Source of the DNA: Mizuhopecten yessoensis
Taxonomy: Eukaryota
Assembly (NCBI RefSeq): GCF_002113885.1
Contig: NW_018407065.1
Span: 2,570,682 to 2,634,681, forward strand
Length of the DNA stretch: 64,000 nucleotides
Reading direction: 5' to 3'
Below the pieces are notes generated by a model, which saw only the letters and a list, made by a program, of their open reading frames with translations, did not search any database and had not been told where the DNA came from. This document shows positions 1-64,000 of the stretch, in pieces. Within the stretch, counting starts at the first letter, position 1, and every line of letters starts with the position of its first letter. Position numbers and translations under genes: made by a program.

Positions 1-120
1 CTGTGTGTGACATGTACATCTGTATATAGTCTGTGTGTGACATGTACATCTGTATATAGTCTGTGTGTGACATGTACATCTGTATATAGGCTGTGTGTGA
101 CATGTAATGCTGTATATAGT
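1..120. repeat. 30-bp minisatellite (CTGTGTGTGACATGTACATCTGTATATAGT), truncated by the window edge
   Basis: About 4 near-identical tandem units read directly. Confidence 0.9.
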
Positions 121-2554
121 ACTGGTCTGTGTGGGTAAAATGTACTCCTGTACAGGAATGTACTGATCTACCTCAGAGTTGGTGGCATTACAATCGAGGC
201 TTACCACAACAAAAAACACCAACAGAAATGCGGATATTTATCATGTATCTCGTCTGAAATCTGGCATAACTAAAACAGACCATATACCTACAACGTAACA
301 GTTTAAATGTCTGAACAATTCTTTTTATACCTGAGGAAACCTATTGTTTCAGGCCGCCTGTTTCTTTGATTTAAATATCTATTGAAAAACAATTCACTAA
401 AAAGGTTCTATCTGTTGTTAACTGTGCATAAAAATAGCCATGACGTTCCTCTAAAGGCGGTGAGGTCATGCATAAGGTCAAATGATCCAATTCCAATCAA
501 TAAACTAAACTTGAGGCCATACATGGGGGTTATCTCATGTCAAGTTAATAAAAAAAATTGACATAAAACATTACCTGATTCAGTGAAAATTTCAATTATT
601 GGTCTGAACAAAGTGTGAAAATATATAAAGAATAAACATTCAAGTTTTCTTTCAGATGAATTTCAGAATCTCACAATGATACAGGGGAGACAACCCTTAC
701 TGCCCCATATGGGTGTGCTGCTGTGCATGTGAATGTCAGGTGTCACTCGACCCTGTGTTATAAACATTTCTATGATATCTCCTCCTCAATCTTCATTTTA
801 TACATTTTTCCATATCAGTTAGACAAACTAAGACCACACAATATACCTAACTTACCATTTATTTACATTTCAAAACTAAGATGGTTTCATTTTGGACTCC
901 TTAAAAAATTCATTGATTTTTTGCCAAGACCAAAATGCGCTGTTAGCACTCCTATCAGTGTATAATGTGTTATCTTATCAGAGTGTTACACACCACACCT
1001 ACACACCGACACTCACATGCAATCACACAATGTATTGTCAGCTTGAATCTTATTTATTTACTTTGGAAAGTTCTCAACTTACAGAAATAGAGGATTTCAA
1101 ATAAATTTCCATTGCATAACACAGAAGCATATGATTTTTATGAAACTATCTTCAGCAACCGTTTCATCAAAGTCTAATGGAGCGGGAGCAAGTTTGAGAT
1201 TCTTTTTTATCATTTTTTCCCCTAAAGCATGTTTATTTACACATTTTGTGAATAATTAAGATAAAAACACCACCATTTTTGTCGTTTGACGTTTTATGAC
1301 GTCATATCACATTGTTCCCTTCGACATCAAAATGGATGAAATCACACAGTTTACATATAGATGAGGTATGTTATGTATATTTTGCTAGCATACAGGTTGT
1401 ACTTGACAAACAATATCTGATATACAAAACCTCTATATTGAGACCATTCATAGAAAGTCCAACATGTGGTCTCTTAACACAGGTGGTCCCCAAATACATG
1501 TTCAGTCCATACAGGAATTACTACAATTGAAAACATTAAAAGTGGACTCCTAACACAGTTGGTATCTTAATAAAGGTGGCCACATAAGCAGGTTTGACTG
1601 TAATACCGTATGAAATATCAATTGTTCATTGAAAAAATCATAATTCCCTATAACCAATAGGTTTCTCCCTTCCTGACTCATTAGACAATCCTGCTAGGAG
1701 TGGGTTAAACCGTAGACGTTATTTCATTGGTCAATGTTCTAATTATGATGTCAAGTAACAATGCTTTGCGATGTCATCTTCCCTTGTAATGTCTTAGTTT
1801 CATGGCAATTGTTTTCCAGATTGGAGACAGGAATAAAGTTTTTCCAACAAAAACATTCTAAATATAATATCAGAATGCTGTGGGAAAAAATGAAAATGTC
1901 CCTAAAATCGTGATGGTTGGTTATTATGCTTTTCTAAGTCGACTTAGTTAGTTTTTAAATTGTATGAAGACACAAGGTTTATTATCATGTTTATCTAAGT
2001 CAAGTTAAATAGGGAACCTCTGAACTTCTACAGAAGGTCTACATCACACTGCAAGGTATCACAACAGTAAGGACCTGTGTATAGAGCTGTATATAAGTAC
2101 ATACAAAAGTAACAATATGTACCAAGACCTGCAGGAATTGAGAAAGGCGTCAAAAAGGATCCATTTCAAGATGAAATGTTTTACGTACATGTATGTAAAT
2201 ACTTGACAGTTATTCAGCACTGCAGTCAAGAGTAAAAGTAAACAGAAGGCGAGAGTATTCGGAGACTCTATAGCCCTCCAGGGTCACTATAGACTTCTGT
2301 TGACTCTCGCCCAACAGGACAGGTACTCGACACCACACATAGAACGATCAACAGGTACCTTGGGTCTTTATCAACAGGTATGGAGTGAAAAAGACTCGAA
2401 ATTCCCCAAAACAAAATGCCAATGACAAATAAAAGCCGAAAGTTGAAAATGGAATATTCTTCTGATATCATACCAAATTAATGAAATGTTTTAAGCAAAA
2501 GTAATTTTTTTAAACTTTTTTAAATTTTAATGAATGTGAACTTCAGTGTTATGA

Positions 2555-3900
2555 AATCACCTGTAGCTTTGTGGTGATGATTTTGAAATCTTAAATCACC
2601 TGTAGCTCTGTTGTAATATTGAAATCTTAAACCACCTGTAGCCCTATGGTAATATTCAAACCTTAAACCACCCACCTGTAGCTCTGTGGTAATATTCAAA
2701 CCTTAAACCACCTGTAGCTTTGTGGTAATATTGAAATCTTAAACCACCTGCAGCTCTGTGGTAATATTGAAATCACAAGCCACCTGTAGCTTAAAGGTAA
2801 TACATGCATTGACATATGAAACCGCCTGTAGCTCTGTGGTAATATTGAAACTTAAATCACCTGTAGCTCTAGTCTATGGTCGTATTGAAATCTTAAATCA
2901 CCTTTAGCCTTGTGGTAAAACTGTGGTGGTAAAAATTAAATCTTAAATCACCTGAATTACCTGTAGCTCTGTGGTAATATTGAAATCTTAAACCACCTGT
3001 AGCCCTGTGGTTAATTAATATATGCTCTGCGGTAATATTGAAATCCTAAATCATCTGTAGGCTCTTGAGCTAAAGCTCTGTGGTGGTAAAATGTTAAATC
3101 ACCTGTAACCATGTGGTTTAGCTCTGTGGTGGTAAAATGTTAAATCACCTGTAGCTCTGTGGTTAAGCTCTGTGGTGGTAAAATGTTAAATTACCTGTAG
3201 CCCTGTGGTTAAGCTCTGTGGTAATATTTAAATCTTAAACCACCCGTAGTTCTTGTGGTAAAGCTCTGTGGTGGTAAAATCTTAAATCACCTGTAGCTCT
3301 TGTGGTAAAGCTCTGTGGTGGTAAAATCTTAAATCACCTGTAGCCCTGTGGTGGTAAAATGTTAAATCACCTGTAACCCTGTGGTTAAGCTCTGTGGTGG
3401 TAAAATCTTAAATCACCTGTAGCTCTTATGGTAAAGCTTTGTGGTGGTAAAATGTTAAATCACCTCCTGAAGCTCTGTTGTAATATTGAAATCTTAAACC
3501 ACCTGTAGCTCTGTGGTTAAGCTCTGTGGTAATATTGAAATCTTAAATCATCTGTAGCTCTTGAGCTAAAGCTCTGTGGTGGTAAAATGTTAAATCACCT
3601 GTAGCCCTGTGGTTAAGCTCTGTGGTGGTAAAATGTTCAATCACCTGTAGCCCTGTGGTTAAGCTCTGTGGTGGTAAAATGTTAAATCACCTCCTGTAGC
3701 TCTGTGGTAATATTGAAATCTTAAACCACCTGTAGCTCTGTGGTTAAGCTTTGTGGTAATACTGAAATCTTAAACCACCTGTGGCTCTGCGGTTAAGCTC
3801 TGTGGTAATATTGAAATGTTAAAACACCTGTAGCTCTTGTGGTAAAGCTCTGTGGTGGTAAAATGTTCAATCACTGAGCTTTTTGGTGATGATTTTGAGA
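2555..3900. repeat. Degenerate ~35-bp minisatellite (AAATCACCTGTAGCTCTGTGGTAATATTGAAATCTT) with internal sub-duplications
   Basis: Dozens of variant tandem units with no unique spacers. Confidence 0.9.
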
Positions 3901-6900
3901 TATGAAATCACACGTATCCCTATGGAGATGACATCATTTACTAAACTCTGAAATCCCCTGTTGCTCTAAGGTAATGATATTGATTTCTGAAATTACCTGT
4001 CACTTTGTGAAATTTATGTGTTTTAATTTCAAACAACTTTTAGCTCAGTAATATTATGTGCATGTATAGTAAAACTCTACAAAGAACCCTTACAACTTGA
4101 TATTCTGCGTTATCTACAGGACAGATCTGCCCGATACAGGTTAGCAACAGTTCATCGTATTACTACCTGGGACGACGTCTGATACAGGTGTCTTACCGCC
4201 AGGATTCTCTGTCTGTTGTCTATTGGAACAGATAAGACATGCTTATACTCTCAAACAAAACATGTCTGGTGCACATATGTCAGTAATCAATATCTGAAAA
4301 GTGCTTGTGTTACATATATTAGCACCAAACAATAAAAACCTTTCTAGAGCTCTGAAGCAACAATATGAGTTTAAGTCTGTATTTATATACAAATGTACCA
4401 GCTACAAGTGTAATTTTATAACCTGGCTCTGTGAAACCAAGTTTCATTTGCTTATTAAAGGAATGAATAATGAAACTTTTAAGCTAATTATACCATAATC
4501 TGTATTTCAGACCAATCATTTTAAGTTTTTGAATACTATTGATATGAAAATATCGATGATTTGAAACGTTTAAATATAAATAAATTGATATAATTAAGTG
4601 TTGAAACACAATTATGTCACGAACTGGAACTTAGCTGGTCTTTTCCAATTATCTACCGGGATTGGGATTTAAATGGGGAAAAAGCAGAAAATAGATGTAT
4701 TTTCAAAGGAAAATACCAAGGCTTGGAGGGGCCCAGAAATTTAAACCCATTAGATATGCCTGGCTATTTTATGTCATGATACATGTATCAGTATATAATG
4801 GAAAGAAAAAAACGGTATATCCTGCAATCCAGTAAGTATAGACTTGATTATGTCAACTGTATCGACAAATAGGTCCTAACATATCCGTGGGAATTTTCTT
4901 TTATTTCAAGGTGAAATCTAACCCAGTTTGAGATCAGATTTTATATGAGAATCTACACCCTGTATATACCTGCCTGCGTTAGTTCCATTGACTAATGGTA
5001 GTTATCTTTACACAAGCACAACCCTATCGATTAAAGCTCCAACTCCCTACCAATCATTATAGTAAAGCATTTAATTCAATCTGTTTTTCAACAAATTCTA
5101 TATCAGGGCATATCATTGTACGTACCTGTAAATCAGGACTACAACCAGATAATTATCTCTACAGGGAAACCTATGAAAATTACAGGTGTGTGTGTGTGTA
5201 TGTTAACGAGGACTAACTACAGGTGCAGGCCTATACCAAACGCCACAGTGTGGGATGCCGGGGGTTTATTGGATTAATAATTAGGCAGCCTCAAACGAAC
5301 CAATGGTGACTCTACCATTAACCACTTAGCCTCCAAGAGTACGATTACAGTGCGACGATATCAGGTCAAACCCATTTCACTTGATGTCCTCCTTGGGGAA
5401 TAGACAACTAGTAAAATACTTAAAATCATTATTTTCTGAGGCCAAACAAAATCATTGTTTGTGTTCCTTCTTTCTATTCTCTAAAATTGAGTAAGGTCGG
5501 TAGACTCTTTTCTGACCATGTTGTATAATAGTGCACATTATTTGGCAGCAAATACCTGTATTTACCAAAAGTCCACAACTTCTAACTTCCCAACTTTTAG
5601 AAATTTTCAAAATCTAAGCCAGGTATTTTCAAATTTGGAAAAACCTGGTGGTTTCGCCCCAATTTGAAAATCCTTGGGGCAGGATTCCTCTATTCTCCAC
5701 CAGCTCCTGGACACCAAGAAATGTTTTGCTCTTATTCTGATCACAAGAACTATATTGTAGCTCAGAAATTATTGCAACTTTTTGAAAGCATCAACTTTTT
5801 TCATGAGCTATTTTTGAAGATTTTACAGCTGTACATACATGTACAGACCAGGATTTAAGACAGGAATTGTATGTGCCCCACATACACACTATTAAAAAAA
5901 GTTTTCTGATAATTAAAAACATATATGCTTCCCTTCAAACATAATTTTTTTTCTTGATGTAACCCTACACAGATATATAACTCTGTTTGGCCTCACAAGA
6001 ACCCTCCCACAAACAGAATCTATGGTGTCAAAGTGTCCCTGTGTCTCTACAAGGTTTATTTATGGTGCCACCCCTGCATAAAGCTCCATAAATACTTATT
6101 ATGTATATATTTATAAGTATCATTATGGAGAAACCTAACCAGAGGTCCAAAGACCTCCAGTGTTTCAAGTTATTCGTGAAGGTTTCGTTTACTTTTAATA
6201 AAACAGATCGGTAATCGTTAGTCTCTATGCATTGACTCACACAATGAAAAGTAAAACGTAATTTTACTTTGCGTAAAGGGGTCCGGTACAAAACAACCAT
6301 TATGCACGTTTTATTCACCGATATCTGTTTGTAACTAGGTCTGGTGATACAGTCTCCCTGTTTTTTGATAAGTTTATAAGTTGCTAAATATTTACCTAGG
6401 CTTGTCACCAGCATGTTTATTTACCCTTATATATATAACTGGTCAAGGTTCCTTACAATCAGGACGGTCAGAGTTGAAACATGGTTGATTAAGTGTAGAA
6501 ATAACGTCACACGTTCAGATTTAAAAGTTTCCAATCTTTTGTGGCAGTTATTGTTTACCTTAGATTCTTTTGTCGGAGCTGTAATGTCTGTTGGTAAAGA
6601 TAATCGAGTTTTATCGGTAGTTTAGAACTCTACTTTGGACCCTATCAAACAAGTTGGTTCACATTGGCAGCAAATACCTGTATTTACCAAAAGTCCACAG
6701 CCTCTACACTTGCCAACCTTTAGAAATTTTAACTTCTAAAAGGGCTGACATCCTGTATCCATACCGTTCTAATGTGTTTATATCAAACAATCATTATTGA
6801 TGAATAACTCCACAAATAGCTTTTGATAGCGTTTCAGTGGCATTTTTGGCATTAAGTGCATTTTGATTATAAAATAAAATAGATTCAAACACAACAGGCG

Positions 6901-8282
6901 ATTACAAATATATGCAAATTTATTTCACCATTTTCAATGAAGTTTTTTTAAAATCAATTTAAAGACTTATTAAAATTCTCGTTTCTTACTATAACCCAGT
7001 TTTGGTTTGATTCACTGCAAGATAATGTTATGTGAGTTAAATTATTCTAAATATCATCAAGCCTATAGCCATCAATTACCATGAAAAAAGAATCTAGAAT
7101 ACCTGGTAATTCTTACTTAACAAATAAAAGTATGACACATAGTGGAAATTAAAAGATTTTTTGTGACCAAAAAACTATGGTGCATTTATTTTAATTTAAA
7201 ATGTCATACCATATATATAACATAAACAAGTAACCTACAACTGTTACCTATGATGTATATATAACTTATTACATGTACTAATGGTTTGTTTATTTTGATT
7301 AGCATGTCATACACCTTATCAACAAAACATATCTGACTTTTATAACAAATATACAGTATTAATATGGTCGTAATCTTAATCTGAAAATCTTGAATTGAAA
7401 AGATCTTTTATCAGCTTAGCGGATTAGTTCATGCGTTAAGGCAAAAAGCAAGGCTCATTTTACCCCTGATTTGGCGGCATATTTTATATACGATAAAGTA
7501 ACAATGTCAATATGGCTGCCTGAATATAAACACTTAACAATGATTGAACACGAAATTGGGCTTATGGACCTTTAAGTGAAAGGTAAAAAGCCCATAATTA
7601 TCTGTGTTCGACCGAGTGGGACAGTAATCGGGGAGTTTTATGTGAATGTGTTAAGAGTCTTATTACTACTCTATCCTTTGAATATACAAATCTGGATCAT
7701 AAAGATAAATAATACAGATTTGTGATATATGGCCCCTGATGGGACCTACATCTGTGTGACAGGTAGCTTTGATCATATAAAGATAAGCTAGCTTGAAACA
7801 GAATGGTACATTTCTTCCAGAAATATTATGGAAAAAAACACATGTTGTAATATAAAATTGTCTGATTTTAATTTATTAACAGGATATGATATACAGATAA
7901 ATCAGTTCCGATATTGTATTTTAATGTAACTTAATAAAATAAAAAAATGCTAAAAAAGGACTAATAGAATTTTAATAATTATACGACATTTATTGATGAA
8001 AAATTAATTCTTTATAAAAAAATACAATGGGTTCCAATGAACACAACTGAGTCACAGCTAATCTAAAATGTCAAGTCTACGTTTTTATTTAGATTATGAA
8101 ATAAATCCATGACATGTTTTGCTTGGACTTGCAATTAATCAATAGGTCCAATTAGTGTTTATCTCCTAAAAACTGTACAATAAAAATGTGCATGTACAAC
8201 TGAAGATCATCTTAACAACACGTCGTGTCGTCTGTTGTCATTAAACGCAACCTGTCATTAGAACACCTGTATCTAATCTTAC

Positions 8283-8408
8283 CTGTTTTTCTTTCAGATT
8301 TTCCCCAGGTGCTAGGGCAGCCAAACGAGATTTGTTCTTCATCTCAACCGTGCTACCTGCACGGCCCCGCGTTGACATTGAAGGCCGTGGAGATTTTGGT
8401 TTCTCCAT
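8283..8408 (-). CDS. Putative first coding exon of an unidentified gene running leftward (MEKPKSPRPSMSTRGRAGSTVEMKNKSRLAALAPGENLKEKQ)
   Basis: ATG at 8408, 42 open codons, GC-richer than the flanks, ending at a strong phase-0 donor CAG|GTAAGA. A promoter-like motif cluster lies directly upstream. No homology recognised. Confidence 0.55.
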
Positions 8409-8504
8409 TCTCTGATCTGTTTAAATTCCGTTCATGAACATATTCCGGAGTGACTTGTTAGTAAACGTCCTTGTTAATAATTAAACACTACTCGTGCTGA
8501 ACGC

Positions 8505-8620
8505 ACATGGTCGCCATCTTGTTTACAGAGTTACCTAGGAGGCACTGAACCCGCATTGGTAGGTGCCCGCCCTCGGGTCACCTAATTGGACGGTTCAGGT
8601 GTTGGAGGCGGGCGTATCAA
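8505..8620 (-). promoter_or_regulatory. Putative core/proximal promoter of the 8.4-kb minus-strand gene
   Basis: YY1-like AAGATGGCG (rc of 8512-8520), CCAAT boxes on - (ATTGG at 8555 and 8585), GC box CCCGCCC 8566-8572 and GGCGGGCG near 8607. Confidence 0.45.
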
Positions 8621-9099
8621 ATAAAGGCCCGATTAAATTATTATGACCCTAGGGGTTCACGTGTTAAATCAATTACCGTTAGTTATACACATGTTAGTAT
8701 ACATTTATTGACATTGTATTCTTTGTACAAAATATGAATACACTGTAATAAATTCCAACTTTGTGTTGGATTGTTGTTTTATAATAAACCTTTCTTTCTC
8801 GTTTGCAGGGGGGATATTAAATAAATAAATAGTCATTAGATTAAAGTCTATTTCAAAAGAAGGTTAAATAAATTCATATATTTGGTAAAAGTTTATTTAC
8901 ATCCAAGTTTTACTCCAGTCAAATAGAATCCTATTTGGTCAGTAGATCAAAGTGTATGCTTATCAGGTCAAATTATAATTTATTCATAAAACAAAATGCA
9001 TTTACTCAGCCTATATATGAGATCAGAGCAAATGTAATTATCATGTCTATTTTAAGTCTATTTGTTCATAAAATCAGTAACTTAAATTCATCTTTGTTG

Positions 9100-11100
9100 A
9101 TCGAGTTATCAAGTGTTCATCAGATGAAGATCTTTTTGTTAATGATGTAAAAGTTCATTTTTCATAAAAATCTATCTGATCATGAGATCAAAATCCAAAT
9201 GTTCACACGATCAAAGTGAATTTGTTCATCAGATCAAAATCTAATTTTCATGAGATCAAAGCTCATTTATCTGGTCTATTTGTTCAAAAGATCAAAACCT
9301 ATTTGATTTTCAGATCAAAGCCTATATTTGTTCATCAGATAAAAGTTGCTTTGTTCATCATCAACAACTATTTATGACAAGAATTCCAAAAACAAATTAT
9401 CTGTTCATAAAATCTAAAAAAAAAAAAAAAAAGAAGATACAAAAAAAAGAATAGTTTAAAGAGTATTCAGTTCGACTTCACTCAGTTCCATGACAACACA
9501 TTTTTTAAAATGAGATCAAAGTCCATTTATTCATTATCAGGTCAAAGTTTGTGTGTTCATCAGATCAAAGCTTATACAATATTAGATCAAAGTCCATTTT
9601 TCACAAGGTTAAAGTGCATTTGTTCCTAAAATCACATTTTATTTGTTCATGAGAGCACAGTTCACTTGTTCATCAGGTCAAAGTCTAATCAAGAGACCAA
9701 AGTCTATTTGGTCACGAGATCAAAGTCTATTTGGTCACGAGATCAAAGTCTATTTGGTCACCAGATCAAAGTCTATTTGGTCACCAGATCAAAGTCTATT
9801 TGATCACGAGATCAAAGTCTATTTGGTCACGAGATCAAAGTCTATTTAGTTACCAGATCAAAATCTATTTGGTCATAATATCAAAGTGACTTGTTTATCG
9901 GATCAAAATCTATTTTTAATGAGATTAAAGTCCGTTTATTTTTCCATATTCAGTAACTCAAGATATATTTGGTCACGAGTTAAACTGTATTTGTTCATGA
10001 ATCACATTCATTTTTAGAAGAGCATTTTGTTTTTCAGAATAAGATCTATTTGTTCATAATGTAAAATTTCATTTATTCATAAATATTTATTTGATCATTG
10101 GATCAAGTTTTAATTTGTTTAAACAATCAAAGTGACTTGCTCATCAGATCAAAACTTTTGTTAAAGAGATCCATTTATTTATCTAGTCGAAGTCTGTTTG
10201 TTCAAAAGATGAAAACCGATTTGATGATAAGATCAAAGTCTATTTGTTCATCAGATTGAAATCTACATTTTCATTGAACCATAGTTTTCTGCTCATCAGA
10301 CTAAAGACCATTTGTTCATTTGATCAAGATCTATTCATTCACAGGATTGAAGTCCATTTGTTCAACGGATCAAAGACTATTAGTTAATCAGATCAAAGAC
10401 CATTTGTTCATTGTATCAAAGACCCTTTGGTCATTAGATCAAGATATATTCATTCACGGGATTGAAGTTCATTTGTTCATCGGATCAAATACCATTAGTT
10501 CATCAGACCAAAGACCATTTGCTCATCTGATCAAAGACCATTAGTTTATCAGATCTAAGATCATTAGTTCATCAGATCTAAGACCATTTGTTCATTGGAT
10601 GAAAGGCCATTTTTTCATCAGATCAAAGACCATTTGTACATCAGGTCTCAGACCATTAGTTCATCAGGTCAAAAACCATTTGTACATTAGATCAAGATCT
10701 ATTCATTCACGCGATTGAAATCCATTTGCTCATCGGATCAAAGACCATTAGTTCATTGTAGCAAAGACCATTTGTTCATCAGATCAAAGACCATTAGTTC
10801 ATCAGGTTAAAAACCATTTGTTCATCAAGTCAAATGCCATTTGTTTATCGGATCAAAGACCATTAGTTCATCAGATCAAAGACCATTAGTTCATCAGATC
10901 TAAGACCATTTGTTTATTGGATGAAAGGCTATTTTTTCATCAGATCAAAGACCATTAGTTCATCGTATCGAAGACCATTAGTTCATCAGATCAAAGACCA
11001 TTTGTTCATCAGGTCAAAGATCATTTGTACATTAGATCAAGATTTATTCATTCACAGGATTGAAGTCCATTTGTTCATCTGATCAAAGAAGTTTATTTGA
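9100..11100. repeat. Old degenerate ~22-bp satellite (TTGTTCATCAGATCAAAGACCA / ...GTCTA)
   Basis: The repeated core AGATCAAAG is visible throughout, most homogeneous at 9690-9880 and 10300-11090. Confidence 0.85.
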
Positions 11101-13833
11101 TCATGAGATCACAAGAATAATTTGAATAAATTGTTAAGAAGTTGTTAAAAGCCTAGTTAACTTACAAAAACTTAATGCAACACATTCATCTGTTGTATGT
11201 TTTAAAACATTGAAATTCAAAACATTAAAACTTAAACTGGAATCAAAATGATCACCTTATGTAGAAATACAAACATATTTGAGATTTTTATTTGATTTTT
11301 TTAAATCATACTTTGAAAAAAAAAAAATCAATTAAGCTTATCAGACAGAAATTAAATAAATTTGAAAGACAGAAAATGTTCTTAATGTTACAAATCCTGC
11401 TATTAATGCACCAACATACTACCAGATGGAACTGGAGGTTTGGGTCAGTGCTTTTATGTGTCCGAGGTGCATTTCATATACTCCATCCCTTACAACTGCC
11501 AACATTTGTATGAGTACCTCTTGGAATGATGGAGTGTCTCACATTGAAATCAGGTCTCATACCACATAACATATAGACTTATAGCCCTTTTTCCCCCTTG
11601 CATCACTATGTCCGGGACATATCCTAGATTTTACTACCTAAACATTCGAAAGTTGGTGAGTGCCTCTTGTAATAGCAGTGCGTCAAATGCTGAAATCAGG
11701 TTTCGTGCCGACTATACAGAAGAGTAATGGCCCTTTGTTCTTAGTAATTTTTCTGCAGCATATTTCGCATACTGTCACCTACACTTGCCAAATTTCATAT
11801 GCAAGTTCCTCTAATGATGACTCAGTGGTGTATAATTGTTTTTAAAAGTCTCATAGTTCAATATATATATACAGAGTTATGGACCTTCGTTCACCTTTCA
11901 TCATCTGAAGCATATCTCGTATAATTGGTCACCTTCAATTGGCCAATTTTGTATTTGAGTGCTTCAGGTGATAGAGAAGTGTTGCATATTAAAATCAGGT
12001 AGGGTGGTTGGTTGGTGCAGTCACTTTTTACCAAGGTGGCCAGGGTTTGATTCCCCATTTCAACATAAAAGGCTGCCTGGGTAATCCAGTTTCCTCCCAC
12101 ATTAAGAACGAGCATGCCAACGTGTGTGATTAATATGAGTTGAAAAAATTGTTTCATAAATTTTGTAAAATAAAGTCTATATTATATAAAAGTCAGATAT
12201 TGTGCCCGATTCTTTAAAGAGTTATGTGCCTTCATAAAAGTTTGTTCTAAAGTAGGGGAATATGGGCTGCACACAACATTTGTTGATCAAATCACCATTG
12301 AAGCTATGTAGAATTCCTATGACACTAACAGTGGTTTGCCATGCACCCAGGATCAACAGAAACAACACTGGATAAATGTCCTATCTATTTATTCTCTCAA
12401 TGAAACTTTCTGCTCATATATAGGCAAGCAATGTATTTTTATTTATTTTTCGAAAATGTAATGTGGAATTTTGAATTCAAAAAGCTCTTTTTTCCTAAGG
12501 TTATCAAGCACATACATATGTTAACATAACAAACCAGACCAATTCAATTTTCAAATACCAGGGTATTTATTTCAATATAACATATTATTTAAATTCTATA
12601 TGTATCAGACAATAAGAATCTTTACAAGATTAGTGTAGAATCTTCAGCTTTTCAATATGTATTCAATATCTGAACACATCTAAAATCTTATGAAACTTTT
12701 GAAATCATACTTAATAGGATGATTCCCACTATTTCAATATTTTTTTTATGAATTACTGACCCGAATTTCTTGATATAAAAGACAGACTGAGCATACAAAC
12801 ACTATGGTATTATGGAGTTCTCACAATGCATTTTGATGTGCTGCAATAGCCAATCTCAACGTGTTATGTGTTAAAATGTGGCACATGGTTTCTTTGTGTG
12901 GTATACAATAGACCTACTTATAAATTCAAGGGTTTTGAGATCTTACCTTGCCTCAATTTTCAGTCAGTATACATCTACCTTTTACCCTTTCCATTTATCA
13001 AATGAGCTGTGTAAACGGCATGAAATGTAAAAGTGGATATACTAAATGCGGCTACATATACGCAAACTACATCTGAAATGATTATTCTAGCATTCATCAT
13101 CAGATTCTCTTTAAAATGTTGTATTAAAGGATTGTAATTTTCCTTTTAAACTGGAAAAACAACCGTAACACTTTTAACTTATAAATCGTGATTGATTGCA
13201 AAAAACCAGCAGGAACCCAGCTTTAATGGACATTAGCTTCCTTGTAATTCAATTCCTCAGTTATTATTTGGTAAAATTTTACGACTTTCATCACCACACC
13301 ATGAAATGCTTTACTATGTACAGACCTGGACAGGACCATACAGTCAGAGCTTTACTTCATGTAATCTGTTATAAAGAATTCATGCCACCGATCACAGTAC
13401 ATTAGGAAGTTAATAAATATTTAACGTGATGACATTGTGGAAGGGATTACAGGGGAGAGCGGATTATGTAACATCAAAGAGACACTACCACAGCAATCCG
13501 AGCCTGACGTAACACCTGTACATCAGACAACATCTTTATAACATCAAAGTGTTAAAGTCAAGATTTGATTTCAAATTAAAAATCTCTGCCCTCCCCGAAG
13601 CAAAAATGCTTGAACATTACCTCACTGATGACACAACTCCTCAGATGGAGCTCACAGTGTTTACATTTGTACACTTCACACGAAAATCTTACATCACATG
13701 ATCGGTTATCACCTAAATGTTTTATTTTATTTTAATGAAGTTACTTTTTATGACATTCAAATTTGTAATTTATTAAAGACTAATTACATTTATATAAAAA
13801 AAACTTTTTTTATTCAATCAACATCAACAAACA

Positions 13834-14055
13834 GGGGCAGCGGTGGCCAAGTGGTTAAAGTGTATGACATTCTGCTACCACAACCCCACCACCACTGGGT
13901 TGCGGGTTCGAGAACTATGTGGGGCAGTCGCCAGGTACTGGCCGTTGATTGGTGGTTTTTCTCCGGGAACTCAAGCTTTCCTCCATCATAAAAACCTGGC
14001 ACGTCCTTAAATTACCAAAGCTGTTGATAGGACGTAAAACACAAACAAACCAAAA
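13834..14055 (+). mobile_element. tRNA-derived SINE (V-core-like centre, LINE-derived tail)
   Basis: A-box-like GGTGGCCAAGTGG, B-box-like GGTTCGAGA, core GGTTTTTCTCCGGG...TTTCCTCCA and tail GTCCTTAAAT...TGTTGATAGGACGTAAAAC(AAAC)n. The same tail occurs near 26965 and 49740. Confidence 0.8.
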
Positions 14056-15189
14056 TATCAAACAGGCAAAGCCTGAGCTATTCACAAAAAAAAATCACAA
14101 CTCAAACTTCTTGGCACCTCATTCATGTAGGTACTCTATGTATATTTTGAAACCTTGTGTACATGAACTGGTAAATGTATATGTAGATGTAGTAAATATT
14201 GTACACATCTGGTTGTCGGCAGTTTACAAGTAAACCACATTAACACATTAGGATAGCATTTATTTGGTAGCTGTGTATCTGGATTGACAGAACTTGACTA
14301 CAGTACAAACTCTCCCACAGTTCACTGGTTTCCTTACCATTTATTGCAAATCAAATTCACATATCAAATTATGTCCGTAACAAATCGTATCAACAATCAT
14401 TTCTGTACAATTTGTGTATATATGCAATTTAATGGGTTTTACCTCATGTAAAAACAAGTTATTGAAGAGTGTATACTATATATAGAAGTTTTAGACAAAG
14501 AACCCAAATTCAAAAGATACTGTGAATCCACTGAATGTCACACTCTGAATAAAATGTTTTCATTAAACACCATTTTCTTTTTTGTATTGTTGTACAAATC
14601 CAATATAACAATCTTGGAATGTGCATATATATATAGTATACAAAAGAAACACAGTCTTATGTTATTATTTTAAAGATTTATGTACACAAGGAATGAAAGA
14701 CATAAAGACAACTAAGTCTGTTTTATATCATGTGATTAGGTAAAACCCCTCTTTATATCATGTTCTATTGCCAGTTACCCAGCATATCAAACGTTAACGG
14801 CATTTTTAACCTATGAAAATGGTGAGAACTTAATCGATCATAGTCCTGAGTGTCCATTTCATTTTGGATGATACTGGTCACATGACAGGGAAATAAAACA
14901 TCATGTCGCCCTCACACATTCAAGTTTCCTCAATCATGTTTCCTTATTGGGAGCATCTCTAGAAAAATCTGCAAGAGCTATAGCCACCACAACCTAGCTC
15001 CGAATGATGTAAGCAGATGACAACAATTGCATGTCAACCTGATCATTTCTATTTTTGATTATTGTTTTGGATCGATTGATTTATATTGCATAATAAAGTA
15101 TCTATTGCCCTTGCTATAGGGAATCACGGTTCTTTGTTTCTACTCATTTAATCATGACATTGTTTCACTCGGGCTTCACCCTTATTAAA

Positions 15190-17225
15190 CTTGATTAACC
15201 TCGGACGCCCTTATCAAACATGGTTAACCTCAGACGCCCTCATCAAACATGGTTAACCTCGGACGCACTTATCAAACATGATTAACCTCGGACACCCTTA
15301 TCAAACAGGATTAACCTCGGACACCCTTATCAAACATGATTAACCTGGTACGCCCTTATCAAACATGATTAACCTCGGCCGCCCTTATCAAACATGATTA
15401 ACCTCGGCCGCCCTTATCAAACATGATTAACCTCGGCCGCCCTTATCAAACATGATTAACCTCAAACACCCTTGTCAAACATGATTACCCTGGGACACCC
15501 TTATCAAACATGATTAACCTGGTACGCCCTTATCAAACATGATTAACCTCTGACGCCCTTATCAAACATGATTAATCTCGGACGCCCTTATCAAACATGA
15601 TTAACATCGGACGCCCTTATCAAACATGATTAACCTCGGACGCCCTTATCAAACATGATTAACCTCAAACACCCTTATCAAACATGATTACCCTGGGACA
15701 CCCTTATCAAACATGATTAACCTGGGACGCCCTTATCAAACATGATTAACATCGGACACCATTATCAAACATAATTAACCAGGGACCCCCTTATCAAACA
15801 TGATTAACCTGGGACGCCCTTATCAAACATGATTAACATCGGACACCATTATCAAACATGATTTACCTCGGACACCCTTATCAAACATGATTTACCTCGG
15901 ACGCCCTTATCAAATATGATTAACCTCAAACATCCTTATCAAACATGATTACCCTGGGACACCCTTATGAAACATGATTAACCTGGGACGCTCTTATCAA
16001 ACATGATTAACATCGGACACCATTATCAAACATAATTAACCAGGGACACCCTTATCAAACATGATTAACATCGGACACCATTATCAAACATGATTTACCT
16101 CGGACACCCTTATCAAACATGATTTACCTCGGACNNNNNNNNNNNNNNNNNNNNNNNNNNNNNNNNNNNNNNNNNNNNNCGGACACCCTTATCAAACATG
16201 ATTAACCTCGGACACCCTTATCAAACATGATTAACCTCGGACACCCTTATCAAACATGATTAACCTCGGACACCATTATCAAACAGGATTAACATCGGAC
16301 ACCCTTATCAAACATAATTAACCTCGGACACCCTTATCAAACATAATTAACCTCGGACGCCCTTATCAAACAGGATTAACCCCGGACACCCTTATCAAAC
16401 ATGATTAACCTCGGACACCCTTATCAAACATGATTAACCTCGGACACCCTTATCAAACATAATTAACCTGGGACACCATTATCAAACATAATTAACCTGG
16501 GACACCATTATCAAACATGATTAGCCTTGGACACCCTTATCAAACATGATTAACATCGGACGCCCTTATCAAACATGATTAACCTGGGACACCATTATCA
16601 AACATAATTAACCTGGGACACCATTATCAAACATGATTAACCTCGGACACCATTATCAAACATAATTAACCTCGGACACCCTTATCAAACATGATTAACC
16701 TCGGACACCCTTATCAAACATGATTAACATCGGACACCCTTATCAAACATGATTAACATCGGACACACTTATCAAACATGATTAACCTCGGCCGCCCTTA
16801 TCAAACATGATTAACCTCGGACTCCCTTATCAAACATGATTAACCTCGGCCGCCCTTATCAAACATGATTAACCTCGGACCCCCTTATCAAACAGGATTA
16901 ACCTCGGACACCCTTATCAAACATGATTAACCTCGGACACCATTATGAAACATGATTAACATCGGACACCTTATCAAACAGGATTAACCTGGGACACCAT
17001 TATCAAACATGATTAACCTCGGACACCCTTATCAAACAGGATTAACATCGGACACCCTTATCAAACATGATTAACATCGGACACCATTATCAAACATGAT
17101 TAACCTTGGACACCCTTATCAAACATGATTAACATCGGACACCCTTATCAAACAGGATTAACCTCGGACACCATTATCAAACAGGATTAACCTCGGATGC
17201 CCTTATCAAACAGGATTAACCTCGG
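15190..17225. repeat. 29-bp minisatellite (GGACACCCTTATCAAACATGATTAACCTC) spanning an assembly gap (N 16135-16179)
   Basis: Many tandem units on both sides of the N run. Confidence 0.95.
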
Positions 17226-19672
17226 GTTTCCCTACAATAAGGGCAATAAATGTATAATCTTCCTTAACTTCTTAACTTCCTGAATAGTTTAATGTCATGT
17301 TTCACTTAAAATCACAATTTCCTTTGATTAATGATATATGATATGAAGAATTTACAAAAATTCAAGAAGACATTTCCTTAAGATGTGCACGTTGATCCCT
17401 GGGACAGCATAGCTTAACTTTCAGTTAAATCATCCACACATAATCGGGATTGAAATATTTCATGGTTTTTTTAGAATCTGGAAATGCATGGACAAAACAT
17501 TATAATATAGCTCTGCAAACACACTTATAATAACTTACATAATATAATTACAAAACAGTCCTAAAGATTCTATATTTGTTATATATTCAAATCTATACAA
17601 TGATTTCATATATGATATATATGTGTACCATGACTGTATATGTATGACATACTAAAGATATTGCCTTAATATAAAACTGATTCAAATCAAATTCTATACT
17701 CTATAGTACACTTTAGTATAGGATTTGATGAACACTTTCTGGTGACTGTTTACACTCACAAATGTGACACATTGAAAAAATCTTATCCGACAACATGTTC
17801 CGATAACATTTACTCTCTCCAATCAAGTGACATCTTCAAAAATCTTATCGGACACCATGGAATTGTGACCTTTTTAATGCTCCTTATTTTTCCTAACATA
17901 TCTATCTGTTTATGTTTGTCCCAAATAAAGCTTTCTATAATTCCTGGACATACAAAAATCTTATGATGACTGTTAACACAGGACATGATTGAATCTTATA
18001 CTTCTCTGCCATATTGTCAAATAAACATTGCAACATAGCATTCATATTGTGCTTAAGGTCATTGGAGTGTATTGATAAACGGAAACAGGAAGCACATCCC
18101 TAGTTGAAAATCCAATGTAGGGAGACAGTATCACAATTTCTGCAAATTCTAATGTTTAATATTAAACTGATGAATATTGTATGTTTATTATTGACAGAAC
18201 AGTGTGTTCTCTCAATATGAAAGTATTTCATGGCAATCCAGGCATTAATTCAGGGTTTTTTTTATCAATGAGTCACATGTGTCCATTTTCTGTACTTCAG
18301 GAACCCGGCTACCTATTTCACTACTGTGAAGTTTTTCAAAAACGATAACTCTTACCTGCAATTTCTATGTGTATATGGTTTTATAATAAAATGTCAATTT
18401 TTATATCGTGTATAGAGAATTAATTTTACACAATTTCAGCATTTATTAAATTGATATACATTAATGCAATACTAATATATGTCAGTATCATTTTTATTGA
18501 CATTATTTTGTAAAAATATTGTGTCTTTCATTTTTTTCTTCAAAATTCACTCCTTTTTACATAAATTTCCATTTAAAATCCTAAAAATTCTGACAACCTA
18601 TATTTTTTTTTGTGGCAGAAAAGTTTCTTTACTTTAAAGCAATATAACTACAAAATTTGAAGAAATTCTACTGAGAAATGGTGACACAATCCTATTACCT
18701 TAAGTCAGTATAACGAAATATAATTTACCTGTTATAAAGGGAAATAACTCCTATTGTCAGCCAGTTCAATGGGGATTTTGGTCCCGCTGAATATACTGCT
18801 TTTACTCACTGGCAATTGTTTCCATTACATGAAAAGAGTGAATATCTTTCAAAGTTCTCTATTTATACATATACCAGTGTGTATTTATAGAAACAAAATG
18901 GTATTAAGGACTTTACCAAATTCTAGATAATCTTTAAAACATGGAGCCTGTTAATGTATGTGGACCAACGGGTTTGTCTATTTCTAAAATGCACAAACCT
19001 GACATTGACGGACCTGCAAATGTTAATGCAGGCCTTGAAAGCCTTTGTCAAGGCTCGCCAGATAGAAACATCAAATCACTAGGTCCTTCCCTTTTTCATA
19101 TATGAACAACTCTTGTACAGGTACATCGGTTTGGAACACGATAAAAAGGCAGCCAGCTGTGTAATTTGAGAGCTATCTCCCTAATTTTATTCATATTTGT
19201 TAACCAATACATTATCTCAGAACAAGCAGTGTTACTGTGTTTATCAATGTATTTATTCCTGTTAACTTTATTAAAATTAATTAACCTTGTACTATAACGA
19301 AAGACCTTGTACAGTGTAGAGCTCTTTTTGAAGTGGAGATACTTATCACAGTTAGGTAGCATGCAGCTTTTACTCCAGAGACATATACCAGTAACACAAG
19401 AGTTCTGAGGAGCAAATCTGAATGAAAGGTTTCCGTAACTCTGCAAATATCACAGATTCACACATACAGCTTTAACTCCAACGATACATGCGGGTAAATA
19501 AAGGTTTTTTAAAAGTAATTCTCAACCAAAGCTGTTAGTAACTCTGCCGAAACTGAGATCCACATATATAGCCCCAACTCCAGAGATATACAGGTAACAC
19601 AAGGTTTATTGACGAGGAATAACCAATCAAACATGTCCATTACTCCACCAATCCACACATCTTTGACGTTTA

Positions 19673-22600
19673 TCAGGAATCTGCAGTATTACTTGTGTCT
19701 TTTTCTGCCTTAGCTTCCTTTTTAGCTTTTAAAGCCTTTTCCAGGATTCTCTTTTTCCAGTCTTTATAATCAACATTTCCACCACTTTCCTCTGAATTAT
19801 CTGTCTTTGCTCGCTTGCTTTCCTCCTCTGCAAAAGTAAAGGTTTGTTTTTTTATAAAGAATGACACCAATCTCAACCTCTATGTGCCAGGTATTAATAA
19901 AAATAATTTGAGGTTCTTAATACTCCCTATAAACTGCTTTAACTTAGGTTGTCTCAAAGCAGTTCACTAGTTATTATCCATGGTTATTGAGACTTTGCAA
20001 CCAGGCAATATCTTTCTCAACTCCCAGCTGGTGCTGCTATTTCGGTGCTCACAGCTAGCATTCAGCTAGCGCTGCCCAACCACGTACACATTTACAGCTG
20101 AGTAGACTAGAACAAGCGGAGTAAAGTATCTTGTTCAAAGATATAACACAGTGCCGTGACGTGACTCGAACCTGCAACCCTTTGGTCACGAACCCAGCGT
20201 CCTACCACTAGACTACCGTGCCTCCAAGGTATTATGGCTGTTACCTAAAGCTATCTGTGCTGATTGGAAGTGAGGATATAAGAACTTAGCTGCTAGGCTT
20301 CTTGTAATTCAAGGACCATCTAAAACTATGAACTGTACCAGCCTCTTATGATGTTAAGCTTCCACAGGTAACGGAGACTTAAAACTGTTACAACTCTTCT
20401 TGTTGAATACTGATAATGCAAATACAAAATGTTATCATAGGGAAGACATGTTTTCCCCAAATTTCATATATCAGGTATATATATTTACCTTGCATGTGAC
20501 GCTCAACATCATCCATTAATGACTTTGGTCGTTTCTTAATAGCTGTTGATTTTACCTTGCCTTGTTCACCTAATAAATGAAAAACAAACAAAAAACTGAA
20601 TGAACAGAACTGAATGAATCTTTGGTTAATAATATAAGGTCTCTGCAATTCTTCATTTACAAAAACTCTAAATGTTCAGATAGCAAGTCTTATTCAATCT
20701 ACTAATTCTTGCCCAAAATTGTATTGATATGATTTCCTATGGCTAGTTATACTACAGCATGAAGCTTAGGATTCATTTTTTTTGTTTTTTGGCTTTTAAA
20801 TTAAATACAGTTTCATCTGTAATGAAGTTGCTATGACAAGATGAAAAATGATCTGCAATTCTAACCTTGCTATGAATCGTGAACAGTATCAATTCTAACC
20901 TTGCTATGAATCGTGAACAGTATCAATTTTAACTCTGCTATGAATCGTGTACAGTATCAATTCTAACCTTGCTATGAATCGTGTACAGTATCAATTTTAA
21001 CCCTGCTTAAATCGTGTACAGTATCAATTCTAACCTTGCTATGAATCGTGTACAGTATCAATTCTAACCTTGCTATGAATCGTGTACAGTATCAATTCTA
21101 ACCTTGCTATGAATCGTGTACAGTATCAATTCTAACCTTGCTATGAATCGTGTACAGTATCAATTCTAACCTTGCTATGAATCGTGTACAGTATCAATTC
21201 TAACCTTGCTATGAATCGTGTACAGTATCAATTCTAACCTTGCTATGAATCGTGTACAGTATCAATTCTAACCTTGCTATGAATCGTGTACAGTATCAAT
21301 TCTAACCTTGCTATGAATCGTGTACAGTATCAATTCTAACCTTGCTATGAATCGTGTACAGTATCAATTCTAACCTTGCTATGAATCGTGTACAGTATCA
21401 ATTCTAACCTTGCTATGAATCGTGTACAGTATCAATTCTAACCTTGCTATGAATCGTGTACAGTATCAATTCTAACCTTGCTATGAATCGTGTACAGTAT
21501 CAATTTAAACTCTGCTATGAATCGTGTACAGTATCAATTCTAACCTTGCTATGAATCGTGTACAGTATCAATTATAACTCTGCTATGAATCGTGTACAGT
21601 ATCAATTCTAACCTTGCTATGAATCGTGTACAGTATCAATTCTAACCTTGCCATGAATCATGTATCAATGAAATCCCTGTGATTGCCTCCCTTATGATTA
21701 TCTCCCTTTAAGATCTCTTAAGGACCCGTTTCCTGTGAAAAAAGAGTGTTATTTTCCACCTTATTTGGTCCTTTCAAATTTCAATTGGAAAATCTAGTAG
21801 CAAATAATTTATGTTCATTTCTTTTGGCAAGGGTTCAGAAAAAATCACTGACATTGACGACAATGATAGATCATTTCATTTTTTTTATGAATAAATGCAC
21901 TCTTATTTTGTGCATGGGAAGTCATCATGAAAAGAGAAACAATAAGTAAATGAAAATATGCCCTATTCATACTTTCATGCAGACATGCACACAGTAAAAT
22001 TTCCTTAGTGCCTAGTGGATTTTTTCTGACACTAGGCACAGTGCCTAATGGTTTTGAATTTCTAACCTGAGTCCTGATCACATAAATAATGTTTAAATAA
22101 TTTCATATAATTGCTGTTACAGTCGTAAACACGACTCCTTTTTTTTTTTTTTTTACAAAACCTTTGTAAAAAAAATGAATGAAACAATATCCCCATCTAC
22201 CTTCACTAATATCAAGTGAGCTGCAAGCAACAAACCACATTTTTGGCCTTATAACCAATGCTTCCCTTAAATAATAATATCAAGGTAATTACCGATGATT
22301 GTCTCCACTTGTTTTTCCAGGTCTGCCACCAGGCGGTCAAATGTTGTACGCTTGATACTACACACTTCCACAATTTTTTTTCTGTCAACTTTTGTCTTCA
22401 GTTTCCTAAAAACATGTTCCAAATAAATAAAAGAATAAGTTAATACATTTAGTTTTAGATAATGTTTTTGTTGAATTTGTTGTTGGATATTAACAGAATA
22501 CATCCCTGATGTGAGGTATGGACAAGGTTATTCTAACCCTCGGGATAAAATATTGAGCAAAAGACCCTCGGCACAGCCTCGGGTCTCCTGCTCAATATTT

Positions 22601-25600
22601 TATCCCTTGGGTTTGAACAACCTTGTCCATACCTCACATCAGGGATGGATTCTATTTCTTGCTTATTACCTTAAACCCGCAAAAACAGCTGTTCTTCTAG
22701 TTAAGTTGTAAAGTGTCCGCACATTTCTCATTTGCATATGAAGCCTGGATGGCAATCGTCAGTAACGTCAATGACCCTGACCGACCCCAACAAGTCATAA
22801 AATGACCCCGAAAGGTCACTATAATTCCCCTGCCAGTCTGCGCGTGTAAGCGATCTAGACTCGTGGGTCGTATAGAATACTCCAGCACCGCTGGAAATGC
22901 GGATATCTCAGTCTAGTATGCAAGAAATTTCAGTCCTATATATAGTTCTAATGCAATGGCAATCGGATCACAATCCCATTCTATTTGTCGAAGGAAGTCC
23001 CTTTTTTCAATATAACGCAAAGGATATACAACAGCTAGAACTTCACAAGATACAAATTGGTGACCACAAACAAATAAAGACTACAGCTTTGCAGGAGAAG
23101 GGTATATAGAAGGAAAACCTACAAGTTGAGTTCAACCACTGCTAACTACATACATGTATATATTGTTTCAGCTAGCATTGAATTCAATCACCATCAAATG
23201 TATTCAAGGCAAAATTGTCAAAAGAAACTAGGAGAGAAAATTTCAAATTCGACAGTTTGCATTTTAAGGAAGATAAGTCCAGTACCAATTCATAGCAAAA
23301 GTGTTAGGTAGCATATAACCTTAATTACATTACACTCATCCTACTTAAAACAGTTACCTGCATGCAGCATACAGAGCCGAGGCTTGGAACATAGGGGCAG
23401 AGAAGTCCATCTGTGTACAAGATTTACTGTTGTGACTTTGTTCATATCTGTAACACATGGACATACATGGATACATGTAAAAATTGTCGCCAACAGTTCA
23501 AGAAACTAGATGCTCCCAGGGAACAATAGTAAATTTAACACAACAAATTGAAGACAGTGACATTTATGTTGAAATGACTGATGGTAGACTGATTAAATCT
23601 TAACTGAAAAGTCAGTTAGTGGTGGATTTATTTGTTCTTCCAAGGATTTCAGGAGGTGGTCAGAAAATGTAACATTATTATCAAATTATTGTACACATAC
23701 AGCTTTAGACTTGAAGCACTAGACATACTCACTGACCCAACTTGACTCTTGTCAATCTTTTATAAACAACCCACAACAAATTTTGTACAAAATAAACAAG
23801 AAACATGGATGGCGATAATATCTGTTGGTTTTTAATCACATTTCCTACACTTTGATATCTGGATGCAACAGCTGACTATTTGCACAAATAAGTAAGTTGT
23901 TAAACTTCATTATCTAATGAAAGACACATTGCATATGACTTAGTATAAAATGTACAGTTTTACCCAAATTACATAATTATGATGAACTACAGTCCAGATG
24001 TTTCCCTAGTCAACAGAAATTTTACCTCTGAAGGGCCTGTTCAGCTAGAGTTACTGCCCCTGAGCAGCCAAACTGTACCGCCAAGTCTTTGATGGTCTGT
24101 TTCACCTCAAGCTCCAACATACTCTCCAGCGCCCTCAGACCATTGGCATACACCTTCTTGTTGACACCGGACAGTCGAATGGCTTCTGTCTGTAGTAAAC
24201 AAATAAATGGTTTCATGTACAACTCCTCCTCAAAACTCAAGTATATGATGAAATCTGGAGAAAGACAGGTTAGAAAATGTTTCACTGACATGTTTTATTA
24301 ACATGAATACAGTCAGGCCAGGCAAATTAATTGTTATTTTTTGCATTAAATCATTTTTTCATTTTAGGTAATAACGGAACTGCTTTTCTCTCTTTCGGAC
24401 TTTATCATAGTGCTGTTCAAAAGTCTAACAACATTAAGGTACCAGTGGATCAGACCTTGGTGAGAGTCTGGCCGGTAGCCGAGGCTGCCAGGTCCAGGCA
24501 CATGATGAGGGGGCAGGATCCTGTGATACCAAGAGCAGCCAATGATCCACTGCCAACACGTACATCCATCAGCTGCTGCAACTCCTTGGCCTTTCTGAAA
24601 ACATAAAAATGTCATTTCAGAACACTGCTTTCCTGTAAAATGTAAAATGTAAATGTAGAGTATGAAGATCCATGTAGTGCAAGTCCTTGGCATGTACTTG
24701 AATTTGCTGATTCTTGTGTATGGTAATGGAGTGTTTATTACTGTTTGATTTCAGTATATTTTGGTGAAATTGTGAAAATATGCATATTGCAATTTGTCTG
24801 GATCGAGTTTCATGAGTCAGTCCTCTTCCCATCTGCTATAGTGTAATCAGTGGCGGACCCAGGTGGGTTGTCCTATATATAGCTATTTGCCCGGGCAACA
24901 CCCTTTTTTCTGTGTCCAAAAACTATCTGGACCAAGGTTTTTGAAGATTTCCCTCTATTTCATATGGGATTTCTTTTTTATATCAAACATACCTTGAACT
25001 ATGATGTTCTATGGCTTCTCTTTGCCAGCAGTTTGAATATCTATATATGCCTACGGGTGTTGCCCAAACAAAGAGTCCACTAGCTTAGGGCCTATTTATA
25101 CTCTCAACAATAGGGGGTCAATCCTCCATTGTCTATATATTCGGAGGGTCTCCAGTCAGGTCAGTGGTCTAGCTAGGCTCACCGGACTGACTCTAGGGGC
25201 TTGTTCTCGTTTCCCCCACTTTTTAAAATATTATTATACCTTCCAACTTATAAAGCCAAAGAATGTGTAGATGTACGGATTCGAGTTAAACAAATGCGAT
25301 ATTTCATTGGTACATATTTTGTGAGGTAAAATTTTAAGGATTCTCCAAAATCAATGATATTTTTATACAATAAACATTTTGGAGAGTTTTCCACTGAGGT
25401 CCTTCAGAAATTCCTTGTTTTATCAATGGTAATAACACATTTTGCTGAGAAATACATGGATTTAACCAAACATCACTAAGACCTAGATTATTCAATTCAT
25501 CTGTTACTGCTTTAGCCCAGTTGAAATCATTTTTACTACAACATTTTAATTTTTTTTTATAGGAAGTGGATATGATACAATGTTCAGATTATAAGATCTT

Positions 25601-28600
25601 AAACCAATATTTCATCATTCTAATTTCAAACTAGAGGTAATCGTCCCAATTCAAGGTATACCATGTTGTTATTGGCCGATTTCTTCACTTTTAGTAATTT
25701 CTTTCAAAAATGTAAATGTTCATGTTCAATCTCTGGAGCTTTGTCCATACACCAAATTTCACTTGCATAAAAAAGGATACTGCTTACATGTGTATTGAAA
25801 CGGTGTAGCATAGTTTTTACATTTAAGTTTAATGATGAACATTTTGAAAATAATACAAACATGGCTTTTCGTCCTTGGATAGCTAATTGTTTTTGGATAC
25901 AAGTGAATTTATTATTGCAATTTAGAATAACACCTAGGTAAGGAAATTGATCCACACAGTCGACTTTACTTCCATTGTAATACCATTTTTCATCATTATG
26001 TAATCTTCCACCTTTTCTAAAAACTACAATTTTTGTTTTTTCTGTATTTACAGTTAAACTCCATCAAGATGAGTCTGCAGACCCTGTACAGATTCCGAAA
26101 AAATAACCAAATCATCTGCGTACATTAACAGAAACAAACTTAACTCACCAAAGTCGTAATATGTTGCACCGTTTTCAATAAAGGATATTTCAAAATCATT
26201 GATAAAAAGTGAAAATAGTGAAAAGTGAGATAGAGATATCTGTATTTTCACCTGTGGTTTCAGGTACACATGGTCACCAGGAGTGATTTATTTTACCAAT
26301 TAAAAAATATAAATTTCAAAATTGTTAAAGATAATGAAGTACCCTCCTTAGAATCACTTCATCAGGTGATTAATAACCAATGTTAGCAGCTGAATCTAGA
26401 GAAAAGCCATCCCTCCCCCTAAACTTTGACAAGTGACCATTTTAAGGGCCAGACATAAATATCAACATTTTAACCAAAAATCTACATTTTTACCATTTTC
26501 TTACAGAATTTGTTAACATTTGATTCGCTCGGCCATCATAAAATATAAATACTCTACGTGATAAAATATCTTATCTTATCTCTTTCTTCTACACAACTTT
26601 CTTCTTCCTAATGTCTCCCTTGACAATGCCTCACTTTTGGCCTTTAGTTGAGCGTTCGCCCCTGTGAGGAAGGCTTTGGGTTCTGTCCCCTGGCCGAGAC
26701 ATACCAGAGTCGGTAAAAATGGTAGTTTCTACTCCTGCTTAACGCTCGGCAATTTAGGAGTGGGACGACTGGTTTGCCCGTTGTCAGTATAATGTGACCG
26801 GGTGGGGTGCCCTGCTAGGTGTCTTCGGCAGTATGTTTCAGTGAGGTAGCAATATAAAGCTGGCATCAGTTCCGCACTATCACAATTGCAAGGAAACAAA
26901 CATGAACATATATCAGCCTACCAAAACACACACGCATACATCTTGCACATGTACAGGGAAGGTCGTCCTTAAATGACCATTGATGTTGATAGGACGTTTA
27001 ACAATACTGTAACGTGTCAGCCCCGTATAAATGGGTGATTTCAACCACCGCTGTTTCGGCCCTGCAGCCGATTTGTTTACATATTGCCGTACGCCTGTGT
27101 GACGGGTTTTCACTACATAAATAACACCAATGTCCATTTATTAGTCCAAAATGTGTTTGTACATAAGTTTTAAAGGTTGATTATTCAAATTACAACTACA
27201 GAACATTGTAGAAATGATTTATAACTTCCCTGCTAATTTCGTGTTAAATCGACCACTCGTTAGCATCTCAAACACCTCTCAAGACCGCCATTTTGGAAGC
27301 TGACTATGCGAGATGCTCAAAACTACTTACATTGATTCTTTAACTTCCTAGGGTTGTAAGTCACTGTAGATTGATGGACATTAAGTAATTATGATATTTA
27401 AAAGAGTATGCTAACCTTTTTGGATACTGGTTATGTCTTTTAACGACGTCTTAGATGTTTAGTCAGTCGGAGAGGCCTCTCGGACCTCTCTCGGCGACCT
27501 CTCAAGCGTTTCGATAACTCTTACCGGCGTCTGACGTCACTACCGAAGGGAATTCCCTAAACTTGGTATATTTTTAATCCGTAACCTTAGCGGCATTAAA
27601 TAGTAGTTTTACATGTATTTTTATACTCTGTAGCATTATTTTAACGTAAAGCACTTATTGTTTGAGCGGATATTATGAGAGGCCGTGTGTGATAAGGTTT
27701 TATTACTTTTACATGCAATCCTATGAGAAAGTGTCCCCGGACCTCTCCCGTCTGATCACCAGACCTCTCCTGAGTAGTAATATTTGGAAGGTTATAAATA
27801 CAGGTCGGATCAGACCTTTTTCTTTAGTTCATCACTGTCTTCGCTGGCAGACGGTCGCCTCTGAACAGGTCAGACTTAGGAATCTCTCATACTTTGGGTT
27901 TAGGCTTTACTGCTTACGTCATTTATAGTTCTATTTATAGACACAGTCATCGAATATAAGGGGATATCCCGGTATTTGGCTATTTATAGCTGTATTGTCA
28001 TATTATTACAAATTATCTTAATAGTTGAAGCTATCTTGTATTTTTGCTGGTCTGCATATCAGATTATAATTTAGGTGACTTAGAATATTAGGCTCTGGTG
28101 ATTAGTGGGAGATTGGTACAGGAAATACAGTCAATTAGTGTATAATTTGGGAATAGTTGTGTACAATTTGTCAATCACCTTTGTTATTGTCTGGTGCAAG
28201 AACCTGTGTTGATGCCTTGTTTGTATTGTAATATTATACTGATCTGTACTCTGTAAAGATACATTGTTATTTAACTTGTTCCTTTAATAAATTATATTTG
28301 TACCTGTCAATTGGGCTCTTGGTTGATATTTAGAGTTTTCGCATAGTAAATTAGACTGCTAGACTATTTCTGACCATTGTTCTCGGACCTGACATAGAGG
28401 AGATATAACATATTCGACCGTGATAATCCAGGATCCAGGAAGCACACTATATTGGTGAAACAAGAACCCCATACTTCTTCGACGGCGGCCGGTGAGACGT
28501 GGGCACCGGACGCGCGCTCGTTACAATACTAAACCAAACCAAACGTATTACATCTTCAGAAAAAAAAATATACTCGCTCTGCTCGGCAGTAGACTAGAAG

Positions 28601-29257
28601 TAGATTTGTCCCAATCTCAGCAAAAAGGAAGTTCTATATTTTTTTGCTGACAGAAGGTAGTATACAAGAAGAACCGATATGGCAATTCTAATTTACTAGT
28701 TTTAGATAAGTGCAAAAATTTCTCTTTTTCAAAATTAATCCCCCCCACACCCACCCTGCTGATGCTAGTTTGTCTATCATCTTTGTTGTTGATCTTTTGT
28801 CAAGTCGTCTGCAAATAATGGATGCGTACTGTACATGTTCTAGAAAACACATACAAGTACTTGCAACCAATGACAGACACATGTTAAAGAAATCTTCCTA
28901 CACACAATCAATAGAACCTTCTCCTGGTTACAGCTTTACAATAAAAAGATACTACAGTAGATGACTTAAAGGCACATATTATCCCCTATGCAACCCATGA
29001 AGCTTTCAAACACGCCTACATTAATCATTGTTTATAATAATCAAATCCCTGCAAAATGAATAGTTTTAATAGTCAGTATGCTATCGATACTTGTACATGC
29101 CACATCCTAAAAAGATCAAAAGTCAAAGTTCTCAAGAAAAAAATGTTCACAGCATACGAACTGGTTGACAGATATCCTGTACATAAGCTTACTCTATCGT
29201 TCTGAGCGACGAAATACCCAGCTTTGACGACATCACATTTATCGGCTGTTTACTCAT
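19673..29257 (-). CDS. ORC6: Origin recognition complex subunit 6, 7 coding exons, 268 aa
   Basis: Exons (-): 29257-29193, 24594-24456, 24189-24026, 23447-23358, 22405-22293, 20569-20489, 19827-19673. All GT-AG, phases consistent, total 807 nt. Motifs: SKLGI, IMCLDLAAS, IRLSGVNKKVY, IKDLAVQFGC, KLKTKVDRKK...FDRL and C-terminal DYKDWKKRILEKA. Confidence 0.95.
19990..20225 (-). mobile_element. tRNA-derived CORE-type SINE in ORC6 intron 6
   Basis: The reverse complement reads GGAGGCACGGTAGTCTAGTGG...GGTTCGAGTCAC, then the CORE-like TGTGTTATATCTTTGAACAAGATACTTTAC. Confidence 0.7.
20857..21660. repeat. Homogeneous 34-bp minisatellite (TCAATTCTAACCTTGCTATGAATCGTGTACAGTA), ~23 copies, ORC6 intron 5
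   Basis: Near-identical head-to-tail units with no spacers. Confidence 0.95.
22495..22653. mobile_element. ~160-bp fold-back (palindromic) MITE-like element in ORC6 intron 4
   Basis: AGAATACATCCCTGATGTGAGGTATGGACAAGG...ATAAAATATTGAGCA pairs with TGCTCAATATTTTAT...CCTTGTCCATACCTCACATCAGGGATGGATTCT. Confidence 0.7.
25480..26220 (-). mobile_element. Decayed non-LTR retrotransposon (CR1/L2-group) reverse-transcriptase fragment in ORC6 intron 1
   Basis: LFSLFIND...LLMYADDLVIFSES.QGLQ, then after a frameshift KTKIVVF...FPYLGV...ILFYASEIW. Confidence 0.85.
26630..28545 (+). mobile_element. tRNA-derived SINE (26630-27007) whose 3' tail resumes at 28526-28545 after the LTR insertion
   Basis: tRNA-like head, central domain and tail GTCCTTAAATGACC...TGTTGATAGGACGTTTAACAATAC | ATACTAAACCAAACCAAAC. 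Confidence 0.7.
27008..28525 (+). mobile_element. Solo LTR (1518 bp), probably Gypsy-type, in ORC6 intron 1
   Basis: Termini TGTAACG...CGTTACA, 4-bp TSD ATAC (27004-27007 and 28526-28529), internal AATAAA near 28286 and no coding domain. Strand is inferred only from the AATAAA. Confidence 0.8.
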
Positions 29258-29778
29258 GTTTGTTGTCGTTGAAATTTTGTCAACTTTCCCGCGGTGTTGT
29301 TTTATGTTGTAGCTCTGGCCCGCTGGAACGTTTGTGTCAGGCGATCACACACTGATAGTAGGGAAGCGTGCTGTTCAACAAGAAAGCAATTATAAATAGA
29401 GAAAAGGTTGACGGATATAAAATGGAAACAGCCTGACTTTCTTTGGCGTACATAAAAGAGAACATGCCCTTTTCTTGTACAAAAGTACAATAACACAATT
29501 TCATCTATTACATTATATAAATATCTTATATGTACGGATCATTGATGCTGAACTAAATATAATATTTTGACAATAAAAAATAATTATCATTCTAGAATGT
29601 GACACCGTGACATCATATACAAAATAGTAATGAATTACTCCTGATACAGACCATACCCTTTATAAAATGAAGCTAATTTTAGTTAGCATTGCATTAAATG
29701 ATATTTTTTAAAGCAATCGATTTTGTAATAATCCGGAACTTTTCATCGTCTCTATTCCATTATAGAGCAATTAGTTTC

Positions 29779-31554
29779 GGTGGTAGGTAAATCTTGTACG
29801 CCGCTCCCGCTCCCGTCCCAAACCCCGTCCCGGGAATATAGAGATATTTTAATATCTCATTAACGCGGATCGTTTATATTTTTTTATAAAATTATACAAT
29901 AATTTCAAACATTATTTTCTAAATGTGGCAGTTACAAAAATGTCTATTTATCATCTAATAATTTAGAGATCGACGATAATGTGTATTTCAAGGGGGTAAA
30001 ACTTGTACGCCGCAGTCAACCGTGAAACAAGAGGCCCAAGAGGGCCTGTATCGCTCACCTGAATATTTAAGCAGTCATAGCAAAATATTCTCATTAAATA
30101 TTATATTGCACTAAAAAAAATCCCTCGCAAAATTTGTTGGCTCCATCTGTTGAAACTACCAGCAAAATATTATTATAAGATTCTATGCTTTTTTATTCTT
30201 CTTCAGAAGTTGCCTGACATATTTTTCCCTGTGATCTTGTAAGTAGGTTAATGTCATTTTCCTTCTCAAATTGGATAGCTCTATTCCAAAAAGCTACCAG
30301 CCAAATCTTATGAATCCCATTCCTTTTAGTTCTCAAGGACAAATCCATTAAAATGTTGTTGACCTCTGTGACCTCTAAAGTAGGTTGAGGTCATTTTCAT
30401 TCCCAAACTTTGGTGAGCTCTATCCCAGGAAGTCACCAGCCAAATATTATAATTTTATGTCTTTTAATTCTTCAGAAGAAGTCATTTGAAGTGTTTGACA
30501 TATTTGAACGCTGTGACCTTGAAAGTAGGTCAAGGTCATTTTCATTCACAAACTTTGTTTGGCTCTTTCCCAGGAGGCCACCTGCCAAATATTAAGATTT
30601 TATAACTACCAGTTCTTCAGAAGAAGTCGTTTAAAGTGTTTGAGATATCTGCCTCATGTGACCTTAAAAGAAGGTCAAGGTCATTTTCATTCTCAAACTT
30701 TGTTCGGCTCTTTCCTAAGAAGCTACAAGCCAAATATAGAGATTCTATACCTTTCAGTTCTTCAGAAGAAGTCGTTTGAAGTTTTTGACATATTTGACCC
30801 CTGTGACCTTGAAAACAAGGTCATTTTCGTTCTCAAACTTTGTAGGGCTCCTACCAACGAAGCTTTCAGCCAAATATCATGACTCTAGGCCTGTCCGTTC
30901 TTCAGACGAAGTTGTTTAAAGGAAAAGTTGACGGACGAGGACGGACGGACGACGGACGCCGCACCATGACATCAGCTCACTTGCCCTTCGGACAGGTGAG
31001 CTAATAAAACTATCCCTAGAAAAATGTAAATCTGACAGATCTCTTACACATCTATTATGAAACCATCTGTTACAGCCAGAAATGAAAAAGAAATAATGAA
31101 ATAGTTGTATTAATTTTTTTAGCACGAGTCTTGACGGAGTGATGTCCCCTGAGCACGGGTACGGGAGTTAACAAAACTCCCGCGATCACAACAAAGTCAA
31201 AATTCCATGTGATATATGTCGTTTATTGCAACGAGGTATTTAGTTCTATATACCTGAACATAACATGTTTCTTTTCTCTTAATATCTAACTATACGTCAG
31301 TGATTTTCACGGTTGACAGCGGCGTACAAGTTTTACCCCCTTGAAATACACATTATCGTCATTTCTAAATTATTAGATAATAAAAAATAGAAAAAAATAA
31401 ATTCCACATTTAGAAAATAATGTTTGAAATTATTGTATAATTTTATAAAAAAAAATATAAACGATCGCGTTAATGAGATATTAAAATATCTATATATTCC
31501 TGGTACGGGTTTTGGGACGGGAGCGGGAGCGGCGTACAAGATTTACCTACCACC
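29779..31554. mobile_element. Non-autonomous Mutator-like (MULE) DNA transposon with ~250-bp TIRs
   Basis: TIRs 29779-30027 and 31305-31554 (GGTGGTAGGTAAATCTTGTACGCCGCTCCC...). 9-bp TSD ATTAGTTTC (29770-29778) and ATTAGTTTT (31555-31563). Confidence 0.8.
30026..31004 (-). mobile_element. Helentron-associated non-autonomous element (HINE / pearl-like) nested in the MULE
   Basis: Terminal hairpin AACAAGAGGCCCAAGAGGGCCT plus GCTCACCTG, internal degenerate tandem repeats, (GACG)n microsatellite and subterminal inverted repeat AGCTCAC...GTGAGCTAA. Confidence 0.75.
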
Positions 31555-31682
31555 ATTAGTTTTCTCCTTAGGTCACATGATACCAATATGGTGGGAGGTT
31601 GATGAGGAAGATCATTAAAAATTCGTGACAGACATTTTTCCGATATAACGCCGTTAGACATCGACATTGAGCGAACACAGTC

Positions 31683-34600
31683 ATGGTAATACTTCATCCA
31701 AATCTCGTTATGTTGATGTTCATTGTTGCAATCAATTCATTGAGTTATCTAAAGAGAAAATCACATTTTTAACGAGAATCGATGCATATTTTTTTTTGGG
31801 GGGGGGGGGGGGGGGGTCACACGGTAGGTTTGTGATAGGGTTGAGCAGCAAACTACACAAACGTTTATCAACTCGAAGTACCGTTCATTTTGTCCAAAAG
31901 CAGAACGTTGATCTCAATCAGGTGTATATTATCAATACCACGGACTTAGATAATCTAATTCCGTGTCAATACATAGATCTAGCACTTTTTAAATACCGTA
32001 TAATGGTCATAATTCCTTTTTTCAGCCTTCGACACCACAACTATCGCCCCAAGAGGAGCAAGAGAAATTGCTGGAGGAGGCAAATATCATAGTCAAGAAT
32101 CAATCTTTCCAGATGAAACGATGTTTGGTAAATATTAATACATACTGTTTGCTAGTCAAACCAGGTTTCCTGGAAATCATAAAGACAAATTATCCACAAT
32201 TGAGGCATTTAGACAGATAAATGTCTGTAATGGGACATTGCATACGTACTACTCTAACAGAATGTGCCATTCTCTGACAAGCTTTGGTTTGGATTAGTTG
32301 CAGTCTCCTAAATTACTAAACGTTCAGCTGATTCCTGTAGTGAAGAATTTAAACATGCATAGTACACTTTTTGGCTTTAACAAAAAATCAACATAACCAT
32401 CTCATATATCTTATTTATTTGAAGTATTAAAATATGGTAACTGAAAACCATGTGGTACAGATCGGCCGATTCTTGAAATACTTCTAATGTTTCTAGTGAA
32501 AATATTCCAGTAAAAAGTAGATACCAGGGTTTATAACCTAATAATTGATCACATATTCTTTAAATCAATTTTAAGCACATCTCAAATATTAATTTTTATT
32601 TGTTACAAATGATTGTTGTGATGTTATTCCCTGTGGCTATAACTTATGGGACCACTTGCTAACTGGAACAATTAAACAGAATTCTCTATCATGCTGTGTA
32701 GACAATGTACATGCTAATTTAATTGATGCTAGAGTGAAAATAAGTGTGGACTGTTAAAAACACATGAGTCGACCCTTACATTGTAATTAATGGACAACAG
32801 GGTAGAGTCATCACTTGTCATGCATGATCAGCAGTGTGATATGCAAAAGTTTTGTGTCAGAAAGAAATTTCCCTTTATAAGATAAGATAAGTTTATTTCC
32901 GGTTCAGGGCTTATACATAAGCCCTCTATACCAGACTCAAATAATACATACAAAGTATATTCATATTTTACCCAAGGTCTTTAAAATGATATAAGTTAAT
33001 TTCTACACCTATTGTTCATACATAACTGTACATTTCCTGTGCTTTTTTTAGGACAAAGGGAAGTTGATGGACGGTCTTAAGCATGCATCGACCATGCTTG
33101 GGGAGCTGAGGACATCCATGTTGTCCCCCAAAAGTTACTATGAGCTCTGTATCCTTACCACAGCTATCAATAACAAGATTCCATATATACTTTATATAGT
33201 TTATATAGTATATAGTTAATGAATGTCACCATTATATAACTAATCAAAAAATGAATGTCATCATTATATAACTAATCAATAGGGTTCTTGATAAGAAAAG
33301 TGATTAAATAATATACACAATTTGATGCATTTTCAATCATGCTGATATCATATCCACGATCCTTGACCTTCCACTTCAGATATGTCAATATCTGATGAAT
33401 TACGTCACCTGGAATTATATTTAGTCGATGAATTCCAAAAAGGACGCAAGGTTGCAGATTTATACGAACTGGTTCAATATGCAGGCAACATTGTCCCACG
33501 ATTGTAAGTGCCATGTCAAAAATGGGCATGAAATATTAGAGATTAAGTCAATTAACAGTAAACCTAAACATGTTTTTTACCTCACTGCTTGTATGTCTGA
33601 AACACAGTGAGAGAAAATATGCAATATTCACACATTTATATATATACATTTAACTTATGAAGTACAAGATCTACAGCATTTTTATAATAATTGTGTGTAA
33701 TTATAATTATGTAACCATTTTCATTTTTGTTAATTTGATAGTGTGTATATAAATATATGTACAATCAGGCCTACTTTTACCTCTGAAAAATTGAACAAAA
33801 CTTAAACATCTGACTATTGTAAGTTTCTGTGTCTTCTTGGAACATCTAATGTTTACCTATCTTCTACTGTGTTAATTGATTGATTGATTGGTTTTATGTC
33901 CCTACCGAACAGTTCGGTTATCCAGCAGACAAATCTACTGTGTGGTTGACCGTTGTGTATATATCATATCATATATATGCATACCGTTAATTGAAAATTA
34001 CTCAATTTGCCTTTGTTTATACCCATGAATGATCACATAGAAATTATATTCAAAACACAGGGTGCAAATAGCTTCTGTAAAAATAATATTGCTATGCCAT
34101 TATGGTTTATGAAAGGCTAAATTAAGTAGAGTAAATTTGATACATTACACATATATCCCATTTTGTATTAAACCTGTGTGTAAGTAGTGCTGGTGTTTTG
34201 TGTAGGTACCTACTGATAACAGTCGGTGTGGTGTACATAAAATCTAACGAGCTATCACGGAAGGACATCCTCAAGGATCTTGTGGAAATGTGTCGGGGAG
34301 TCCAGCACCCCTTGCGGGGCCTCTTCCTCAGGAACTACCTTCTGCAATGTACCAAGAATGTACTTCCTGATACAGAAGAGGACACTTCAAGGTAGGCACC
34401 GAGGTTAAAACTGATGATCAATTTATAACTGGTTCATACTTAAGTAAGTTAAATATCAAACCATGTTTGGAGATTTAGAAATACAATTTGTATGATGAAC
34501 CAACATTTTTAATGCAATGGGAAGGCAAAGATTTATTGAAAATATTTATCTGCACCTGAATAAGAATTACTGGTATTTTAAGCTTTGGATCTTTATTGTT

Positions 34601-37600
34601 GTAATTTTAAAATATGGCTTTTATAGAAATTGAATTTTCAAGATACTAGTATGACAAATTACATTTCTGCATTGTAGTGGAGACTATGAGGCCGGAACTG
34701 TACTTGACTCTATAGACTTTGTCCTGTTGAACTTTTCCGAAATGAACAAATTGTGGGTGCGTATGCAGCATCAGGGCCACTCACGGGATCGTGTGAAGCG
34801 TGAACAGGAGCGGCGGGAATTGAGGATCCTGGTCGGCACAAATCTTGTCCGTCTAAGTCAGCTGGAGTGCATTGATATGGACAAGTATAAAAAGGTGAAA
34901 CTTCATACTTTGTCAGACCATAAGTAGGAGAAGATTGGAAGAGCATGTTTTGTATAAAAGTTGATATGTAGGCATGATAGTGAGCTTAACGGTAATTAGA
35001 TAAAAGTAGACATGCATTGCTTCAGAGTTGTTCGGACAATACTGTTATAATTAGATACCAATACAGAAGAGGGCTCATATAGTATAAGTTATCTACTTCT
35101 TTTCATGAGTGATTGTTTCATTAGCAAGTTTGAATCTTACATAATTTTTATTCCATTAGGGAAGAAAATCTAGAGACAACATTCACAAAATAAGGTATGC
35201 TAAGAAATAAAATGATTTTTACAGCAAATTGGGGTCAAGTTCAGTTATGCGGTCATTCTGCAGGGACAAAATAGTGGTTTGGGTAAATGAAACTTTGGAT
35301 AAACAGCTATTGAATAGGAAGCAATCTTTTGTACAAAATAGACTTGTTATTTTCAGATAGAGTATAATTGATACTGCAGTTTAACATTTCAGTTGGTTAT
35401 AAAGTGAAATGTAAAGGGATGAAAACTCCCTATTTGGTTTTACTTTGGCCTCATTGGGTATACGTAAGATTTGTTATTCTCAACGCATCAATATGCTTGA
35501 GTGCCGGAATGTGCAAATCTCGTCCATGAATGTCTGAAGGTTTATTTTCATAAACATTCCTTGTTATGTTCCAGTTGGTACTACCAGGGATTTTAGAACA
35601 GACAGTCAGCTGTAGAGATCCCATCGCTCAGGAGTACCTGATGGAGTGTATCATACAGGTAAGTCATTATTACTGTACTTAATCAAGTGTGTCGTTCAGG
35701 TGAGTACAGGTAAATCCTAAGCTTTCTTTCTTATATTTTACATGACAAGTTCCCCATGGTCCCTAGTTACGCATATCAAATTTTGGAACAGAAGGAGAAA
35801 CCAGAATGTCCGACAGACGACCATCTTGAATTTGATAATGAAAGTTTGTTAGCATTATTAGCTCACCTGGTCCGAAGGTGAGCATCGGACCAAGGTGAGC
35901 TTATGCCATACCGTGGCGTCCATACATCAACAATTTCTTCTTCTTAACCACTGATTGGAATTTAACTAAATTTGACTGGAAGCATCCCTAGGTGATGGGT
36001 ATTAAAAATTGTACAAATGGTGGGGCTGACCCCCAAGGGGCTGAGGGGATGTGCCAAAAAGGGTTATTTGGCTTTATTGCTTTAAGCAACTTCTTCTCTG
36101 GAACCAAGAGATTGTTATCAACCATAAGTAGTTGGAATGCAGAATTTTACAAATGGTAGGGCTGATCCCCCAGGAGGCTGAGGGGCGGGGCCAAAAGCGG
36201 GCAATTTGGCTATTTTGCTATAAACGACTTCTCATGTAGAACTATGCACTGAATATTGATCGGTTTTGGTCGGAAGAATTCATGGGAGGTAGAGATTCAA
36301 ATTTGTACAAATGGTTGGGCTGACCCCCCAGGGGGCTGAGGTTGGGGTCAAAATGAGATCCTGACCCCATAACCATACATAAAATTGCTGGGCATTAAAA
36401 ATCTAATACAGATATACTACAAGAATTGGCCGTGGTCTGGCCCATTCCCTTGGTCTCATTATAGGAGAATATTTTGCAATGATCGCTTAGATATCAAGGT
36501 GAGTGATACAGGCCCTCTTGTTTCTCAGAATGTTCCGTAGGGTCTTTCTCAAATTTCACATGAAGGTTCCCCATGGTTCCTAATTCCACATTTCGGATTT
36601 TGGGGATGATTGGAAAGCCAAGATGGCTAGCAGGTGGTCGTATTGAATTTGGGAGTAAAAGTTTTTTTAGCCCTATTGCTCAAAAGGTATTGGAGGGATC
36701 TTTCTCAAATTGACTTTTGGGGTTGATCAAAAGAGTGATTAAGATGACAGACAGGTAAACTGATCAAACAGATAAGAGAAAAGAAGAGAAAAGATCGAAC
36801 TGACATAGAACTATTATGAAGATGGTACGATGGTTGGCGCCAAGATTCCCTTGTTTATACGGTAAGCATTATATACCTATAGGAAAAATACATTTTCACA
36901 ATTATTTGACACTTGATTACAATTTAGCTGCAAATATAGTTATGTTGTTGACTTAAAGGTTTTGATTACAAAGTACCATCAGTCTGCATACATGTATGTG
37001 TGGAGTTTGAATGGATATTTTATGTTTTGAAAATTCCTTCAATAGAAAATACTGAGCAAATATCATTATGGTATTTGTTTCAGGTGTTTCCCGACGACTT
37101 CCACCTACAGACACTAACTTCATTCCTCAGAGCGTGTGCTGAACTCCATGAGAGTGTCAATGTAAAGAACATCATCATTGCTCTGATTGACAGGTGAGCA
37201 GTATTTCCACAATCTGCACTGTACTACAATTTTAAGATTAAGCACCAATTTCCATTGTTAGCTGACCGTTTCTGGTATCAGTATTGGCATTGCCATGTTA
37301 AAGTTTGTTGTACATGTAAGTGTTGATATTCATTTGTATAGTTTCCAGTATTTGTACCAGGATGCTGATATTTGGTCCGAAAGTTAATGGTGCAACTTTG
37401 AAAACAAGAGGGGGGCAATTAATTTCAGACCTGTTTGGACCATTTTTCGAATCTTCTTTATACACATATGTACATGTACTTAAGTTTCCCAGTATCTCAG
37501 GTTCTATTTTGTTGTTAATTCCAATAACATGGTAAGACATCTATGTCAACATCATTATCACCTAAAAGTGGCATGTGAGATACACTGCAATAAAGTATAA

Positions 37601-40600
37601 CTTAAGCCAACAATAATAACAACAACATGAAAAAACATTATTTTCCGTGATATTTCTTGTTTCTGAAAAAAATGTAATGGTTGTGATCGTCTCAGTATTG
37701 CATAAAATGTAGGTATTTTGACCATGGTTGCAGCTATTGAAATGTAAAGACATAATTGAAAGGTTATAACGCAGACATTAGTTGTAAAACTGTAATGTTG
37801 ACATTATATATAATGTAGACATTGTGCATTTTTTTTCTGCAAAAAGGTTGGCCCAGTTTTCCCAGAATGAGGAGGGACATGGTATTCCTGCTGACATCCA
37901 ACTTTTTGATATCTTCTCACAGCAGGTCTCACAAGTCATACAGGTAAATATCGTGTAAAAGGTTGTACATGTAAATATTGTGTCAAAGGTCGTACAGGTA
38001 AATATTGTGTTAAAGGTCGTACAGGTAAATATTGTGTTAAAAGTCACCCAAGTAAATATTGTATCACAGTTAAGAGTAGGAGTCAATCGCAGCAAGCTCA
38101 GTATAAGTTGAATCTTATTTATTGGGTATGTCTACCGGTTTCGCCCGAACAGTGGGCTTCTTCAGGACAATTTAATAACAAATTATGTCCCCTGAAGTAC
38201 TAAAATTCTGGGCACATTTATATTGTGTATAGTGACGTAATACAGGTAACGTCACGTGATATTATCTATTTATAACATTCTAGAAAGTTCCATCGCGATT
38301 ATTATTAGTAAATGAGCATTCTAGTCTATAGTCTCAGTTCCTGAAATACTATTAATGTACATACAATTCACTGACTATTTTTAAATATAAATATATATGT
38401 CTAAGTGTGTATACATATAGTTAGACATAAGTACAAGTATCTTTATCCCTAATTATTATTAACCTAAATTATAATGTTCACGTTCATCCTGACAAACAGT
38501 GGATGTGGATAGTGACTTATATCCCAAAGTCTTGTAGTCTACAATTGCGTGGTCTCCTTCTGATGTGTTAGGTGTAGATGCCGTGTCTTCACTCTCTGAT
38601 AATTCTAGATCAGCCTTGAGCAACTCTAGAGTTTCATCTAGTACCGGCCTGAATTGTTTGCAAGGTGGTCCTATTGTGCTCATCCCGTGTCCTGGTTTGA
38701 TTCTAAATTTCACCTGATCTAACTGTTTCTTAGTCAGCGCCTCAAATGGGCGTTTGTTATCCGGTTTGGTTGCCTGTTCTTTAGTGCGGTCTTCAAACAT
38801 CTCCGGTTCCACGTGGTACCCCGGGTGTTTGTCCTTGAGGTGTTTCTTATAAGTTTCCTCCCTCCCATATGTTCGTTTGCAGAGTTTGCATTTATACCAG
38901 GTTTGTATGAGACCATGTGCTATATCCGCATGTCTCCGTAGATTCCTAAGATTAGTGTAAGTCTTCCCGCATCTGATGCACGGTAGACTCAGTTTTCTGC
39001 CCGTAGTATTAGGTTTGCGGCAGGTTGTCTGTTTCGTGTTGGCCATCAAGCTATAATGTTAAGACCTTCTGGTTGAGTTGTACGTAGCATACAAATCCAA
39101 CTCTCTTCTGTTCTGAGACGACGGTTAGTATCCGTGACGTCTTTAACAATACCCGTAACTATGACGTTATGTATGTTATGATCGGGAGACGTAAAATGTC
39201 CCGAGTTTGAGCAACTCTAGAGTTGCTCAAGGCTGATCTAGAATTATCAGAGAGTGAAGACACGGCATCTACACCTAACACATCAGAAGGAGACCATGCA
39301 ATCGTAGACTACAAGACTTTGGGATATAAGTCAATATCCACATCCACTGTTTGTCAGGATGAACGTGAACATAATAATTTAGGTTAATAATATTTAGGGA
39401 TAAAAGATACTTGTACTTATGTCTAACTATATGTATACACACTTAGACATATATATTTATATTTAAAAATAGTCAGTGAATTGTATGTACATTAATAGTA
39501 TTTCAGGAACTGAGACTATATACTAGAATGCTCATTTACTAATAATAACCGCGATGGAACTTTCTAGAACGTTATAAATAGATAATATCACGTGACGTTA
39601 CCTGTATTACGTCACTATACACAATATAAATGTGCCCAGAATTTTAGTACTTCAGGGGACATATTTTGTTATTAAATCGTCCTGAAGAAGCCCACTGTTT
39701 GGGCGAAACCGGTAGACATAGCCAATAAATAAGATTCAACTTATCCTGAGCTTGTTGCGATTGACTCCTACTCTTATTTTCCCTATTCTTCAATCGCCCT
39801 GCATACTGGTTGGTATCCAGGCAAGGGATAACGGAACCCACCGAACCTGAACTACAATAACGGCATTGGCTCTACTCCTGGATTGATGTTGTATCACAGT
39901 TTATACAGATAAATATGTGTCAAAGGTCGTACAGGTAAATATGTGTCAAAGGTCGTACAGGTAAATGTGTGTCAAAGGTCATACAGGTAAATATCGTGTC
40001 AAAAGCCACTCAAGTAAATATTGTATCACAGGCTATACAGATAAATATGTGTCAAAGGTTGTACAGGTAAATATTGTGTCAAAGGTCACCCAAGTAAATA
40101 TTGTATCACAGGTTATACAGATAAATGTGTGCCAAAGGTCGTACAGGTAAATATCGTGTCAAAAGTCATACAGGTAAATATTGTGTCAAAAGTCACACAA
40201 GTAAATATTGTATCACAGGTTATACAGATAAATATGTGTCAAAGGTTGTACAGGTAAATATCGTGTCAAAAGTCATACAGGTAAATATTGTGTCAAAAGT
40301 CACACACTATTCTATCCCCCCTTTTTTTTTTTAGATAAATATGTGTCAAAAGGTTGTACAGGTAAATATCGTGTCAAAAGTCACACAAGTAAATATGTGT
40401 TAAAGGTCGTACAGGTAAATATGTGTCAAAGGTCGTACAGGTAAATATCGTGTCAAAAGTCACCCAAGTAAATATTGTATCACAGGTTATACAGATAAAT
40501 ATGTGTCAAAGGTTGTACAGGTAAATATCGTGTCAAAAGTCACACAAGTAAATATGTGTTAAAGGTCGTACAGGTAAATATGTGTCAAAGGTCATACAGG

Positions 40601-43600
40601 TAAATATGTGTCAAAGGTATGTTTTGTATACAAGTATGTAGTGTCTCACAAAATGTACTGGTATGTTGTGTCTCACAAAATGTACTGGTATGTTGTGTCT
40701 CACAAAATGTACCGGTATATAGTCTCTACACAACATACAGGTATATAATACTTTATGAAAAACATTACAAAACATTAATAGGAACAGCCAAAACAGTTTG
40801 ATTTGTTGCCGAAGGTGATAACATTGGATAGTCATTTATATATTTATAGTTTCAACATCCTTTATAATGTGATCATTTTACAGAATCGGCCGGACATGCC
40901 ACCCGAGGATATCGTTTCCCTACAGGTAGCGCTGATTAACTTGGCACTCAAATGTTACCCAGATAAGACAGAATATGTGGACAAAGTGCTGGAGACAACA
41001 GAGGAAATATTCAATCGACTCAACCTTGACCAGTACGTATGACATTCATATTCTGTTGTTCGTTGTTGTGAGTAAACGAGGGACTATTCTGTGTTGTGAG
41101 TTAATGGGGGACTATTTTGTGTTGTGAGTTAATGGGGAATTATTTTGTGTTGTGAATTAACGAGGGACTATCCTGTGTTGTGAGTTAATGGGGGACTATT
41201 CTGTGTTGTGAGTTAATTGGGGACTATTCTGTATTGTGAGTTAATGGGGGACTATTCTGTGTTGTGAGTTAATGGACCATTCTGTGTTGTGAGTTAATGG
41301 GGGACTATTCTGTGTTGTGAGTTATCGAGGGACTATTCTGTGTTGTGAGTTGATGGGGGACTATTCTGTGTTGTGAGTTAACGAAGGACTATTCTGTGTT
41401 GTGAGTGAATTAGACTATTCTGTGTTGTGAGTTAATGGGAGACTATTCTGTGTTGTGAGTTAATGGGGGACTATTCTGGCATTGTGAGTGAATGGAATTA
41501 TTCTGTGTTGTGAGTTAATGGGGGACTATTCTATGTTGTGAGTTAATGGACCATTCTGTGTTGTGAGTTAATGGGGGACTATTCTGTGTTGTGAGTGAAT
41601 TGGACTATTCTGTGTTGTGAGTTAATGAGGGACTATTCTGTGTTGTGAGTTAACGAGGGACTGTTCTGTGTTGTGAGTTAATGGGGGACTATTCTGTGTT
41701 GTGAGTTAATGGGGGACTATTCTGGCATTGTGAGTGAATGGAAATATTCTTTGTTGTGAGTTGATAGGGGACTGTTCTGTGTTGTGAGTGAATGGGACTA
41801 TTCTGTGTTGTGAGTTAACGAGGGACTATTCTGTGTTGTGAGTTAATGAGGGACTATTTTGTGTTGTGAGTTAATGGGGTACTATGCTGTGTTGTGAGTT
41901 AACGAGGGACTATTCTGTGTTGTGAGCTAACAAGGGACTATTCTGTGTTGTGAGTGAATGGGGGACTATTCTGTGTTGTGAGTGAATGGGACTGTCTTGT
42001 GGTGTTAGTTCACAGTCCTCCATTTTGCTGATTGCTTTAATTTACCTCCTAATTTTCACCTGTATGAAAATTTACCTTTGCTAACAGAAGCTTAACTTCT
42101 GTTCACCCCAGTCTGGAGCATGGCAGTCCAGTTTCCAAGGAGTTGATGCGGCTGATGAAGATCCCGGTGGACAGCTACAACAACGTGCTCACTGTGCTCC
42201 AGCTTGGACACTTCGGACCGCTGTTTGAATACTTTGACTTCAAGAGCAGAAAAATCATGAGTTGCTACATCATCAATAATGTGCTGGAAAATGACACATT
42301 CATACCAACACAAGAGAATGTGAGTTTGACACACATTGCTTGCACACACACAAACAAACAAAATTGTTCAAAATATTTTTTTATTTCCGCATATAGTGGT
42401 TTATTTTTCTATTTGTATAATTCTCTTCTGGCTATTTCATTTACATCTTACCATGTTATGATATCCCAACCCCATGGTGTAACCGGTTACAGGATTGACT
42501 AGCCCCAGTTTCCCTGTAGCATGGACTGTAATTTAATTGGCTAGTTTTAGCTTCCCTGCAGTATAAACTGTAACTAGATTGGCTAGTTCTAGATTATTTG
42601 CATTGTAAACTGTCACTTGATTGGCAAGCCCTAGCTTTCCTGCAGTATAAACTGCTATAGAGTTGACTAGCTCCTATTAAACTGTTTTTAGACTGGTTAG
42701 TTCTAGCTTCTGCACAATATGAAACCTCACTTAATTTGCTAGTCCCTAGCTTCTCTACAGTAGAAACTGTTTTATTTTTGGCTTTGACTAACATCCCTGA
42801 AATATAAACTGTTCCCTGATTGACTAGCCCCAGTTCTCAGTAGTGTGATTTGTTAGTTGGTTGACTAGCCAATGCCTGTTGTTTTATCCTACCAATAAAA
42901 ATTCTATGACACTCACTTTTCCAGGTTGACAGTATCCTGAACATTGTAAATGTGCTAGTGCAAGACCAGAATGACCAGCCCGAAGAACCAGAAGATCCTG
43001 AGGATTTCGCAGAGGAACAAGGCATTATGGGAAGATTCATATATCTCTTACAAGCGGAGGACCTCAACCAACAATATCTGGTAAGATTTAACACCGCCTG
43101 CACATATGGCAGAAAGCGTAACCAGAACCTCCACAATGTTAATAATGGAACTCACACAGTATTCACTCTATATACACTAAACTCTAAAGTAAATGTGTAA
43201 AATAGCTACCATACAGTAGCATATAATATACTGTAGAACCATGAAATTTCATTCAAAACCAACAAAATTGAAACACACACAAAAAACTTGACACAAAACT
43301 ATGTTTTTCAATTGATAATATGTATGTACTATGAGAATCCTGTCACAACTACCCCTCCCCCCTTTTTTTTTTTTTACTTTATGCTAAGAAGTTTTACCCC
43401 AACAAATTCAATGGTTTTACTATAGACCATAAAATAAACATGTAGAATAGACACTATGTTTGGTATCCTCTGAATAATAATAATATTTCCCTTAGATCCT
43501 GAACACGGCCAGAAAACACTTTGGCAGTGGCGGTGACCAGAGGATCAAGTTCACCCTTCCACCCATTGTGTTTGCTGCTTACAGACTGTCTATGAGATAT

Positions 43601-46600
43601 CAGGACCTTCAGGAAGAGGTCAGAGACTTTTCTTTGTAGATTTATTGACCAATAAGGTCATACAAGATTGCTGAAATTTCATAATGCGCTGTTCTCACCT
43701 TTGAATTGGAAGAGTTCAAATGTGTCTTCTGGGGGGAATGAGTTAACATCAGTTTGATACATCATCAAATGTCCCGGCAAAACATTGTTTGAAGCACAAT
43801 TGCCCATTGGTCAGTTAGATATTTGATTTTACAGATTTCCTGCAAATTATTAAGCAACTAGCCAACTATCCACACTTCCATACTGGTACTAGTAGTTTCA
43901 TATAGTCAAGTCTCATCAATCCACCCACCATTAATCCAGTTGTCCCAATTTCAGCTAGTGTTTTAGGGGACAGTTTATATTCTTTCTATACAAAACTATC
44001 TTGGTAAGCCAGGTCTTCTAAATACAGCCTTTTTTTGCTAATACTATGAATATGCCTGTATGGGCCTCCGCTATAAAAAAAATAATTTGTGGGATGATGA
44101 CATTCTTTTTTCTTATACATGTACAAGTATCTCAATATATTTAAATAAATAAAAAATATTTCCCTCCCCAAAAAGGACCTGCACATTATACATGAGTGCT
44201 CGCAATATGCGAATATCAAATCACCTTCACTCCAAGCTAAAGTGGAAAGATTGTGAAGCGGACAGTGAAGTTTTTGAAAAGAAAAAGGGAAATATTGGTT
44301 GGATAGTGGGATGACTGGATCTGTACAGTAAACAAAGTATCATTATTAATATTTATGTACATAATAGTTTCAGCATTTTGTTATCAAAACTAGAAAAAAT
44401 CAAATCAAAAATGTAATGTTTGACAGTGTTGGTTTATTAGGTCACCTGAGCTTTAGCTCAAGTGACCTATTGCTATCCGTTTTCGTCCGTCGTCGTCCGT
44501 CGTCCGTTAACATTTTACATTTCAAACTTAAAGTCAAGTTCTGCCGGGCCGATTGAACTGAAAGTTGGTAGGAATGATCGCCTCATGGTCCTGACAAAGT
44601 GTTGTTATTTTTCGGGTCGATCAGAAATCCAATATGGCCGCCACGGCCGCCATTTTGAAAACCTATTTCAAACTTAAAGTCAAGTTCTGCTGGACCGATT
44701 GAACTGAAAGTTGGTAGGAATGATCGCCTCATGGTCCTGACAAAGTGTTGTTATTTTTCGGGTCGATCAGAAATCCAATATGGCCGCCACGGCCGCCATT
44801 TTGAAAACCTATTTCAAACTTAAAGTCAAGTTCTGCTGGACCGATTGAACTGAAAGTTGGTAGGAATGATCGCCTCATGGTCCTGACAAAGTGTTGTTAT
44901 TTTTCGGGTCGATCAGAAATCCAATATGGCCGCCACGGCCGCCATTTTGAAAACCTATTTCAAACTTAAAGTCAAGTTCTGCTGGACCGATTGAACTGAA
45001 AGTTGGTAGGAATGATCGCCTCATGGTCCTGACAAAGTGTTGTTATTTTTCGGGTCGATCAGAAATCCAATATGGCCGCCACGGCCGCCATTTTGAAAAC
45101 CTATTTCAAACTTAAAGTCAAGTTCTGCTGGACCGATTGAACTGAAAGTTGGTAGGAATGATCGCCTCATGGTCCTGACAAAGTGTTGTTATTTTTCGGG
45201 TCGATCAGAAATCCAATATGGCCGCCACGGCCGCCATTTTGAAAACCTATTTCAAACTTAAAGTCAAGTTCTGCTGGACCGATTGAACTGAAAGTTGGTA
45301 GGAATGATCGCCTCATGGTCCTGACAAAGTGTTGTTATTTTTCGGGTCGATCAGAAATCCAATATGGCCGCCACGGCCGCCATTTTGAAAACCTATTTCA
45401 AACTTAAAGTCAAGTTCTGCTGGACCGATTGAACTGAAAGTTGGTAGGAATGATCGCCTCATGGTCCTGACAAAGTGTTGTTATTTTTCGGGTCGATCAG
45501 AAATCCAATATGGCCGCCACGGCCGCCATTTTGAAAACCTATTTCAAACTTAAAGTCAAGTTCTGCTGGGCCGATTGAACTGAAAGTTGGTAGGAATGAT
45601 CGCCTCATGGTCCTGACAAAGTGTTGTTATTTTTCGGGTCGATCAGAAATCCAATATGGCCGCCACGGCCGCCATTTTGAAAACCTATTTCAAACTTAAA
45701 GTCAAGTTCTGCTGGGCCGATTGAACTGAAAGTTTGTAGGAATGATCGACTCATGGTCCTGACAAAGTGTTGTTATTTTTCGGGTCGATCAGAAATCCAA
45801 TATGGCCGCCACGGCCGCCATTTTGAAAAACTATTTCAAACTTAAAGTCAAGTTCTGCTAGGCCGATTGAACTGAAACTTTGTAGGAATGATTGACTCAT
45901 GGTCCTGACAAAGTGTTGTTATTTTTCGGGTCGATCAGAAATCCAATATGGCCACCACGGCTGCCATTTTGGAAAACTATTTCAAACTTAAAGTAAAGAT
46001 CTACTTGGCCGATTGAACTGAAACTTTGTAGGAATGATCGAATCATGGTCCTGACAAAGTGTTGTTATTTTTCGGGTCAATCAGAAATACAATTTGGCTG
46101 CCATGGCCGCTATTTTGCTACTAAGTTCTAATAGGCCGATCTCACTTAAAATTGGTCTAGGAATGATCAGCTCATGGTCCTGACAAAGTTAAGTTAACAT
46201 TATACTATTTTTTACTCAAATTGGTACATATTTCAACAACAAAAATAAATACTGTAGACTCAGGTGACCGTTTAGGCCCATGGGCCTCTTGTATGGAATA
46301 CTTTCTGTCATAAGACATTGTATTTCCCCCATTACAGCAAGTTGTTTTGTTACAGGATGAGAACTGGGAGAGGAAATGTCAGAAGATTTTCCAGTTCTGC
46401 CACCAGACGATAGGGGCTCTGATCAAGGCAGACATGGCAGAAATCCCGCTCAGATTGTTTCTCCAGGGTGCTATGGCCGCTGGACAGATTGAGTTTGAAA
46501 ATCATGAAACAGTGGCATATGAGTTTATGTCTCAAGTAAGTAACTTTTTACTTAATTTCGCTAATATGGGAAATAGAATAAGGAAATTTCATTCTGTGTT

Positions 46601-49600
46601 TAGGAAAATTGGGAGAGTCTACTCGGGTAATATAATGCACAAAATGATAACATAGTAATTTTTTTCTCATGTTTTTCATGCCTGCCATGAAAGGGAAGGG
46701 GGACATTTGGCATTACCTATGATTTTACGTCAGTCCCATTTATGCTTTATCACATTAACTTTTCTTTTTGCTTGACAAAGTTATATAAAAGTATTCAGTA
46801 CACAGATATTTAAGGTCGTAGATCCAAGGTGAAGGTTGCTGTTATTACGATAACATTTCTTTGTCACCTCTTCTCTACCATCCTCGATATTCGAGGGGTT
46901 ACACTCAATTTCACTCTCAATACCCATGTTATATGTCATAGCAAAATTGAAGGTTCAGTGTGGGCCAACTTGTGGATGAGACAAGAAGACTAATTTGATC
47001 CCTTCGTTGATGGATGGAAGGCCTGGGAAGAGCATTTTTGTCTCTCATACATTGTTTAGTATTTTTGTGAAATTTGTTGGTTGAGGATCTTCAATGTAAT
47101 ATTGTATTTTACTCCTAGACATTAGGAATAAAATTGGCTTTAAAAGGGCAAAGAACTCCTTGAATGACATAACCACATAGGGGCAAGCAATATTCCTATG
47201 ATATTGTGGAGACTGTATTACAAAATACCAATATCACAATTTATTCTTGACCTTACATGTTCTATTTCCTCAGGCATTCTCGCTTTACGAGGATGAAATC
47301 AGTGATAGCAAAGCACAGCTAGCAGCCATCACCCTCATCATTGGAACACTGGAGCAGATGTCCTGCTTTGGGGAGGAGAACCACGAGCCCCTGAGGACCC
47401 AGTGTGCCCTGGCCGCTTCCAAACTTCTCAAGAAACCAGACCAGTGCCGTGGGGTGTCAACCTGTTCACACCTGTTCTGGTCGGGTAAAACCTCGACCTC
47501 CGATGGTCCGGTATGATCACAATTTTTACTTTTTAAATCCAAAAATATTCAAAACCTATTTAATTCAGAAATATTTAGGTTTGTTTCATTTTTAAGCAGC
47601 TCTTGGCGAGAGCCGAGCGGCTTATTAATTCTGTCCAGAGAACGAAATGACGGACCCACTTCCGTTCGGGGTGCGTGCGCATATTATAGTCTTGCATGCT
47701 TCCGCTATATAGTTTCGTTATCGTAAATAGAAAGTAGAATCTCTGACACTCACATGTGGGTTACATAAAGTCTTCTGATACTCTTATCCAAATAATAATC
47801 CATACTTTAAATAATTGCCGAAAACATAATGTTTATCTCCGGTGCATTCTACGAGCGTTGTGGTGGTGAAATTCATGCACTGAGTTTGAGCGTTTTAGCA
47901 ACTCGGATTGAGGTCTGAGGAGGTTTACGCGTGTGAAACACATATGATTCGAGAAAGCACATGTGAAGACTATCAAGCATTGATGCTGTCTGTATAAGGA
48001 GGAAGTAAATATATATGCTTATAAACCGTTTGAGTATTTTCAAGTATAACCTTTATTTTGATGTTTCAAACGGGAACGTAATATGACATATCGTGCTTAG
48101 GTTGATAACGGTAATCGCTTTGAGACGAGACGATATGTGAACCGTGTATGCTTATCAAACATTTCTGTAACACAGCATGGTTTTTCTAGTGTATTTAGTT
48201 TGAAAATGTAACAATTTAAGAACATGACACAACTGCAGCTGCTGTTTGACAAGAATTCGCGCCGTTTCAAAATATTATCCAATTCGGTGTAAGGGAAATA
48301 ACTCTTACGTTGGTAAAGTCTCATTGAGAAATATAATTCATTCAATAACAGTTAATAAAGTCACTACATATATTATAATTATTATTAATATGAATAAAAA
48401 ATAAATAAAAATAAAAGGAGAACACCCTTCATTTCACAAGCACAAAATGCACCTATTCTCTATTATCCATTCACCGATTGCCATTATGCACGTAAATGCT
48501 CATGTCACATCATCGGAGGATGCTAATTAATGAAAATTACAACAATGCGTCGCCATTAAAGAGGGTAAAAAAAGAGGAGAGGGAGAATTTTTTTAAGGCA
48601 TCATTTAAGAGGTGATTGATTTTGGAAATTCCAAAGGCAACATCATCACATGACCTGATTTTCAATTAGCAGAATACCGAACACATATCTGAGGTATTAT
48701 AGTAGATATTGATGCTCAACGTGTTACTGAAGCAATTCAATTTAAAGTGGTGAGCGGCTTTAATGTCACACTGACATAATTCTAGTTTCAATTTTCATTT
48801 TCAATTTATTTTTATTTATTTTTTAAAGCAGATATGCTAACATATTCTGAGGAATATCCTGTTGAAACATTTATTCTAGGAAATTTAAGAATAATGTACA
48901 AGTATTTCAAAAAAATTTGAAATTTGTTTACACATTGTGTTTTCCAGATGCAGGATGGAAAGAGAGTTGCAGATTGTCTGAAGAAAGGAGTGAAGATAGC
49001 TAACCAGTGTATGGACGACTCGGTACAGGTCCAGCTTTATGTGGAACTGCTAAACCATTATATATACTATTACGAGAGAGGCTGTGACCAGGTAAGTCCT
49101 GTTAATGTTTGTATTACTGCTAAACCATTATATATCTACTAGGAGAGAGGCTGTGACCAGGTAAGTCCTGTTAATGTTTGTATTACTGCTAAACCATTAT
49201 ATATACTACTACGAGAGAGGCTGTGACCAGGTAAGTCCTGTTAATGTTTGTATTATTGCTAAACCATTATATATATACTACTACGAGAGAGGCTGTGACC
49301 AGGTAAGTCCTGTTAATGTTTGTTTTACTGCTAAACCATTATATATACTATTACGAGAGAGGCTGTGACCAGGTAAGTCCCGTTAATGTTTGTATTACTG
49401 CTAAACCATTATATATACTACTACGAGAGAGGCTGTGACCAGGTAAGTCCTGTTAATGTTTGTATTACTGCTAAACCATTATATATACTACTATGACTGA
49501 GGCTGCAACCAGGTAAGTCCTGTAATACTTGTATTACTGCTTAATTGTTTAGGAAGTAAAACATTTTCTATGCACTAGCCTTAATGTTACAATAACTGCA

Positions 49601-50811
49601 GCTAAGCTGTTGTTTGATATAATTTTCATCTGATTCTAAACGTATTACAACAGGTCGCAGGTTCGAGGCCTACGTGGGGCAGTCGCCAGGTACCGGCCTT
49701 AGGTTGCTGGTTTTTTCTTGTCAACCAAAACCTGGCACGTCCTTAATTGACCCTAGCTGTTAATAGGACGTAGAACACAAACAAACAACTGTTCTGCCTT
49801 TAACCTTTCGCTTAGTACATGTACTATAAATTGTAATACATAATACTTACAACTACCTATTTTGGTTCTTTTTATATGAACATATTTTATAGCTTGTTAC
49901 TTTTTATATACCCATCATGGAATATTTTATGGTATGGAGGGCATCTGTTTGTCCACCCACACTTTGTTTCTCTGCAAGATAACTTACTTTGATAATATTC
50001 AATTTTGATGAAACTGAGTAAGCACATACAACATACAAAGACTAAAAGCCTTTGTTTAAAGAAGAATAAAAATGTGTGCATAATTATTTTGCAAACTGTG
50101 CTCCGATTGGTCAACAGTTTCGGCACTACAACATTCAAATATGACCGCATTCTGATGAAAATTGGTCAATATTTATACTCTAAACAAAAGCCAGGGTCAA
50201 ATTTGAGTGAAATCTGTCTGTGGTTAAACAGTATTCAGGAATTTCATTTATTTTCATACTTATAGTTTAATAGAGTAACGGAGCATTAAGAGGCAGTCCC
50301 TATACAATTAAGAGTTTCTAAAGGTATTAAAGGACATAACACATATATATTCCTTCCACTAGCTCTCAAGTCATGTACAGTAAAACCTTGTTATAACGCC
50401 ACACTTTGTCTGAAAAAATGTTGGTATTATAAAGGGGTTTGGCAATAAATTGAAGGAAACATAAAGTAGTTCTTTAAAAAAAGACATATATGGACAGTGA
50501 AATATATTGGTGCTAAACGGGGGGAAATGAATTGATTGTTTCGCCCTGTTGGTACTTTTGTAAATTGTATGTGTCTGAAATTTACTCTGGGTTGATATAA
50601 CAAAGCGAAAACTGTTCTTTATCTTTTTCAGATCACTGTGCAGGTGTTGAACCAACTAATAACAAAAATAAAAGAATTAATACCGAACCTAGAAGCCAAC
50701 GAAGAAACAGAACAAATAAACAAACATTTTCAAAACACAACAGAACATTTACAACTAAGGAAAAATAATCCGGAGGCTGATGGTCCTTCCTACGAGGCTC
50801 TGACGGTATGA
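31683..50811 (+). CDS. VPS35: Vacuolar protein sorting-associated protein 35 (retromer cargo-selective subunit), 17 exons, 798 aa
   Basis: Exons: 31683-31685 (ATG only), 32026-32127, 33052-33148, 33380-33503, 34206-34391, 34678-34894, 35575-35658, 37084-37193, 37847-37943, 40884-41032, 42112-42319, 42925-43080, 43496-43618, 46356-46535, 47274-47510, 48948-49091, 50632-50811. Total 2397 nt, in frame. Motifs: [73 protein letters not shown]. Confidence 0.98.
33149..33379 (+). other. U12-type (minor spliceosome) GT-AG intron, VPS35 intron 3
   Basis: 5' splice site GTATCCTTAC. Branch site TCCTTGAC at 33360-33367, ~13 nt upstream of the AG. Frame is restored (T|AT = Tyr). Confidence 0.92.
35735..36860 (+). 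mobile_element. Nested HINE-like elements in VPS35 intron 7 (inner element ~35857-36522)
   Basis: The inner element begins TTAGCTCACCTGGTCCG...AGGTGAGCTT and ends AGGTGAGTGATACAGGCCCTCTTGTT. It interrupts an older repeat (GTTCCCCATGG units on both sides). Confidence 0.6.
38128..38170 (-). ncRNA. Minimal type I hammerhead ribozyme (Penelope-like element type)
   Basis: Reverse complement: TTGTC-CTGAAGA-A-GCCC-ACTGTTC-GGGC-GAAAC-CG-GTA-GACAT. Both core boxes, 4-bp stem II, palindromic mini stem III (ACCGGT), GUA cleavage triplet and stem I UGUC/GACA are present. Confidence 0.85.
38459..39046 (-). CDS. Intronless 195-aa protein with two C2H2 zinc fingers, carried by the insertion and antisense to VPS35
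   Basis: [22 protein letters not shown] and [22 protein letters not shown]. First ATG at 39046 (the ORF track starts at an upstream TTG). No stops or frameshifts; acidic Ser/Thr-rich C-terminus. Confidence 0.7.
   Translation of the reverse strand: MANTKQTTCRKPNTTGRKLSLPCIRCGKTYTNLRNLRRHADIAHGLIQTWYKCKLCKRTYGREETYKKHLKDKHPGYHVEPEMFEDRTKEQATKPDNKRPFEALTKKQLDQVKFRIKPGHGMSTIGPPCKQFRPVLDETLELLKADLELSESEDTASTPNTSEGDHAIVDYKTLGYKSLSTSTVCQDEREHYNLG
39677..39719 (+). ncRNA. Minimal type I hammerhead ribozyme, second copy, in the sense orientation of VPS35 pre-mRNA
   Basis: TCGTC-CTGAAGA-A-GCCC-ACTGTTT-GGGC-GAAAC-CG-GTA-GACAT, followed by AATAAA at 39723-39728. Confidence 0.82.
41080..41995. repeat. 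~28-bp minisatellite (CTATTCTGTGTTGTGAGTTAATGGGGGA) filling VPS35 intron 10
   Basis: About 30 tandem variant units. Confidence 0.92.
44437..46292 (+). mobile_element. HINE/Helentron-associated element with an internal array of ~11 x 146-bp satellite units (44521-46190), VPS35 intron 13
   Basis: 5' subterminal IR AGGTCACCTGAG...CTCAAGTGACCT, (GTCC/GTC)n microsatellite, unit starts at 44521, 44667, 44813 and onward, and 3' end CTCAGGTGACC...AGGCCCATGGGCCTCTTGT. Confidence 0.88.
47592..48788 (+). mobile_element. Probable Helentron-type non-autonomous element in VPS35 intron 15
   Basis: 5' TTAAGCAGCTC...GAGCGGCTTA inverted repeat and a 3' GAGCGGCTT followed by hairpin ATGTCA-CAC-TGACAT and CTAGTTT. 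Confidence 0.5.
49046..49542 (+). repeat. ~70-bp tandem repeat (7 copies) spanning the 3' end of VPS35 exon 16 and its donor
   Basis: Unit ACTGCTAAACCATTATATATACTAYTACGAGAGAGGCTGTGACCAG|GTAAGTCCTGTTAATGTTTGTATT. Confidence 0.95.
49650..49790 (+). mobile_element. 5'-truncated copy of the 13.8-kb SINE family
   Basis: GGTTCGAGG...GTGGGGCAGTCGCCAGGTAC...AAAACCTGGCACGTCCTTAA...TAGGACGT...(AAAC)n, matching 13905-14050. Confidence 0.75.
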
Positions 50812-51214
50812 GGACAACACGCAGCAGGAGATAGGGCTTCAACAGCTTACTAGGACACGGAAGTCCTTAAAGGACAATACCGTGTGATGAAGGACCACAA
50901 AAAAAGGAAAATTTCATTCAGTTGATAAACCATATTTAATGGGAGAGACCATGGACTTTTTTTGTCAAGTCGGAATGACCTAGTCATGTACAACATACAC
51001 CTGTACAATTAAGGGAGGACTTAGCAGAGATATTCTATTGCTGTCATATATACTAGAGCTTGTTATTGTAACACTTTGGTTAGGTAATACTGTACCTACC
51101 ATATTAAGTAATTTACAAGTGACTGTTGGAGTGGCGAAAGTGTATCAAGTCATCTGATGTGATGTTACTGTGTTGTCATAGTCGTAAATGTGCTCACAAT
51201 GTTGTTACTTAACT

Positions 51215-51890
51215 GAATATGTACTGGACATAAGCCATATATGTACTGGTCAGTCCATATATATGTGTATGGTCAAGCCATATATGTATTGGTCAGTCTA
51301 TATATATATGTGTATGGTCATGCAATATGAGTACTGGTCAGTCCATATTGATGTGTATGGTCAAGCCATATTAGTAAAGGTCAGTCCATATCTATGTGTA
51401 TGGTCAAGCCATATTAGTAAAGGTCAGTCCATATCTATGTGTACTGGATGTACAAACCATATGTTTACTGGTCAGTCCATATTTATGTGTACTGGTCACT
51501 TCATATCTATGAGTACTGGTCAGTTGATATTTATTTGTACTGGTCAATCCATATGTGTCTTGGTCAGTTCATATGTGTATTGGTAAATCCATATTTATGT
51601 GTACTGGTCAATCCATATCGGTCTGTTGTTACATGTACGTAAGTACCCAAGACTGAATATATACAGGTTCATTTAACTGTATAACACTTATTATAATCAG
51701 ACAAATAGTGTCTGAATATGACTGTAGGATTTCTTTATTATTGCCATTTTTTTCCATTTTTCAAACCCTTTAAAGGTACTCTCACAAGTAGACTTAAAAT
51801 ATCTCTTTATATGGGTACTTTCACAAGTAGACTTAAAATATCTCTTTATATGGGTACTTTCACGAGTAGACTTAAAATATCTCTTTATAG
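51215..51890. repeat. Degenerate tandem repeats (TGTACTGGTCAGTCCATAT-type, 51215-51620) and a 39-bp triplicate (51770-51890) in the probable VPS35 3'UTR
   Basis: Read directly. A candidate poly(A) signal AATAAA lies near 52847. Confidence 0.75.
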
Positions 51891-53444
51891 GGATTTTGAT
51901 TTACATAATCGCTCTGTAACAGCTGTTATACTTCATTAAAATGTGGCGACTGTCATGTACTACAATACTGTGTACTATAGAATTATACTGGTAAATGTAC
52001 TCTCTACCGTTGTAAAGGGCGCTCAATCATTGAATGGATTATTTTTTTAATAATAATATTGTCGATGAAACAAACCAGTTAACTTAACCTCTAACTGTAC
52101 AAGGTTGTAGAGAATTTTAACAAATGTTAGCACATTGATTTTGTGTTTAGCAATCCAGTTATTATTCAAGAAGTTCCCATCCAATTTTTTGATTAATTTT
52201 CAATTAAGTTTTCATTCAAGCAGTAACAAAATCCGTTACCATTTGCACTGTATCCAGCATAATAATTTCAACTCGCTATCAACAGTAAAAGTATTGTCTC
52301 AGTCTGGTAATATGTAACTCTATTAAATGATGTCACAGTTGAAGTTGCCATGCAATGCTTTGTCTTGCAATTTTTTTTTGTGACAGAATGATTTGAAAAA
52401 TTAGACCAAAGATATTCCAGAATATGGCATGAAAACAAAAAAAAAAACTTAAATCATTAAATTTTATTGTGCTCGAGTGTTTATGATTGAACCCTTAAAT
52501 TTAGATTTTACTAAATTTACAAGCATACTGGTTTTAATTTTACCACTAAAATGTATTTAGTGTACCTTGGCTGTGATATATATATATTATCTATTATCAT
52601 TGCCAAGAGTCTTGCTTGTACCAAGATTTTCTTGGCTATTGTAAAGTTCATATGAAAATATGGACTGCAGGATATATACTTGTACCAAATTACATGTAAT
52701 ATCTGTGACAAGATAATATAAGATGATGGGCTGGTTATATGGAGTCTATACCTGTAAGTTATAGTAAATATTGAAGTGCTGCTTTGACATCAGTCATTGT
52801 TATAGACTTGAATTTGAACATTTTCTTTTACTTGTTGTAGTTATGCAATAAATACACCAATAAGTTATAAAGTCTGTCCTTCGCTTTGTATTTTATAATT
52901 GTCAAGTTCAACTGAAGTTGCGCTGAACCAAATTCAGCTTTTTTCGGCAGAGCCATTTAAAATTTGGAATGAATTGACTCGTATAGAGTGCAGACTGAAT
53001 ACTGTGCTGCTTTTGGATTTTAGTAATAATAGTTTCTACAAAATATAAGTTGATGATCTCTCTGTAATGTGTAAATACATCTCAAAATGGTGATTGGCAC
53101 ACACTCTTCCTATGTTTACACCCCTCATTTTATATATAAAAAGGTTTATATAACATTACATCTGTATCTTACACATTGTATCTCTCATAAGGAATATTTT
53201 ATCTCTAGCTATCAGATATAACAATGGTATGGCATATCTACATCGTATTCCACACTCCTTGCAAACTAGCTTGAGGTACCTGCCATTACTAGTCAACTGT
53301 GATCTCTTATGGGCACCTTGGCAATATCATGAAAACCAATCCACACAAGAATGTTCTGCCAGGATCTTATACTAAATATATCCTAAGGAAAACTTCGAAA
53401 ATTTCACGAAATTTTAGAAATAAATACAGGTATTCGTACACCAT

Positions 53445-53731
53445 TACATGTGTTATTATTGGGCGAGGAGATCCAACGACCTGTGGGTAGTGGTTGGTTG
53501 ATGTACTGGTGTAGGGATCCCAGGTGGATACCGAAGTATTCTAGTAGAGCTCCACCGAAGGGAGGTAAATACAAGTAGGTAAGCGATGGAGCATCAACAC
53601 CAAGGATTCCGTAAATATATGTTTTATTAGTTCACACGTTTCAGATGCCTAGGCCAACCATCATCAGGACAGGTTCTGAAATATGTTCAACACGGAATCC
53701 TCGGTGTTGATGCTCCATCACTTACCAACTT
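53445..53731 (-). mobile_element. Degenerate Penelope-like pLTR remnant with a hammerhead-like core and short inverted repeat
   Basis: The reverse complement of 53620-53675 reads CCTGATGATGG...CATCTGAAACGTGTGAACTAATAAA. A 40-bp inverted repeat lies at 53573-53612 / 53692-53731. The left boundary is uncertain. Confidence 0.45.
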
Positions 53732-54054
53732 AATTAATAAGAAATTGTGAAAAACGGTCGTACAGTGATAATTCTTCAGGGAAGTTGCTATTTTGAACAA
53801 GAAACAAACTGATAAACATATTGTTCCAGCAAGAAGGAAAAAATATCATAAAATATGACTACCATAAAATACTTGCACATGTATCTTGCAAACCCTTGTT
53901 TATACTTATTCATGGAGTCACCTTTCCGTATCAATTTGTATTGTCTTTTTCAGATTCACTCAACTGTTTAATTATTATGTATGAAAAGTTTTGTTATGTC
54001 TGAAATTACCATTAAAGCCTGCCTAAAGGAGCGATTTGGTCAACTAACATCTTA

Positions 54055-54822
54055 ACAAGAGATCCTAGAAGGATTTTGGTACCTACCATGAAAGGATCTT
54101 TATCAGATCTACAAAAGATAGTCTTTTACTTTCTTTGCTCTTCATTTTCCTTACAAATACAATTACCCAGTCCCATGTTGGAAATCCTAAACAAGAATCT
54201 TGTACATTAACTTAGAGTTATGATATATATATAACAAATAGATTGCTGGCATGGAGAACCAAATCTTTTGACATCTGAAGAACTATAAAGGCCTATGGAG
54301 GCATAATATTTTACCATAAACTTGCTAGGAAATTTGTGAAAGAACTGTGAGCATCTTCAGTCCTCCTGGGCATTTTAAACAACTTCTCTGAAAAACCAAG
54401 AGGCCTAGGGTTGTATTTGGCCAGTAGCATCCTGGGATGAAGGGCTACCAAGTTCTTCAATAAATGACCTTTGCCAATTTTCAAGGTCAAAGGGGTCATT
54501 TATCTTAAAAAAAACTTTCAAACACATTCTTTTGAATTACCAAAAGGCACAAGGGGATGATATTTGGACAGTAACATGCTGGGATGAAGAGCTACCAAGT
54601 TCAAATAAATTACCTTGACCTAAATATATTCAAAGTCAAAGGTGTCAAATATGTTTAAAAGCTTCAAACAACTTCTTCTGAATAAAAAAAAAAGAGTTCT
54701 TTTAAATGAGTCAAAGCCATAGATGCTGGTATTCTGCCTGTAGCTTTATTTTAGTCCACTTTTAAGGTTTCAAGTGTGAAATTAATACCAGGTGATTAAT
54801 GCAGGTCCTTGGGCCTCTTGTA
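54055..54822. mobile_element. Decayed HINE-like element(s) between VPS35 and SYS1
   Basis: Terminal hairpin AGGTCCTTGGGCCTCTTGT, internal TGACCTT...AAGGTCA repeats, and an opposite-orientation terminus AACAAGAGATCC at 54055. Confidence 0.5.
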
Positions 54823-56032
54823 GACATTACTGTAATAGAATTAGGCTAGGGAACATGGTATCTCTGATCAAGTAGCTCAGAGGGTTATATTTAGGGCGAG
54901 CAAATTGTGATTGGAGTCCAGTCTTGGGTTGGAATTCCAATCACGCCCAGTTGCATTTGTTCTCAAAACCACTGCTGTTGGTGGAGTTTTATTCACAATT
55001 TCATCTTAACTACCTTTAAGTTCCACTAGGAATGGGTTTCTTTTCAGAAACGTCATATTAAAGGAAAAAGTTCTCATTTTGTAGTTTCAGTTTTTGAGTG
55101 GTACAGGTATTCTTAAAATGTTCCCACTTTGATATACAGCAATTATAGTCAATGAAGCAATCAGGCGTTTTTCTGACTTAGTCTTATTTCCTTGTCAAGT
55201 CATCGTCTTTCATTATGATGCTGTGCATTTATAATTTTAGATAGCAACGTTTGTAAAGTGTAGGTTTAGCATAGGATAGGTCCTGAGTTTGATCCCTGCT
55301 GTTTTTGTCAATTTTGTTTTCAAATACACAGATCTTCAAACATCTATAATTCTGTAAGACCCGTCGCAAGATGTATAGTTTATATGTAGTACTCAAGTTG
55401 AGAAATAATATTTTGTTATAATTTAATCTTGCTTGTAACAAGCATTTTCATTTGCTTAAAAATTTATGTTATTAGCCCATAATGTAAAAAATGACGTCGC
55501 CGTTTGTAATGTCACTTTTGATTGGCTGATACTACGGCGCAATAATTTCTAAGAGAAAAGAGTGCACCAATAAAAGCGGATTGCGGTTTATGATTAGAGT
55601 ACACTCCGTTTTTTTGTGTTATAGCTCCATACCATGAAAAATATATTCAAGTTAATCCTTATAATTTTTGTAAAACTCTCAATACATTTTGATGTGATAT
55701 GATTTTATCTATGATAATAACTGTATAACTAATATTAAATTTTCAGCAAATCCTACTCAAAATTCATACAAACATCAGCTTCTTCAAATAGAATCAGATA
55801 TGATTATCACTCTACAATTCCATTTAAAACAACATCTGTTAACATATTGCCATTGATACAAGCTGATTTTCTGACAAACTTTACTTATTCAATAAAAAAA
55901 ATGTAAAACATTAATACCACACTTAAATACAATGTATTTAAGGATATTTATTTTATATTTCACATGCATGCTATGTTATATACATATGATGAGATGAATA
56001 AATAAATATTGACCATATAAAACCTATTTTGA

Positions 56033-58848
56033 TCACAAATCTGCCTTCGGCCCCATACTGAGTGGAATGGCTTTCATTTCTGTTCGCATACACAAGAATT
56101 CCCCAGTAACAGTCATGAGAGCTATGCTGATGACATTGATGATCCACCAAGGGAGAGTGCTTGGGATGTGGCTATTGTATATTAAACAGCCGAGGAAGTG
56201 AAGCAGATGAGCTGTCACAGAAAAGTCTAAACACAGCTTTGTTCTCTGAACTATGAACCACAAGGCAAGCGCACTGAAATACAGAAATACAAAATGAGTT
56301 CAGTTGTAAGGAATATGATGGACATTTGGACATACACGGTAAATCCTTAATATAATATAAATGTGTCCCGTTGATACAATGTCTTACGTCGATATAATGT
56401 CTCATGTCGATATAATGTCTCGCGTCGATAAAATGTCTACAGTGGATAAAATGTCTCCCGTCAATATAATGTCTACAGTTGATATAATGTCTCCAGTCGA
56501 TATAATGTCTACAGTCGTTATAATGTCTCCCGTCGTGATAATGTCTCCGGTCGATATAATGTCTACAGTTGATATAATGTCTCCGGTCGATATAATATCT
56601 ACAGTTGATGTAATGTCTCCAGTCGATATAATGTCTCCCATCGATATAATGTCTCCAGTCGATATATAATGTCTACAGTCGATATAATGTCTACAGTTGA
56701 TATAATGTCTCCTGTTGATATAATGTCTCCAGTTGATATAATGTCTCTTGTCGATATAATGTCTTTCATCTATATAATGTTTCTATTCAATATAATGTCC
56801 CTCATTTTATTTGCTACCCTGTTATATTGATTAACAGTTGACATATCAGTAAATAAAAGAAACCAACATATGCATTAATAATATACCGAGAGATTGTTGC
56901 TGTTTACAGCTGTAATTACCTATTACAATTATTCATGAATATGTCCAACATGTAAAGCAACCACATAAAATCTGTATTACTTCAGACTGTCAGGCTGTCT
57001 GCCAGGACAACATTAATGCTATGTACTGCTCAGGAAAGAAGCGGTGGTCGTATAAAATCACTGACCTTGTCAAACTGTTGAGTAGGAATGCAATCACATT
57101 TAGTCGTCCAGAATCTTCTAAAACATCAATATCCTGAAAGGAGAGTCAAGTTCATGTAGGAATACATTCTGTCACACAGACATGTAATTTAATCTCAGTG
57201 AGGATAATTTTAACAAACAGGGTCAGATTTCTATGGTATTATTAAAATGTATTCTTATTTCCCTTATCAGGTCCTTGGTTAGGGCATTGTATTGGCATAC
57301 ACTCAAAGCTTAAACATTGAGTCTCCTTGGTCCTGGGATCCATTATACGGTAACCATATTAGGGCAAAATCCCTTCATTCACCCCATGAAAAGCTAAGCT
57401 TTACTCCCTGTTTCCCGTTTTGGCTTCACCTCCCTGAGCCCATTCTTTGTTTTTTACAGTCAACACTGTTCCTCTTTGGCCAAGGGATCCTTACCTATCA
57501 TCCTTTATACCAATACTGAGATTAAAATCCCTTCATTCCTACTCAAAACCTGTGCACTTGTCTTTCTGAAAATCAATGTATGACCTCTGTATACATATAC
57601 CTAACCTTGGTACTCCAGGGCAGTGGTGGGTTATGCTCACTTACACTCTCTGCACCCATGGAATATGTTATTTGGCAAAATGGAAGGCATGAAGGAAGCT
57701 ATTTAATTGGTCACAAGTAAAAATAATCTGACCAATTGCAAGACTGATACTTGTCCTTTGAAGATAACAGAGGAGTGAAATTCAACTTCAAAGCCTATAC
57801 ATTTTTTTTCAATTCTTGTTCATCAAAGGACTAGTCTACTTGTACCTTACACAAGGTGGTGCATACTAATTATAAGCCTTCAGTTTGGTCATGACACATT
57901 CCAGGGGTGCAGAGAGAAAGTGAGTGTAACATTTGGAGTATTAATTATGATCTACTGTATACCCCCAGGGCCTCTTAATTCATACAACACCAGTTCACTT
58001 TCCACAGGCCTAGGGATAAGATACTCAATGTGATATTTTGTATTTGTTCCAAAATTCAAATTCATCTTTTCATTGTCAGTTGATTTTATTATTGGTATCG
58101 AAACATTTCCTTTCACCAATAAACCTTAATCGCTGTCCTGGATTCTGGTTTGAAATGCTAGAATGACACAGTCCCACTTCACATTTAACAGGTTGGGCAC
58201 AACGGCGCATATGGGTAATAATCCTGCATTTGGGTAACATCTTTAAAAAATAAAAAAAATGGACTTCACTTACGTTATTGAAAATCGCCATATCTATTGG
58301 TTATTACAAACAACTTTTGGTTGAACAGTTTTCGGTTTTGAAAGTCGGGACATCTAAAATCACGAAAATGTCAAAACACGAAAAAACGTTCAACCAAAAG
58401 TTGTTTATAATAACCATATAAACAGCAATTTTTAATAAAGATAGTAACGTACAAAATTTTGATTTTTTTATATAGGATAGTGAAAGTAGATTCGAAGTGC
58501 ATTCAACCATAACATACAAAGATGTTGCCCAAATGCAGGATTATTACCCATATGTGCCGTTGTGCCCAACCTGTTAAACAAGAGAATATTCTATGATCTA
58601 TTTATATCAACATGAACCTATACATAAGGTCCTCAGTCATAATTACTCGTTTAATTCGTTAAAATACCGTTAGTTACTTCACTTACTGTTTGAGTGAACA
58701 CTTGATCTAAAGAGGAATCAAATTTGCCAATCATGTTCATAATGTAGCTCCAGATTCCCAGCAGTAAATAAAACTGGCTTTGCATGGCGACGATCTGGGC
58801 AATAATTAACACTGGATCCCACACATTACTACGGAAATGACCCGTCAT
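56033..58848 (-). CDS. SYS1: Protein SYS1 homolog (Golgi integral membrane protein), 3 coding exons, 156 aa
   Basis: Exons (-): 58848-58687, 57133-57066, 56273-56033, total 471 nt. Motifs: MTGHFRSNVWDPVLIIAQIVAMQ, AFLLNSLTSALALWFIVQRTKLCLDFSVTAH, GEFLCMRTEMKAIPL. Confidence 0.96.
56361..56800. repeat. 18-bp minisatellite (GTCGATATAATGTCTCCA) in SYS1 intron 2
   Basis: About 24 tandem units. Confidence 0.92.
58189..58573. mobile_element. TTAA-flanked MITE (piggyBac-like) in SYS1 intron 1
   Basis: TTAA|CAGGTTGGGCACAACGGC...ATCCTGCATTTGGG is inverted at the other end as CCCAAATGCAGGAT...GCCGTTGTGCCCAACCTG|TTAA, giving ~55-bp TIRs. Confidence 0.8.
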
Positions 58849-60309
58849 CCTTGGAAGTCGTTTCCGTATAAGCCCAAGCATAACCTCAAATACGAACTCA
58901 ACTGGAGTCAACTAGGGGCTAACTAGTCAACTTACAGATACACGGTCGAAAATGTTCGTGATTGCTCGAGGCGATATACCTCTTTTACATATTAAATTAT
59001 GACAAATTTCACCAACATCTACATATTTTCATATAACAGACAATAATATGTGATGCTACGTCGGTGAATAGGCCTAACTTTAAGCCTAATATTCACAATA
59101 ATATTTCTGCCATCGGCATCAGACTTAGATCAAATCCAATATGGTGACGGAAGCAGGATCAGTTAACAACTGTTTCAATGCGTACGAGAAACACGTAGGA
59201 GAAAATCGTCAAACTGAGTGACAAATCTTGCTGCTGCATGTTGAGTCCATGAAAGAATTACAACAATTCTTCTAAAAGCTCTTCCACTTAATTTTAGTTT
59301 AGTTTGGTGAAGTCACTTCTCATCACGTCACGACAAATCATTGTCATCTTGACGCTTTGCTTGTATGGGAGGGCGTACTAAATGCTATGTAGAGGACACT
59401 TAGGGAACGACGGACAGTCAAGCCTTACAGAACATCTGAAAGCGGTTTATAAGATGAATAGATTGAAAATAAAAATCCATGGTGAATTCATTATGTGTTT
59501 TTCCTAGTAAAAGAATTATCACAACGATAGAGAATGCGACTTTAGATATGAAAAAAAAGCAAAAACAAAATGTTGAAAGTGTCCCAGCAGCAATGTTGGC
59601 AATTACTATCAAATCAAAACCACAGCAATGTTAATATAGGAGAGACCGGGTTTTCCGAACACCCCTGGTGGTTTTTTCTTGGGCCAATATTTAGTTAACT
59701 TTGAAGATCTTAGCAGTTTAGTTGTTTTTTCACACGAAAAATGTCGAGAAAAACTACTAATAGGGACTTATGGAAAGGTAAAAGGAAAATCATGACCTCA
59801 CTTCAACCGAATTGCAACTTACTTATTTTGTCATAGATATACCAGCTTCACATGATGGTATACAGTAAAGCATAACATTGGTATCGCTGTAATATACGAA
59901 TGTATTGAAATATCAATTTGGGGGAGGTTCGGCCCATGATGACGGGGCAATTGACCAAGACTGCCTATCTGGCACGTTCGGCCATCATCTCTTAATTCAA
60001 AGTGGAACTGGTTGTCAAGATATTCGGTTTATCTTTGGAATTGGTAAAAAAAATGTCTGTGCTTGATGTAGGTCCAGATCTTTTGCTTAGGTTATAGTCG
60101 TTAGTGTCGACTTACAGGGGGAGAAAATGTTAACCATTTAAAATAGTTAGAATTGTGTAGATAGAAATATCAAGGTAGATGAAGGAATGTTCGCTTCTCA
60201 CCGACCAAATATGGCTGTTACAAATTCTCAGGTCCCTGCATGTGCTCACCGTCTCCCAACTTACCCTTTTCCCGTCCTTTAGACATGGCAAAGTTCAAGT
60301 AAAATAGCA

Positions 60310-60545
60310 TCATGTTCTGATATCGGCTAGGAATGGTCTCGATACTTGGTACTTGATTATTAGGGTTGTTAGTAATGATAAGGTCAAGCGCGTTGTCATT
60401 GAGTGGTGAAGTGACTTATAATTACTGGTAAACCCCATGTCACCAAAGCAATAATGATTTTTTAGGTGGTCTGTATTTGGTTTTATAATTTCATTTGCCC
60501 AGTCCCATCCAGGGAGGTTGAAATCTCCTCCGATAATAATTGAGG
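60310..60545 (-). mobile_element. LINE APE-endonuclease fragment
   Basis: [14 protein letters not shown] motif, decayed downstream. Confidence 0.7.
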
Positions 60546-60704
60546 AGTTATTTATCTCGAGAGGCCATCCGTCGCCCGAAAACACGTGCATAATTTATTT
60601 ACAACCAATGTTCGGGTATCCCCTTGCCAAGCATTCACCCCGCCAGTACTTGAAGCAACAAGCAACACTGTAACAGGGGGAGGGGTGAAATGCACGGCCA
60701 GACC

Positions 60705-60981
60705 GGGCCCGTATTCATGAAACCGTTCTTATGCTCAAGCATGGATTCTGTACATGCTCAAGCCAGCTTTATTGTAACCCACCTCAGTAAATCATGTCAA
60801 CGATCAAAAAGTCAAATTTAAATATTGAAAACAGTATTTGGCTTCATGTTTCTTCAATTTTTGTCCAAAAATTTAACAAAATAAGATTTTTTAAATAATT
60901 TATAACTGGAACAAGAAATTTAGTCTTGAGCACAAAATCCATGCTTGAGCATGAGAACGGTTTCATCATGAATACGGGCTC
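60705..60981. mobile_element. MITE (GGGCCCGTATTCA termini, PIF/Harbinger-like) inserted into a tRNA-derived SINE head
   Basis: ~45-bp TIRs GGGCCCGTATTCATGAAACCGTTCT.ATGCTCAAGCATGGATT / AATCCATGCTTGAGCATGAGAACGGTTTCAT...GAATACGGGCTC. The flanks rejoin as AGACC-GGGATTCGAACCCGGG. TSD not resolved. Confidence 0.7.
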
Positions 60982-61399
60982 GGGATTCGAACCCGGGATC
61001 CTTCGAACGATAGACGAAACGCATTTGTTTCTGTCAATAAAGATAGTCATGAGAAAAACAATCACACCGTACTCATATTTTTTATGAGAAGGGTGTGCTT
61101 TTATGGCACGTCACTAAATATATTCACTTTATATGATATGGTTACCAATGTAATTTGTTTAATATCATTAGGATATTTGTGGAGGCAGGCATTGCTGCCT
61201 CTATCCAAATTAATATAGTTTGAAAGACAGTGTAAGCTTATAACGTTACATGTTGCAATGGATTTATTTTTGGAACGTTGTTGAAGACTGGTGTTTGTGC
61301 TAAATATATGTAACATTATAAAGTTAAAGACGGTTTATATACTATGGTAAGGCGGTCTGAAGCGGACCGAATATTGACATGTGGAATTTATATTTACTT

Positions 61400-61477
61400 T
61401 AATAAGCGTTTCCTTAACTCGGATCACTAACGAGTGAGACCTCCATTTTTTTCCCGGTTGGAGCTCGTTGTGAAAAG
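61400..61477 (+). other. Probable non-coding first exon of the COX4-like gene
   Basis: GC-richer stretch ending in the strong donor AAG|GTAAGT (intron starts 61478). The coding exon at 63385 has an acceptor ahead of its ATG, so an upstream exon is needed. Confidence 0.45.
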
Positions 61478-62159
61478 GTAAGTTTCTTTTTGAATCTCCA
61501 TCTAGGATCTTTCATCCATGTAAAAAACATGTTTATATGTGAAAGTTCAGCTTGCTAAGCATAGAGGTGATATGTTTTTCCAACACATATCTAATGCATT
61601 CAGTTATGTTTCATACATAATCCTTCGCATGACCTTGCTTTACGTTGCTTTCGATATGAATGTTAAATGTCACGTATACGTAACGAACGACAACATTTCT
61701 GATAATGAGCAGGCCTGATTTTATAGTGCCTTTTTAAAGACCAAATATCATTGATTTTTTTAAAAGTATGCCATTTGTTGGTAGATCTAAGTTTTACCAC
61801 AGTATTACATGTATACATGATGGCATTAAAAAAGGTAATTTGTAATATTAAATGACCTTTGATTCAGTAACCAAAGAATTTGCAAAGTTCATTTGTATAT
61901 CAATCAAAATTTCATGTAACTTGCATAAATCAGTTAACTCTACAAAATGAAATAGGTATTTCGCCACGTTTAAAGCTCTCCAAAATTTTACAATTTATTG
62001 ACAAAATGTGAACTTCTGTGACTTTATTATCAGAACAAACTAATACGAGTCGATTCATCAAATTTTTATTGATAGTAAATCACATTTATCAATGTACAAT
62101 CGCAATCGTTTTAAAATATAACAGCAATTAATTTAAAAAGTGACCAAGACTTAATTAAA

Positions 62160-62560
62160 TCATGGCTATATAGGATATTATACATATGTTGGAAAGCGCA
62201 CAAACGTCACACTATGAAATATCTACTGGAGATGAAGGGCCTAGACTATCCAGAAAGATTAAGGAAATTGAACCTAACAGCACTAGCATATATAAAAGAC
62301 TTTGCGGGGACATGAACAAAATGTTCAAGACTCACTGTAAACAGAATTTAAAATAGAGAGGCTTGTACTTTTGTTAAACTTTGGAGTGAGGAATTGATCA
62401 GAAATAGTACAACAAGTGCTATATTGTTTAATAGCAAATCTATGTACTCGAAAATCGTCCAAAAATGTAGGTCAATGTTTATGGATTTTCCCAGTCAGAA
62501 ATGCTGTTGCTGACTGCACTGTTTGACTGACCTCGAAAACACTTGTGACCATGCCAGTAT
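62160..62560 (+). mobile_element. Decayed CR1-like LINE 3' fragment
   Basis: Translation GLDYPERLRKLNLTALAY resembles the C-terminus of CR1 ORF2. Confidence 0.5.
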
Positions 62561-63018
62561 ACATATATATATACTTGCCATACCATTAAGTGAATTCAGT
62601 ATGCTGTAAACTTTGAATGTAAACATATATATCAACTGACATTATAGAGCTCAATATTCTGTTGAGCAATGTAGTTATAAGTTTTCATTCACCAGCAGCT
62701 ATCTTTTGTGTTCCGACCGGAAGTGATGCACATAGCGTTGACAACACAGGAGTGTAAAGTGATTGAAACTAGAAAATTTCCCAGTCCGGAGGCTAGCAAT
62801 ATGTTTCCACTTCATAAAGATTTTGAGAATTTTGCTGTTATGTAGTCACATTGAAGATTCTTTTGCATCAAAAGATCAAACTAGTCTTCATAATTGTCTT
62901 GCCCACAAAGCGGCGCAAACTGAACCTCTGCCATTTATATTTTTGTAAGGTAAATTCTTGTTAAGTTGTCAATGTATTTGTCACACTCATTACATGTATT
63001 TGTCACACTCATTACATT

Positions 63019-63288
63019 GTCATGGCGTGAAACTTTCTGAAGTTCAGTTAAATTTTGTACAATGTTAAGTACATTGTAGCCTATAGTTCATTATGAACTT
63101 TAGGCTACAATGTACTTACATTTATGTTACTTTAGGCTACAATGTACTTAACTATAGGCGACAATGTACTTAACTATAGGCTTCAATGTACTTAACTATA
63201 GGCTACAATGTACTTAACTATAGGCTACAATGTACTTTAGATTGAAGAGGATTTAACTGAACTTCAGAAAGTTTCACGCCATGACTGT
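63019..63288. mobile_element. MITE with ~35-bp TIRs and an internal 22-bp tandem repeat
   Basis: GTCATGGCGTGAAACTTTCTGAAGTTCAGTTAAAT / ATTTAACTGAACTTCAGAAAGTTTCACGCCATGAC, with internal (GGCTACAATGTACTTAACTATA)n. Confidence 0.75.
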
Positions 63289-63392
63289 TCATTGTATTTG
63301 ATGTAAGAATCGTGTTAAAACTCAATCTTCACTGCTGTGCAATGTATCCATATTTTATATATTCAGATTATTCTTTTTTTCCAGCAGCCATA

Positions 63393-63546
63393 ATGAGTGG
63401 GCAGCTGATTCTGAGGCGTCTAGGCAACAAAATACGATGGCAGCAAGTGCGGTCTTGTACAGCTGTTGTAAACCTCAAACAAGTTCAGACCTATCCCATG
63501 GAACAGACAAGTCAAGAAATAAAGGACAAGTATTATCCTATGACAG
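63393..63546 (+). CDS. COX4: First coding exon of a probable cytochrome c oxidase subunit 4 (partial; continues beyond the window)
   Basis: Acceptor TTTTTTTCCAGCAG, then MSGQLILRRLGNKIRWQQVRSC (Arg-rich, acid-free, mitochondrial-presequence-like) through KDKYYPMTG|gtaac. This resembles the invertebrate COX4 YPKIGNREIVG segment. Only one exon is visible. Confidence 0.55.
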
Positions 63547-64000
63547 GTAACTATAGCTACGTGAATTGTAGCTTATTGGTAGGGTTGTATATACTGGTTC
63601 ACGTTGTACTGATATTTAGGGATCAGATTGATAAACCTTACTGTATTTATCTTGTATGTATCGATCAAATATTAACAGGTTTTCACACATGAAAAAAAGA
63701 TCATTTAATGCCATATTCAGTTCAACAAACCTGTCACGACTGTCCCCACACATTTAGTATTTTCAGTGCCTGTATTATGCATGATATTGCGGATTCAAAA
63801 ACATACAGAATGGCATGAACTAGTGAGAGTTGTTAGGACTCTTTACTTTATATTCAATTAACTCATTTTCCCCTGGAGACACATTTGAACTCTCAATTGT
63901 ATAGGTTGGTCTAAATAATGGAATAGTTCATTATGAAATTTCAGGGGTGAATGAGTATTAAGAAATAAGTAACAAGTAACAGAAATAAAATAATGTAATG

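Follow-up and report, generated by a model that had tools for sequence, protein, structure and literature searches.

The 1,817-bp insertion at positions 38072-39888 of the window, that is, of the whole 64,000-nt stretch of Mizuhopecten yessoensis DNA analysed here, is in all probability the product of a single retrotransposition by an autonomous Penelope-like element (PLE) that encodes a C-terminal endonuclease and carries a selected zinc-finger ORF. Two 5′-truncated copies of the element would have been laid down head to head in this event, with their 3′ ends pointing outward. Taken by itself, the window insertion is an ordinary dead copy. Its zinc-finger gene is apparently an extra gene, not previously described, of a PLE lineage found in scallops, oysters and clams; a search confined to the literature found no published description of a downstream zinc-finger ORF in endonuclease-bearing PLEs.

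Two unequal copies of one unit form the insertion

The 13-mer TTGTATCACAGTT stands at 38059-38071 and, in identical form, at 39889-39901, and this target-site duplication sets the element borders at 38072 and 39888. When one of its copies is taken out, a unit of the surrounding 27-bp minisatellite is restored; the host array spans 37929-40618 and is split by the insertion (Tandem Repeats Finder rows 37929-38062 and 39889-40618). Inside the borders, two inverted arms of 563 bp (38071-38633 versus 39213-39776) are 97.5% identical over 561 aligned bases, with 14 mismatches and 3 gap columns. A first-pass annotation of this DNA had reported a 1.8-kb insertion with a 13-bp duplication and two inverted arms of ~560 bp, and both observations were borne out.

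Copy A (38072-39203, minus strand) is a 5′-truncated PLE copy made up of an endonuclease remnant, the zinc-finger ORF and a 3′-UTR with a hammerhead. It terminates at the proximal 3′ end, without a tail, and is ~91% identical over its whole length to the copies in C5561, C5579, C5410 and C1152. Copy B (39213-39888, plus strand) is more heavily 5′-truncated and comprises the 3′ part of the zinc-finger ORF, the 3′-UTR, the hammerhead and a tail; its identity to the reverse complement of copy A is 97.5% over 561 bases. It starts at an internal palindrome of the zinc-finger ORF, AACTCTAGAGTT, leaving the last 54 codons open, and an ORF at 39223-39387 repeats the zinc-finger C-terminus. The right arm is a second, shorter copy of the PLE unit present in copy A, and not a terminal repeat. 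At the junction of both copies (39204-39212) we found 3 filler bases followed by 6 bases that extend a 24-nt perfect palindrome, located by repeat search at 39207-39230. Only the window copy and the C5561 copy lie in tandem arrays; ten other copies lie outside such arrays, and no target preference is claimed.

The element's zinc-finger ORF is a gene under selection

Copy A contains a single intact ORF of 195 aa plus stop (38459-39046, minus strand). Its two C2H2 fingers, already recognised in the first-pass annotation, exceed the Pfam cut-offs (zf-C2H2_4, 29.9 bits; zf-C2H2, 29.4 bits). Across relatives, the protein measures about 195-220 aa and has two N-terminal C2H2 fingers; beyond the fingers, conservation extends to a W-K-x-P-F-E plus K-F-R block, an acidic D-L-x-L-S-(D/E/S) motif and a C-terminal T-x-C-x-D-E motif. 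Three 5′-truncated copies of the family (window, C5561 and C5579) keep the ORF intact, and intact homologues occur in other bivalves at 29-49% identity. Comparison of the window ORF with those of C5561 and C5579 yielded 33-35 synonymous and 27-28 non-synonymous differences, which corresponds to a dN/dS of 0.18-0.20 (binomial P = 4e-8), well away from 1. Between two recent copies, C5561 and C5579, dN/dS was about 1.1. A ratio of ~0.2 between subfamilies together with ~1 among recent copies indicates that selection acts on the active element lineage, and establishes the zinc-finger ORF as a selected gene of the element.

We considered whether the ORF might instead be a host gene, or a fragment of one, that was recently captured by a single PLE lineage or lies beside it by chance, without a role in the element. 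Such an origin could be read into the NCBI automatic annotation of Ylistrum balloti, where these ORFs are labelled ‘EVI1-A-like’ and ‘PRDM16-like’, and into the fact that C2H2 fingers are the commonest protein domain of animals. Against it, the ORF occupies the same position, between the endonuclease stop and the hammerhead 3′-UTR, in five bivalve genera; besides the window species, the order endonuclease, zinc-finger ORF, hammerhead was found in Ylistrum balloti, Argopecten irradians, Saccostrea cucullata and Ruditapes philippinarum. Two further samples have the endonuclease followed by the zinc-finger ORF, and no hammerhead was found in these two. At least 23 loci of this genome have the two ORFs in direct succession on one strand, the endonuclease first. 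The conserved motifs outside the fingers and the contrast in dN/dS between subfamilies and recent copies also argue against a passenger, and we regard a recent or chance host origin as very unlikely. An ancient capture is a possible origin of the ORF.

A word-indexed protein search with the zinc-finger ORF gave no match. An exhaustive profile search retrieved true full-length relatives (P0124, P0128, P0132, P0148, P0216 and P0261); a further match, P0233, was rejected as a generic zinc-finger protein. Host poly-zinc-finger proteins swamped this search and dominate its list of matches, so the taxonomic range of the gene cannot be drawn from it. AlphaFold2 modelling from a 6-sequence alignment was confident only for residues about 20-80, which contain the two fingers (mean pLDDT, 60.9), and prediction of a complex between the RT/endonuclease protein and the zinc-finger protein returned a score of 0.00, which speaks neither for nor against binding. 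The protein would most likely act as a nucleic-acid-binding cofactor of the element's RNP. Possible roles include binding of the 3′-UTR or hammerhead RNA, binding of target DNA, and contact with a host factor through the acidic D-L-x-L-S motif.

Longer copies reach endonuclease and reverse transcriptase sequence

Upstream of the zinc-finger ORF, translation revealed that copy A retains the C-terminal 51 codons of a GIY-YIG endonuclease ORF (39046-39203, minus strand; codons from 39203 to 39049, TGA at 39048-39046). This remnant matches the end of the endonuclease ORF in C5561 and C5410 and, in the genome search, showed 96% identity to positions 130-181 of the 181-aa C5561 query. The first-pass annotation had seen neither RT, GIY-YIG nor transposase; RT and transposase are indeed absent from the insertion, and the statement fails for GIY-YIG. 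Five family copies (C5561, C5579, C1152, C76692 and C3892) run 5′ without interruption into the endonuclease. In C5561 the endonuclease piece scored 21.4 bits for GIY-YIG, just under the Pfam cut-off of 22.6 bits, and its GIY-YIG region, VYLISCNRCGMQYVGQ, has two cysteines between GIY and YIG (CCHH motif). C5410 reaches a PLE reverse transcriptase, with a 311-aa RT stretch that includes PKIHK..GRPIVS and YIDDIF. The affiliation to PLEs proposed from the window is upheld by these copies.

In the subfamily to which the window insertion belongs, the longest copy recovered from the genome, C5410, starts at about residue 167 of the RT ORF and is thus not full-length; the complete architecture is taken from a relative in the same genome, C5482 (locus L039). 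From 5′ to 3′, C5482 contains an ORF0 of 201 aa, an RT/GIY-YIG ORF of 747 aa, a zinc-finger ORF of 199 aa and a hammerhead 3′-UTR. The 747-aa ORF matched RVT_1 (36.8 bits) and, at residues 654-737, GIY-YIG (26.2 bits), with VVYLISCKKCQLQYVGQT and again two cysteines between GIY and YIG. The identity of C5482 to the window subfamily is 68% in the RT, over the 311-aa stretch, and 44% in the zinc-finger protein. C5482 carries two zinc-finger ORFs, 100% identical and 3,777 bp apart, which is a pseudo-LTR arrangement; a tandem arrangement was also seen in Argopecten, and inverted pairs were seen in the window and several other loci. The BLAST map of C5410 showed no upstream direct partial copy. Four divergent copies (C5439, C5318, C5473 and C5460) are known from genome-search matches alone, and a 675-aa open frame in C5040 was discarded as an artefact consisting of N runs.

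Database relatives carry RVT_1, DUF8422 and HTH_animal. The linker between RT and endonuclease contains a C-x3-C-x2-C motif (PCDKNCRIC in C5561 and PCGKNCKIC in C5482), from which, rather than from a tree, the element may be placed as Neptune-like. Nematis elements also have a motif related to the CX2-5CxxC linker.

The first-pass annotation had offered two readings: what truncation has left of the 3′ end of a larger PLE that carries an accessory zinc-finger ORF, or a non-autonomous, RT-less PLE or retrozyme family having the zinc-finger protein as its sole cargo. The latter, with mobilisation in trans by other PLEs, would account for a window copy that lacks RT and keeps only an endonuclease stump, yet has an intact zinc-finger ORF and hammerheads, and for the survival of this ORF in three 5′-truncated copies; in addition, animal retrozymes are thought to come from PLE pseudo-LTRs (bioRxiv 10.64898/2026.07.22.740005). 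It conflicts with the homology that runs unbroken into endonuclease and RT in other copies, with a 5′ terminus of the window copy that falls within the endonuclease ORF, and with a zinc-finger ORF that adjoins the endonuclease ORF in every lineage read. The 5′ ends vary from copy to copy (unit positions about 10, 245, 414, 427, 450 and 609), many further copies keep only the last ~100-210 bp of the unit, and copies lacking RT do not share a 5′ end. Such scatter is expected from 5′ truncation. There are also no tandem hammerhead repeats of retrozyme size. An RT-less family is thus highly improbable, and the reading as a truncated larger PLE is supported by C5561, C5579, C1152, C76692, C3892 and C5410.

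Each copy carries a PLE-type minimal hammerhead

The hammerhead of copy A lies at 38130-38168 on the minus strand (GUC-CUGAAGA-A-GCCC..GGGC-GAA-ACCGGU-A/GAC, the slash marking the predicted cleavage site), with the cut placed between 38133 and 38132, and that of copy B at 39679-39717 on the plus strand (GUC-CUGAAGA-A-GCCCA..UGGGC-GAA-ACCGGU-A/GAC), with predicted cleavage after 39714. An AATAAA is present at 38118-38123 on the minus strand, 9 nt downstream of the predicted cleavage site of copy A, and at 39724-39729 on the plus strand in copy B. Although both motifs occur in each arm as previously described, the arms do not end there: the left arm continues for 58 nt beyond the hammerhead, and the right arm for 59 nt plus a 112-nt extension.

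An Rfam scan matched no hammerhead family, even at E<=10. Inspected by hand, the four traits of PLE minimal hammerheads (from PMC4209133) hold in every lineage examined, with covariation in helices I, II and III. Helix III occurs as ACCGGU, ACUAGU, ACAUGU or ACGU, helix I as GUC/GAC, GUU/AAC or ACC/GGU, and helix II as five different paired sequences. At <=1 mismatch, the family hammerhead has 48 occurrences in the genome compared to 0 for the reversed control, and wherever the 3′-UTR was readable the multi-copy zinc-finger ORF was linked to a downstream hammerhead. The window motif is a PLE-type minimal hammerhead of the dimer type, with predicted self-cleavage. A conserved ACUUCAG box, able to pair with the core, was observed ~30 nt upstream of the window-family hammerhead.

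The tail is present on one arm only

The 112-nt tail (39777-39888, plus strand) is a distal 3′ extension of the unit that within the insertion belongs to copy B only. In C5561, C1152, C76692 and C3892 it follows on the unit without a break, and it is missing from C5579, C5410 and copy A; the 3′ end of a copy falls either at unit positions 1141-1144 or at about 1252. In inverted pairs the tail stands on one arm only (window, C4406, C5512, C3738:2268597, C76725, C5468, C4656 and C1613). Inverted 5′-truncated copies with a tail at a single end are typical of PLEs, whose known tails, at 30-40 bp, are shorter than this one (PMC8557442). A PLE protein in purified form has been shown to cut both DNA strands and to extend them, and the ‘tail’ corresponds to the stretch that separates two RT start sites (PMC11167929).

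If the published PLE mechanism applies, the element protein would have cut both target strands 13 bp apart, and each 3′-OH would have primed reverse transcription. One cDNA would have begun at the distal initiation site and the other at the proximal site, so that the first carries the 112-nt tail and the second lacks it. Both cDNAs may have ended early, one within the endonuclease ORF and the other within the zinc-finger ORF, and may then have been joined at the short palindrome. Read as a DNA transposon or foldback element, the insertion would have the 563-bp arms as terminal inverted repeats and the zinc-finger protein as its DNA-binding factor. This reading fits the long inverted arms flanked by a target-site duplication but has next to no likelihood: most other copies are solo units without an inverted partner; the arms, unequal and tailed on one side, consist of coding 3′ sequence of a retroelement; the duplication varies in length (13 bp in the window and about 11 bp in C5561); and there is no transposase.

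The zinc-finger start codon adjoins the endonuclease stop

In the window copy the TGA of the endonuclease overlaps the ATG of the zinc-finger ORF (TGATG). In seven lineages, the spacing from endonuclease stop to zinc-finger AUG ranges from -8 to +2 nt. The UGAUG overlap is found in the window family and in C5228; stop and AUG are separated by 2 nt in C5482, Argopecten and Ruditapes and by 1 nt in sample ERZ25069866, and in L043, a relative with 53% RT identity, the AUG lies 8 nt before the end of the stop. A gap of about 30 nt separates the two codons in the Saccostrea copy. The near-contact or overlap of stop and AUG in seven lineages makes it most likely that ribosomes finishing the endonuclease ORF on the full-length RNA restart at the zinc-finger AUG (stop-start coupling, or termination-reinitiation). 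Inspection by eye recognised no conserved TURBS-like motif of the calicivirus reinitiation type.

Stop-start coupling of the UAAUG type operates in the silkworm non-LTR element SART1, in influenza B M1/BM2 and in calicivirus VP2. The bivalve element, known from sequence alone, resembles them in a downstream AUG that overlaps or nearly touches the upstream stop, and differs in its long upstream ORF and in having no recognised ribosome-tethering motif.

Significance

Among eukaryotic retroelements, no class is less well understood than the PLEs. With a conserved downstream ORF under selection, the PLE machinery of one animal class would gain a further part, and experiments on what PLEs need beyond RT and endonuclease would have a concrete starting point. 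As a tentative proposal, which may well prove wrong, the third gene of bivalve endonuclease-bearing PLEs would be a two-finger C2H2 protein expressed by termination-reinitiation at the endonuclease stop and required for the element's own propagation. If true, canonical PLEs would have their first accessory protein, and animals a new case of stop-start coupling behind a long ORF; the bivalve element is at present a candidate for termination-reinitiation in an animal retroelement. On the practical side, the Ylistrum balloti labels mean that public annotation already mistakes element ORFs for host genes. Finally, the two RT start sites seen in vitro with the anole element find support in the genome of a distant host, where inverted pairs bear the tail on one arm only.

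Comparison with known systems

Metazoan non-LTR retrozymes share with the bivalve element type-I or minimal hammerheads akin to those of PLE repeats, and a presumed dependence on PLEs. They are short, non-coding tandem repeats, each unit with a hammerhead, that give circular RNAs, whereas the bivalve element is coding, non-tandem and contiguous with RT and endonuclease in other copies. Retroelements of bdelloid rotifers, including the endonuclease-less PLEs Athena/Terminons, offer a precedent for the gain of additional ORFs (Rodriguez et al. 2017, PMC5408684); they belong to another host phylum, differ in element type and apparently in proteins, and are not known to encode a C2H2 protein coupled to an endonuclease stop.

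The hammerheads agree with the PLE minimal hammerheads (Cervera & de la Pena 2014, PMC4209133) in the conserved core, the G10.1-C11.1 pair, the short helix I and the palindromic helix III, with pairing possible only between two molecules. There is no difference of substance, although position 7, which is variable, is frequently A in the window family (CUGAAGA). A possible mechanism is offered by PAc (Poseidon of Anolis carolinensis), a biochemically characterised PLE (Frangieh et al. 2024, PMC11167929) in which both strands are cleaved and extended, two internal RT starts define the tail and the hammerhead is protein-assisted. PAc belongs to the Penelope/Poseidon clade, lacks the linker finger and has a single ORF with the hammerhead over its start.

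The closest known elements are canonical C-terminal-endonuclease PLEs (Arkhipova 2006; Craig et al. 2021, PMC8557442), among which the Neptune type may be nearest; in them, RT is likewise followed by GIY-YIG. Common to both are the CX2-5CxxC linker and the two cysteines between GIY and YIG, the pseudo-LTR tandems, the inverted 5′-truncated partners, the tail at one end, the variable target-site duplications, the minimal hammerhead in the repeat and the optional upstream ORF (PMC8557442). Endonuclease-bearing PLEs have been described with a single RT/endonuclease ORF, preceded at most by an ORF1 (PMC8557442, PMC11167929, PMC6515669). The bivalve element departs from this plan in its conserved third ORF, which encodes the two-finger C2H2 protein and lies 3′ of the endonuclease.

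The insertion consists of two head-to-head copies

The 1,817-bp insertion (window 38072-39888), delimited from the sequence and a repeat search, is flanked by the 13-mer TTGTATCACAGTT (38059-38071 and 39889-39901) and interrupts a host minisatellite with a 27-bp unit (37929-38062 and 39889-40618). When the insertion was deleted in silico together with one of the two 13-mers, a unit present elsewhere in the array was restored, indicating that the 13-mer is a real target-site duplication rather than mere satellite periodicity. The inverted arms (38071-38633 and 39213-39776) align over 561 bases at 97.5% identity, differing by 14 mismatches and 3 gap columns; if they were identical at insertion, they have since diverged by ~2.5%. 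According to the repeat search, a palindrome at 39207-39230 joins copy A (39203 to 38072, minus strand), truncated at its 5′ side within an endonuclease, and copy B (39213 to 39888, plus strand), truncated within the zinc-finger ORF. The only long ORF (39046 to 38462, minus strand) encodes a 195-aa protein whose two C2H2 fingers exceed the Pfam cut-offs. The duplication, inverted arms, hammerheads and two-finger ORF reported by the first-pass annotation were all recovered in the sequence and the repeat search.

Beside the host array lie two further minisatellites, one with a 28-bp unit in 33.6 copies (41064-41990) and the other with another 27-bp unit in 3.7 copies (40634-40733). The copy on contig C5561 (L002 183-848 and 2733-3458) also sits in a satellite (period ~146 bp), with an ~11-bp duplication, TTCAAAATCTT. 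None of ten other copies checked lay inside tandem arrays.

Longer copies reach the endonuclease and the reverse transcriptase

Searching the window's own genome (988 Mb, 82,659 contigs) with the insertion returned 106 matching places, the majority of which, once mapped onto the unit, were solo copies without an inverted partner. Their 5′ ends were scattered and many kept just the last 100-210 bp, a pattern of 5′ truncation. Several copies shared sequence 5′ of the window copy's truncation point, and when six of them were extended, this homology ran on for ~645 bp in C5561, C5410 and C3892. The stretch codes for a GIY-YIG endonuclease with the hallmarks of Penelope-like elements (PLEs), namely PCDKNCRIC, then VYLISCNRCGMQYVGQ, and EESWI...PEGLN at the end; the Pfam GIY-YIG score of the C5561 piece was 21.4 bits, slightly below the 22.6 cut-off. 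The homology reaches further in C5410, into a PLE reverse transcriptase (RT) stretch of 311 aa. Copy A itself, described initially as lacking GIY-YIG, retains the last 51 endonuclease codons (39203 to 39049, minus strand), whose TGA stop overlaps the zinc-finger ATG. The 5′ continuation in other copies, together with this remnant, indicates that the insertion comprises two 5′-truncated copies. Consequently, the reading first preferred, an RT-less PLE or retrozyme family, is contradicted by the homologous copies that reach the endonuclease or RT, and these same copies bear out the second option, the truncated 3′ end of a larger PLE with an accessory zinc-finger ORF. As a PLE copy, the insertion is ordinary and dead; what merits interest is the zinc-finger ORF conserved in its lineage.

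The zinc-finger ORF accompanies the endonuclease

A full-length relative on C5482 (L039), with 68% RT identity to the C5410 copy over the 311-aa stretch and 44% identity to the window zinc-finger ORF, carries an ORF0 of 201 aa, a second ORF of 747 aa with RVT_1 and GIY-YIG both above Pfam cut-offs, and a zinc-finger ORF of 199 aa. Two identical zinc-finger ORFs are spaced by 3,777 bp, which is the tandem arrangement of PLE pseudo-LTRs, and a hammerhead lies ~120 nt 5′ of ORF0. ORF0 overlaps the RT/endonuclease ORF by 76 nt in a different frame (L039 473-1078 and 1003-3246), and in Argopecten a single in-frame stop separates both ORFs (L050 2751-3494 and 3495-5744). Judging from the sequence, these boundaries suggest readthrough or frameshifting; PMC8557442 notes a frameshift-separated ORF1 in PLEs.

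Crossing genome-wide endonuclease matches with zinc-finger ORF matches yielded at least 23 loci where the zinc-finger ORF directly follows the endonuclease in the same orientation. The ORF adjoins every endonuclease match above ~49% identity and only one (C76692:181803) of the many from other PLE families, at 35-43%. L046, a distant PLE whose 760-aa frame is intact, lacks it. At L048 (contig C1021, ~1438-2450; 67% RT identity) the hammerhead lies just ~330 bp 3′ of the RT, and an internal deletion appears to have removed the endonuclease and zinc-finger ORF; the flanks contain ORFs with a YVDD motif that may derive from another retroelement.

RT/endonuclease relatives were found in Ylistrum balloti (67%), Argopecten irradians (50%), Saccostrea cucullata (53%) and Ruditapes philippinarum (47%), the nearest by RT being scallops. 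Contigs of all four bivalves carry the same zinc-finger ORF 3′ of the endonuclease, followed by a minimal hammerhead, with a tandem arrangement (3,882-bp unit) in Argopecten. In samples ERZ25069866 and SRR26445940, too, the zinc-finger ORF follows the endonuclease; a hammerhead was found in neither. Relatives from Branchiostoma and the tick Ornithodoros (40-42% identity) lack the ORF. In the NCBI automatic annotation of Ylistrum balloti, L049 8235-8786 and proteins P0124, P0128 and P0271 bear the names 'MDS1 and EVI1 complex locus protein EVI1-A-like', 'histone-lysine N-methyltransferase PRDM16-like' or 'uncharacterized protein'; in these entries, ORFs of a transposon pass for host genes.

The zinc-finger ORF is under purifying selection

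Alignment across relatives showed that both fingers are kept, along with a W-K-x-P-F-E and K-F-R block, an acidic D-L-x-L-S stretch and a C-terminal T-x-C-x-D-E motif. Compared with the C5561/C5579 subfamily, the window copy shows 33-35 synonymous and 27-28 non-synonymous differences, giving a dN/dS of 0.18-0.20 (binomial P = 4e-8), away from the neutral value of 1. The young copies C5561 and C5579 gave ~1.1, as expected because inserted copies decay neutrally. Between families and species, synonymous sites are saturated and the ORFs are still open. An AlphaFold2 model was confident at the two fingers only, and the dsRNA-type Pfam fingers zf-met and zf-C2H2_jaz matched weakly, below or near cut-offs, without separating RNA from DNA binding. 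Our best guess is a putative nucleic-acid-binding cofactor of the element's RNP.

In seven lineages, the zinc-finger AUG lies on or beside the endonuclease stop: as a UGAUG overlap (window family and C5228), 2 nt after UAG (C5482) or UAA (Argopecten and Ruditapes), 1 nt after UAA (ERZ25069866), or, in L043 (53% RT identity), 8 nt ahead of the stop's end (AUGGCUAA). This layout indicates that the ORF is probably translated via stop-start coupling; no ribosome-tethering motif was recognised.

Each arm carries a minimal hammerhead

Rfam gave no hammerhead match in the window even at E ≤ 10. Read by hand, each arm carries GUC-CUGAAGA-A-GCCC(A)...(U)GGGC-GAA-ACCGGU-A|GAC followed by AAUAAA, with all four traits that define PLE minimal hammerheads, among them a conserved core, a G10.1-C11.1 pair and a palindromic helix III pairing only between two molecules (Cervera and de la Pena, PMC4209133). 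Across related elements, covariation was seen in helix III (ACCGGU, ACUAGU, ACAUGU or ACGU, always palindromic), helix I (GUC/GAC, GUU/AAC or ACC/GGU) and helix II (five different paired sequences). Allowing ≤1 mismatch, a genome search gave 48 occurrences of the window family's hammerhead and 0 of the reversed pattern. Folded alone, the RNA favours a hairpin that buries the core, a prediction consistent with a ribozyme that needs dimerisation or the help of a protein (PMC4209133; PMC11167929).

A conserved ACUU(C/U)AG box lies ~30 nt 5′ of the core (window 39649-39656, plus strand, and 38191-38198, minus strand; also L049, L039, L048, L050 and L051) and is complementary to core CUGA(A/U)G. 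In the window family, box and core pair over 8 bp (CUUCAGGG with UCCUGAAG), and in the minimum-energy fold the resulting hairpin conceals the core; the box could be a candidate switch holding the ribozyme off, or a protein-binding site. In the 3′-UTR, motifs resembling CREs and E-boxes also cluster (GTGACGTAAT...AACGTCACGTGAT; 38236-38262 and 39587-39613), as seen by eye only; this is a possible promoter element since PLE promoters sit in the pseudo-LTR.

One arm of each inverted pair carries the tail

Copies end 3′ at unit position 1141-1144 or at ~1252. In the inverted pairs (window, C4406, C5512, C3738:2268597-2269004, C76725, C5468, C4656 and C1613), some merely ~100 + 200 bp long, the 112-nt tail is on one arm only and the other stops at the proximal site. 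Purified PLE protein cuts and extends both target strands and starts reverse transcription at two internal sites, the intervening segment being the genomic 'tail' (PMC11167929). By analogy with this biochemistry, the insertion would have formed by cleavage and extension of both target strands, and the two internal starts would give one arm with and one without the tail.

Comparison with known elements

Bdelloid retroelements, endonuclease-less PLEs among them, are known to carry extra ORFs (PMC5408684). Full-text searches of the literature returned no description of a C2H2 ORF in a PLE; the zinc-finger ORF is undescribed only in the sense of being absent from the papers covered by those searches. 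Published accounts of canonical endonuclease-bearing PLEs (Craig et al., PMC8557442; Frangieh et al., PMC11167929; MGERT paper, PMC6515669) give them one ORF for RT and endonuclease, with an upstream ORF1 as an option in Craig et al., whereas the bivalve lineage carries a conserved zinc-finger ORF 3′ of the endonuclease.
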